Positions 1 to 64,000 of a DNA stretch of 64,000 bases are shown here, one piece after another. Location of the stretch: contig OZ281500.1 of the NCBI GenBank assembly GCA_965637545.1, positions 8,184,001-8,248,000 on the forward strand, in the 5' to 3' direction. The DNA comes from Phallusia mammillata (lineage: Eukaryota). The position numbers were made by a program, and so were the translations under genes. Under the pieces are notes generated by a model. It did no database searches. It was given only the letters and a program-made list of their open reading frames with translations, and had not been told where the DNA came from. How positions within the stretch are numbered: position 1 is the first letter of the stretch; each line of letters starts with the position of its first letter.

Positions 1-3000
1 ATCGGAACGAAACCCCAATTCTTGTAGGGTGCTTAAATCCAAAACACCGTAACCGACACCGACTGAACTCCGTAAACCTAAAAAACGCACGTTCAATTGA
101 AAAAATACAAGTTTATTTTTAGTAGTCTTGCCTGCTGTGGTAGGTTCGACAACTGCCATGGCAAGGGTGCTCGTCACTTCTTGATACTGTCCAGTTTCGT
201 CGAGTTCAACCTTTTCTCCAACCGTATCCAATGTGGTTAGAAGTCTGGTAAAGCATAAACAAATATAAAGCAGGGTTTTGTAAACAATTAAGCTTGTGCA
301 TATTGCATGGGTATCATTGTTTATTGTTGAGTTGAGTTGCGTTTATTTAGCTTGGTTAATTAAAACATAGTTACACAACTGCACTCAAACAATCACCAAG
401 CTGGCAATGCCAACGTCGAAACGTAATGGAGCGCAAAAACAGTGAAGGGCCAAATTGGTGGATCATAACTATAACCGCCATGCAGCTACACCATAATTTA
501 AAGCGTTATGTGATGGGGGCTCACAAGAAAGTGAGTTTGACACACTGTGATTAAATCACGAAAACATTTACTTCAAATACACTTGTTAACAATCACTCAT
601 CAACCACAACTATTTATGACAGGAAATTTAGAAAACCCCACTAACTTTTATTAAACACTATGAATATTCACCTTAAAAAGGCTAACAATCGCATTTTAGA
701 TATCCATTACTTACTGTTCAGTTTGGTCGGAATCTTGTAATGATTCAGTTGGGGCAGAGAGTAAATTTCCCACCGTGTTAATGACAGACGACGATGTCTG
801 CGAATATTTGTCTTTTAAATGCAAACAAATTACGTACATGACACTATTTGAAAATGCTCGTTAACTGCGTTGCAGCTAAAGTGAGGAAAATACACACTAA
901 TCCCGAGCGCTTGTTTGTACAGAAATTAACTTTCTATGTAAGAAAATATAACATAAGCTAATCAATACATAAGCTATTGCTGCCAGGCATAATATCAAGT
1001 TTATAGAGCTCTTCTGGCAAATGTTATTTAATTTACATAAGTTACATTTGCCAGAAGAGCTCTATAAACTTGATAAGCTAATCAAAACTGGCAGTGTTTC
1101 TCGCCCGAGTAAAGCTATTAATTGAGTTCTTTTTTGGTGACAATCGTGTCCCCAGTATTGGTTACGCCTACAAATTCCCCATGTCATCCAAATAGCAATG
1201 ATTAAATTGTTCCAACAAAATTGGTGAGAAATTGCTGTTTGTATGGATACAAGGTGAAATCACTTATCCAGAAAGCTACCCGTGAACAAATACAAACACG
1301 ACTGAGTAATCTAACTTATGTTAAAATATATGTATTTGGGTCTAGACATTGGAAGCTTTAAATAGATTTTGTAGGACTAAAAAGAGTGTCACCGGCCTAG
1401 TAGCCATATGCATGCGACTTTTTGTAAGCCTATTGTGTGCAAAAATGCTAAAAAAAACACCATACGCGTCATAATATAGATCAGGGGTTCTTAACCAGGG
1501 GTGCACGCACCCCCAAGGGGTACGAGAACTGTTCCTTGGGGGGTGCGGGGAGACTAAATCATTAAGGTTGGTTAGGTCTGTTATATATAAATACAAATAC
1601 CCAGCGGGGTGCGAAAACTGGTTGGTAATTGTAAAGGGGTGCGAAAATTGGTTGGTGATTGGAAAGGGGTGCAGCAAGGAAAAAGGTTAAGAAGCACTGA
1701 TATAGATGGTGACTTCATAAATCATAAAGACTGATCGCTAGACTGCTTAACTCAATCTGTGCATCAATTAGAAATTAACCTGGGCTTTAGGTGCCATAAA
1801 TAGTACATATTTTAGATAAACCTATTTTTACAATCCATAGTGTGTTGACAATGTTTTGGAAGATAAAATAAAATATGTTAATGCTTGGGTTTTATGGTTT
1901 TACATACGTTTGCTGGAAGTGGATCAGGTGTATTTACAACGTTATCCAGCGCATTGACAATGTCGGTGACGTTTTCAGGTTGCAGATTTTCTGGTTCAGA
2001 AGACACAACCTCCAAATCATTTGCAATTTCTAACCGTTGACCCTCATCTTTGATCTCTACTGTGGTAAGATCCTGTTAAAAAGGTGGGTGCTAAAACCGT
2101 ATTTAACTTTCAATTAAACACAACAAACTTACGTTTAGGTTCACGTCGCACGTTGAGAGCCAAGTAGGTTCTCCCCATGTGGCGTCTAATTGACACATTC
2201 TTGTTCCATATGGAAGCCCAGCTGCGGGTTGACCAATGTTATAGTATGAAATACCTATGTGTGTATTTAATGTAATACTTTGTACCATTTGAGGTTCCAG
2301 GGGGGCACGTTGAATCAGAAGAGGTCGAATATCCAGCGGCAGTCCTGGGAAATTTCACTTCGGTTGTCTTGTTAGTTGTGCCATCAGTGTAGTTCAGAGT
2401 TTCCATTTCGCAGTATACTAAACGAAATCATCATTTTTTATCAGCTGTAGCAACTAAAAAGTGAATTCTTGACTCACTTAATTCGCATCCATCGATAACT
2501 GGTTCAAAACCTCCGATGCAAGGGCAAACGCAGTCAGTTCCACTATGTTCGCAAGGACCAGAGCATCCTTCGCAACTGACTGGACAAGTTGGTACTGTAA
2601 ACATACAAACTTGCTGCATAATGCGTTTACACTAAGGGGGTAAAATGTTTCGATACAAACTTGTTGTACTTGTTGCAGCAGTGGTGGTTGTAGGCTCCGC
2701 GGTTGTGTCTGTAGAAGTGGTAGACTCGGGGACTGTAGTTGTATCTAATGTAGTTTCACTTGTTGTCGACTCGGGAGCTGTAGTTGTAACTAATGTAGTT
2801 TCATTTGTTGTAGACTCGGGGACTGTAGTTGTAACTAATGTAGTTTCATTTGTTGTAGACTCGGGGACTGTAGTTGTAACTAATGTAGTTTCATTTGTTG
2901 TAGACTCGGGGACTGTAGTTGTATACACTGTAGTTTCACTTGTTGTAGGATCTTGTGTACTAGGTTCGACAGTAGAAGGAGGCTCAGTACCGGATCCGCT

Positions 3001-4197
3001 GCTGTCCTCATACAAATCAACAGATTCTACAAAATGTCACAAGTTAAGTTTACTACTGGGTTTGTGGCATATTTTAGCAATATCGGCAATGGTTGGTATG
3101 ATTGTACAACATACGTCCGTTACAAGGTTATATGATAAATATTGTTTAACGGTTAAACTTTAACCTAAAGCAATGGAAATCACACCGATTTTAGCCGTTA
3201 CCTAAACGTGAGCTACTGCATGAAACTGTTACGCAACAAAAGTTTGCAACTTAAAGCGTTGTCGTTTGTTTGTAATTAGATAATTAATTGTTTTGACGAG
3301 CTGGGAACCATTAGTTTATTCTATTTAGAGTGTGGATTAGACACTTGCACATAGGGCCAACGACCTTTAACCTTTCGAATAACCTAAATGTATTGGTAAT
3401 AACTAGTGATGCACCGAAGTCTCGGTTGGACGAAACAGTTTGGCCGAATACGCTGTTTTCCGATAGTTCGGTTTAGGCCCGAAATTTTAAGACTCGGCCG
3501 AAACCGAACTTTTTGATTGCATGGAATTAATACCTAAACTTTCATTTTCGCCAACCAAACATCATAAATTAACTGTTTGTTGTATCTATAAAAATACGAA
3601 CCACGTTGTCTGCAAATATTACTCGGTAAAGCGTTTAGTAAAGCTTCCGCATTGCAAAAGTGATTTTGGTTTGTGAAAAAAGTGAATTGAATTCATTTGC
3701 ATCTACAACACAAGGTTTAGTTGAAAACAACCATAGGAACAGGATTTTAGGTTCGGCCTGATTCGACCAAAACTTTGGATTCGGTTTCGGCCCGAACCGT
3801 TTTAGGCGGGTTCGGTGCATCACTAGTAATAACGACCTGTAAACGAGTTAAAATCTACATATATTTACAAATCTTTGAAGTACACTATTTTTAATTTTAG
3901 TTCATAACTGATATTACTATTACAAACATAAACTAGACTTACGACTAAAACATAAAACTGTCCGAAAATTAAAGGATGTAGCACCCAAAGATCTGGGCAC
4001 CAATCGTTACAAGAAACAAAAAGAACTGAACATAACCAACCTCGATAAACTTTATCCAATTCAGCGTCACTTAAGTAACTCCAGTTTCTTTGTACTAACT
4101 CAACTTGAAAGGAGTACTGACTTTCACAACTTCCATACAAGTACACTAAAATAACGAATATCAAAATCCAGCGATACCCAATCCTTTGGTCGCACAT
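1..4197 (-). CDS. Adhesion GPCR paralog B, 5' part (signal peptide, mucin-like Thr stalk, Cys-rich EGF-like module, HRM-like domain, GAIN start); continues off the left edge
   Basis: Phase-consistent exons 4197-4041, 3026-2661, 2594-2478, 2417-2286, 2221-2133, 2072-1908, 797-715, 244-132, 77-<1. Signal peptide WILIFVILVYLYGSCES. Peptides such as FPRTAAGY, PYGTRMCQLDATWGEP, IANDLEVVSSEP and GVGYGV..ELGFRSD align with gene A at identical intron positions and phases. Confidence 0.85.
971..1024. repeat. Dispersed 54-bp repeat, copy 1
   Basis: Ungapped 41/54 match to 40881-40934. Confidence 0.7.
993..1075. repeat. Perfect 32-bp inverted repeat with 19-nt spacer
   Basis: TATCAAGTTTATAGAGCTCTTCTGGCAAATGT (993-1024) and its exact reverse complement (1044-1075). 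Confidence 0.97.
1482..1699. mobile_element. hAT (Charlie/Buster-like) MITE
   Basis: TIRs CAGGGGTTCTTAACC / GGTTAAGAAGCACTG; perfect 8-bp TSD ATATAGAT; GGGGTGC subterminal motifs; internal 30-bp tandem repeat at 1606-1673. Confidence 0.93.
2723..2947 (-). repeat. Coding 45-bp tandem repeat x5 (consensus TTNETTLVTTTVPES), mucin-like stalk
   Basis: Units start at 2723, 2768, 2813, 2858 and 2903; units 3 and 4 are identical. Confidence 0.97.
3404..3825. mobile_element. hAT-type MITE with TAG ends
   Basis: TIRs TAGTGATGCACCGAA / TTCGGTGCATCACTA; perfect 8-bp TSD GTAATAAC; many CCGAA/TTCGG subterminal repeats. Confidence 0.92.
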
Positions 4198-4865
4198 AGC
4201 TTTCCAAATCTATGTGAAAACCTAAACGTGCATGCTGGTGAATCGGCTGGAACACTAGTTTGCTTACCTTATTACCAAACCAGCAAGCGTACGTGATGGT
4301 TAATTATTGAAACCGTATCCCACAAAAAGCAAAGAGTTTGGATCTAGCGCCTCCCACTAAACCTCCCTCCAGCACACAAGAGTTGCGGGCTTTTATCAGC
4401 AAAAGCTCTATTTAACTTAGCCTGGGATAACAAACGAAATTGCTGCCCCGTTATATCACACAAACTGTTTCAAGCTTATCCATTAATCGCAACACCACAC
4501 AGTTCGCAAGCATAGAACTCTGTCGTTGACGAAGTTTAAACAACGAAGTGTGCTCTTATCGGTATGAGTACACAAACGTTGCACTAACTTCTGTACGGGT
4601 GTGGCCAAAATGTATGTTTGTTTCTTTAGTGTTTTTTTTCTTTTGCGGAATGTTTGCCACGCACATTTCTAATCAGAAAGCCCCGTTTGTTTCACTCGGT
4701 TTTAAAATATCTGGTTAATGAATGACAAAGGATGATTTTCAGAGTTCAATCATTTTGCCTGTGTCTGCCCAAAATATACAAAAAATTACGATTGGATTTG
4801 CCAATTCGTGCATTGACTTTCGGCCCATGCGAAAAAAACATTTTTTCAAACAGTTTAAATAAGTT

Positions 4866-4871
4866 TTTATT
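4866..4871 (-). terminator. Candidate poly(A) signal AATAAA of gene A
   Basis: TTTATT on the plus strand, 90 nt after the stop codon. Confidence 0.55.
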
Positions 4872-4960
4872 GTCAATGAAATACAAGTAACATAACACAT
4901 AGAAAAGAGCAGATGAGCAAAACTTCATGTATTCGGTCTAAACATTGGTCTAAACCTTTA

Positions 4961-7900
4961 TCAGATAAGTTTCTCTTTGTATCTGACTTGAGTGTCAAAA
5001 TTCGCAGATTGGAATGTGCTGGTTTTTGGAATCTCGCTTAATTCGGTTTCTTCCATCGCATAATTACCATATCTCCACCTAAATAGAAAATGTATTTTAG
5101 TTTTATCACTCCGTGGGAGGCATATGGTGATTTATCATTTGGCGCCAATTACCCGCTAGAGAAAGAGATAGCAAATTTCATTGCCTCATGTGCGCTATTC
5201 AGTTTCCTTCTTGACATATCCCTCACATGCTTTTGACGCACCACACATAGAAGAAATATTAAAACTCCTGCAAATAATGTAATCGTTTTGTGAAGTCGGA
5301 GCCAGTATACAAACTGACCACTACCTTGCAAAGAGTTTAGCACGGTGAATATGTAAGCGAAGACGTTTAGCACCGCTAGATCCTCGTTCGATGCAATGAG
5401 CGCGATTGCAAACAGCCAAGTTCCACCCAGCGTTACAAATAGCGAAATAGACATCATTATGTTTTGTGTGGCTACATTATGCTCATTAGCAGTCTATAAC
5501 AAAACAGTGTTAAGTGGTACGACATGAGAAAGGAACAGACATTTTTTTAAACCTTTGCTCGATGGCACACCGCATGATAGATTATCATAATATAGAGTAC
5601 AAAGTTTATTCCAATAAAGATGCATAGCGGGATGGCGATAAGGTAAAGCAAGTAATCGTCGTCGATCCAGCACCTGATAGCAAACAAAAATGTATTGCGT
5701 TTACATATTCTTCAAAAACCAATATTAGTGGAGCAATAGCTGAAATACGCAGGCATAGAACAAACAATAAAATGAAAGTGGCTTTACCCATATTATGCTG
5801 ACTTACGTGTAATCAATGCGGGTATATAAAGATTTATCGGCTGCCAAAACACAAGACACGAAAACCGCGGGCAGTAACCATCCAAAGATGCCTGCCGGTA
5901 TTAGGATTTTAAGATTGTTTGCACTCCTGGTCCAAAAAGGCTGAAACAAAACAAATATTATGTAAATTACCTCGTTAAGTATTGGGCATAAAAACGTAAT
6001 ATGTAAATTATATGCCGGTTAAATGTAGTATAGCTGAGGTGAACATACACAGCTCTAAAGCGTTCATGCAGACCAGCGATCAAGGCATACCCATTTAGAA
6101 ATCATATTACGCTGAGTCCATTGAAGGCGTTATAACAAATCAAGCCGGTCCTCCAGGCATTCCCATAAGGCAGTGGTTCTTAACCTGGGGTTCGTGGACC
6201 CCCAAGGGGTCCATGAGATGGTTTCAGGGGGTCCACGGAGGGAAATATTATAAGTATCATTAACCAACAGAAGAATATTTTTAAGTATCTCAACCGTTTT
6301 TACAATCCTGCATATGAGTGCACGCTGTTAATTACACCTTAATTATGCCAAGAACAATTACTTTTTGTGATTGTCTTCCCTATTGTGACATCATAACACA
6401 AATGGACAATAGACTTTATAGGACGTGATTTGTGAAATTATATACACCATAAATATTATCAATTAGATGCGTTGGCCACTACAATACAGAAACGTCATTG
6501 ATTTTAAGGACTGTGAAGGCGGATTTAAATGCTTCAAAAGCAAGACAGGGTATAATGCAAGAAGCGTGAAACATAAAAAGACTTATCGTAAATTGCGTTG
6601 GGGGTCCGCAGACTTACAAAATTCAGAAAAGGGGTCCGTGACTACAAAAAGGTTAAGAACCACTGCCATAAGGCAATGGGCCTGGCGTACTATGATAAAT
6701 ATAGTATATCTTTCCTTATTAATGAAGCCTCATACATGAGCAAAACAAAAAACTGCGACGATTCAGGATCATTCATTCATGACTGCAGGAAATTTCATGG
6801 TGAAAAACACTAAATCAGTAGCTACGTATATTAACAAAGTTTCAAATATATTTACAAAAGCCACCGCCGCAAAGAGTGTGGCTCCTTCTGCCAGCATCCA
6901 ACCCATTGATGAAAGGATAAAAAAGTGCATAAGGACTGCAATTGATAAACAACCGTCGGGCGACCTTTGCACAAATTCCTGCCCACTCAGAATAAGGCAA
7001 ATGTTTAACAGCAGAAGTGATAAGGAAAGATTGGTTAAGAGAAACGACCCGCGAAATTTCTTTCCCTCGCGGATGGGCCTGCAGAAAACAAAACAACTGG
7101 GTTTGGAAAAAAATCCTAAAGTTTGTGACCAGCAATCACCTACTTGCAAACAACAAATACTATAATAGTTAGAAGAAGACAAACACAGGAAATACTGCAT
7201 CCGATCAACGTAATGAGGTCAATTTGTGTCGAGTCGATATAGTTGCTGTTCTGAAAACATGTTACATTGCTTTGTAGACAATTCTTCCCTGTTAGGCGAT
7301 ATAGGAAAATACTCGACATACAAACAAGGCGGCAAAGTTGGTAAGATGATCGAATTGGCAAGTGATGGTTTCGTTTTTGACGCTGATAATTCTCGAGCCC
7401 TCGGTAGACCATTCATTTGAATCCCAAAATCCACAGTACGTGTTTTTATCTACATATGGCTGAGCATAGTTGGCCTGAAAAGTGTTTTGTTGATAACTGA
7501 TAAACTAATACAGGTATTGCTTGCATCATACAAAATCTTACCGCCCATCACACTATATTACCTCCAGGGAAAATTGTATTTCAACAGGCTGTTGTAGATG
7601 TGCAATTTTACCGCTGCTTCCAACAATAGTTGCAGATAACACGACATGCGAGGTGTATTGCAAATTTGCACCTCGACGTTGATTGGTTTCAGCAGTGGAA
7701 AAAAGTTTGTCGTTGGACATCGCGTAGAAGCTGTTTCGGTTTGCTTTTTGAAAAATACAAAGATATTGTTTGTGTATTTGAATACATATTCATTGAAAAG
7801 ATAGGTGATACTTGTGTCGCTTCAGTACCTCGAGGCCTGGCACCTAACCACTACAAATCACGTAAAATTATCACCTGATCCTTGCGCGTTTGCTTGGAAG

Positions 7901-10533
7901 GGTATTTTAATGTACGAGGCGACCGTGCCGTTTGGTTGGTTGTAGAACGTTGTTAACTGATCGGACCTGAAACCAAGATCTTGTTCTTCAGTCCAAGATA
8001 ATACCGCGTAACCGACTCCATTTTGAGCCTCTACAACAACAGCCATAAAGGATGTCAGTAAATGTTAAAAAATTGACTTTTGGATGAGACTTTACCCTCT
8101 TGAGGTGGCTCAACAACTGCCAGCGCAACAGAACTTGTCACTTGTTCAAACAATCCATTCACCAGTTCTACTTTCGCACCAACGGCGTCTAAAGTTTGTA
8201 GCAACCTGCGGTTACGTACAATTTGAGTATGTTTCTACTCTTGCATTACTTTTATACAGTTGCATCCTGTTTAGGTTTTGTACCCAGCCATGGACGGTCA
8301 AAATAGTAAAAGATTTGTTTATATGATTCAAGGTAAATGTTTTACATTGATCCACAACATTTAAATAAACTCCTTTTGTAAATAATACGGCAAAAAATCA
8401 TGTGTTCTTATAGTTGTTACCAATAAATTGGTTTCTTTGTTTGGTGTCACAGTTGGTTTGACCGTTTGATACTACTGTATAATCTTTTATTAGTTGTATT
8501 TAAAGATGCGAATGTTTCGATGGCATACTTTTCTGACTGGTTGCTTGCTTTTATTTCCTCCTCTGGTGCCTCCATAATGTTCCCAATGGTCGCGACAACA
8601 GAATTTGAGGTCTGTAAAAGGTAATAACGTGTCAAGGCTTGCCTAAACCAACACCACTAAAGGGGTTTACGTAATACAAGACCGTGACAAGAATTATATG
8701 CAAATATTTCCTTGCTCTCTACGCCCTTAAACGTGTAATCTTTTTTTTCTCTTTAAACTGTTTTACAAAATGCGTTTTATAATTTACAACGCCCCCCTTG
8801 AGCAATTAAATAATACCACCACCTGGAATAACATTTCAACGCCATTTACGGAAAGTATAACCTGTTGAGTTAAATTTGGAGCGTTAACTACTTCTTCGAG
8901 GACTTCCACAGCAGCCGTAAGATTATCCGCTTCTAACTGATCAGGTTGTGATGTGATGACTTCTAAATCATTCGCCACCTCCTGTCTTTGTTCTTCCGTT
9001 GTAATGGTCAGGTTTTCATAAGTCTAAAGCAGTGGTTCTCAAACTTTTTTATTGTCAAGGCCAAATGGTATTTTTAAAGTTTGTAGGGAGCCGCAAAAAA
9101 AAACGAAACCTTGAGAAAATCACTAAAGAAGATGACTTTGAAAGCTAAAATAGCAATGGTTGGTGGTTTTTTGAGGTCTGGTGCGAGCCGCAAAATAAGT
9201 AGTTGGGAGCCGCATGGGGCCCCGAAACCGAGTTTGAGAACCACTGGTCTAAAGTATTGTTGTGGCGGAAAACAATTTACCATGGAGCAAAGCACTAATA
9301 AAGATGAGTCACCTCTAACTGTACATTACACGATGACAACCAAATTGGGGTTTCCCAAACTGAATCAATATTGCAGGCTCGTGTTCCGTACGGTTTTCCA
9401 CCTAACAAAGTTTAAAACAGAATATTTTGAGTTTTCACAACAGACTGACTTTGTCAAAAATTAAGTGTCCTTTGGATTCCTAGAATTTGGGCAAATTACA
9501 GAGTTGAAAGTATGTGGTACTTACTGCTGGATGTTCCAATGGGACAAACTGTTATAGATGAATTTGAGTAACCAGCGGCAGTAAGCGGAAAATACACAGT
9601 TACGTTCCCAGCTGTGTTTGGATACAGGACATCATCGTATTCACAGGGAGCTTAAAAAGCAAAAATAGTTATGAATTCAAAAGTCCATTAATGTGAATTT
9701 GTGCCGTTAGAAACATAAGTGGAACTAAACAAATTTGACCATTACCAATAGGAGAAAATTCAGATCAAATTTTGTAATATTTTTTTATTGCCAAAACACA
9801 ATAAAAAAAACAAATATTGGCAAAAAAGCATACCCTGCCTATACATGCCTATACACCTATTTATTTTTGATGTGTGTAGGTACATTTCTTTTTAATGTGT
9901 AAACGTGAATATGCCACACTCGTTGGTAAATCAAAATTTACGTTTTGTTTACATAATGCCAACAGTACTGAAAAAGGTGAAGTACCTAAGTAGTTGCCTG
10001 CCGTTGTCCAGCTCTGTGTACTGGCTGTGGTCGATGCGTTAGTCGAGTTCATTGAATCGCCAGAGGATGTCCATTGGTCCAACCTTGCTGCATTGAATTT
10101 GCCAATTTTCGTGATATAAGTCAGTTTCGTGGTAACATGGGAATCCACATGGGTGTCGTACTAAGTTTACATAGAAAAAGTAGCAACATCGATAATTACA
10201 GCGACGGGTTTTAACCCTAATAAAGTTTACAAACCATTAGTGTGCCATTACCTTTTCTATACTCGGGTTTGCATTTTCCTTCACATAAAGTTGTTTTTCA
10301 TCAACAACAATTTCGTTGATTACAATGTCAGGAATACGAGACTCTTTTACATTTCTTGTTTTTCCATGGTGAGTAGGTTCACCACCCACTGCGTCTTTTG
10401 CTTTCCTTCCAAGATTGTGCTTGAAGCGGATTTCATCACGTTTTTCTTTGAGTTTATCGAACCCGACAGAAGAGTGCATTTTCATAGTCAACAAGAGCAG
10501 TAAATGCACTAACACCACACGAATTGCTACCAT
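4961..10533 (-). CDS. Adhesion GPCR paralog A, complete (signal peptide, HRM-like, GAIN/GPS, secretin-type 7TM), 834 aa
   Basis: 17 exons: 10533-10252, 10160-9986, 9650-9525, 9401-9313, 9023-8862, 8611-8529, 8205-8096, 8030-7875, 7743-7562, 7474-7322, 7250-7144, 7078-6856, 5940-5807, 5673-5553, 5493-5325, 5267-5153, 5078-4961. Sum 2505 nt, open frame. GPS CGFW..WSTEGS..TCQFDHLTNFAALF; TM1 ITLIGCSISCVCLLLTI; TM3 HFFILSSMGWMLAEG; TM4 GWLLP; ECL2 CWI; TM7 NSLQG. Confidence 0.92.
6050..6170. repeat. Unclassified repeat (45-bp core plus decayed inverted repeat), copy 1; continues at about 6666-6690 beyond the MITE
   Basis: First 45 nt match 56662-56706 at 43/45; similarity continues for about 35 nt more. 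Confidence 0.85.
6171..6665. mobile_element. hAT MITE nested inside another repeat
   Basis: Perfect TIR CAGTGGTTCTTAACC; TSD CCATAAGG; GGGGTCC subterminal motifs. Confidence 0.95.
7322..7437 (-). other. GPS autoproteolysis motif (HL|T) and tethered-agonist-like TNFAALF of gene A
   Basis: Translates YCGFWDSNEWSTEGSRIISVKNETITCQFDHLTNFAALF, immediately before TM1. Confidence 0.9.
9030..9246. mobile_element. hAT MITE inserted at a splice acceptor of gene A
   Basis: Perfect TIR CAGTGGTTCTCAAAC; TSD GTCTAAAG (9022-9029 and 9247-9254); GAGCCGCA subterminal motifs. Confidence 0.95.
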
Positions 10534-11782
10534 TACATACAACCAGCAGTTTCAAAAAATAACCTCAACTTATTAACTATACTGCTGATATCAAGCATAT
10601 ATAGCATCAAACATGCACTTTAGCAGTGATCGTGGTGCAATTACCAATATTCGGGTGCCTGCACATGAACAACTAGTTAATGATTGTTTTCGTTATGGCA
10701 TCATGGTCGCCGGCACGTAGGGGCAAAAGGAGGCACTCGGTTATATTGTAAAGTGTTCCAGGTATTGGATTCTATTGTATATAACTTATGCTTATGTGAA
10801 CATAATTACTTAGTATCGTATTCCATCCACGTAAGTAAATATGAGTAAAAATTTGCCCCTCCCCCTTGCAAAATTTTAGGCTTGTTTAAACAAGAAGAAA
10901 GGTCAACGATGTCTTTGCAATCGAAATTCTGTCAATTGAGAGTTAAAGATGGCGCTTAATAATACCAGTCCGAATCGCCAGAGCAGAGCCCTGGAGAGTA
11001 AACATGTGCTGGTGTGGAAAATTTATGAGGTCCCTCAATAGAAGCATTAACTTGGTACCTTGTCCCGGCAGCACCTCGTCCCTCACAATAGGCGAACAAA
11101 CAGTCTGACGCTAATGGCTTTTTATCGACCGCTCATTTAGCAAGCCGGATCCAATAGAACAAAAAACTCATGCAGATTGGGCAAATATTCTAAAAACGTG
11201 AAAATGTAGAGAGATGTTGATTAGTACAAATCACCTTAATAAGGATCAATGACTAAGGAATATAGACACAACAAATTTATTAATACATTGTAATATATGT
11301 CCTGGAGTGCTCCAAAATCATTTGGCGACAACTTCCACAACCCTGTTACGTCATACACGCGGATTTATTTGCGATCAGCTTGCCTAGTGGTCAACGCTAT
11401 GTAATGTTATAATTTGTGGTTGAATGTGCAGTCAAGCCTGCCACTCTAGATATTTTATAGCTAGATCTATATAGTTTTGGTTAAGCCTAGATTTAAGATT
11501 TGGGATCTCGGCAATGGCTATTAAATCTAAATAGTTTCTTCAACGTTTGTAAAGGCTGTAGGAACGGTACAAGCCTACAAAAGTTCCACCAAGAAAACCA
11601 CAAAAGCCTCAACATCAACTGTAACATAAAAAGTAAAGTGATGATGAGGAAGAAGTAAGCTTGTTCAACATTTAATAATACTGTGTTAAATTGAATTACT
11701 TTATGTTTACATATACATTTTGGTGTTTTATTTTTCAATCTACTCTAAACGATTCTAGATATTTTTTGAGGTCAATCTAGAT

Positions 11783-12303
11783 CAGCGGTTCTCAACCAGT
11801 GGGCCATGGCCCACTGGTGGGCCATGGAAGCATTTTGACTGGGCCACAGACCAATCAAATAGAAAGCTTTTTTTTAAGAATTTTCATTTGTGTCACTACA
11901 CTCAATTTTACAAGAATAATGGCTTGGGGAGGAATTGAGAAGGAATGTGAATTAATTTAAATTATTCTATTTACGGTATAAATTTACTTTGACTTTCTGC
12001 AACGGCGTATGTTTATGATGTAATAAACTACTTTGTGATTACAATAAAGCCAGATAATAGCAGCATATCAATTGTCCAATTATTCGGTCATAACTGAAAA
12101 TGCTTGAAGAAGGGAAGTGCTGTTTTATGATTTTTTGCATGAACTTATTTTGAACTATATTATCTGTTTGAAATACGGCCTGCAGTTTTTTTTGTTCTGA
12201 ATCTACTTTATAGTTGTTTCTTTCTTTCATAAACATTTACTGGGCCACAGAATTTTTGTGCAATGAAAATGGGCCACGAAAGAAAAAAGGTTGAGAACCA
12301 CTG
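11783..12303. mobile_element. hAT MITE
   Basis: TIRs CAGCGGTTCTCAACC / GGTTGAGAACCACTG; TSD ATCTAGAT; TGGGCCA subterminal motifs. Confidence 0.95.
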
Positions 12304-12760
12304 ATCTAGATTATTTCATTCAAACAAAGGGGGCAGCCCTGTGTGCATGTGTTTTAAGTAGCCAACCATACGCAGTTGTTATAAACTACCACATTTCTGC
12401 ATTCTGGTTTGAAAACACTGCAAATCATTCGTCCCTTAAGTTTTGTCCAAGTTAGGCGAATAAACCGAGGTTTACTATTCTTTACTATATCTAAGTGGCT
12501 AAAATTCCTGACAAACCTTAACTTTCCTTAACACTTGTTTTGCCATACATATGCTTTGCCTCAAAAACCGCACTGACAACAGTAAACACGTTAAACGCTG
12601 TAATGATTAGGAAATTTTTATCGGGATCGAAAAAGAAACCAGGGTTTGTTTACAACCAGATAAGATAACCCATCTTGTTTGTTTGTTTACATTTTTAATC
12701 TTAATGAGCGTTCAACGCCTGAATACGTTATGCTTTTTTGTTTTTTTCTCCCCAGTAGGG

Positions 12761-13135
12761 CAAGGGTCGGCAACCTTTTACATGTATAGCTGGCAGAACT
12801 AATTTTTCACTTTTATGTTCGCTTTATTTGCCCTTTTCCATGTTTGTTGAATCAAATGCAGTCAATTTACCGAAAACCTGACGTACTTGGACTGAAAACT
12901 ACCGTACTTCGTGAAACCTACAACACTAGAATAATAGTTAGGACAGCTATGTTATTGTATTGAAGTTATTTATGATAAAAAAACATTTATCCACTAAGGC
13001 GCACGCGTACAGATAAAGTGCATTAAATGAAAGATACGTTCCAGCTATAAAGTGATTTGTTACATGAGCAGACTCTTTCAAAAGAGGGCCGCGGGGGATA
13101 TTTAAGATTGGTGAACCACAGGTTGCCCACCCCTA
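12761..13135. mobile_element. Degenerate hAT MITE
   Basis: CAAGGGTCGGCAACC ... GGTTGCCCACCCCT; no clear TSD. Confidence 0.7.
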
Positions 13136-13230
13136 CCTCCTACAATAAGGACTACAGTAGTCATAAAGTTGTTTCCGGGTCCAAATTTCGCACATGCCAA
13201 AGAAAAATCGGAGGTCTGGTAACCCTTGTC

Positions 13231-13256
13231 CAGGGGTCGGCAACTCCTGGCACGCG
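13231..13256. mobile_element. hAT TIR fragment
   Basis: CAGGGGTCGGCAACTCCTGGCACGCG; no partner end seen. Confidence 0.55.
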
Positions 13257-13298
13257 ACGTAACTAACAAGAAAAACGTTGGAAGCCCTTGGTCTACAT

Positions 13299-13498
13299 CA
13301 GGGGTTGGCAACCTTTTTTGCCTGCGGAACGGTTTTGAACCGGAAATTTATTCACGGCATTTGCAAAAATAGAAAATATTTTGCAATAAACGCAAAAAAA
13401 TATTTATGCAGGGGCAAAATATTTCAAAGCATTTAACTTGAAAAAGTATAGGGCCCGGTATAACTAACTCGCCGCGGCCCGGCGGTTGCCGACCACTG
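13299..13498. mobile_element. hAT MITE, same family as 43382-43598
   Basis: TIRs CAGGGGTTGGCAACC / GGTTGCCGACCACTG; TSD GTCTACAT / CTCTACAT. Confidence 0.9.
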
Positions 13499-14044
13499 CT
13501 CTACATACTGCGAAACCAACCATTCGATGCAAAATATAATTTAGTGTATTTGTTCACTACTGAATATGACGTTTGTAAATAAATGCTCTAATTTAGCAAA
13601 ACAAATATAATTACGGCTATAAAGTGTGCAAAAGCGACAGATACGAAACACAGTGATTTGGGGATTGCTGTTGGAACAAAAAAAAACACGTCTTGTAATA
13701 AGCACATAAAACATTGGAAGATTCTATTGGAAGAAAATGACATTCAATGTTTAGACAACAAGACAATTGTTTGTTGCTTAGTGAACATGTCCTAGTCTGG
13801 TCTGTTGATGTTGCCCATGGTATGCGTGTTTTTGGAACCTGTTTTGTAATTTCATCTGCAACTGTTTAAACTTATTTTTCTTGCAGGTAACTAAAACAAC
13901 TAAATGCTACACTGTTAAGGCAACCCAATAAGTCAATGTAGTCAGCGTTAACAATGGTTCCTGAGATGTGTGAACAGTTGTGACACTAAAAATACAGTTT
14001 TGCTATTCGAAAAAAACAGGTCGTTAAGCTGTATCTACATTTTT

Positions 14045-17000
14045 TTAGCTTAGAACTCTTGTTTCGTCCGCGGCATTGTAAAGAACATTGGAAACTTCGT
14101 TCAATTGATCAGCAGTTAATTGGAGAACGCTCGTCAATTTGTCATCTTTGTCACCTAAATCAAATTAATGTTTAGCTTTACACAAAAATGGAAATCTTCT
14201 GCAAGGTAAAAAGTTTTTTTTAGCAATAACAGGTATTTAAAAACAATCAGCCAATTCAGGGTCATATTTCAAATGTATAAAACGGTAAGGCGTAAAGACG
14301 CACTTGAGTGTAACCAGGATTAAGTATTCAAGAAAGGCAACTAAGACGAAACCACTATCATTTTGCCAGCTTTCTTTTCCAGTTGGTAAACAAACACCCC
14401 CGTGTGAGCCAACCGTTAAGAGTAATGTTTGGTTTCAAACAGGCTATCATTCGAAACGAACCGTTGGGGGAAACAATGGTGTAAAATAACACACCGTTCT
14501 GTCGAGCACCACTTATTGACATAACTGCCCGCCGAAACTCGATAACGTTATATGTTGGCTGGGTGTTAGATTAGTAAACGACACACTTACCACTGGTTGA
14601 TGATCCGTCCCTTTGGTTGCCCTATACAAAATAAAATTTATGTAGATTTTAAGCTAAGCATACAAAAACAATTGCAGTTTGGTTGGCTTTAAGTCCAACC
14701 GTACCCGAACACTAACTTACTTTGCAAGGAACCATGTCACACTGGTCGGTCTGATAATCGCTGCTTTCCCTTCTAGTGGAGTTTTCCAATAGTTGCATGG
14801 CTGCAGGTGAAGCCTTACTACTGAAGGACGATCGACCATGCGAACCTAGCGCTGGTGGCAATGGTAGAAAACTCTCTGTGCTAACAGCATCTGAACGAGG
14901 ACTGTGCATTGTGTCTTTGAAATCAGTTTTAGGTGTATCCCGGTCGTAATTTCGTCGATAACGACTGGGTTCCGATTTCAGCTTGCTGTCCATCTTTCTC
15001 TGTGCATAACGTTCACCGGCATCACCATACGTGGAGGTTAATTTGTATTCATTCTTCCGTTTATCAATGGGACTGTTTAACAACAGTCTTTTAGCGTTGC
15101 TAAGGACCTCATTGCTTCTCTTGTATTCTTGTTTAAGCAGATCACCAGCGGATGTTAGAAAATCCTTTTCGTGCAAAAAATCGGGCCTGTACAAAGCAGT
15201 AGTGGCACTTCCATTTCCATCCGTAGTTTCGGAAGGTGTGCTCAGGCTGTACACACGAATAGGGTCAGATGAACTGGACGGGACTTTCTGCCTAAGCTTT
15301 TCCCATTGACTTGGGCGCCTGGCATGAGCTTTGCTAACGGACTCGGCTTCGCAAGCTCTGCTGACAAAATCGTGAAACTTATCATCGAATTTGGAATACC
15401 TGATTGGTGAAACATAAGGCCTTGCTGATTCCCGGTTGTAGTAAGGTTTGCTGGAATGAGATACTTGTGGCGGAATCCTATCTAAACCTAAGGCGGATAC
15501 CCTGCCTGGCTGGTTGACAATCTCAGGACGGCCTATTTGCTCCTGTAGACCCTTTGATACATATCTAACTTCGTTGCATGGTGTTGGATCTTTACGATTT
15601 TGTGTTTGGGTACTCGAAACCAATTGACTGGACTTGTAAGATCTTGTGTGTGATGGTCCCATTGTTCCATGTTTTCCCTGAGGTTCAACGGTTTGCCCTG
15701 GATCCACAATAGAAGTGCTGGTGGTATGGCGCCTAGATGAATCTGTGTGAAAAATTAAAAATGTTAATTATGTGGTAAAATATGACATTTTGATGTGCTG
15801 TACCAGTCATTTGGGAGGACAGAGATGTTGTATCATGAGATGAAGATCCCATGTCCGAAGTGTCCATTCTGGAAATACCCAACACTTTTAGGTTGTCACT
15901 CCAATCCTCTGGGAGTCCCATTGTTTCCAGCTCAAGAATAATTTCCTTAAAAGTCACATCAAAACCATTGGATGTTTCATGTAAACCTTTTTGGCAAATA
16001 AAAAAAAATCATACCTTGAATGTTGGTCTTTGAATGGGTGATGTGGCCCAACACTTTGATATTAGGATGTGGAAAGAATGAGGTAGCTCAGGTCCCAAAG
16101 GAAGTCTTTCATTTTTTTGCAGCATGTCCAAAATCTGTTGTGCACATTAAGTTTAAAGTGTTGTGCAACAAAGATCAAATTATTAACTAACCTCAGAAGT
16201 GGACAAGCCATTTGCTGGGTCACTACATGTGTGACATTGCCATAACAATACTGCATATGCAAAGACATCAATTTTTCCAGTGAGTTGTACAGGAAAACTT
16301 GTCAATTCCGGAGCAAGGTATGCCAGAGAATTATGATGGGACAAACCGGCACTTAACCTATATTTAAAAGCATGGTTTATGTAAGTAATACTGGATATTA
16401 ACATCAGTAGCAAAAAAGTAGAAAAAGTACCTGATTTTTGAAAATCCGAAATCAGTAACCTTGGCTCTGCCAAAAGTGTCAATTAAAACATTGGATGGGC
16501 GTAGGTTAAGATGCAAAACTGGAGGCTTTTGGTTATGCAAGTATGCCATACCAATGGCAACATCTCTGGAGATGCTAAAGAATTGACCAGGAGACAATCT
16601 GCCACCTGTTTTGCACTTACATGTTAAATCATAACAACAACACACCACTTATTTTTAGGTGATGTGTAATGATCAACATTTGTCAATAAAATAATTACCA
16701 AAACTTGAGCAGCATTATACACAAAACTAGATACAATCTAAATGTCTTCAATATCATAACAAAATTACCTGAACTTTCCAATGTCATCAGTAAAGTTTTT
16801 CCATGAACCAATTCCAGTACAATCAGTGGTTCCATTGAAGACAAGCAGACACCAAGAATTTTGACAATATTTCTATGTTGGAGGTGGATGAGTAAACCAG
16901 CTTCAGCAGACAGATAACTGCAGTCAGATGATGTCATCATACCTAGCTTGGAAATTTTTTTGACAGCAACTTGTTTTCCATTAAAGGTTCCAGAATAAAC

Positions 17001-17849
17001 AGTAGCAAGGTGGCCCTCTCCAATAACATTGGTATTGTAATACACAACATCACTCAGGGACAATTCCGGAGATTTTATAATGTTGTCCTTGCCTCTCTTT
17101 ACAAGCTTTAACTCAGTTTGCAGTCGCAAGACTTTGTGCTTATACTTGTCTCTTTCGGAATGCAGTTTCTTAATTACAGACTCCTGAGTATTACGTTTTC
17201 GAAATGTGGAATGGTAGGCTTGAACATTAGGCAACTCATTCTCCATATTACTTGCATCATATAGTGGCTTGGAGTTCTTTTGAATGTTTACTCGAATCAC
17301 AGAGTTAGGATGCATTGGGTTGTGAATGGAGTGTTGTAAATCTCCTGCCATCATAGGGTGGTCACTTTTTTGAGAATTTGTAAGATGTGCTTTCTCCATT
17401 GGATTGTTAGCTTCAGACTTTGCAAAGGAGCGATTAAGTGTTTCTTGATTAACTTTCAGTTGATTAATTTGTTGTTGTAAGTCAGCACACATTCTTTTAG
17501 CATCCAGCAAAGCATTGGTCTCATGTGGCTTAGAATAGGTTAGTTCAAAGGGTTGATTTTCATCATTTGACTTGGATCTAGAAGAACTAGATTCGCTTGT
17601 GGTTGTTGACTGATAAATTTCAACTGCAGACTTCATATCTCTTTCATGGTGACTGGGGTGAACCTGTTCTTTAGCAGCTTTGGACTTTGTTAACTTGGTA
17701 GTCCTCTTTCTACCTGAAGGTTTAACTGAAAAGCCTTCCATTTTGCCAACAACAGAGCGACGCTGTGAAGCCATAGTGGGCCTTAAAAATCCAGCTGATC
17801 GACTATGTTGGTTCACACCAGAGGACATTTTCTTCAACTTCTGAGGCAT
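14045..17849 (-). CDS. Coiled-coil plus TKL/RIPK-like protein kinase-domain protein, predicted pseudokinase, 948 aa
   Basis: Exons 17849-16769, 16605-16431, 16357-16192, 16134-16015, 15945-15804, 15742-14721, 14621-14591, 14154-14045. Sum 2847 nt, in frame. Motifs IGEGHLATVY, VAVK, HRNIVKILG, GMAYLH..PPVLHLNLRPSNVLID, DFG, YLAPE, IDVFAYAVLLW, CW....QRPTF. The last two small exons are less certain. Confidence 0.88.
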
Positions 17850-18391
17850 TTTAGTGCCCACTGCCCACAATCTACAGCATCATTTTGTCAAAACAACTGA
17901 TAGAGCTTAGGAACGACAATAAATTAAAACCTGTTAAAACATACACTATAGTCTAAAATAAACCCGTTATATAATATCAAAACAATTTTTTCAGACGTTC
18001 CAATAATCCAATTACAACTACAAATTGCTTGCTTTCCAAGTTTCGAGTTTTGACACATATTTGTATACAAGATATATTTGCTTCGGCTTTGCAATCTATT
18101 GTTACGATCATAATAGTAAAGAACAGGATAAGTTTCGCAAACACCCACACCAAATAAGGAAAAAATGCTCTAACATCTTTTCCGACTTTTTAAGACCCTT
18201 GAGTTGGACTTCCATGTGTTACGTTGTTTACAATTTGAAAATTTGCCGTCACAATACCTTCACACGCTTGAGCGGTTTTGAAATGCCAGTGGACGCAATA
18301 ATATTTTTTTCCGTGAAGCAATGATATTACACAATGATACTGTTGCAAATCATCATTGAGTAAAGTTTAGTTTTTTTTGCTGGAGGTCTAA

Positions 18392-18511
18392 TTTTTTTTC
18401 ACGGGGTTCGAACCCAGGACACTCCCGGGGACGAATCCCGATCAAGGTTTTTTTTTATGTATGTAGGCTACATGGGTCAGGCCCGCCAGACCATTCGGCC
18501 AAGTTCCTGTC
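18392..18511 (-). pseudogene. tRNA-derived retroposed element (tRNA pseudogene or tRNA-only SINE)
   Basis: Minus strand shows an A box TGGCCGAATGG, a B box GGTTCGAACCC and an A8 tail. It is flanked by a 12-bp direct repeat CTGGAGGTCTAA (18380-18391 and 18512-18523). The 3' acceptor strand is missing. Confidence 0.8.
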
Positions 18512-18985
18512 CTGGAGGTCTAAAATTGTTTGAAATTACATGTGCTGAAACAAACTTGTGGTAAAGTTCGCCAACAAGATCCCGACACTAGAGAGCCACA
18601 AAGAGCCATAAATCTGCTGGGCGTGGGCTCTTATCTTCGCCAACTGGGCAGTGCTTTACGAAATATTATCTAAGCATTTGCTTCGTCCTTTAAACTAAAT
18701 AATTCTGGATTAAATACCAGAAGACAAGTTTGAAGGGAGGAGTAGGCCTACATGAAGCAAATGAGGCTAATTATTCTGCTGTAAATTAAGTTTTGGCCAG
18801 TTGTCTGTTAGCATGCCACCGATAGTGCCTACACAGCAAATAACCGGAAGGGCAAGAATAGTTTAAACTTTAAAGTGGCTCTCACACCTAATTGTTGGCG
18901 GTATTTGTGCGTGTCGTGCAAGTTGGGCACGGACACTCGATGACGATTTGAACCAAAACTAAGTGTTTCCGCGATCTCTCAAAAC

Positions 18986-19321
18986 TTTATTTTGGTGCCA
19001 CTAAAAGGCAACACAGGCGAGGCCAAGCGTAATGGAAGTAATTTTAAGCACGCGAGTGTCTTCCGCAAGGACGGTTATTTCCAACATGTTTTGCACGCAA
19101 AATATCACTCCGGCAATTTTTTACCCATTTTTAGAGAGTATATACTGTAATACGCAAATCATTAAAGATCCATTTTTTGATACTGTTATTTATTGTTACT
19201 TTGGACTTACAATTTGAGATAAAACCTAATGCTTTCTTGGTGTCACTTTGAAAGTAAACAAACCTAACTCAACTTAAACCTAAATGATAACTCAGATAGT
19301 GAACTATTCCGCTATTTTATT
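18986..19321 (-). terminator. Candidate poly(A) signals of Shroom
   Basis: AATAAA on the minus strand at 19321-19316, 19194-19189 and 18991-18986, about 0.95-1.3 kb after the stop. Confidence 0.5.
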
Positions 19322-20262
19322 GTTTTGGCGTTTAAGGCAAAAAAGAGATAAGCGATCAAGTGAAGGAACGCGTCATTATATTAATAAGAAAGTAACAAGA
19401 AAAACATGATGAGGATGCGACTCAATCAGTCGCTGAAAGGAGCGTGATCATAACATTTGCCATACAATGGCAGTTTTGTGAGACAGGGATGACGACGTAT
19501 AAGAACAAATCATAAAAATTAGCGCAAAAGTACAATACGATGCAAGACGCGTCATGATTGCGTCACAACTGCAAAACTGCCAGGTTTTTAGGAAGACTAG
19601 GTTATGTATTTTAAGTATTTGATGGAGCCGTGCATTTAAATGCGTCGGCGCTACAGATTTTGTCACGTTGCAAAAAAGGATATGGTGGTGGGTTTTCGTC
19701 ATAATGTTTTCAATGGAAAGTTACAAGTGTACCTCGCTTGTCGGTCGCTAGGGAGAGCGCTGGAGGGCGCTTAATGCACGGTGCGATTGTCACAGTCATG
19801 GTGGGCGAAGAACAACACAAAGAACACAAGCGCGTGAATTCGAGAAAAATCGTCGGGCAAAATGCCAAGGCACTCATTTGTGTTGCGAGTCGAGCGGGTT
19901 CAGAAATCGCAAACGGGCGCCGATTTAGGCCAAGCCCGGGCGCCACACAGGTCTCTCGTCGTCATGGGCTCTTTGCTATCGGAATGGCTTGATTGCGAGT
20001 CTTGGCCAATCGCTTAACACTGCTGAAAGGGCGATCGTGGGACCGCGTTTGTGAAGAGAGAGTGGCGAAGGGCGGTGACTCGTGCGTGTGTATGTGGGAA
20101 CTTTCCGAGTCCAGCTCGGCGCTCGTCCTGCGCTCTAGCGCCTCGCGTGCCTCAGTCCACATCCGTTTGAGCACCACTGCCACCTTGCGGCAAAGGGGAG
20201 TCGCCATGACTCTCTTGTGTATTGGGGAGGGAACAATAGCAGCTTGCAGGGGCCGCGGCACT

Positions 20263-23200
20263 TCACTCTTCTTCGAGCATTCGGTCAAGCTTGCTCTGCC
20301 AGTCCGTGGGTAGACTCTCACGCAGACATTGCATCTGCTCCTGGCCCAACTTGCTCTTGTCAAGCAGTTCGCGTTGCTCCATGATCAGAGCGGACTTCAT
20401 TTTGATGTAGTGCTCGTAATCGGCAAACTGTAAACAATAAGTCACATTTAAAATCACGTAAATAGATTAAAGAACTAAGCCATTTCGAGTTTTGAATTAA
20501 TTGAAATATTAATACATTATGTGCATTTTGAACGTGCGTGAAATTTACCTGTTCGTGGTTAAAGTAGCGAGCGAGAATTTCGGAGACGGTTTTCTGGCGT
20601 CTGTCGATGTTTTCTTTCAGCTGTTTCGCTTCGACGTGTTGTTCGGTGAGCTTCTTTCGTTTCTCACAAAGCTGTTCCTGTTTAAAGAAAAAGAGGTTAG
20701 ATACTATCACAAATACGGTTACAATAACCAAGTTACAATACATATAAGGTTAACACTAATTGGTGCCTAATAGAAATGAATGCTTACCATTTCCTGCTTT
20801 TCGGCGTCCTTTGGCATCATTTGAATGGCGTTTTCGACACGTGCAAGACGAGCAGAGAGCGAGAGAAGGAGATTGATAATTCGGTCGACGTCCATGACGA
20901 AGCTGTTGTACTTCTCCAGCTCGCGGGAGGTACACACTTGTGTGGTGAGGTCGAAAACTTGTTTGCCAAGACACTCGTTTTCACGCATCTCGACTTCTAG
21001 AAGATCTTTCATGCTGTGGAGGTCGTCGAGTTTTTGTTTGATGCTCAGGACGAGTTCCATCTGATAAAAAAGATTCAAGTTAATTTTGAACCGATATATA
21101 ATAGATTTCAACTTGTTTACTGTATTGATTTTTATTTTGTTATTTAAAATATGGTTTTGAAATTCACCTTTTTTCTGTTTATTTCCTCCTGATCCTCATC
21201 GGGTACAAATTCACCTCCAGCCATTTTTTCTTTCACCATGCTGAGGATTTTTCCTTTCGAAGCCGAAGTCTTGTAGTAGGTAGACGAAGCGGGCAAGCTC
21301 TCATGGCTGATGTCAGTCCTGTGTGAATAAAATAAAACACATTTAATACGGGAAGCCACGTAAACCAGGCCAAGAATTCGCAGTCGCACGAGAGGCCGTC
21401 GTGCATTTTGCCTCTCCGCGTTCTGGACCAAGGCATGCAGTATGAGATTCCTAGCTTTAAATAACGTGGTCTGGCAACCATCCCGGTGTGTAAGCAATCG
21501 ACCAAGTCGCCACTCAGTCGGCTTAGCGCAGGAAAAGGTTGCCAGCAGGACGTGACACGCGACAAAGCGCAGTGTAGGAAGTGATAAAGCAGCAACCGCC
21601 ACGTCACAGGGCGTCATGGCAAAATACTCGCGCCACTGTGCATCGACACCGGATGATGAAAGGGCAATACAAACATGTTTTGGTGCAATCAACAAATTGA
21701 TTAGTGTATTTGGCAAATTTAAAATGCCGCAAGTGCGCGTGTTTCCGTCGTATGACCCCTAGTTTCCTTTCCAAGTTATATTAATGCCGTCTAGCCGGTC
21801 GGTTCGGAAACGCAATAAGCCATTCAACCGCCGCAGTATGCAAACACTCGCTATGCAAAGCTCCTCCAGGCGAAAGTCAAAACAACGGAACCGAACACGA
21901 ACTAATTTTTCAGCCCTAGGCGCATTGAACGCGAACCGTAACAGGGGCAGGTTGTACCTCTGCTCTGACAAACAATGAACAGCAAAATTCACGCTGCTGG
22001 CGAATATTTCTTGCAGGTCACGTGAGTACAGGTTATACAGTCAAGTTTTGGGGGCGTGTCAGCGAGGGAAAACATAAGCGCGGGCGCATTCCTTTGCGAT
22101 ATCGCATGCAAAGGGCAGAGCGCTCCGGTCGCGGTCGACCTGGTTCGGTGGGGGAAGGTTGTTTACGCGTTGCATGTCGGAGCCTCGCACGCAGGGCCAA
22201 GTGTTTCCGACTAAGAGGCTTCAATTCAATTCATGTCATTAGAGAAACTTGTAAAGGCTAATCGCTGCACGGCGACCTATTCGCGGAAGCTACAAGTCCA
22301 AATGCTTGGGAAGCCACTTGTGTTCGATGACTGCTCATAACGCGCTAATCATCTACGATCGTGACGTCATACACGTCAAAGCAGATCGCGTGCCGAGGCT
22401 AGAACATTCCCAAACAGTGTGTTAATCCGCGATCACGCGAGCGGACTTTTTGTGGCAACAAAGGTGGTGATTTAGGTTTCGGACCGTTGGCGTGCATTGA
22501 TGTAAGTGCGATATGATGCGGCAAATAAGATAGAGCTGTCAAACACGCATCACAACATTCCACGCACATTTCGTGGCGAACAACTGCACGCAACACTATA
22601 AATACACCGAAATTGTCTGAAATACCTTACGACCACACAGATGTAACTACACGATATTACATTGATCAAGTGTTGCAATAACTTGAAATGGGCATTCAGG
22701 CATCGTTCTCTTACAAACGACTCGTTGACATACATAAGAGGGCAATTCGCAACGCTTCGATTAAAATCTAAACAAAGCGCGGCAGTTCTGACATGAGGTG
22801 GCGTTCGACATACGAAATCACTTAACAGTGCGTGGGTCGCGTGCAGCGAGTTCGAGTGTTGAGCTCGATAAATATCAACAAGCATTCCGCGAGCGGGGGC
22901 CGGGAGAGCACGCACGCGAGATCCTTAATCGCTCCACTTATCAGGGGAGATCAAATCGCGCCAAGCGACTAATTGCGAATGCTCACTGATCATTGAAAGT
23001 GCTAGCCAGTGCCGAGTACGTTAAATGTTGGATCGAAACCCGCCCTCGCTCAGGCGCAAGTGGATAATTACATGCGTTCAACGTTACGCAAGCGTCACCA
23101 GGCAAATTTTGTCACGTAACTTCAAGTTCGCTTTAGCACACGTACGACATGATTGCCGCTTTAAGATCCTTCCGCGCAATTTCGACCCAACCCGCAGTTT

Positions 23201-26200
23201 TGACATTTGCTGAAATTCCAGTGAACGTCCCTAACGACGTCAGAGCGCCCATAACTTGAGCCCGGAATGGGTTCGCACCAAAGAGAATGGGCTAAACCCG
23301 TTCGATTTGCAACGTAACCTGACCTTAAGCATTACGGCGAAAGTGCCGTGTGCAAACTCTTGCGCAACGCGCACACCGAAAATAAGGACCATTGAAAGAC
23401 TGAATATCCAGAAATGTACCTTTTCTTTGGAATTCGTCGAGTAGGCTTGATTGGCAACGGTGAAGTTGGTGGCGAAACATTTCCGTTCGCATTTGTCCAG
23501 CAAATATAAACGACGCGGGCTGTACGAGGAGCCATTGTACGAGTTTTGATTGCAGCTTTTCAAAATCAGCAAATACAGGCAACAAAAGGACCTATTTACT
23601 TATTTTCACGTCTATAAACCACAAGAGATACAAAAGTTGAGACTCAATATCCATACAAGTAAACCTTTACAACTGTCTGCAAGTTCGTACATCTATATCT
23701 CACTTATATGCTTGAGACTATCGCACACCTTCGTGAGAAGAGAGCAAGTGCCGAGTCACGCCAAGGTGGGAAGCATTTAAACTGCGCGAGAGGGTCTGAG
23801 AAAAAGGCAAATCCAGAACGAGAGTCGATCGTTGCCCGGGGCAAAGCGATTCGGCGTCTCGGGAAACTGGAACGACCCGGTCGTATCAAGAACATGGCGT
23901 TCCTCCAGGAATATTTCAAACATATCGAAACGACGGCACACGTCAGTCACTGTCTCTTGGCGACCACCAAAACAAGATTTTGACCTCAGACCAGCGGCAA
24001 TCAGGCGAACGGGTAGTAATATGAAGGGTTGTCAACAAGTTTCCAGGTGCACTCGGGGTTCCCGTAGCGAAGTAATTAGCTGCTATTTATGGAACAAATG
24101 CTTGACCGAAAGCGACAATTAGGGACGGGTTGGTACGACGCTGGGGCAACCGGTGGCTAACATATTGAATAATGACGCAAAACAGCGGGCGTCAACAAGT
24201 TCGTCGTATCAGATTCTATTTCTACGCGCGGTGAATCAAATTTAAACCGCACCCAATTGGAGTTGTCAGATCGCAGTTTAATTTAATGCAAAAGTTTTTT
24301 GTGACGTAACGTGATTCACACATGTAGGAGGAATTGACAAAAGCGTTACGCACATATATGCTATATTTTGACCGCACATTATCCTACCTAGCTTGTTTCA
24401 ACAGATCGAAAATGGTCACTATTACTTTACTGTCACTATAGCAGATATATTCTCATGACTCACAATTGTGAAAAACCACTAAACTGAGCAAACATTAAAA
24501 TTGCTCTTTAGGTATGAAACAGCATTGAAAACAAGACGCTTGGGTGATCCGGGAATCCATTATCAGGCACTAGAGTTCCCCGCAAAAGCCGCTGCGTGCG
24601 TTGGACAATAAAGTGGGGGACACGGCGACTTATCGCTAAACTGACTACGAGATAACTTTCTCCGCAGCACTTGGCAGCCCGTAATTTCTGACTCAACGCG
24701 CAGTAATCCACCGTAGCCGTTCACGAAACGTTGGGTAAGGTGGGTTCGAGCTGGTGATTAAACCACCCGCTGCACGCGATGCTTCCAGGGACCGCTGTTT
24801 GCTTATGGTCCGCCTCGCACGCTAAGCGTCTTCACCGTAACAAAAACAAGGGTGCCGGACTAAGTCGACCGAGGAGACTTGGGGTCTCGGGAGCTCGGGT
24901 GGTGAAAGGAAGCATGGAAAGGGTAAACCCTTGGGTTGAACTCTGTCCATGTAAACGTGAAGTTGCCAGGGATATCGACCGAGCAGCGACATCAGCCCAC
25001 GGCGTTGTTGTAGGAATTAAAGAACAACATGCGGGGATGATCTGCATGTATGACATTCTATGCGGTGCGGTACGCGGTCTTCCATAAGCTTGTCGTAGGA
25101 ATTTTTAAGAGGTTCGGTACTTGATCCAAACAAGAGATTAGAAATTCGTCAGTTTAAACATTCAAAACAGTAGCCAAAAACGATAAAACGTTTTTCTTCA
25201 GAATAGATAAACCATTTCTAACGTCCCACACGTAAACACTTGTTTATCTCGCGAGTTTGGTGCCGTGAAGTAGAAAACAAAAACAATACGCGCTAAGGAA
25301 CCAGTTGTTTGCCAAGTTTGCAGCTGAGCGGAAATGTAAATCTGACCAGCGAAGAGATAGGACAATCCGGTCTCGAAGACAAAGTGCGGTAATTAGCCTT
25401 TCACCAGCCACAATGAATTTGCACCAGCGGTCAAAAAGCTCGCTGTGGGTAGCTTTTTAGCACGCGGGCCTTAATGGACGCGCTAAAATGTCTCCAGTCG
25501 CGTAGATTGCTTGTGGACGCAACACACAGCGTGATGTTGACGAAACATGGACGCACAAACACCAGCACGCTTCTATTGTGTTTTGACGTCGCGATTGCAA
25601 CGGAAAGCGATGACAGCTTACAATGCCCGTCACTGCTGGTAATCAAGGTTACACAGGATGCTCGCTCAATAGGTGAATCAGGTGGAAATGTGGCGAAGTT
25701 CGCGTGACCGTGAAATGGAAGTACAAGACCCGAAACAAATTCCCTACATGCGTCACTCGCAAAAATAAGGGTTGAAGATTTTCAACAATTTAAAAAAATA
25801 GGTATCTTTAAACCAGTGGTTCCAAACCAGGGAAGAATATACATTTTTACATGTGGTTTGTAAATAGACACTTAGGATCTCTGAGAATATAACCTGTGAA
25901 GTTGATAAAAGACCCAATTTTAAATGATCTTTGTATGGTTAAACATGTACTATGTAGTATATTAGGGAGGAGTGGAAATGTATTAAGTTGTTAAGGGAGG
26001 AATTCGTCGAAAAAGGTTGGCACCAATGTTTTAAACTATTTTATTAATGCAACAACTATACCATTGCCAGACGGGGACCCGTAAAAACGAACAGGCGTGT
26101 TACGTCATTAGCACACGAGCAAATTACTGCATGACACGAAGCGATTTAGAAGCCATCATCGGTCGGTGGATCGTCTGAAGCGCAGCATCGGGCTTTGTGC

Positions 26201-29200
26201 TGTCAACGCATATCGCTTGCCGTTTACAAGATACGGGATTAGACGAACCAGGAGCAAGAGACGTGGATCACATCAAAAGCTTCGCGCTAACATGAGTTGA
26301 TCGGTGACGTCAAGGTCGCGACACGACTTGTAAACATAAGCGACTGTTGCATGTGAAGAGAACTTGGAAAGCGATTAGAGTAGCGCTGAACTGACTTTAA
26401 GCCGGATTGATTCGACGAGGCATCATTGCTGCAAACTTGATGGAAAGCTATCGATGGTATAAGCTTGGGAAATTGGGTTACTGGGAACTGACGAGGTTCG
26501 TCGAACTTTGACACGAATCTTAGTTTGTCGTAAATCAATATTTTGATGTGCCTTTGAATGGACGTGGTGGTATTGATACCTGAAGATCTAACAATAGGCA
26601 ACGTTTGCTTGGAACGAAGAATTTGGTCAATAAGTTTCAAAACAAGAGAAACCAAGCATCACATACAGTTTCACCGATAACCGCGTTTAACTCGGCCAGG
26701 TCACTTAATGGGGTGGGACGATTAAGCAAACACGACGAATCGGAATCACAATAGCAAGCGCGGCGCCATGGTTGGAAGAACTGATGACGTTTGCAGGTGA
26801 TGTTTGTTGTGTGATCGGGTTATTCACTGGCCTAAGAGCCGTTGTTTTTACTGTCGTGTTCAAAATACCAACATGTTATCGAAAATCTCAGCACGCGATG
26901 CTATTTTGCCGCGCGCTGTGACGACGACCCCGTGACGTCACAACGGATGTGAGTACCTCCCAAAAGGCAACGATGACTGTCCGTAGTGTGATTCTGGCCA
27001 CTTAAGAGCCGTGAACGCGGAACGCCCCATGCTTGAAGCTCAACGATGCTTGTGGCGACTATTTTGGTAGTTCGAGTCCATTGTGATGCCCCTACTCGAC
27101 AATCCAGCGTTGGGAGGTGGCAAAAAAGTCAAGAGGGCGACCGCGAAATGCAATAACCGCTGCAGGTGTGGGAGAATCACCCAATGTTTGATATTCCGTG
27201 TTGAGCACGTGATTCAAATCTTAAGGGTGGTCTCAAGTGATAGCAAGGAGCTTGTCTAGGTTGAAACATCAGTCAACGCAAAGACAACACTGTTTCAGGG
27301 GGTCCGAAGTATTCGATAGATTTCCAAGTAATGAAATGTTGCTAAATGCCATTAGTACATGTAAATTGAGTAGCCGCTGATAGGTAGGGAGTGCCCGCGA
27401 TTCAATCGTGCGCAACAGCAAACAGTTACTGTCGATTTTCATCGAAATGTGAAAAATCCCTCATTACTTGGTAACAATATCGAAAACAAGCACATAAAAA
27501 CAACACTCCCCGCAGGCAGAAAACTCTTATACCATCGACGCCAATCAACGAGTGGCTCAAAGATAGGATCGTGACGTCATCAAGTGGATGTAACACACAT
27601 AAACGAAGGTAAATGCTTGTGCGATTACGCAGCCTCGCGTTACATGTTACTGAATCACACATTTTTGGCATATCGCGCCACCATAGTATCATCAACGCCC
27701 GCAACGATCGCATTACGACATGCCATGCATAAAAGCGACATTTGAGTCAATCCGCAAAAACCGACGTGCCCTCACCCTGCAGGTGACGTCACTTCGGTGT
27801 TGACAAACGCGATTTAGTGCAGGCGGGGCAGGATTAAGGCGATGCGACGGGAATAGGAACAAGGAAAGCGTGCCAAGTAATCGGGTAATCGCCTTATCGC
27901 GACATTGCTACGCCCTATGTTGCTGTTACCATAGGCGGGAGATCGTCAACCGTAAATAGCAGAACACGATGTTTCGATACTGTAGCATTTACCGCATCAT
28001 CACGCGCCATGCGTTTGCTTGTGTGAAAGGGTTAGACATACAAAATGCACTAACGATAACATAACCACGAAAGGCTTGTTTATAACGGGCGTGATATGTT
28101 CTCAAACCTGCTGGATGCCGGCATTGTTCTTTATCGGTATTCTAGGTGACACGGCAACCTGACTTGTGAGGTAATAAAGATGCTTGCCATCACGATAACC
28201 GCATTAAAGTTCAGGATAAAACTTGGCGAAGGAGAGGCATGTAACTGACGTCACAAGTGCAAGGAGCTTAAACGGGAGAATACCGCATTTTAAAAAAAAG
28301 TTCTGCAAAATCCGTGCATCGATTATCTTCAACTCCGGAATTCGGATTTCATATCGTATCACCAGGGTAACCATTATCGCCAAGCACACGAAAGAGCAGC
28401 CCTTCAATGATTAGAGTCAACAACCGGTTTGTAAAGGACAAGCCTTAAGGGCCTGAAGAGGGGAAGCAGGGAGATGAAATGCTTTAACATTTGCACGTGC
28501 GTCACCCATCACCAACACTGCTTAATCACAAACCACAAAAACTAGTATTTACCAACTATGAACGCGCGTACTAGGTGCTATTTTTCCCGACCGTTTTCTC
28601 GCTCCTGGCGCATTCCCCCACATAATTGGTTAAGCCGATACACGAAAACACCCTGGTTAAAAGCGAGCAACTCAAAATTGATGCGAAAGCTGTCGGGTTT
28701 CGAACGCATGTCATTATCCATAACAAACAGTTGCTGCGCGAAATCATCATGTTTAATGTTTTGAGCAGATTAGCGTCTCGGCGTTCAGTTTCTCCGACGG
28801 CTTGCAAATATTGTGTGAGAACCGATACAGGAGAAAAAGTCTTACTTTCACTCGCACCGAGACGCTATTATGAAGTTTGCAACTCGAAACGTTGTGAAAA
28901 CCAACTAAATTTCGAAGAAACAACATCTGCTAGCATGATTGATATAAGCAAATAATACCCACATTAAAAACTGGCGTATCACGAAGCGACAACATGCAAA
29001 AGGCATCGGGTATACAACGCGCATTGCTCTGATGAAAATTAAGCTGCTTTACATCACTTAACGCAGCGAGTGGTCTGATCGGCAAAACATTACAACACGA
29101 CGGTTACTATACAAGTCTCCATCACGAATACAAGCAATGGAAAGGTGGATTCCCGTGTTTTTGCCTAAATCACGATATTTTCGCGGAAAGTCCCTTTTTC

Positions 29201-32200
29201 CCGGTGGAGAAAGAACATGTAATGAAGTAATGCGAAAACATGACTTGCATGTACGCAAGAAAGCGTGCAACGACAATGTTAGAAACAAAGGTGACCCCAA
29301 GACCTTTCGAACATCCAAAACCCTGCAATTAGCCAAAGGAAGTGTCCATGAAGAAGAAATGCCAGTAGTTAGACAGTATGAAGGTCAATTTTTTGCCAAA
29401 TTCACACTAACATCTCAAATTCAAATTCGATTAATGAATTGACCACTTAGTCACAACTATTTCTATATCTCAACAATCGAAAAGATAAAGTAACCTTTAA
29501 GGCAAACATACGAGGTATATCGAACCTTCATTACCGCAGATGATTCCATTAAACTTACAACTTAATTTGGAGCACGAAACGTGTGCAAAACTGAACGTGA
29601 GTAGTTCATATTGCTTGTAAATTGAAGTAACGGTTAAATTATTATCTACATATTGAACCTTTCCTTCGTGTGCCACGTACAAGCACCGATGCGTCAGCAC
29701 GCATCCAAAAATACATTGCAACTTGTAAGTAATCAAGTGCCTTGCTCCAGGCTGCGTAATACATCGCACATTCAGGAGCCGGCATTGTATTTAAGAAAAC
29801 TACGTGACGTGCTATGGCCTATAGGTTAATGTCACCTTAAAACCAATGGTGCCTTGTTGGCGGGTACACCGGGAGTCCATGCGGGCGTCGATATAAAATA
29901 ACCGGGTTAGTTCAATCGCTACGTGTGTGCTTACGTCAGTCAGGGTGAATGCTGCGTGGCCGGCAGTCGCGAGTTAGGCAACGCATTCGGCTTTACGCAA
30001 GCGGCATCCAACGCAATGTCAATCAAATGCTAAGGCAAACGCAAAACTGGCGGTTGTTAGGCGAAAACATAAACCAAAAAAAACTTGTGTGATGAAATCA
30101 GGCATCATGTCAAAAAGAAAACTGCAAACCGAAACACATGGGGGTGATTAGTATGAGCTACCATACAGGCGGGCATTCGCATTCAACCGAAAGTCGGCCG
30201 ATCTACCTGAACTTGCGCATATACTCGCGCGGGTCGCGGTCAATAACGAGAAGTTGTTCGCTTGGCACTGGTCGACCATTCGTACTGTCATATAAAAAAG
30301 ATAGAGTTTATTTGTTGTCAGCCATTTGTGTATTGGTAAAGTAGGGATATCCCTGCATGCCAACATATGCCCAATACAGGGATTGCAAATCTTCTATATT
30401 GGGAGAAGAATAGCGCCCCTGACATTGATAATATGCACTCGTGCATTTGTCTCGACCTCAACCGGAATTGGGCACGGCACTAATGTACCTTGCTTCATCA
30501 ATTGTGTATTAGTGCTATATATACACGCCCGTGCGAAGGCGCGATACATGGTCAGAGCCGATGGGATCTTTTCATAAGCATGCTCACATCTTATCAGGGG
30601 AAGTTGCATAAAGAGCAAATACACACCTAGGGTCCAAGTTTATGTCCAATGTGCAATGAAAATAGAATGATAAGACATACGGTTACATCACAGGCGTGCT
30701 GGGGTTTCACGCAAAGGCTATTTTGCTTTTTTTCTGTTTAATGACGAATGAACGGTTAGGAAAAGATTACCGATTGTTTGCAGAAGTAAAGGCGTTTTGA
30801 GTAATGAGCTACAAACTGGCGGATTTGTTTTTCTGCAATTGAGAAGGGTGTTTGTACGGAAACGGCTGTAATAACACACGTTTTTAGCTGGGTGTTTTGG
30901 GGCACATATGTTTTCCGAGTTGTTTTGAAATCGGGAGACTACAACCTTATATCACGTTCACAATGGGTTGTTTAGGTTTGTACAAGATTCGAGAACGTTC
31001 CATGAAACCGGGTTTTGATCGTGACATGCAATGTTGTATGTCTTCCGAAAAGACAACCACGGGACAGTAACGCTGCAAGGCCAAATGCGCGAAGTGATAG
31101 AGCAATCGCATGGATCTATAGTGATATGCCAGCAAATTGATTTTATCGCATTACAGCTGTACATATTAATCATTTTGCTTGTCCAGAGATAACATTAAAA
31201 TATTTTATCGCAGTAGTGATGTTTCTTTTTCGTACAGACTATATCGTGCGCGAATGCACGTCTAGGGGCAATTTTTTGGCACCCGTTACTACAGACTGCA
31301 CCTAATTGCCTGTTTTCGTGCAAAACCGGAACCAGTGCGCAATTAGGGCAAGGTGTTGTGGTCGAATAATGACAAATCGTGTGTCAGTGTTGGGTGGATT
31401 TACTGGCGGGCGCAGCGAAGGTTGGATTTTGAGGCAACCGCCCTCGAAGTGATCAACAAACTCCCCAAAAACGACCACGTTCCTAATTTAGCTGGAGATA
31501 CTATACGAGGTCACGTGCTACCAGGGGAAGACAGATGATCTGTTTTTAGGCTTGATAACGTGCAGACGGTAAGATTTTGAAAAATGATGCGGTTTGAAGA
31601 TTGAAAAGTGCAAAATAACGCTCGAGGGAAGGGGGATTTGCGATTCGTCACGTTGGTTTGTTCTGTTACATAACCTTGTTATCTGAAAAACAAGGTTGCA
31701 TTTTTATCGTGAAACGTGTCGGCGAAAATATTTGCATGTCAGATTCGCATCGCAAGTGGAATGCTGTATTTTGAACAAGTAACTGGATATATTTTCGTGT
31801 ATGTGCGGGCTTGGTACATTTCAATTGGACGGAAACGCTTTCCACGCGCCATGGAGTGGCTGGAACGCATAATAACACCTTACCCACGCATTATCGCTGG
31901 GGCAATACACCAGCAGCTTTATTACATCCTGTTGTCGTTAACTTAACACTTGGTGGTCGCCACCTTAAACGACGGGCGGGGATCGCGATCACCCGCAACA
32001 TTCGCTGAATAGAAAGCGGTCGTGAAGTTCGCTGCCGTTTCTCTACACGTCGTGGTGTTAAACCAAGACCGCACAGTCGTATAGCGTGTCACACTGGCAT
32101 TCTTCTTCACGTTTAAGAGTCAAGGGGTTCATTGTTTAGACTAGACACAAGAATTTCGACCCCAGCTCTCGGGCGCGAGTTCACGCGGGAACAATGCAAG

Positions 32201-35200
32201 ATTAAAACTTGGGAAATAGATCTCGCCGCCGGTTCGGGGGTTATCTCATTTGCACTCGACACTTCAGGCTTAGGGGAGATTCGGACTTGCTAGGGGGAAT
32301 TTGATGACGGAAATATCGGGTAACAACCGCTCTAAAGTGTTGTGATTGCAATGCACAGTGTTGTGATTGCAAAGTCTTTCCACACGGTGTGAATATACCT
32401 AAGTCTGCCTGACGTAATGCTTGTGCGCTGCTACACGGTCCAACGGGCCTGTTAGCATTGCTATAGAGTCCAAGTTTGATTTGAACACAAAGCGCAATGT
32501 GCAGTTGGCCTTCGAATGACGTCAACACGCAGTGATTTACGAATATTACAAAGTGATTCAGTGTTGTTAAAGTTGCATTAAACGCAATAGCGCTGGATAA
32601 CAACGCTCAAAACAGGGAAATTTTCGCTCTTACAATCGCGTTTGCATGGCAGAAATTGCGAAGTTGGCAAATTCTCCTCATATGATATATGTTAGCAGAA
32701 ACTGATGAACTGTTTGTGACACGATTAATACCACTTAACCTATAGTTACAATTTGCCGGTTACAAATTGCTAAGTATCAGCGGACTTTCCTCTAACGGAC
32801 TTTGTCGAAGTGGATACAAATTATCGCATGCACATCGCACTTGACAATCGTTTTCACGCTGTAGTCCTGATACGACAATTATACGGATGTAGAAATTCGC
32901 TAGAAAATGCGATTAATATGGGAAAGCACGCTAAGCAAAATGCCTGCAATCATAGGATTTTACAAAAAATCTGTCACTTTGGACCACGGTTCACCTAATG
33001 GGTAATATGCATGTCGACAGTGGGTAAGATGACTAAGGTATTACCATACACGCTGCGGAGGCATGATAACAGGCAGGTACTGTACGCCGGGCGAAATATT
33101 TGCAAACGCTTTGGCGGCAAAAACATGGGCGCGGTGTTTTAATCATTATAATTTGCCGATTGATACAAAACGTTTTGCTGACCGCGTCGCTTTGGGCGTG
33201 TTTTATAGCCGCTAATTTGCGCTGTTCGATTTAACAGCAAGAACAAGAAAACACGTGGAAAGTATGCCGGGAATAGTACGGGATTCCTTTTCGAACGCAC
33301 GGTCTTACCGCGGGGTGTGGCCGTTTTATTACTGGTCGGAAAATGCAACGTTCGCAAATTAAGGGGCGACCTCAATGTTGTTGCATGGTTTGTTTGTCAT
33401 TAATAGCCCCTAACGGTAAACGCGATGCTGTGGGTTTTACCTACCGCGTGATGTTGTGTCACCAGCGGTTGAGCAATGGCCGCTTCCGGGCGCATATACA
33501 GATCAAGCACAGACAGTTTGTTATCGCACGGTTGCATCAACAAATGAAACGTACACAAACTGTCTACTGACGTATTTGTATGTTGCTACGGTCGTAGGTG
33601 TGATGTGTATGTGTAATAATTTAGGTCTGTCGAAACAAACTGCTTTCACGCAGTTAAATCGTGAAAAACATATCAAAGGGTTTGACATGGGCATAATTAA
33701 AGCAGTGGTTCCCGACCGGGTAGGACATTTTCAAACTTGAGTGGAGGAATTTACTTTGATTTTGCATGTGGTTTGTAAAAGGACAATTACGCTCTGGAAA
33801 TATGACCTGTGTAGCTGATAAAAAAACAAATTTTGTTTGTTTTAGTATTTGCTATGTAGCATATTAGGGAAGAATGAATTTTTTTAAAAGATGTTAGGGG
33901 AGAAATTCGTCTAAAAAGGTTGGGAACCAGTGTTTTAACGGACAATGGGTATTTATAGATCTAGCCCTGGTTCATAGCGTATAAGGCCTTTCTATGCTGC
34001 GAAACGGTCGCATACCAAACTTGGAAAAGCCAGGGGCAAATTGTTGCGCATTTTCTATACAAGAGCCACTTTCTCTTGATCTCGGTTGCGCGGTTGGTTA
34101 CGTCAAAAATCTATACACAAGTATGTAAGCAAATCCGTTAACAGGTTAGATACCCCAACCAGCCTATATAGGTGGTTCGCCCAAGCGGTTTGCATACAAA
34201 TAGAAGTTTCATACCTGTTATGGTCCCAAAACAAGGCAATTATCTGGAGTAAGCTACTTTATCGGTTGAGGCAATTTAACTAACAAAATACGTTGTGTTA
34301 TTTTGACGACGAAGATTTAATAGGTGCTGTAGGTTATTACACTCGACACCGCCCTGACCTTTCGTAACTGCTAAGTAGGCGATATTACGGGACATGGACC
34401 GAATCAGCACGTTCAAATTAGCATACACTGCGACAGATTAGCATAAACATTTAGCACACGTTACACTGGCTTAAACAAGTCGCGGCGTAATTAAGCACCT
34501 AGATTGGCTTCTGGTTTGGGAAAAGTTTTCACCATGTTGCGGAATTAAACGCACTCGGGTATTTTTGGATTGAGAAATTGCGTCTGTGCAGTTATTCAGC
34601 ATTTTCTCTGGTTTGAGGACGAATCGCAACATAACGTATTGTACCCTTAGGCTCGGTTATATATGGATCTGTTCCAAATATACTCAAGCGTTTTCGCATG
34701 GTTTACTAGGAGGGATTACCTGGTTGGGAAATAGGAATTCGGGACTATCCATTACGGATTTTTTCAGGGATGCTGGATTAACGTGAAAACTTCACAAGTT
34801 GTTTCAAAATGTCAACAACTCGTTGCATCCTCACTGGCTCCTATCTTTAACTGACTTAGGTTTGTTTGGCTTTGGCGGCAATCGCACAGTCCAATCTGCA
34901 GCTGCACGCACAAGGATTACGGAAAAATTCTACTAACTACAGTTCTTATCACACCGGTATTTGCTATATTGATAAGGGATTCGGTGCCACGTTCATCACT
35001 GTCACACTGCGCAGTTTGCAAGTTCACTAAATGGGTTTTATGCACGCTGCATTACGTCAGCTCTTTGTGCTCGCGCGCCGGGTTTAGTGCTGTCAGTCTG
35101 GCGCACGAACGGCTCGGTTATCCGCTAATTGGATTTCCAAACAATAGGCCGAGTGGTGGAGGTCGAGACGAGATGGAAGGCTGCAGACTGGTGCAAGGAA

Positions 35201-38200
35201 ATATCTTAATTGGATGTTGACTGAGCATTTTCGCCGCGAGTGCGGTGGAATCGTGTACGAGGACGACCGAGGGCAGATCGGTTATGACGAAAGTACCGGC
35301 GCAACCCGACACTGTAATTGGACGATAGACAGGCGACTGGCCTTTTCAGCAAGCGGATTTCGAAAGCCGGTCGTTGCATAACAGCAAACTTTTTTTTGTT
35401 GAGGGAAAAGCAATTTTCTTGCCTTGCGCAACACTGGGGTGAATGCAACGGGTAACAGCACTTACGTGATTTGCGTGGGCCGACTCTCTTCGCCCGACTT
35501 GGTGGGCTTGTTGAGACGATATCGCATTCCCTCTTGCAGGATGGCAAATGACGGCTGAGGAAGGACTCCTGTCATGTAGTCCAGGGTCTTCTTGTTATTA
35601 GTGGTGAGCATCTGTACATGTAGAAGCGAAATTGGTCAATACAAATGCAAATGATTTACCTATTATGCAGATAAGGTTAAAGAATGCCAGGATCGTAACA
35701 ATAAGTTGTAATTTTGTTCTTTGCAAACCATAATGGCCGAATTTGCATGCCCTTCCCTAAAAACGTATCTAGTCGTATCAGGCACACAATTATATTCCAA
35801 CACGTACCAAACACGTAAATCGGACAGCTTTTTCCGAGACAGTACAAGTCCAGACACACAGCACACAGACTCAACAAACAACCCGGAAGTCCCGAAACCA
35901 TAACCCGAAAGGCGTTAATCATTTGTCAAAACGACAAAACTTGAGGAAAAATTACCAACCGCGGTAACGCTAACTAGTTTCAATAAACAGTACCAGCGCT
36001 AACGAGCAAATTAAAAACCCTTCTGTCTGGGGCATAATTGCTGCAACCTTTGCCCACCACTGCGGAGCAGAGCAAATGGTGATTAGCTTGGGACAATTAG
36101 AGCTATGTTGGCGCATCATTAGGCTCTACGTCACTATCTAGAGATCCAGTCACGAACTGGACGCGGGATCTTTAGATGTGACAGACATTGTATACAAACT
36201 GACCTGAGCAAGGCTTTTATCGACTTTCATGATATCGCGCGTCAAATCAGGATGTTCTTGCTCAAGAGAGGATGCCGGAAGCAGTGAGACATCCGGGAGG
36301 AGCGGTTCCGGCGAGATCTCTGGCGGAGGACTCGATACGATCTGTGAAGATAAAAAATCATCTTTGATCGACAATTCCTTCTCAACCTCAAATTTGAGTC
36401 ATACACGACTGTGAGATTAAAGACGCAGATACAAAACATATTGACGGTGATAACATCGCTTGAAGTTGCAGGGACAAATCCGCGTAAATCCTACAGCCGG
36501 CGACGATAATGATCCGCAACAAACACCAGACCCTTTTGCACATCACCAAGGATCTTAAAGCCTCATGAAATGCTACATTTTATCTGTCCCTTTGCACTAA
36601 GGTCAAACCCCTAAGCGTTATGAAACGAAACATGGCAAATCGAAATTCCACCTCCGGCTGAGGAAGTTTGGCTGACGTATTAGGACAGACATGAAACTAC
36701 GTGAGATGGTTGGGTGCTTTTTGGCGAATGGGGATTGTTTAGGTATGCAATACTGATGCTTGAATATGAGTGCAATGCTGTGTGCCCATTCATTAGAGTT
36801 TTATAAAAGCGGAGGCACATGCTATATTAAGACGGATGTATACAGCGTACGTGATGTCTCATTACTGTGAGTTTGACAAGAATTTTTAGCTGTGTGTTAA
36901 CCTGCTCAACAATGATTAAAATCTAATGCCATTCCTAACAAATTTCATTGTGGAAAACAATAGGCGACTGGAGTTACCCAAAATAGAAAAAAATCCCGCG
37001 TAGATAAAAAAAATACAATCTATATTCACGTCATTTCTCAGGCATTTTCGGAATTGTGTTTGTGAGAAATTGGGCAGAATTATATCTAAATTTAGATTCA
37101 AGAAGATGCCAAATCCATTTAACTTCTAAAAAATGGATTCAAAACTTGTTTACAAACATCCGTTTACGTCATCACCGCAAAAGTGTGACAGAAATATACG
37201 GGTGCACAACATAGTTTCGAGTTTCCCTATACACACAACACTGAAATCCAGCCAAGTTAAGAATTTGAAACAACAATGCTAAACTAACCTTCGGTTCTTC
37301 TGTCTCAGGATTTTCCTTCTTCACTTCCTCCTTTGTGTTTGTCTTATCCTCCATGGTTTGCGCTGTTTCGGCTTCCTTTTGCGTTTCTAGAGCTTCCGCA
37401 ACCTTTATCGGCTTAAATACGTTCTCATATGAACCTCTAACGCCGTTTACATGCACGTTTTCGTATGTAGATGGCTTAACACTGCTGTTATTATTGTCCG
37501 ATTTTGGTGGTTCGGTGTCTGAATCGCCAATTAGGTATGTTTCGTCCTTGTAAGTATCAGTAAGTATTGTCTCCCTGTCCACACTCGCCTTGCAATTGGT
37601 CGGCATCACTGAGCTGGTATCATGCGGTCGCATCAACTTCTCTTGTGAAGTAGGAGACAATGCACTGTAAAGCAAGGTTCGATGTTAAGAGGAATTTTCG
37701 CCACACCGATTAGCAGTCTATATTAGGTTGATACTTGCTGCCTAATCGATAGATTAAATTGGGGCCTTTATTACGTTGGGCTTAATGTGAGACGTTCAGG
37801 CGAGTTTATGTTTATATTAAGAGCATGCAAAATAATATGGATGTACATCACGGACGCCATTTTAGTCACAGGGGTCCGTCTGCAACACTACTTCAAAACC
37901 GGAAGGCCGACGAACCGAAGAATTATGCACGGTCCTGTCGGTTCGACAATAAAAGCAGGCGGTTGACATATTTTTTTAGACAAAAGTATTTACTGGTTTA
38001 ACGTTTTTTATTACACTGCATGTTTTGTACCTAGACAACGGTACAAAGCTACGCATATTTAGGAAAGCCTGTCTGTTTCAACAAGCATTTAATACTTCAT
38101 TGGTAAATCCTGGTCTTCATGAAAGACAAGGATCAAACATAACTTCTGAGCAAAATCAGGCTGCGGTTTAAACTTCCTTCCAATAAGTCTTTAAAGCATT

Positions 38201-41200
38201 TTTCCGAAGCAATTACCTAAGTATCTGCGTCATCAAATCCATGATCCAACCTGCACTTGGTCTTTATAAGGAAATAAGTCTTCGCTTAAGGAAAAGACTG
38301 CTGCAAGCACATTAAACCACAGGCTACACAAGACCACTAATCAAACTCTGCGAACAGTGGAGACAGATAGGAAACGTTTAACGAGCTGTAATCTCACACG
38401 TGTAATGCTTTCTGCCAGCAAACGCAATTAAACAGAAATGCCTGTCCCTTGAAAGCCACTAGAAGTGTATCGCAATGAAATGGCACGACCACTGGGCAAG
38501 CGTCCAATGCACTGGGTGCTCGATGAAAGGAAGCTGCGTCAATTATGTCATCGCACATCATGCAACAGGCACGTTGTGACGCATGTTGTTAAAGCGCGAG
38601 TGTCGGTTGTTGAGGACCCCAGTATTGTTGCGGTGACGTGATGTGCTAAACGGACCGCTGTCACGGATTCACAATAAACGAAGGCGGATTTCACGAACCC
38701 GCCTAGACTCCAACCCAATTATGGTGACTACTGGAAGGTCAGTGTACGCTCAAGCCTTCGCAGGTCCATGTATGTTGAAAACGTACAAAAGTACATGGAA
38801 ACGGCAACTCTTGGAAAATGCTTAAAAGTGGCAAATATCGTGCACTATGGTTAAGTTTCACAGCCGATGTATATACATTTACCGCTTATACGGAAAAAAC
38901 TGATAAAGTGTGTTACAAACGTAATGGATAAACGGAGAGTGGGTGGATAAAAGTTACACTTACTGGTGCTAATTAGTAATTGCTACGTATACAAACCACA
39001 GACTATTGTATCCGGCAGTGACGCGTAAATTGAAATAAATTAATACTCACGCAATTAACCTTCAAAATATAAAAAGTTGTCATTCGTTTAGAAATTGAAT
39101 ATCAGGTCACGAGGTTGAATAATAGAAATATGTCTACGTGAATCATTAAACTACGTAAATGGCGAAAACATATGCGCTAATTTGTGAGGTAAATGACACG
39201 TTTCATTTTTGATTAAACAGGTCATTAATATCGGATTGCTCACGCACTTTACATACAAACTGATCTATAACGCACCACTTTAACCAAACACCAACCGGCA
39301 CTGCTTTAAGCTATTTCAAACACAATCAAGTAACGTGTATTTCAAACCGGCACTCAATTTTAAAGCAGTATGTTTTTTTGAGCAGTTTTGAAAGACTATT
39401 TTAAAGTTGTTTCTTATGGTATAAAACAACCACAAAAAAAATAAGGTTATCCCTGATGCTCTTTAGCTGGCGAACATACAAAGTTGAAATTTGTACCTTT
39501 TAAATGCGCCAAAAATACATCTACACAACAAAAACTTACCGTGATTGTGTTTCACTTTTGTCTGGAACTTCTGGTGGCGGTGGTGGTGGTGGAAGTGGCA
39601 AATCAGACTGACGTTCCAAGTATTTCTTCACAATTTGTTCCTTGGCACCTTTCGCAGGTTCAGCTTTAGGCGGAGGCGCCATCGGTTTTGCTGTGGACAT
39701 CATTTTCTTAAACGACGTCGTTCGCTGGACCTTTTTGACGATTTCAGCTACTTTATCATCAAGAACGTGCTTTGGAGGTTCTTGGGGTAGTGGCTTGACG
39801 TCAGACGCCTTCTTTGTATCTTCTGTGGCCATAACCGTGATAGGGCTGGTAATTTGCAGTTCGACTTTGCTCACGTGTTTCTTTTCGTCTCCTGACTCCC
39901 CATCGCCCTCTCGCGGCGATCGTGGTTTAGGTTTCTTGCGGCGTTTGTCGACGCGGTACGTGTCGGTGTTAAAGGCGTGACGGGATTTGGTGGTCGCTTT
40001 TGGCCCAGGAACTGACACAGGAGTTTCATTCGGCGGCTCTGTTTTGTTTTCAAGCGGTGACAAAGTGCTGAAATTCAACAAAGAAGATAAGTTTTATTTT
40101 TTATGGTTGAAAATAGAACGTATCGTTGGCAAGTACATAAGCATGTACAGTAACCTTCGGTTAAACAGGATTCGGTGAATCCGCTCTTTCGCCTAATTCG
40201 GACAAAACTTGAAGTACAAAAATTTGCAATATGGCAAGGCTTTTAACTAGTCGACATCGGGTAATCCAGGGCTTAGCCTCATTAGGTCAAATTGATTAGC
40301 CTAAACGGGTCAGGATTAACCCAGGTTTACTGCACATGTAGATCAGTTGGAAAAAATCTCCAAAGTATTAGACGTGAAAAATCGTTTAATAGGACCAGGG
40401 AGAGAAAAAACTCAATAAATCTGACCACGAAAGTTTATTGTTTTATTTTAACTGTTAATTTAAATGCAATTTCAAGTGCGAGTAACAATACAAAGGAGAA
40501 CAAAAATTAACAAACAAGAACTTACAGAACAATTTCGTCAGGTGGAGATGGCGACGATGAACGCTGAAACGGTGATCCTGGTTGTTCGTTGATCTCATCC
40601 AGTACCTGGAACTTACCGATAGACGTAGTGGAAACGGATGAGAGGGAGGAAAGGTTACTGATGGTGGTGGCTGACGACGCGCTGCTACTGTAACCGTCAA
40701 AAGGAACACGGTTAAACTAATATCGCATGTCAGATAAAAGTTGTTAAACCAACCTGTTAGAATTTCTCTGCCTTGTCCGTACCCTTCGAGGCGGCGCGTG
40801 GATACTGTCGTCATGGTGATGTGACGTCTAAAGACAAATTGGAACGTTTAAACATAAACAAACATTTTAAGCCCAAATATATGCTGTTGCTGCCAGCGTA
40901 TATTTCAACTTTGTAGAACTCTTCCGGCAATTGTATAAAAACAGACGTGATGCTTTCAGTGTGCTACAGGCACCTGCTCAAAGATTAGATCATTCGTTGC
41001 GTTGTGACGTGCTCGCGTTTAATTCCTTTTTCCTTTGTTTATCGTGCACTGTACTACGCGCAGTATTATTTACCCTAAAGACCACCTGTAAAGATAAAGG
41101 CCGCCTGTAAAGGACGTCGAAAGCTCGCTGCAAAAATAAAATTGCCATAAGAGTTTTATAAAGTTGATTTTGAGCCCATCTTTTGTAGTGGTAATAATAC

Positions 41201-44200
41201 TTACAATGTTAGCTGGTGGATCGATATTCGGACTTGACTTGGAACGATCTCTTTTCATCCGGGTTCCTTCCACCGAGTCGTCAAGGCTATGCGAAGGTGA
41301 CTGAACTTCTGCAAGTAAACAGTAAATAAACGCTCATACATAATAATATATATATGCTCGTGTAACGACCTGAAGAAGCTACAACTACTTTCACATTTTG
41401 GGCGATTACACTTTACAAGCTATAAATTTCAAGGAAAAGTCAATATACAGAACACTAACCTATTCCTTCGTCGACGAGGTTGCCCAATGACGGTGATCTG
41501 ACTTTCAGTTGATCCTCCGATATCATGGTGCCCGACCTGCAAAGGAATAACATATAGTCTCGTAAGGTCTTGTTTTTGGGTAAATGTTGGGACTACAGGG
41601 TAAAACACAGCAGTCTACCCTCAAAAATGGCATATTCTACAAGATGTCAAAATTTCATTCCATTAGGACGTTGTTTAAAAAAATCCACCCTATCTGAGGG
41701 GCTAGGGGGTAAATATTGGGGCTATCGAGTCAAACGAGGCAAATGGCGCATCCATATGATTACATCCATCATCTGTAAAATTTTCATCAAAATCCATTAA
41801 CGTGTATGGACAAATGTCAAGGGAAAGACAAAAAAAAACTAAGTGAAATCAAGATGTATCCCCTTCAGAAAGGGGACCCATAAAGATGTTGTGGCTAACA
41901 CATTTGTGGAATCGAAACTTACTTGGACATTTTCTGAAACTTTGCTTTGATTTCGCTGTAATTCCTCAGTTTACGAACACTAGTAGCATGTTCAGGTTTC
42001 ATATGAGATGTCGGAGTGCCCCGGGGCTCGTCGTGTGGTTTGCCCTCGGTTCGCAAATCACCAGAGGAACTACAGAAACGAAACAAATTTGAGAATTTTA
42101 AATGTTCTTTTTTTGAATGCATTTGCACTTGTAACTTACCCTGTTTTGGTGACCCGGCCCTCTAGGGCTTTCGCTTCCCTTCTACGTTTTTCGGTCTCGT
42201 CGCTGTGTGACGTGTGGATGCTAGTGGATGACGTGTATTGAGCCTTGCCCAAAGACGGACTACTGCACAATTTTACAAGTACAATTAAACAAGGTCAAGA
42301 ATTAAGAGGGCAGTAGCTGGCAAAACCAGTTTGAAACTCTAATATTCAAGTGACAAACCACCCAAAACTGAATTTCCAAATTGAAACGTTTCGTTCTTTC
42401 AAAAATCGAATCAAAGTTTCCAATTCCGGTTTAAACCGATTTGGATCATGGTAGTAAGCAGCATTTTTCAACTGCATTAGGTCGTATGAAAGTCATGACT
42501 TACCTTTCGCTTGCGTTCCTGTTGTTTTTGTTCGAAATATAATCGATGACAAGTTTTCTCGTATCAACCTTAGAGCCACTTTTCGGAGTCTCAATGTCCG
42601 GTTTCACATCGATTGAAATTCGTCTGTTCCTCTGTTCCGGGGTCACTGGGAAAAATGGCTGCTTCCGGGTTGGAGAGAAATGGTCCGAGTCATCCGATGT
42701 AAAGCTGGAAAAAAGCGTTGCAATGTTGCGTGTTAATTTTTTGCTGATAATTAAAATATGAAATTGATGGATTTGTTTTTTGCAAATTATACTTCCTTGA
42801 TTGGTGAAAGATTTTGAATATTTGAAATATCAAATTTATTTGGAGTTAACAATTAGGATACATCAAATTAAGAAAAATAATCTCCAAAATATTAAATCAT
42901 ATTGATGTTTAAGTAATTGCACCATTTTTTCATGATAAACATTGTCTATTTGTGATTGTTTATGGCAAAATGAAGAATATACATAAACATGAAAAATAGA
43001 AGGTATAGAAGATTGGGAGTTATTTCACCGAATGCACACTGTTTCAAAATCGAAGGAAGCTAAAAGGCGAACTCCAAAAATTCGACAGCAAAAACAAAAA
43101 TTCAGAAAATACAGAGAAACAGTCAGGCGACGGAAAAGTATAAGCATGCATACCTGGGAATTATATTTCGTGGAAGGGACTCCGACTTTCGCCCGTAATT
43201 CGGCGGGGGATTATAAGTCGGCGCAACGTGGGTGCGTTGAACCGGAGCATGCCTGATGACGAGAAACAAAAGCATGCAGAAAACCAAGGGAATTACCGAA
43301 CATGAGAATCGATGTTCAGTTGAAAAATCATGCGATATGTATGTGATAGGCAGTGGGGTATGAATTAGGTGTTTTTTATGACAGGGGTCGGCAACCTTTT
43401 TTGCACTGCGGACCGTTTTTGAAACTAAAATTTTATCGCGGACTGGTCTTCAAAAAACTACAAATATTCAGCAATAAAAACGCTTAAATTAGTTTATCAT
43501 TCACGGAATACATGGGCAAAATGTTTTATAGCATTACACCTGAAAAATTATACGGCCCAGTAACGAACTCCTCGCGGACCGGCGGTTGCCGACCACTGTT
43601 TTACAACATATTATATGAATTCTTATTTCAATTCGTAGAAATTAGGTTTACCGTTTATTCAACGCACATCAGGCCGCGATTTAAATTATTAACGTTTTGT
43701 ATTTTTTGTTTGAGTGATCAAGTTAGGTGAAGGCTCTACCAACATGCTATTTCCCCATTATTGGAGCTTTATTAAAGTTTAGGTTGACTCCCGACACTCA
43801 TATTAACCAGTTCAAACTTCATGCCAGACGTTTCAATGCAAAAACACACGAAGAGATTAAAATGTACGTTCCATGCTCGATGCTAACCTGCTTGAACGTC
43901 GCCTGGTAACACCAGCGGAATTTGGTCTTCGTCGATCAGGCTCTCTAGGTGTCGCTAAAGAATCACTCGAGGATTTGTGGCTCGAACGACCAGAGATTGG
44001 CTCGCTGCTTTCGTCGATTTCGTTGCCATGGGAACGAGACCTAATACAGAATTAGTTTTACCACCGATAGTCAAATGTTAAGATGGAATAAAAGTGGACC
44101 ATAGGTATTACACTAATTCTGAACCCTTATACGCAGGGTTGTAATTTGTTGATTGTTGAAATAATGACAAAATAGGGACTTAAGTAAAAACAAGAGCATT

Positions 44201-47200
44201 TCTTAGAAATAGAGCATTTCTTAGAATAATTTGTCGACATTGCACTTCAAAATAAGGACAACTCTTATAAATAAGGACAGGATATCAACCCTTCTTATAC
44301 GCCCCACAAGCAACTAATCAGTTTTAAACATCATTCATAAGCAAATTAATGTTAGCAATATTTATTCCCAATTAGCTATCGTATTTGATAAGCGACCAGT
44401 CCAGATTTCTTTAAGACTTTCTACAAGAAGTTTACAGTGTTTAATTCAGAGATTAAACTGGCACCAGTTGACAATATGATCAGTACTCAGTTAGCAGATA
44501 TTTGTTGGAAATTCTAGACATGGTTCTTAACCCAATCTCACAGGAATATAGATATACACAATACTGTACCTGTTGTGAAGGATACACGGCTGCGCAGTGG
44601 ATTGATTTAAGTTAAACAAGTTCCTCTTCTGATCGAAGCTCTTCAGAGAAGGCGATGCGAGGTCGTTTCGCTTGAATGAAGTCATCCGCAGCACCTTGAA
44701 AACATACAAAATTCTTCAGCTGCTTGCAAGCCAACACTTCAACATCCTGTTGTCGGTCAAATGTTTTGCTGATGTTGCACTCAGGAGAAAGGCACTATTC
44801 TCACAGCTGTTCCCAATTTTTTTGTTTCGGTACAGTTTTACTACCAGCTTCTAAGTAATTTCCGTTGAGTCCTTAAGATACATTGGACCAGTGTTTCTCA
44901 TACTTATGTATCCAGAGCACACCAAAAAGAACCAAACTTTGGGTCACACCATTCATTCGAATATCAAAAACTAGAAGGGTGGCTTTTCTTTATATTTCCA
45001 TTTTAAAAATTTTTACATCCTAAATACCGATTTACTTTACACACTTTTTGACCTACTATCCGAAACTATTTGAGGTATTTGAAAACCAATCGTTTTATAT
45101 GGTCAAAAAAAATCTACCCACAAAATGTGTTAATCACTACTTTACAATACGCAATGTCCTTTACCCCTTCTTGCATTCCCCTGATGTCCTGGCTATACAT
45201 GAACGTTTCATCATCGCTCGCTTCGTCCAAGTCAACTTCGTTGTAACTCCAATTCCTGAAACATAACAATATGTCAGTTTTTAAATATGACAACTTGAGG
45301 TGTTTGTACAAATTATTAGGAAAACATCATTTCATGTTTCTAGTGCATAAGCGGTCTGGGCGTTTTAGAATCAGTTCGCCGTTTAGTCATGAGTTTGTGG
45401 GCTTCAAGAGCACTTTTGAACCCTTGTCATTTTTGACAAACCACTAATGCGCAATAAACGTTTTAACCTGTAACAACATAGGGCTCACTACACGTTACAT
45501 CATGGTTTGGGCACGTTAAGTATGCAGCACAGTGCAAGCACGCTACAAATAAAACAAACAATAAACCCTTAACAGAAAAATTTCAATGGTATAAAAACGG
45601 ACCTACCTTTGACTTTTACGGGTTGGTTTCTTGTCGGAAACCTCTGATGGCGAAGTAGTTTTAGCAGGTGACTTTTGCGCACTCGCAGCTGGCCATAACA
45701 TTTCGTAGTTAGCAGCGGGTTGAAGAACAGCTTGGGAGGAAGCCTGAGATTTCTGCAAAGAACGCAGAATAGAAGGCTGATTGTCAGTGCTGTCGTATTC
45801 CCCAGACTTGGGCCGCGGTGTCCTTGTCTTTGGCTGAACACTGTTAGTTGGAGTCTTCTCGGCGTCTGATGGCTTGAATACGGTAAGCTTTGGCGGCCCT
45901 GGCGGGGGATCATGAGTGCTCCAGGCCTCAATAGCATTTGCCATGATGTCGGATGACTTGCTTCTCCTGTGCACTTGCGGAGTTTTCCATACAGCGCCAT
46001 ACTTTCCGCGCCCCCGACTAGTATCCGAGTGGTCGCTCTCCACCGATTCGCCAGATCCACCTCTGGAGTGTTCCGACACAGCGGAGGTGGGATCAGAATA
46101 GGATGCGGTTTTCTGATGCTCGGATATCTTGCGTGAAACGTAGTCGGAGCCCGAAGGCGGAGGACCGTAGTGCGAGAAAGAGTCTTTAACGTGCTCGTAG
46201 CGAGGTGGAGTGCTAGAGAGGGTGGTGGATTGTGGCGGTGATTTGGATGACATTTTATCGGCTGGCTTCTCCTGGTCGAAAGCTTTGACTTGTTTGGAGT
46301 TTCCCACTGATGTAATTCCAAACAGTCGGCCCTGGGTCTTAGGCTGCCTGTCGATGTTCCTTTCTGCTGATTTAGGCGGGGAAGTAGGCTCGCTTGTCTC
46401 GGTTCTGTAACTCGACGCCTGGTGTTGAGGCGAGTATGCTGTCACGTGACGATCAGGTGACGAGGAATAGCGCTTTCGGTCGTCCTGCAGGGAATAAGAA
46501 AAGTAAATTAAGACTCAAAACAAAACATAAAGTAGTTCAAAATATCGGGCTTTCATGCAAACCAAAACTATAGATATAGATTCAACAGAAAACTAAACTC
46601 ACCGGCGAACTGGCGCTATGTGGCCTAACATGGTAATTTTTAACCGCTTGAATACTGGAACTATCCCGTTGAGGGGGATCTGGAACTTTAGGGTCTGAAC
46701 GCCGACCGTCGAAATTCGTCTTCACGATCTTGGCGTCGGCGATCTTGTACTTGGCAGAATCGCGGTTATTGGTATTTTCCTCGCTCCCGTAAGCCCCGGC
46801 TCGCCACGACCTTGCTATGTTGGCGTTTTTGTCCATTGCAATCGGTGGCGGGGAAAATGAGGATCGTCGGCTGTTAGGCCCACTCTGTATATACGAGGGA
46901 CTTCTGCTGGCATCCCTGGCAGAATAACGATCCGCGTCGTCTGATGGCGTCCTCCGGACTCTGCTGATCTTCTCCAGGTCTTCCCTGGATCCGCGGCTGT
47001 ACTGATGATGCGCGTCAGCGGGAACAGCGGTGTCGTGCGAGAGCTTCTCAAACATGTTTTTTGCCTCCTTTACAATACCGGCATGTGGCTTTGACGGCGA
47101 CGAGTGCTTATGGCGATTATTGCTGTTCAAAATAATCTGCGGGTAGTTGGCGTTGTCGATAAGGTTATCCAAGCTACCTCGCGAGCTGGACATAGTCCCT

Positions 47201-50200
47201 GAACTCCTTGAGCTTGACACACTCAGGCGGTTACTGCGGTGCGAGCCACCAGATATGAGGGAGTCCTTTGAGCCGTTGACATCGCCTCTGTATACAGATT
47301 TTAGATCGCCCGACTCGCCCCAGCCTTTGGATCGGCGTCTTTGCGACAGTGGTTGGTTCTGTTGGCGACGTTGGGCCGAAGGACTGTTGTGGTATGCGGT
47401 GGGCGATCTCATACTTCTTGCAGTTTCCACTTCGAGGTCAGAATGCTTAGATGCGTGCCATGAACGCGGTCGCTCGATGGGGACTCCTCGATCGCGGGCT
47501 CTGCAAGATTGAAAGCCGGTTAACAATAGTAAAAATGACTTATATATATATATCCCTTCACTTGAAACTGGCTGATCATTGGTTCTACTGTAGTTCAATA
47601 GTGATAGGTTATGTAGAACCGTACCCCAAAGACAACACATAAGTAATCACCAATATAGCGTTTGATTTAAAGCACAGTGTAAACCAACCTTGAAGTAAAA
47701 AGTAAAGATGGTGCCTTTTAAAAATTGCCAGGGTAGTTGCCTATATGTTATAAACAGATTTTCACAGTAAAACCTGAAAGGGATTAAGCAAGAATTAGGA
47801 ACGGAAATGAATTTGCCTGCCTTAACAAATACATAAAACTTATATTGCAAGTGTAATAAAACACGAGGGGCAAGGAGCAGTTCTCGCTGAACGAAAATCA
47901 AACAACATTGAAATTCGCAGCAGGATGTCAAATGAGAAAGATGGCAGCGCTGAACGACACATCAGACGAGAAGACAAACAACATTCAATGACATGAAAAA
48001 CGAGGCACCGGCTGTTGTAGGCAAACATGCCAGCGATCTTGTACAGTTGACAACGATCGCTACATACGAGAGTCAAAAAGACCGGGAAAGCCTACAGCAA
48101 AAGGTTGGCGTTCAATACAGCACTAAGCGGATCGCCGAGTCAAAGAAAGCATGCACAATTCAGTAAAACACACTTTACTGCCAAACGGCCACGATTTTAA
48201 TCCAACCCATCTGTCGTCAAGGCAAAACCTTCGGTGGTTTCCTCGCCCACTGTCAGAACCGTAAAGTTGTGGTTCTATACAGGAAACCCATCTGAAAGTC
48301 AATGTACCTTACGGGCGAAGCGATTTTACGGGCACATTAAGAAAAGTTGGGTGAAGCTGCAGGTCGTTAAATCTCAACGCGGCTATTAGTCACTTGCCAA
48401 GTTTGTTGGCTTAATCCAACGGTGGCTGAGCCTTTCCCACACCGTCGTGGGAAAGAGAAACTATTCCGAAATTGGCTTATGAATATTCCCACAATAAAAC
48501 AACTGAGTCATCTCGTAACCCCACAGGGAACAGGTACCTGTTATTTTAATAATGCTGTACTTTGTACCAGTTCGTTTACTTAATGATCAAACGCGAAGCG
48601 AAACTTCTGTTTGGCCCTTTCCAACACAGGCCAAAAGAACACTAGCTTAAACCGTATTTCGGCCAACGAAGTGCCGTACTTTGATCCAAAATGTAAACAT
48701 ACACAACAACCTATCTGGCACCTTTCTATCTAAACAACAATGAGTATATTTCTATGCCACCTAATCACAACAACTTGAAAAATATGTTTGTGCACATATC
48801 AGCACCTTGGCATGACTAGACTTTCCGCTTTCTCGTGTCTGATGCGGTTTTGGTCAGTTTGCGCAACCCACAATCACAAACTTCCACGACTGCGCAACAA
48901 GACCGTAAGAAAACAATCCATGCTGTAACCCAACAACTGCTTTGGACGTGATCAGCTCGGGTTTCATTTCAACAAAACACTGCGCGTGTCAACTTTCCCA
49001 CTGTCTTACACAGCTCAACTGCTGTCCACCCTACCTGTGTACAAAACTGATGTATTTTTAGCAGTGTATACTGAAACCTAAAATCAGTTCCCTGTCAGAC
49101 ATATACGTCTGTGCTGAAGTTACTTTATATTGAGTTTCTGCTTTCTCTAAAGGAAGATAGGAGGTACTGTACGCGAATGTTCTTGGCACAGAATGCCCGC
49201 CTCGTCTTTGGCTGACCGACGCCCGTTTATGGTGGTGTAATTACAAAAGACGATGGCCCATTTCAATCTCCTATTTTGCAATCTACATTGTCTATTGCCC
49301 GAGGCTTTCTACAGTAAAACAAGCTTTCCTTCCTACGGCAGCCAGTGTTGTCAGTCCAACCAAGCCAAACAAATACATAAAACCACATTAAACGAGGCGC
49401 ATCGCTTTCAATTGAAGATACTATCGTGACTCACAAACTAACCACACTCATCATTCAATGTTTAGATTCAAACCTGTTTTCTCACATGACAAGTTCCGTC
49501 AGGGCTACCAACACCACATGACGTAATACCGTAGTTTGAACATAGCGTGTTACGTGTTCCACTGCAGGCTAGAAACCAGGTTAAACTCCCAATAGCCCCT
49601 ACGAAGCAATCGTGCCACAGTCAAATATTAACCAGGACGGCAAAAACAACGTCTTACGTCATTGGAACGCGGCAGAATCGACCCGATTTACTCTTCACGC
49701 CACATGTGTTGATAAGCGAGCTCCCGCAAATCGATGGATGTGGATTTGAAGGCAAATTTACAACCATTAGTTTAATATACATATACGCTCAACAGCACGT
49801 CTAAACGTTGCCCCATTACCTATTTTAGGACGGGATATGGGTTAGGCCCTATAAATATGTATCAAACGGACTTTGAAACAGCACATAAAGGTCAAATACA
49901 TATGGCCCGTTAAACCAAATAGGTAAAGCTTTCCCCAGAGAACAAAGCACCTCGCACACTCGTAACTTTGTTTACTGCTGCCTACGGATCATTTCCAAAG
50001 CCAAGCAAGTGCGAAAACGATATCCAATTTTTCGAATCTCGTTGGCCTTTTACTTAAACGTGCTCCATCACTTGCTAGACGCAAACCTGATCTCATGCCA
50101 TTGATGAAAATGATAAGGGCTTTTCCGCTTAAAGAAACCTGCACGAACTTAACTGATACTACATTCTGTAATCGGCCCTGCACCTGCCACCGACCTTGGG

Positions 50201-53200
50201 CCAAATTCGTGTCCTCGGGAGTTGTCTTTGTGGCGATAAAAGTGCTAACAAAGACTTCTCGGAGCGTTAACATCCTGACATGAAATTCACAGACGGTAAA
50301 CACACACATTTTCTGTCTGTCTCGTGTCCCTGAGCCAGCGTTCACCGCCGTTGGTTTGAATGTACTGACTCATCAGGGCGATTGGCACGGACTGGCGAGC
50401 TCACTTCGCCGCATAATGAAAGATGGATTGAGGTTGATTGAAAGCCTCGGCTCACACTTCGCCACACGAGCAATGAACAAACGCAACATTAACAACAATT
50501 CTATGACTCACAAAATACACAAAGGGTATTGCCCCAAAAACTTCTGCAAATACACGTTTCTGAGCTTTCCAATCCACTTATATCAGTTCTGAAGTTTTGT
50601 ATTCCTTATGCCGCAGCGACTCAAAAGCGCGAGTCTAGCAGCCTGGCCGGAATAATAGACAGATAAGAGCTGGCCTTGCCGTTTCGCTAAACACAATCGG
50701 AGCCGAAGATAAGGAGCGTACATGTCGCCATGAGCCCGTTCAATCAAGACCAAGGGCTGTTTTTCTAAGTTGTCCAGGCCGCTCAAAAGTTTGTCGAATA
50801 ACATTTTTACAATAAAACAAGCCTCTGCGCTAGTATCTAATCTTGCCGACCGCCCGGTAATTGCTGTCCACCGCGACGCCCGTCACACACAAGTGATTTT
50901 GCAGTCGGCGCTTTCACGCGTGGCAAAGCAGTCCGATTGTTTACGTTTCATCTCAGTCCGAAGCGGCACGAGAGAAAGTGTTTGCACCGCGGTCTTGTGC
51001 GCAAACTATGAATCGTTTTGCTAATTGAGCGAATCGGATCAAAGACCGATTTCGTATCCGGCTTTCAAACCTAGCCCGCGGTTGCTGCACGCGCACACAA
51101 TAGGGAATCAGAAAATGTCGTGGAGCCGTAGAGAAAACACGCACAGTAATTTGTTTTCAAAGCTACCGCAAAAAAACATTTGTGATACTCATCATTTGAT
51201 TCTGAACACGAACTTTAACTATTGCTTGTCGTTGGATTATGACCAATTAGGAAGTATAGATTGACTCACCTCATTAAACCAATGTAGTCAAAAAACACTG
51301 TGCACTTTTATAGCTGACAAACACAAGATTATATCCAAACTTAACGAGTCAATTTTAACGCATTACTGTTTCATATACACAGTGGCCGAGGTAAAAAAAA
51401 AGTATTTACTACATTTTGTTTTGCATTGGGTCCCAGAAGTTTTTTAAGACAAGACTGTTACCGAAGACAGAAACGCATGGGTCCCAATCATACATGCAAA
51501 GTTTGTTAAAAATGCATCTTATGACACAACCCAGCAAAATATTCGATTTTTTTAATCCATCCTTACACACATGGCCTAACAATGAATGTTACGTGTTTAC
51601 TCAATGATGTTATCAGAAAGGGATCCAAATATAGCACGGCAGAGATTTCAAAAAAAAAAAAACTTGGCCTCGATGGTCTCGGCCGTTGTATAAAACCCAA
51701 AAAGGTCATAAAAACACGAGAAAATCATTGAGGCATAAGGTTGTGTGAGCGTGGTATTGTGTGCGACAACAGTGATATGAATGGCAGTGGTCGTGGGATC
51801 AAGGTAACATTGCACCACTCCTGAGACGAGCAGCACTCCAGGAATGTTGTTATCTTTCCAGCACACAACACATACAGACGCCGTCGCCCTCTTTTACAAT
51901 CCCCACCATTAATTTTGTTATCGTGCTTGGCATTTCTTTAAAAGGATGGTTGGTAATTTGAGTAAGATTCCCACATGATTTGACGTAGGGTATTGTAAAT
52001 TTTGGTATTTGAGGTTCGTTAAGAATGATAACATTGTTACAACACAATACACAATATCTCAAAGTGAGTAGCGTTGAAAATGCATAGAGCCAGATACTAC
52101 ATTCAAAAGCATGCAGATGCGACTGCATTCTTACATTGCAGATTCGAAACAAGTTTTACTCAAAATACAAATAGTATTGATTCTGCATTATTTTGTCACA
52201 CAAAAATGACACAGCGTATGTGAATACATATCGTTACAATTTTGGTTTACCAATTACCAAGTATTGTGGTTTGTACAGTTGTTACATTCTACCACGTCCT
52301 GCACAAACTCTTTTCGTTTCGATTATAACAGCGATCAAGCCCTATACATATCATGCGTAGGCAGTGTCCATTATGTTTCGGACAAAAACACACTGGGCAT
52401 ATCCGCTGCTTTGTAGTTGCAGTACTCCGGTTACAAGCGAGTGTAAACAAAAGCGAAATCGCGTGCACACTGGACGCACACTCTCAGCAGCAGAAATAGC
52501 AACCGCCCCTTGTTCAACGACGGGTGGCCACTCTTAGAAATTAGAAACAGCAACTTACAAAAGCCACAAGTAGGAAAATTTTGTGAGTCACCCCAAAGGG
52601 GGATGGAGACACTTGATGGAGTGAATCTTCTCATTCAATGGGACGCATTTAGCCTGGACTAGGTACTTGTGTTCGTGCTTGGGGCAGTTCTCAATACTTT
52701 GCACTACCTGATATTAACTGACTGGTTCTTATTTAGCGGTTTCAGGTTACTTTACTGAAGCACAATGGAATGGCGGAACTAATTTTGGCATTGTCTGCAT
52801 TGTGAAACTAAATCAGGTTATCTTTAATTGAAAATCAACAGATAGCAACAGAAAGACCTGGTTGGCAAAACCAATTCCACTTGGTCGATACTCACTAATA
52901 TCGCTTTAAAACGTCGTATTCTAAAACTTGTGTTCAGGATTTTACAAGACAAGACTCAATAGCTTAAAAAAGCACTCATGCTGACCAACACTATACTGTA
53001 TATGGCGTATTGTGTAGTTTCTAAACTATCTGTCCACAAATCTGGTACATGTCCTCAACTGACGTGTACATTGCTGTTAAAAACCAGTAAACTGCACGTC
53101 CACACCTCAGGAAACTGAACAGTTTTCTACCGCGTTTAAGAATGCTGCTCCTTTATGAAAAGTGTTGAAATTGAAAACCGCCGTATACAATCAAACAAAA

Positions 53201-56200
53201 CAGACCAACTTCGATTTGGCATTGAAAGTTGACTGCGCGGAACCACATTCAACAAAACTCGCACTATTAAAACACCTTTCTGTGCTCCTAGTGCATGGCC
53301 AATATTCAATCTAACTTTACGTCCTTACAGACTTACCAACGCAAAACACACGGCGGGGAACAAAACCAACTGCTCGTAAAGAAGCGGAAAGGTTTGCCGC
53401 TAAGACCACATCGGCGGCGACAGACCACGCCGGGGGATAAGGGCTAAAATTAAAAGACTGACGCTGCGGGTGATTTATCCTCGGGCGAAGAGCCAGGCAA
53501 AAATGATGAAGCGGTGTTTTTACCGGCGAAAGGGGAAATGCTTAAGGTTCGATGTCAGCCGATTTCACACACAGAAAAAATGTTAGTCCTGTAGGCGAAC
53601 GATTAAGCACACGGGGCTAGGATAAATGCGATACGTTTGCACCAGTTTGTGGAGTCTTAAACGGGCACACGTGCGTATTGCGATCTTATTACGTTCACAG
53701 TAACCTCATGGCCGATGTCAAACAAGCCCCAGGCCCAGGTCACCTATTCATCGTTTGGACACGTCATTCTGTGTGTTGAACCAAAATAGAGCCAGACGCG
53801 ATCTACATTTAAATTGAACCACCCGTGACGCAACTATCCTAGGAACAGGTCACGTACGAGTATAAACAAGAAATGCCAGATACTGATACAATATTGCTAC
53901 AGTTTAAGCGTTTAAAGTACAGTATATGCGTCTTTTGCACACAGCCCTTACGCCCTTGCTTTTACCTCGAATGACAAGTTCATCACTTTTTTAAGACGGA
54001 ACGTTTCAATACAAAACGTCTAAAAATGGCAAAAAACGTCTGAAAATGACACTTCAAATTGGCTGATGCATCAAACTGTCCTAACGGCGAATTGCCTTTT
54101 AATGATAAAATTGACAACTTTCTGGTAACGTTGGAGAGATGTTAAGATGTAGTGAAAACATATTGTTTGTTTACGCGCACATTCCCGGCATAGCGACAGG
54201 CAGGCCTAGGTTCGATTTTAGGCGATTCGCGAGTCGCAAACCAAAGGCTCAAGTGGCCAGGGCGGGCTTGGGAAACGATTTAGAAGCAAACACTCGCCAA
54301 TTGACAAACGAAAATAAATCGGCAATCGTGCAGAGACGAAGTGCAACCCGCCCTTTGGCGCGACAACCATCGGAACGCATACTAAAGCTATGTTGGAGAG
54401 CAGGGTCTCAATACATCAAAGATTACAGACTCGACGGTATTTTGTAATATCAAAGCAATACGCCGATTTTTGTGGTGTGATGTAATAAGCGAAGCGAGGC
54501 CAGTGGTTACGCTGGCGGCAAAGATAAGAGGATAAGAAAAAGTTTTTGCTATGCTTATGCGAATACAACAGTTGTATTTTTGGATTTTTGAAACTAAGTA
54601 TTTCACTCAAAAAGATATGCAGTCAAGGATCAGTCAATTTGCAACCTCTGATCAATGCATTTTGCTTTGCAAAATAGCACCTACAATAACAACACAAACA
54701 TGCACACAAAATATGCACACTTACAGCTGATCTGAACAGATCTGGCATAACTAGTGAAACCTTTGTCTTAACAGCGTTCTACGATACAAAAATCTCACTC
54801 AACACTACACTAGCTTTGACTTCGCTAACAGCAAAATTGCCACAGGAAAGTTGCGCCAGACGAAGTGTCGTGTCGACAGCGGATCACCTGTCTGTCTATC
54901 TGGCGAGTGAGTCATGCTCGACAAGCTGCTGGTCATGTATCTGTTGCAAGACATGCAAAGCACACAGCCCTTACTACAGTTCCATTCTCCCAAATCTGCA
55001 TTAAATCACAGCGCAATGATACCGCGAATATAAAGTTAATCCTTTCCAGGTATAAACGACGTAAGGCCTTACTGTAGGTTTTTTAAGTACAATACGTCGG
55101 GTCAATACAAAACACCGCAGAAACGTACACAAACAGTGAGCAAAGCCATGGCTGAATGCATATTGGAGGTGGCGTTGTCAAACAAGTCACCTTCTATTGA
55201 CTCTTGTCGCGTTAAAGTAAGAGACCGTGTCACAACAAACCCCTATTTGCTATACACCATATCTATACAACATTTTTGGGTAATGATACGAATGTGATAA
55301 GCAACACACACGTGCCATGCGCTATGCCAATTTTTACATGCGACAATTTTGCGGCTACATACAGGTGCTGGAAGGCACAGGGCGGATATTTAGAGATATC
55401 TCGATCTTGTTACGGGGCATCAACCCGAGGGTAAATTTTTCGAATTCTATAAGTCGAAATGTAACTTTCGCATTTTTCCGGCTGCGATGTTGTCAATATG
55501 AACAACATGCAAACAACAAAACCATAAGAGAATACCACACACGATTAGGAAACAAACTTTTCTATAATAATTGATGATAAACGACCACAGCATACCAGAG
55601 AAAAACATGAGGTACACAGCAAGTACTAGGTACCTGAGACGCGATTATGGAATAATGAGGCAGACGCTTTTGACAAATGAAACCCAAACACACGGGGCAT
55701 CTCTGTGTGGTCCCTGGCCTTTCCATGTCACACCTCAGTGCATCGTAGGGCCTGTGGTGGCGCTTGTCATGGCAGCAAACCAAATCAGCGCTTATCAGGA
55801 CAATTTCGTTGCCCGAGACATTGCACCAGACTGTGTTGAAACAAGCTAATAGAGCGTTAACGTATACGATGGAAAACACCCAGTGCATGTGAAAGGCCAA
55901 ACGACAGTCAGCGAGGTAATCCGTTTTGTTAGGCATTGGCGTGTTGATTTGGGCATTCCGAGGGCTATGACTAGTTTATTGTGGATTGAAGGTTTATAAT
56001 AATTCACCAAGGTCAAGTTATGCATTATACAAACATGTTACGGGATTGGGGGTTTATTTTTACATCCTCTCGGACAACAATTCTGACTTGGAGAAAGGAA
56101 TGATGTTGGAATAACAACATACACAGACTCAGTGCCGCCAAACACTAATTGTTGGTACTCAAAGTAAACCAGAATTTTTAACGAGCTCTGCACCAACTTT

Positions 56201-59200
56201 GACTTAAGCGCCCAGATCTTCAAAAATTCCATACTAAACCAATTTGTCTGCGTATTTCAACATGGCAACGACGCAGGTGACAAAGGCGATTTATTGTCAG
56301 CAACAAAATAAAAGATAAGCAAACACGACAGGAATTCGGTCGGGCGCTCTCAAAAGCACTCAATTATCGATTTTCCTGGCATTCCAACCTCCGATGGGAA
56401 CTCGGCGACAAGAGGGGCATGTTTATTCGCTACTACGTGCGCGGAAACCAGGAACAAAACGCGGTGGGCAACAAAATGACAAGTGCCACCGTATGTCGCT
56501 TCAACTTCAGGTCACGTGACTGGCGGGCTTTTTGAGTCACGCAAAATCATCAACACTCGAACTTGTCCGGGCATTTTAGAATAACTATCAGTACTGGCTT
56601 TACATATTGACTAATTGATATGCAACGTGTTAAGATGAACATAAATTCATAACTACAGGATCAGCTCCAAAGCGTTCATGCAGACCAGCGATCAAGGCAC
56701 ACCCATAACAAGGCATATACGCCAGGCCTATTGAAAGCGTCACCGAAACAGTCGGTTCCAATTCCCATTCCAGCCTATGCCTTTCCATGTGCTTGGAAAT
56801 CGGCTGATTCGGTATGACGCCTTTAACAGGCCTATGCGCGAAATGCAACGTTTCTATATCTAATACTCCACTGTAGAAAGAGCTTGATTCATTCCAAAAC
56901 GCATCTCTGGTATGTAAAATAGCTTAATGTCAGTGTTATAGCTGCGTATTACAAATATATGTCAGCCTTATCCCACTATTTGCTGCCACTCCACGTACCA
57001 CTGACATTCTCAGCGGATTAGCACTGGGGCAAGTTCAATGCCGATGTATCATCTTCACTGAAGCTCTAAACCTCGACTAGCGAAGGTTTTTGTGACCGAT
57101 CAGTGTTTTACGCAGCAAAGGCGGATTTCTGAGGGGAACTATTTCGTACTTTTCTCTCTTTGCTCCCACGCCTGCTGGCTTAAAAACACTTGGAATTCGA
57201 CTGAAATTTGACACTGCGGTCGGCATCAGACGAGAACTGAAAAACCGCGTTGTAGATTGCGAATGAAAGTAGAGCATTGTAGCAAAAACTCAAGTATTCA
57301 CAAGCAACGGCGTTTTACCGTACATAATGTCAAATATTAACCTTATTGCGAACAAAAGACTTACAGGGAACACTTCAAGGTAGTATATTAACCGATTTTT
57401 ATAGATGCTTTGATGCAAATGCAAAATTTCCAACGTATTGTAATGTTGATTGTTTGCTCATTTCTGGCTCTTCGACGTAGAAATAATGACATAACAGTAA
57501 ACACAGCGTCGGTCCATTCGTCTTCTGTTTATTGAGTAAATTTCGTTATCAGCAACATGAGTACCGTGGACAGGTGATGGACGCAATAATATCGGTAATT
57601 GGAATCGGAAAGTTACCACAGAACACAAATAAATAACTATTCCTGTCGGTTGATGATTTACTCAAGTCAAAAGACCAACAATTCGGGTCACTGGGACAAT
57701 TCATCCACTGTGATAATTAAAATAAGAACAAAACACAATAAACAATATTTGCCTGGGCGTCATGAGCGCACTGAACGATTACATGTTTTGCGGGTTTTGA
57801 TTTGTGAATTACCAACCAGTTAACCCAAGTCGAAGTTTCCCAAAAATGGGGAAAGGTAGAATGCGATTCAGGTTGGCAAAAACAAGCACACTGCCTTGAC
57901 TGATTGCGAGCAACGAACCCAGTTGCCACTTGTCGGTGCCGTAATCCTCTAGTTAACCAGCCACCAAAGCGCAAGCCAACTTTGTAGGTAAGGAATCTGA
58001 GCGCTTGCAACCGACGCTACAACGTCACCTGAACGTTTTGTCGAGTCCTGATCAACAGATTTCGCTATACAAGTTCACCGGACCCTGGCGAAGGCCATCT
58101 CACTTTACTGCCTTGTATCGTTGAGTTGACACTGAAAAATCTATACAGCCTGAACACAGCTCTTCGGGCATTGAAAACCACGCATGCGTGTATTTGCTCG
58201 CACTAATTCAGCAGTAAAAGGTTTGCACGCGACGTCCACCGCGGGGTTCCGGAGCTCGCCTGTGTGCTTAGCTGTCTAAATTACCACCATAAAAGGCCCC
58301 TCTTGCGAGTGGGACCTTTTGACGGAGATTTCGCGTGCGTTTCACCCGGTTATATTAACCACAAAAATCATGGGTTGAAGAAATGGGCCCAACCCACAAA
58401 ATGATGGTCGTAGTTTAGAAAAGCATTTTCAGTTTCTTGGTTATCAGCGGAACAACAATAAACGCCAAGATCGTTCTACAATCTGCAGGTATCATACATT
58501 ACAATATTTCATTTTTCTGAACAAAACTAAACAGAAGGAAGACGAGCTTTCAAATACTGTCATTGCTGTACATGTTTACCACCCAGAAAGACATTGTTTG
58601 AAATTTAAAGTAATAAAACTGTACAAAATGATACGACTGTAAAATATTCCAAACACGTCAGCAGTCTCGCCGCAAATCTGCAATGTAGAGAATTCTCTAC
58701 GAAATTTCCAAGTCGGCAATATTGCGGATTAGTTTAAAAAACCGGCACTCGATCTCAATTGCCAGTATCGGGCGTCACAATATTGAGCTTACATGAAACG
58801 TAATACCTAAGAATGGCGATCACAGGTCGTACCACGCATTCCATATGTTTGATACAGTTTTAGATACATACCTTGCCATGGAAAGATGCCGGTTTAAGGT
58901 GGAACGGGCTCTCCTTACTCGCGCGGTATCGCGAAAGCTGCACGAGTGATCCAAAGTCATTCTGGCCCCCGTCGAGCGATATATAATCCTATCTGAATCC
59001 AGTTTTCAAACTTCGTTTTGACTTTTTAGATTGTGCTTAGTCAACGGTTATTAATTTATTTGTCTGCTACTCCAGTTTGCGCAATATTCCAAGCAGAAAC
59101 GCAAAATAACTTATTAGTCTTCATGCTTCACACCTGGCAGCATTGCTAACACAAGAGCAGTCTACTGAAATTGAAAACTAAATGAAGTCAAGTAGGCTGA

Positions 59201-62200
59201 AAAAAGTAACAGACGTATGATGAATGTATTCACAGTTAAAAACCGTTAAGTCACCTGGCATAGTATTGGACGTTTATTTAGGCTAATAACCCTGAACGCT
59301 ATTGCATCTGAATATATTTTCCTCAGCATATTTGTTTGTTGTTTTTAGACCACTTTCCTATTCTGGCTTACGTTCTGTGTACTATTCATGAAATTCCTAC
59401 TTCGCTGTGCCTAAATACGTTTTGAAATACATGACAAAGTTTAGTGGATGATGCATGATGTACAAGCTATTACTGAAGGGCGCGTGGACTGTTGGAAACA
59501 GATTAAACAACTCCTCGTACGATGTTTACCTTTCTCATTAAGCATGTACCTAACGCATCTCAAGCTCAGTGTCTATCTCAAGAACAGGCCGGATCCCTTT
59601 CGCCGTTCATGCGGCCTTCGCAAATTCTCAATGAAAATCCCATTCAGTGGGACCTCAAGTCCACCAGCTGCCAATTGGCCAGTGCTCTGAAGAGCGTCCA
59701 CACACCTAACAACTAACTAAGCCTGTTACCAACATACGGGTAAACGTAAGGACCGCGCACACACACCCCCGTTCGCGAATTTGAAGTGAAGAGCGCGGAC
59801 ATTGTTTGGCGAAACAACAGCACGTCGAAATTTCGAGTGGCGCGCGATCAGGTCCCTGCTATTAGAACAAAACTCTTTGGCTAACTGGCCCCGGCACAGC
59901 TTGCGCGTTCAAAACCACGTCGTACGAAATAACAAAGGACCCCGCAAGCGCCGCGGTCGTGTCCTCACAAAGACTGAGGCGTGCAAATGAGGTTTTCTTC
60001 ATGGAGCAGGTTGAAACGATGTGAAATCAGCGGCGGTGGGGACCGGGCCGCCGTGCTAATGAATAAAGCATGTAACCGTAGAATTAGTATACATGGGTCG
60101 AGCGCGCTTGGGTGTTGGGTGACGTTGGAAAAGCCAACAAACCAAGCAAACGCGAGTGGAAAGTTATTCGACACCCAATTACGTTTTGGCAGCGTTAACC
60201 TGAATAAGCCCGATGGCCACGCAAACCACCATTTAAATAACGGGGACAAACTGTTTTGCGGATTTGTGATTTTAGGTCGACCACGGATGGCCTAGGATCC
60301 AAACAATTGCTGATTTTGCAATATAAAAAGAACTAATCTCTTCCCGCTATAGCGAGTAACTGTGTATTCTCACTAATTGTGTTGCAGGTCATTTTCAGCG
60401 CGGCGAAGGAAAGCATTAACGTCTAGTTCCGCCTGTAATGAATAGCCCTTGAAATGCTCCCACATACTGGAGGGGGCTGGAAAAACCATGGCAAGCGAAA
60501 ATTGACCGCAAAATGTTGGTTCGCTTTTAGGGCGAGTCGACTGCCGACCACACGACCATAAGCGTCTTTGTAGATTACAAACAACGGACTCCAGATGGAG
60601 TTGCGTTGGACGGTCGGTACTTGAAAGTCGGTTTGAGTAGATCTTGTACGTCAGTGTTAATCGATATTTTGTGCTACAAGTGTCTTCAGCATAGAGACCT
60701 TGTGTATAAATGTAGAGTAAAGTTAGCATTTGAATGGGCAACGGTTGTAAATCTTACATGGAAAGGACAAAGTCACCCTAGTCTAAGGACATCAAGCTCT
60801 TCATACACGTTACGGTTAAAAGTGTAAAAAAACACACACATTGCAGTCCTGATGTTCAAATAAAAAAAAACTCGAATCGGCAAATCTTTTTTCTCCATCT
60901 CTCTTCAAAGTTGATTTTTTATGATACAAATATGTACCAAAAATGATGACTTCACTTTTGCAAACAAAGCTGATTTAACACAAATAAGCAAACCATGATA
61001 AGGAATAAGCAAACCATGATAAGAAACTGAAACAAAATGCCGCTTTAACGTGGTATGAAATAATACACATTCCACTCATACTTTACAACCTGAACCTCAA
61101 ATAACCTTTAGATTTGAAAACACACAGACATCAGTGCTCCAACCGACCATGGCGTGATCGTGTTTGGAATTTAAGGTGTGTTTTGCGACTGAGCACAAAC
61201 TTGCTGCAATATTCAACACAAGCGAGAACATGTTGGTAAAGTGGATTTGAAAGATAAATGGTATGCATTACGATTGGATCCTTCAGAAAAACACCAAGCA
61301 GTTTGCAAAAAGCACAAGCAATTTTAGAAAACGAAATGTTTGTTCATTTTGTTCATGTAAAAGTATGTATAATGTTAAACTTACACCGAAGAAACAAATC
61401 GACAAACCTAACGGAATACACATTAGTGAAAGACTAGACAGTATAGAGAACATGTTTACTACACACAAATATCACCTGACCATGCACTACCATTCGTCCT
61501 CGGATTTGAAGAAAACTCGCGAAACGCCATGACCTCTAGACGACTTATAATGAACGGTAATTCGCCCGACCATAAGTCAATCAACACACCGGAAAGTGGA
61601 TTGAAATCACAACAAACGGAATCTATTATGCGTCGATCACGGCCACACACACAGCCCAGAGGCCTAAAACCACATCCTTCAAAAGTCGGTGTGAGCAATT
61701 TAGGTTATGAAAGCTGCTTGCGGAGGAAATGCGAGGTCAAGACAGTGTTTGTTGAACTGACTGCAACGGGCGCGTTAAAAACGGCCGATACGCACGGTTA
61801 AGCACAAGCAACAGACCGTGAAATTGTAAGCCACTAATACCATTTGGCCCACAACGGCTGGGCATTGGTGAGATAATGTAAACGTGTCTGCTATGCAAGC
61901 TGTTTGATTGTGTAAGCAAATTCAAAAAAGCGCATTATGCAGAAAAATCAGGCCTGACTATATATGTTAATGGTGAAAAACTAACCTAGCTGGTCTACAA
62001 ATAAAAAAGATATATTCCAGAGCCATCAGTAAAACACCACACAGTTTTATATGAGCTCAATGAGTCACTAAATCACTAGAACAGTTTCCGGACATGGGTT
62101 GTAAATCAGACAATGCTTACCTGTTTTTTCGTTCTCGAAGTTTCACGAAGGGTTGACTGGGAGGTTCAGCAATGTCTTTCATCGCCGCCTCAGATGACCT

Positions 62201-63456
62201 GCTCGACTGATAATCCGACGAAACACCGGAGTCTCGCATACCGGACGAAAAATCTCCTGGAACCAATACAATGCAATAAGCATAAGGCGTGCAAGCGAAA
62301 CATACACTAGATCAGTGATTCTCAACCTGGGGCTGGTCTTTTCAGGTGGTACGCGACTAGGTTTTTGCAATACTTAATTCAAGTCCGACCTAGAATTACT
62401 GCGTAACTGACCCAACTCAGCATTTGTTTCTGTATAGAAACCGCGTCTTGGACGTTTTTTAAGAAAAAAAAGTCGTCAGGTGGTACGCGATAAGGTTGAG
62501 AACCACTACACTAGATGATTTTAACACAACATTGATAGGACTAAGTTTGGATAAAAGAGCAACCTGATGGTTCAATTTTACACATCTCGTTTACCAAGCA
62601 CAAAAAAGCTATGCGTTCAGACATTATTCTGCAAACAGCACACAATCACCAACCTCGATCTCTTACGCCACCCAACGGCTGAGCAGAGCGATTCAATTCA
62701 GGTATTTCCTTTGTGGAGTCATCACCAAAAACGTCGTCCTCCCTACCACTGGGACGTTCGTATGGGTCGCCGCGCTCATAGTCATCGTAGAGGTCAGCGG
62801 GATGTTGCATCTGTTGACTTGCTTGGGGCAGTTGGGGCTGACTGGCAGTTTGGTAGTATTGCTGATTGGGGAATTGCCTCGTAGCTGAGTGATGGTATGA
62901 CGGTTTGCTTGGATGGACACCCCTGTAATGAAGACGAAAGGTTTTAAGGTATTGAGCAGATTTGATTGCAAGTTTAACTTTGTATGCTGTGCGAGTTTAT
63001 TTTCAAAATATAGAGAAGAAACACAAGTCCATTTGCTTCACTGCAAAACATTAAATACCTAGGGGAAAATAGCTTAGCCCCAAACTATTTACGCTGCACA
63101 TATAACTCTCTTGACGTTTAATCTCCAAAGGGTAGCAAAAAATAAGCTAAGGTTAAAGTTAAACTGGTTTGTTTATAAAATTAGGCAATCAATTGAAATG
63201 AGAGTGGGAGCCATTGTTGAATTCAGGTTCATAAATCAGTTTCTCGATGTTACCGCAATAACGTCAATCGGCGAAATCGCATGTCCTCGAAATGTTTGCC
63301 AACACACAGCAATGTCGAAATATAATTTGCCCAACGAACAATAGACAAAGCAAGCGACCTAGGACTTGGACACACACAATGGTGACCGCAACAAAAGTAC
63401 CTTGAAGAAATCACAGGGCGCGCTAAATAAATCATACATTCCCGATAGAATGTCAT
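20263..63456 (-). CDS. shroom: Shroom family actin/Rho-kinase scaffold, about 1799 aa, 23 exons
   Basis: Exons 63456-63401, 62922-62654, 62256-62121, 47500-46603, 46484-45607, 45255-45165, 44694-44570, 44040-43888, 42704-42504, 42262-42140, 42069-41923, 41536-41460, 41308-41205, 40827-40754, 40687-40526, 40067-39540, 37664-37289, 36341-36204, 35611-35466, 21318-21168, 21060-20788, 20677-20549, 20427-20263. Sum 5400 nt, all phases compatible. Hallmarks: [32 protein letters not shown] (ASD1 start), LPPPPPPPE, and ASD2 motifs [65 protein letters not shown]. Confidence 0.92.
25814..26028. mobile_element. hAT MITE, same family as 33703-33932
   Basis: CAGTGGTTCCAAACC ... GGTTGGCACCAATG; TSD CTTTAAAC / TTTTAAAC; internal blocks shared with the 33.7-kb copy. 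Confidence 0.85.
26305..28253. promoter_or_regulatory. Cluster of full CRE palindromes (TGACGTCA), candidate bZIP enhancer
   Basis: Five exact sites at 26305, 26933, 27572, 27784 and 28246, two of them extended to GTGACGTCAC; further sites at 22362 and 32517. Function is inferred. Confidence 0.5.
33703..33932. mobile_element. hAT MITE, same family as 25814-26028
   Basis: CAGTGGTTCCCGACC ... GGTTGGGAACCAGTG; shares CATGTGGTTTGTAAA, TATGTAG.ATATTAGGGA and AATTCGTC.AAAAAGGTTGG; TSD degenerate. Confidence 0.82.
40881..40934. repeat. Dispersed 54-bp repeat, copy 2
   Basis: Ungapped 41/54 match to 971-1024. Confidence 0.7.
43382..43598. mobile_element. hAT MITE
   Basis: CAGGGGTCGGCAACC / GGTTGCCGACCACTG; TSD TTTTATGA / TTTTACAA. 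Confidence 0.9.
44134..44293. mobile_element. hAT-type MITE with CAGGGTTG ends
   Basis: CAGGGTTG ... CAACCCTT; perfect 8-bp TSD CTTATACG; AAATA(A)GG(G)AC subterminal repeats. Confidence 0.85.
56662..56833. repeat. Unclassified repeat (45-bp core plus about 38-bp stem hairpin), copy 2
   Basis: Core CAGCTCCAAAGCGTTCATGCAGACCAGCGATCAAGGCACACCCAT; hairpin arms 56724-56761 and 56793-56833. Confidence 0.85.
60983..61023. repeat. Tandem duplication, period 21
   Basis: AATAAGCAAACCATGATAAG x2. Confidence 0.9.
62121..63456 (-). CDS. shroom: Three putative 5' coding exons of Shroom (Q-rich/acidic N-terminus, no PDZ)
   Basis: [19 protein letters not shown]|[40 protein letters not shown]|[25 protein letters not shown]. 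The last exon ends AG|GTAAGC in phase 2, matching the 47500 acceptor. None of the three appears in its coding frame with the correct boundaries in the ORF track. The first exon is the least certain. Confidence 0.7.
62313..62508. mobile_element. hAT MITE
   Basis: CAGTGATTCTCAACC / GGTTGAGAACCACTA; perfect TSD CACTAGAT; CAGGTGGTACGCGA repeated near both ends. Confidence 0.92.
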
Positions 63457-63746
63457 GTCGACCCTGTGCAGTAACACGCTAGCTCAGGCTAGTATGTGTC
63501 AACATTGTGGCAGATGGCGAAAGTCACGCGATCACGTTGGAATTTGCCTCCATCTTGGTCGAAAGTCTACACCTGCCTGACACGGCGATAACCTGTTATA
63601 CCGTATTTATGCACTTGAGTGTTGGACACACATCCGCCTACTCTACAACCGCTGCGAGTTTGCGCAACTTACTAATTTTTTGAGTCGGATTATGGTAAAA
63701 AGTAAAACCAACTGATCTAGACATGAGGTCTGGTTATAACCCAGAC

Positions 63747-63979
63747 CACTGGTTCCCAAACCGAGTGTCTCGGTCTAGCAAGAGCCACGAATCCATTTTA
63801 AGTTGACCAATCAGCTATTTTACATGTACCGATTTATGATATCGTATGTTGTTACGTTTGCATAGTGGTACGTGCAATAATTTGTGAGTTTCAATTTGGT
63901 TTTGGTATCAGGCGAGCCGCAAACTAAGCTTGAATGATTATTATTTAAGTCATAGATGAAAAATGTTTAAAAAACACTG
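63747..63979. mobile_element. Degenerate hAT MITE
   Basis: CACTGGTTCCCAAACC ... AAAATGTTTAAAAAACACTG; GAGCC(A/G)C motifs; no TSD. Confidence 0.65.
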
Positions 63980-64000
63980 GCCTGCACACCTCCACGACTT

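What the first reader, a model, noticed from the sequence alone, without database searches (positions are those of the whole stretch)
14045..17849. Coiled-coil RIPK/TKL-like pseudokinase with an unfamiliar architecture
Seen: the catalytic loop is HLNLRPSN, so the catalytic Asp is replaced by Asn and the Lys by Arg. The third Gly of the G-loop is Ala (GEGHLA), while VAVK, the alpha-C Glu, the Mg-binding Asn, DFG and APE are intact. The domain is preceded by about 275 aa with two heptad-like segments (LLDAKRMCADLQQQINQLK; VIKKLHSERDKYKHKVLRLQTELK). It is followed by an about 400-aa S/R-rich tail ending in a helical-looking peptide (LTSVLQLTADQLNEVSNVLYNAADE). Established: PPxLHxxLxPxN resembles RIPK4/ANKK1 (PPLLHLDLKPAN), and Asp-to-Asn loops mark pseudokinases that may still bind ATP. 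I do not recognise a named ortholog. Inference: a conserved-fold, catalytically dead oligomerising scaffold or allosteric switch.
Basis: partly seen in the sequence, partly recalled or inferred. Interest (0 to 1): 0.72.

Follow-up and report, generated by a model that had tools for sequence, protein, structure and literature searches.

The report
Sea-squirt dead version of a kinase
This sea-squirt gene encodes a protein kinase whose catalytic aspartate became asparagine in all sampled tunicates, while nearly all relatives in lancelets, echinoderms, molluscs and crustaceans keep it; this is an ordinary kind of event in a kinase family nobody has studied.

Summary
Window 14045-17849 (minus strand) is an intact 8-exon GT-AG gene for a 948-aa protein. 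It matches the deposited Phallusia mammillata protein CAB3263628.1 at 947 of 948 residues.

The catalytic loop reads HLNLRPSN and the glycine loop GEGHLA. The beta3 Lys, alphaC Glu, Mg-binding Asn, DFG and APE are intact. Two helices precede the kinase and a 403-aa Ser-rich tail follows it.

The interpretation needs correcting in two ways.
- **Not RIPK-like overall.** A profile of the domain matches CTR1, ZAK and TNNI3K at about 1e-43 and RIPK4 at 2.6e-35. The RIPK4 likeness is confined to the catalytic-loop exon.
- **Not an orphan.** It is the tunicate branch (support 100/99) of an uncharacterised bilaterian TKL family. Those relatives share the pre-kinase helix and a post-kinase extension, and most carry a SAM domain. 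In them the loop reads HLDLKSMN in 40 of 42 sequences.

Tunicates lost the SAM domain and fixed Asp-to-Asn, and also changed the glycine-loop Phe and the P+1-loop GT. They kept every nucleotide-binding residue, under strong purifying selection.

Most likely reading: a lineage-specific pseudokinase that still binds nucleotide and works as a coiled-coil scaffold or allosteric partner. No paper names any ortholog.

The parts
14045..17849 (-). Whole coding region: 8 exons, 948 codons plus stop
   Evidence: GT-AG exon model read. Exon translations match P0004 at 947 of 948 residues. Orthologous exons found in other ascidian contigs.
17775..17792 (-). N-terminal motif G-F-L-R-P-T (residues 20-25). 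It is tunicate-specific and nearly invariant.
   Evidence: G20, F21, L22, P24 and T25 are invariant in alignments A1/A2. The motif is absent from 14 non-tunicate family members. A variant GFMRxT occurs in metagenomic relatives.
17412..17516 (-). First predicted helix / heptad segment (residues 112-146)
   Evidence: AlphaFold helix 112-146, pLDDT 73-85. Conserved L114, A117, M120, C121, L124, Q127, I128, L131, K132 in A1. The a/d spacing was read directly from the sequence.
17082..17186 (-). Pre-kinase helix (residues 222-256), shared with the whole bilaterian family
   Evidence: AlphaFold helix, pLDDT about 90 in its core. It is a conservation island at residues 225-247. It aligns with the pre-kinase helix of amphioxus, echinoderm, mollusc and crustacean proteins.
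16015..17063 (-). Kinase domain (residues 263-514) across exons 1-4
   Evidence: Pfam PK_Tyr_Ser-Thr 6.6e-45 and Pkinase 1.5e-36. Model pLDDT 84.8. Foldseek top hits are DLK, BTK, TNNI3K, ZAK and CTR1.
17004..17021 (-). Glycine-rich loop GEGHLA
   Evidence: The family-invariant Phe at the loop tip is Leu or Ile in all tunicates.
16490..16513 (-). Catalytic loop H-L-N-L-R-P-S-N. The Asn394 codon AAC lies at 16505-16507.
   Evidence: The column is N in 4 of 4 full-length tunicate proteins, D in 40 of 42 other family members and D in 9 of 9 outgroups.
16306..16453 (-). Activation segment from DFG to APE (25 residues; interrupted by the intron at 16358-16430)
   Evidence: It is 24-25 residues in tunicates against 26-32 in the eight other family members printed. 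The GT(P)AWMAPE motif is replaced by variable xxLAYLAPE.
15838..15945 (-). Post-kinase extension (residues 515-550; L-E-T-M-x-L-P-x-D-W ...), shared with the family
   Evidence: Extra helix at model residues 323-332, which are P0004 527-536, at high confidence. It aligns with L-E-x-L-x-F-P-x-E-W-R in the family. The amphioxus protein gives a weak, sub-threshold Pfam PBD hit here.
14045..15852 (-). Ser-rich, mostly disordered tail (residues 546-948; exons 5-8) with short conserved islands
   Evidence: pLDDT below 50 over most of it. Composition and islands at residues 681-691, 723-728 and 774-784. Tail helices predicted at 679-700 (window 15327-15392) and 757-783 (window 15078-15158).
14048..14152 (-). 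C-terminal peptide encoded by exon 8
   Evidence: tblastn match to locus L001 (E 0.001) and a loose alignment with Styela. No confident helix in the model.

Best explanation
This is the Phallusia mammillata member of a tunicate-wide group of orthologs. The group descends from an uncharacterised bilaterian TKL (MLK-like) kinase family. That family has a long N-terminal region (usually with a SAM domain), a pre-kinase coiled-coil helix, a kinase domain and a short helical extension.

On the tunicate stem the gene did four things:
- It lost the SAM-bearing N-terminus.
- It gained a short basic N-terminus with a G-F-L-[KR]-P-T motif.
- It evolved fast (stem branch about 1 change per site).
- It replaced the catalytic base Asp with Asn, and also changed the glycine-loop Phe, the residue three after the base, and the GT of the P+1 loop.

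Since then it has been held under purifying selection. The beta3 Lys, alphaC Glu, Mg-binding Asn and DFG Asp are intact.

Shown: the gene structure, the fold, the family membership, the pattern of substitutions and the selective constraint.

Inferred: phosphotransfer is abolished or very weak. The pocket still binds nucleotide. The protein works without catalysis, as a dimer or oligomer held by the pre-kinase helix. That assembly would scaffold or allosterically regulate partners recruited by the N-terminal motif and by the short conserved islands of the disordered tail.
For: Gene model and identity:
- The exon model equals the deposited protein.

Asn in every tunicate-type sequence examined:
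- Phallusia (window).
- A closer relative in run DRR090687, 84% identical in exon 2.
- Two further ascidian genomes or contigs, L001 and L002.
- Clavelina, two Ciona and Styela.
- A metagenomic relative, P0101.

Family membership:
- The tunicate profile scores 230-312 bits on amphioxus, hemichordate, echinoderm, mollusc, nemertean, brachiopod and crustacean proteins. Full-length kinase domains of every other kinase held score 175 bits or less.
- In the tree, tunicates plus this family form one clade with support 100/99. The tunicate stem is 1.05 changes per site.
- Family members read HLDLKSMN: Asp in 40 of 42 and Lys in 41 of 42.
- SAM domains occur in many non-tunicate members. None is present in the tunicate proteins or in the window.

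Constraint and conserved residues:
- Against the DRR090687 ortholog, non-synonymous differences are 0.09-0.25 per site while synonymous sites are saturated at 0.79-0.94.
- K297, E316, N399 and D412 are kept in all four full-length tunicate proteins.

Precedent:
- HER3 and the JAK JH2 domains carry Asn at this position. They bind ATP and act mainly without catalysis (PMC4718504).
- Asp-to-Asn versions of RIPK4 and CTR1 were crystallised. The substitution is a standard way to inactivate a kinase (general knowledge, not checked here).
Against:
- HER3 and JAK2 JH2 keep weak activity despite the same Asn. Conservation of all nucleotide and metal ligands is equally what a slow but real enzyme would show.
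- Dimerisation through the helices rests only on heptad spacing and monomer AlphaFold helices.
- The full-length model is poor (pLDDT 47), so nothing can be said about docking of the tail.
- Orthology, as opposed to an old paralog whose active twin was lost, rests on the tree and on finding no other tunicate family member in a word-indexed search.
Confidence: 0.6

Rival explanations
1. It is still a working, if unusual, protein kinase. The Asn, perhaps with another residue or substrate-assisted catalysis, supports slow but biologically relevant phosphotransfer or autophosphorylation.
For: - Every ATP and metal ligand, both spine-forming residues (His of the catalytic loop, Phe/Tyr of DFG) and APE are conserved across ascidian orders.
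- HER3 and JAK2 JH2, which have the same Asn, show weak activity (PMC4718504).
- Arg two residues after the base is compatible with catalysis. From general knowledge, Src-family kinases read HRDLRAAN; this was not tested here.
Against: - Asp-to-Asn is the standard kinase-dead substitution. The best solved matches for the loop are engineered dead RIPK4 and CTR1.
- The change comes with loss of the glycine-loop Phe and of the P+1-loop GT, which contacts the catalytic loop in Ser/Thr kinases, plus a shortened activation segment.
- The family tolerated loss of the base independently in Pomacea and full degeneration in Lingula. This points to an important non-catalytic role.
Confidence: 0.22
2. It is a RIPK-family member (RIPK4/ANKK1-like) that lost its ankyrin repeats.
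For: The catalytic-loop exon's best kinase match in the PDB is RIPK4, with PPxLHLxLKPxN shared.
Against: - Whole-domain profile: CTR1 4.6e-44, ZAK 1.7e-43, TNNI3K 4.3e-43, against RIPK4 2.6e-35.
- Foldseek top hits are DLK, BTK, TNNI3K, ZAK and CTR1, with no RIPK in the first 50.
- No ankyrin, death, CARD or conserved RHIM-like element (direct reading).
- The protein sits with 100/99 support inside a different family.
Confidence: 0.04
3. It is a decaying gene or an annotation artefact with no function.
For: Long low-complexity regions, and a poor full-length structure model.
Against: - An intact 948-codon frame over 8 canonical exons.
- Orthologs in all three ascidian orders with 49-59% identity over the helix-to-extension region (residues 222-575) and conserved short motifs.
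- Non-synonymous change far below saturated synonymous change.
Confidence: 0.02

Closest known systems
Uncharacterised bilaterian SAM-plus-TKL kinase family (e.g. Branchiostoma XP_035681333 'pakF-like', Ptychodera XP_070553545, Patiria XP_038055741, Haliotis XP_046561668, Macrobrachium XP_066951802)
   Same: Pre-kinase coiled-coil helix, kinase domain (31-36% identity to the window's protein) and post-kinase L-E-x-(L/M)-x-(F/L)-P-x-(E/D)-W helix. One clade with support 100/99.
   Different: - Those proteins keep HLDLKSMN, GEGxFS and GTPAWMAPE.
- They are 900-2300 aa, with 350-1100 aa before the kinase, usually including a SAM domain.
- The tunicate proteins have Asn, no SAM, an unrelated N-terminus and an unrelated tail.
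MLK-type MAP3Ks and relatives: ZAK/MAP3K20, DLK/MAP3K12, MLK1/4, TNNI3K, plant CTR1
   Same: Best whole-domain sequence and structure matches. Like ZAK and the MLKs, the wider family combines a kinase with coiled-coil and SAM elements. Like TNNI3K, this protein has a coiled coil before the kinase and a Ser-rich tail after it (general knowledge).
   Different: - Only about 28-29% identity.
- The domain order differs: SAM and coiled coil lie before the kinase here.
- No ankyrin repeats.
- The catalytic Asp is replaced.
RIPK4 / ANKK1
   Same: Local motif PP(V/L)LH-L-x-L-(K/R)-P-x-N around the catalytic loop, and the non-RD 'HL' form.
   Different: Weaker over the whole domain, no ankyrin repeats, and a different clade.
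Pseudokinases with Asn at the catalytic-base position: HER3, JAK JH2 domains
   Same: Asp-to-Asn in the catalytic loop with a usable nucleotide pocket. Those proteins bind ATP and act mainly as allosteric partners (PMC4718504).
   Different: - They are tyrosine-kinase-group domains that also lack the canonical Lys-Glu pair. This protein keeps both Lys and Glu.
- They have obvious active partners (HER2/EGFR, JH1). No partner is known here.

Membership tests
Eukaryotic protein kinase fold, TKL group | Significant match to the Pkinase / PK_Tyr_Ser-Thr profiles over the whole domain | tested here: met
   PF07714 6.6e-45 and PF00069 1.5e-36 over residues 272-519. Each exon also matches separately.
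Eukaryotic protein kinase fold, TKL group | Bilobal kinase structure closest to TKL and TK kinases | tested here: met
   Model pLDDT 84.8. Foldseek hits DLK, TNNI3K, ZAK, CTR1 and BTK at E about 1e-17 with target-normalised TM 0.78-0.89.
Pseudokinase (sequence definition) | Lacks at least one of the beta3 Lys, the catalytic-loop Asp or the DFG Asp | tested here: met
   The catalytic-loop Asp is Asn394. Lys297 and Asp412 are present.
Pseudokinase (functional definition) | No phosphotransfer activity | not testable with these tools
   This needs a kinase assay. HER3 and JAK2 JH2 show that this Asn can leave weak activity.
Bilaterian SAM-TKL kinase family (uncharacterised) | Kinase domain clusters with the family to the exclusion of other TKLs | tested here: met
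   Clade support 100/99. Profile scores are 230-312 bits for family members; full-length kinase domains of all other kinases held score 175 bits or less.
Bilaterian SAM-TKL kinase family (uncharacterised) | Pre-kinase helix and post-kinase helical extension | tested here: met
   Both align across the family and are modelled as helices.
Bilaterian SAM-TKL kinase family (uncharacterised) | SAM domain upstream of the kinase | tested here: not met
   No SAM hit in four tunicate proteins or in the window. SAM is also undetected in several non-tunicate members, for example crustaceans and Antedon, so it does not strictly define the family.
Bilaterian SAM-TKL kinase family (uncharacterised) | Catalytic loop HLDLKSMN | tested here: not met
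   Tunicates read HLN(L/I)(R/K)P(S/C)N.
RIPK family | Kinase domain closest to RIPK1-4/ANKK1 | tested here: not met
   RIPK4 scores 2.6e-35 against 4.6e-44 to 6e-43 for CTR1, ZAK and TNNI3K. No RIPK appears in the Foldseek top 50. No RIPK sequences were available to place in the tree.
RIPK family | Partner domain (death, CARD, RHIM or ankyrin) | tested here: not met
   No such Pfam hit in the window's protein or three orthologs. The only Q-I-G-like stretch in the tail is not conserved in L001.
MLK family (MAP3K) | Orthology to a named MLK subfamily (MLK, DLK/LZK, ZAK, TAK1, ILK, TNNI3K) | tested here: inconclusive
   DLK and a Capsaspora MLK fall outside the clade. ZAK, TNNI3K, ILK and TAK1 could not be placed in the tree because no session sequence was available for them.

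The most novel reading that the evidence does not exclude
Tunicates turned a MAP3K-like enzyme of a still-undescribed invertebrate kinase family into a nucleotide-sensing, coiled-coil scaffold with a new N-terminal docking motif (G-F-L-[KR]-P-T) and a new tail. This gave it a tunicate-specific signalling role. Independent loss of the catalytic base in Pomacea and Lingula would mean the whole family already works largely without catalysis.
Probability: 0.3. Interest if true: 0.6.

Novelty: new member of a known kind. Interest (0 to 1): 0.45.

Why it matters
Pseudokinases are common, so one more is no surprise. This case is unusually clean, though. The catalytic base was lost once, on a datable branch (the tunicate stem). 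Active-looking orthologs survive in amphioxus, hemichordates, echinoderms, molluscs and crustaceans. The nucleotide pocket has then been conserved across ascidian orders that differ by 40-50% within the domain.

That gives a natural pair (amphioxus or sea-star enzyme against the Ciona or Phallusia protein) for asking what a kinase fold is kept for after catalysis goes. Ciona and Phallusia are also organisms where knock-outs and live imaging are routine.

The work also exposes a conserved bilaterian kinase family that no search here found in vertebrates, insects or nematodes, and that has no name and no literature.

Tried and rejected
- **Joining the exons.** Searches were done exon by exon by reference. 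Full-length work used the database protein P0004, which a search returned.
- **RIPK reading.** Rejected on profile ranking, fold search and the tree.
- **RHIM in the tail.** The only Q-I-G-like stretch is not conserved in L001.
- **Homology of the N-terminus or tail to the non-tunicate family.** blastp found nothing at E below 1. tblastn and blastp with the SAM and flanking regions found only chance-level hits.
- **Full-length AlphaFold model.** Too poor to use beyond secondary structure (pLDDT 47).
- **NCBIfam.** Only sub-threshold bacterial kinase families.
- **Literature.** No paper holds any of five ortholog accessions. The oyster kinome paper only mentions four unclassified TKLs.
- **PP1 SILK-type site.** I considered reading the N-terminal motif this way, from memory only. 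No RVxF partner motif is conserved, so I dropped it.
- **PAK-type PBD after the kinase.** The only evidence is a sub-threshold Pfam hit in amphioxus (E 0.0094). It is kept as a note, not a claim.
Full report
**What is in the window.** The region lies in AT-rich animal DNA (about 38-42% G+C locally). It holds ORF pieces on the minus strand that together make a kinase. Reading the minus strand gives eight exons with canonical GT-AG borders:
- e1 17849-16769
- e2 16605-16431
- e3 16357-16192
- e4 16134-16015
- e5 15945-15804
- e6 15742-14721
- e7 14621-14591
- e8 14154-14045

The ATG at 17849 is preceded by an in-frame stop.

Each was searched by reference. An exhaustive HMMER search with exon 1 returned a 948-aa database protein, P0004. 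This is CAB3263628.1 / A0A6F9DKW8 of Phallusia mammillata, auto-named 'probable serine/threonine-protein kinase DDB_G0267514'. All eight exon translations match it exactly except residue 515, which is Glu in the genome and Val in the entry. So the window comes from this sea squirt, as earlier notes on neighbouring DNA suggested. The gene model has independent support. P0004 was used for all full-length analyses.

**Check of the observation.**
- Glycine loop GEGHLA
- VAVK (Lys297)
- AlphaC Glu316
- Catalytic loop HLNLRPSN (Asn394, codon AAC at 16505-16507)
- Asn399
- DFG (Asp412)
- APE

 Pfam places a protein-kinase domain at residues 272-519 (E 6.6e-45).

The two heptad-like segments are predicted as long helices, residues 112-146 and 222-256. 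Their hydrophobic residues fall at 3-4-3-4 spacing (direct reading). The tail, residues 546-948, is 15.6% Ser and 7.9% Arg and is almost wholly low-confidence in the model. The C-terminal peptide is a separate small exon. It has a weak match in one other ascidian genome.

**Conservation within tunicates.** Exon 1 alone found first-exon ORFs from three other species at 66%, 42% and 38% identity. Their contigs carry the downstream exons. Full-length RefSeq orthologs, all annotated as 'uncharacterized protein', exist for:
- Clavelina lepadiformis
- Ciona intestinalis, plus a second, near-identical Ciona-like sequence (P0154, source unnamed)
- Styela clava

 These cover the three ascidian orders.

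All read H-L-N-(L/I)-(R/K)-P-(S/C/G)-N. All keep Lys297, Glu316, Asn399 and Asp412. Ciona keeps Lys two residues after the Asn, so the Lys-to-Arg change is not general.

Against the closest relative, non-synonymous differences are 0.09-0.25 per site while synonymous sites are saturated at 0.79-0.94. This indicates strong purifying selection.

Conservation islands outside the kinase are:
- The N-terminal G-F-L-(R/K)-P-T motif
- The pre-kinase helix
- Three short stretches of the tail

Two short metagenomic relatives carry a G-F-M-R-x-T version of the N-terminal motif. One of them shows HLNLKPSN with DFA. They may come from other tunicates, but their source is unknown.

**What family it belongs to.** For the catalytic-loop exon alone, the best kinase in the PDB is RIPK4. 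Tellingly, this is the engineered D143N protein, which reads HLNLKPAN.

Over the whole domain the picture changes. With a profile of five tunicate sequences (four species; alignment A4), the scores are CTR1 4.6e-44, ZAK 1.7e-43, TNNI3K 4.3e-43, RIPK4 2.6e-35 and DLK 9e-35. The top row of that table is a tandem EGFR construct counted twice, so I disregarded it. A confident model of helix plus kinase plus extension (pLDDT 84.8) is closest to DLK, BTK, TNNI3K, ZAK and CTR1, with no RIPK in the first 50.

**The wider bilaterian family.** Full-length kinase domains of all other kinases held score 175 bits or less. About 50 proteins score 230-312 bits and align from the pre-kinase helix to the post-kinase extension. 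They come from:
- Amphioxus
- Hemichordates (Ptychodera, Saccoglossus)
- Echinoderms (Patiria, Acanthaster, Asterias, Amphiura, Antedon, Anneissia)
- Molluscs
- A nemertean
- A brachiopod
- Malacostracan crustaceans

All are 'uncharacterized' or carry automatic names. Most have a SAM domain several hundred residues before the kinase.

A maximum-likelihood tree (35 rows, LG+C20+F+G4) puts the four tunicate proteins and 14 of these proteins in one clade with support 100/99. DLK, a Capsaspora MLK, plant and protist TKLs, giant-virus kinases and Abl/BTK fall outside. The tunicate stem is 1.05 changes per site, against 0.29 for the amphioxus terminal branch.

A search seeded with the amphioxus domain found no vertebrate, insect or nematode member; the best vertebrate hit is MAP3K12 at 39% identity. 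It also found no second, conservative tunicate member. That search depends on shared 5-residue words, so it could miss divergent members, but it would not miss a 50-60% identical one.

**What changed in tunicates.** At the catalytic-base column, 40 of 42 non-tunicate family rows have Asp. The exceptions are Pomacea, which has Asn, and Lingula, whose loop is wholly degenerate. All 9 outgroups have Asp and all tunicates have Asn.

Other positions that are at least 90% conserved in the family but changed in every tunicate include:
- The Phe at the tip of the glycine loop (to Leu or Ile)
- Ser three residues after the base (to Pro)
- Trp and Met of the GTPAWMAPE motif

In addition, the G-T of that motif is replaced by variable residues, and the activation segment is shorter, 24-25 against 26-32 residues.

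Tunicate proteins have no SAM domain. Their N-termini and tails show no detectable similarity to the rest of the family.

So the shared core is about 340 residues: helix, kinase and extension. The flanks were replaced. The damage is concentrated on catalytic and substrate-positioning elements, while the nucleotide and metal ligands are untouched.

**Most likely mechanism.**

Shown:
- An intact, constrained gene with a kinase fold
- Membership of the family
- A single dated loss of the catalytic base, with correlated changes

Inferred from established knowledge:
- Asp-to-Asn at this position is the usual way of making a kinase-dead protein.
- Natural cases (HER3, JAK JH2) still bind ATP and act chiefly as allosteric partners or scaffolds, with at most weak activity (PMC4718504).

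I therefore think the tunicate protein is a pseudokinase that binds nucleotide. It probably pairs through the pre-kinase helix, as its MAP3K-like relatives do through leucine zippers (general knowledge). It probably uses the N-terminal motif and the tail islands to hold partners. I put about 0.6 on this whole statement. The evolutionary part is much firmer (about 0.85) than the scaffold part.

The main rival, a slow but real enzyme, gets about 0.2. A RIPK family member or a dead gene are each very unlikely.

**Novelty and limits.** The protein sequence is already public but carries only an automatic name. No paper mentions any of five ortholog accessions. The kind of thing, a lineage-specific pseudokinase, is well known. 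The particular family and its conversion in tunicates are, as far as I could find, undescribed.

Limits:
- Coiled-coil pairing and partner binding are untested.

Noticed in passing
window 15943-15945 (first codon of exon 5): The genome reads GAA (Glu) where the deposited protein P0004 has Val at residue 515. Orthologs have Glu or Asp, so the database Val is probably a polymorphism or a model slip.
   Followed up: partly
P0298 (Pomacea canaliculata) and P0299 (Lingula anatina), catalytic-loop column of alignment A5: Two non-tunicate members of the family have also lost the catalytic Asp. Pomacea reads HLNLKSMN. Lingula is fully degenerate (VLELNTTH, with the DFG Asp also gone). The family may be prone to becoming non-catalytic.
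   Followed up: partly
P0029 (amphioxus) residues 1018-1046, equivalent to window about 15850-15940: The post-kinase extension gives a weak, sub-threshold match to the C-terminal half of the Pfam P21-Rho-binding (PBD) domain (E 0.0094). This may explain the automatic 'pakF-like' name. It is unproven.
   Followed up: no
L002-L005 (ENA ERZ27241785/6/9 and JGI 3300001463 metagenome contigs): Contigs of 14-24 kb in 'metagenome' assemblies are ascidian nuclear DNA. They carry this gene next to CENP-W and Cox11-like genes, so there is host DNA in microbiome datasets.
   Followed up: no
P0101 and P0388 (metagenomic proteins): Short relatives carry a GFMRxT N-terminal motif only 20-30 residues from the start, and a shorter N-terminal region. 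P0101 has HLNLKPSN and DFA instead of DFG. They may be pelagic tunicate versions; the source organism is unknown.
   Followed up: partly
P0109 (Moumouvirus) and P0313 (Mollivirus): Giant-virus Ser/Thr kinases are among the best non-family matches to the tunicate profile (175 and 145 bits). They group together in the tree, outside the animal family.
   Followed up: no
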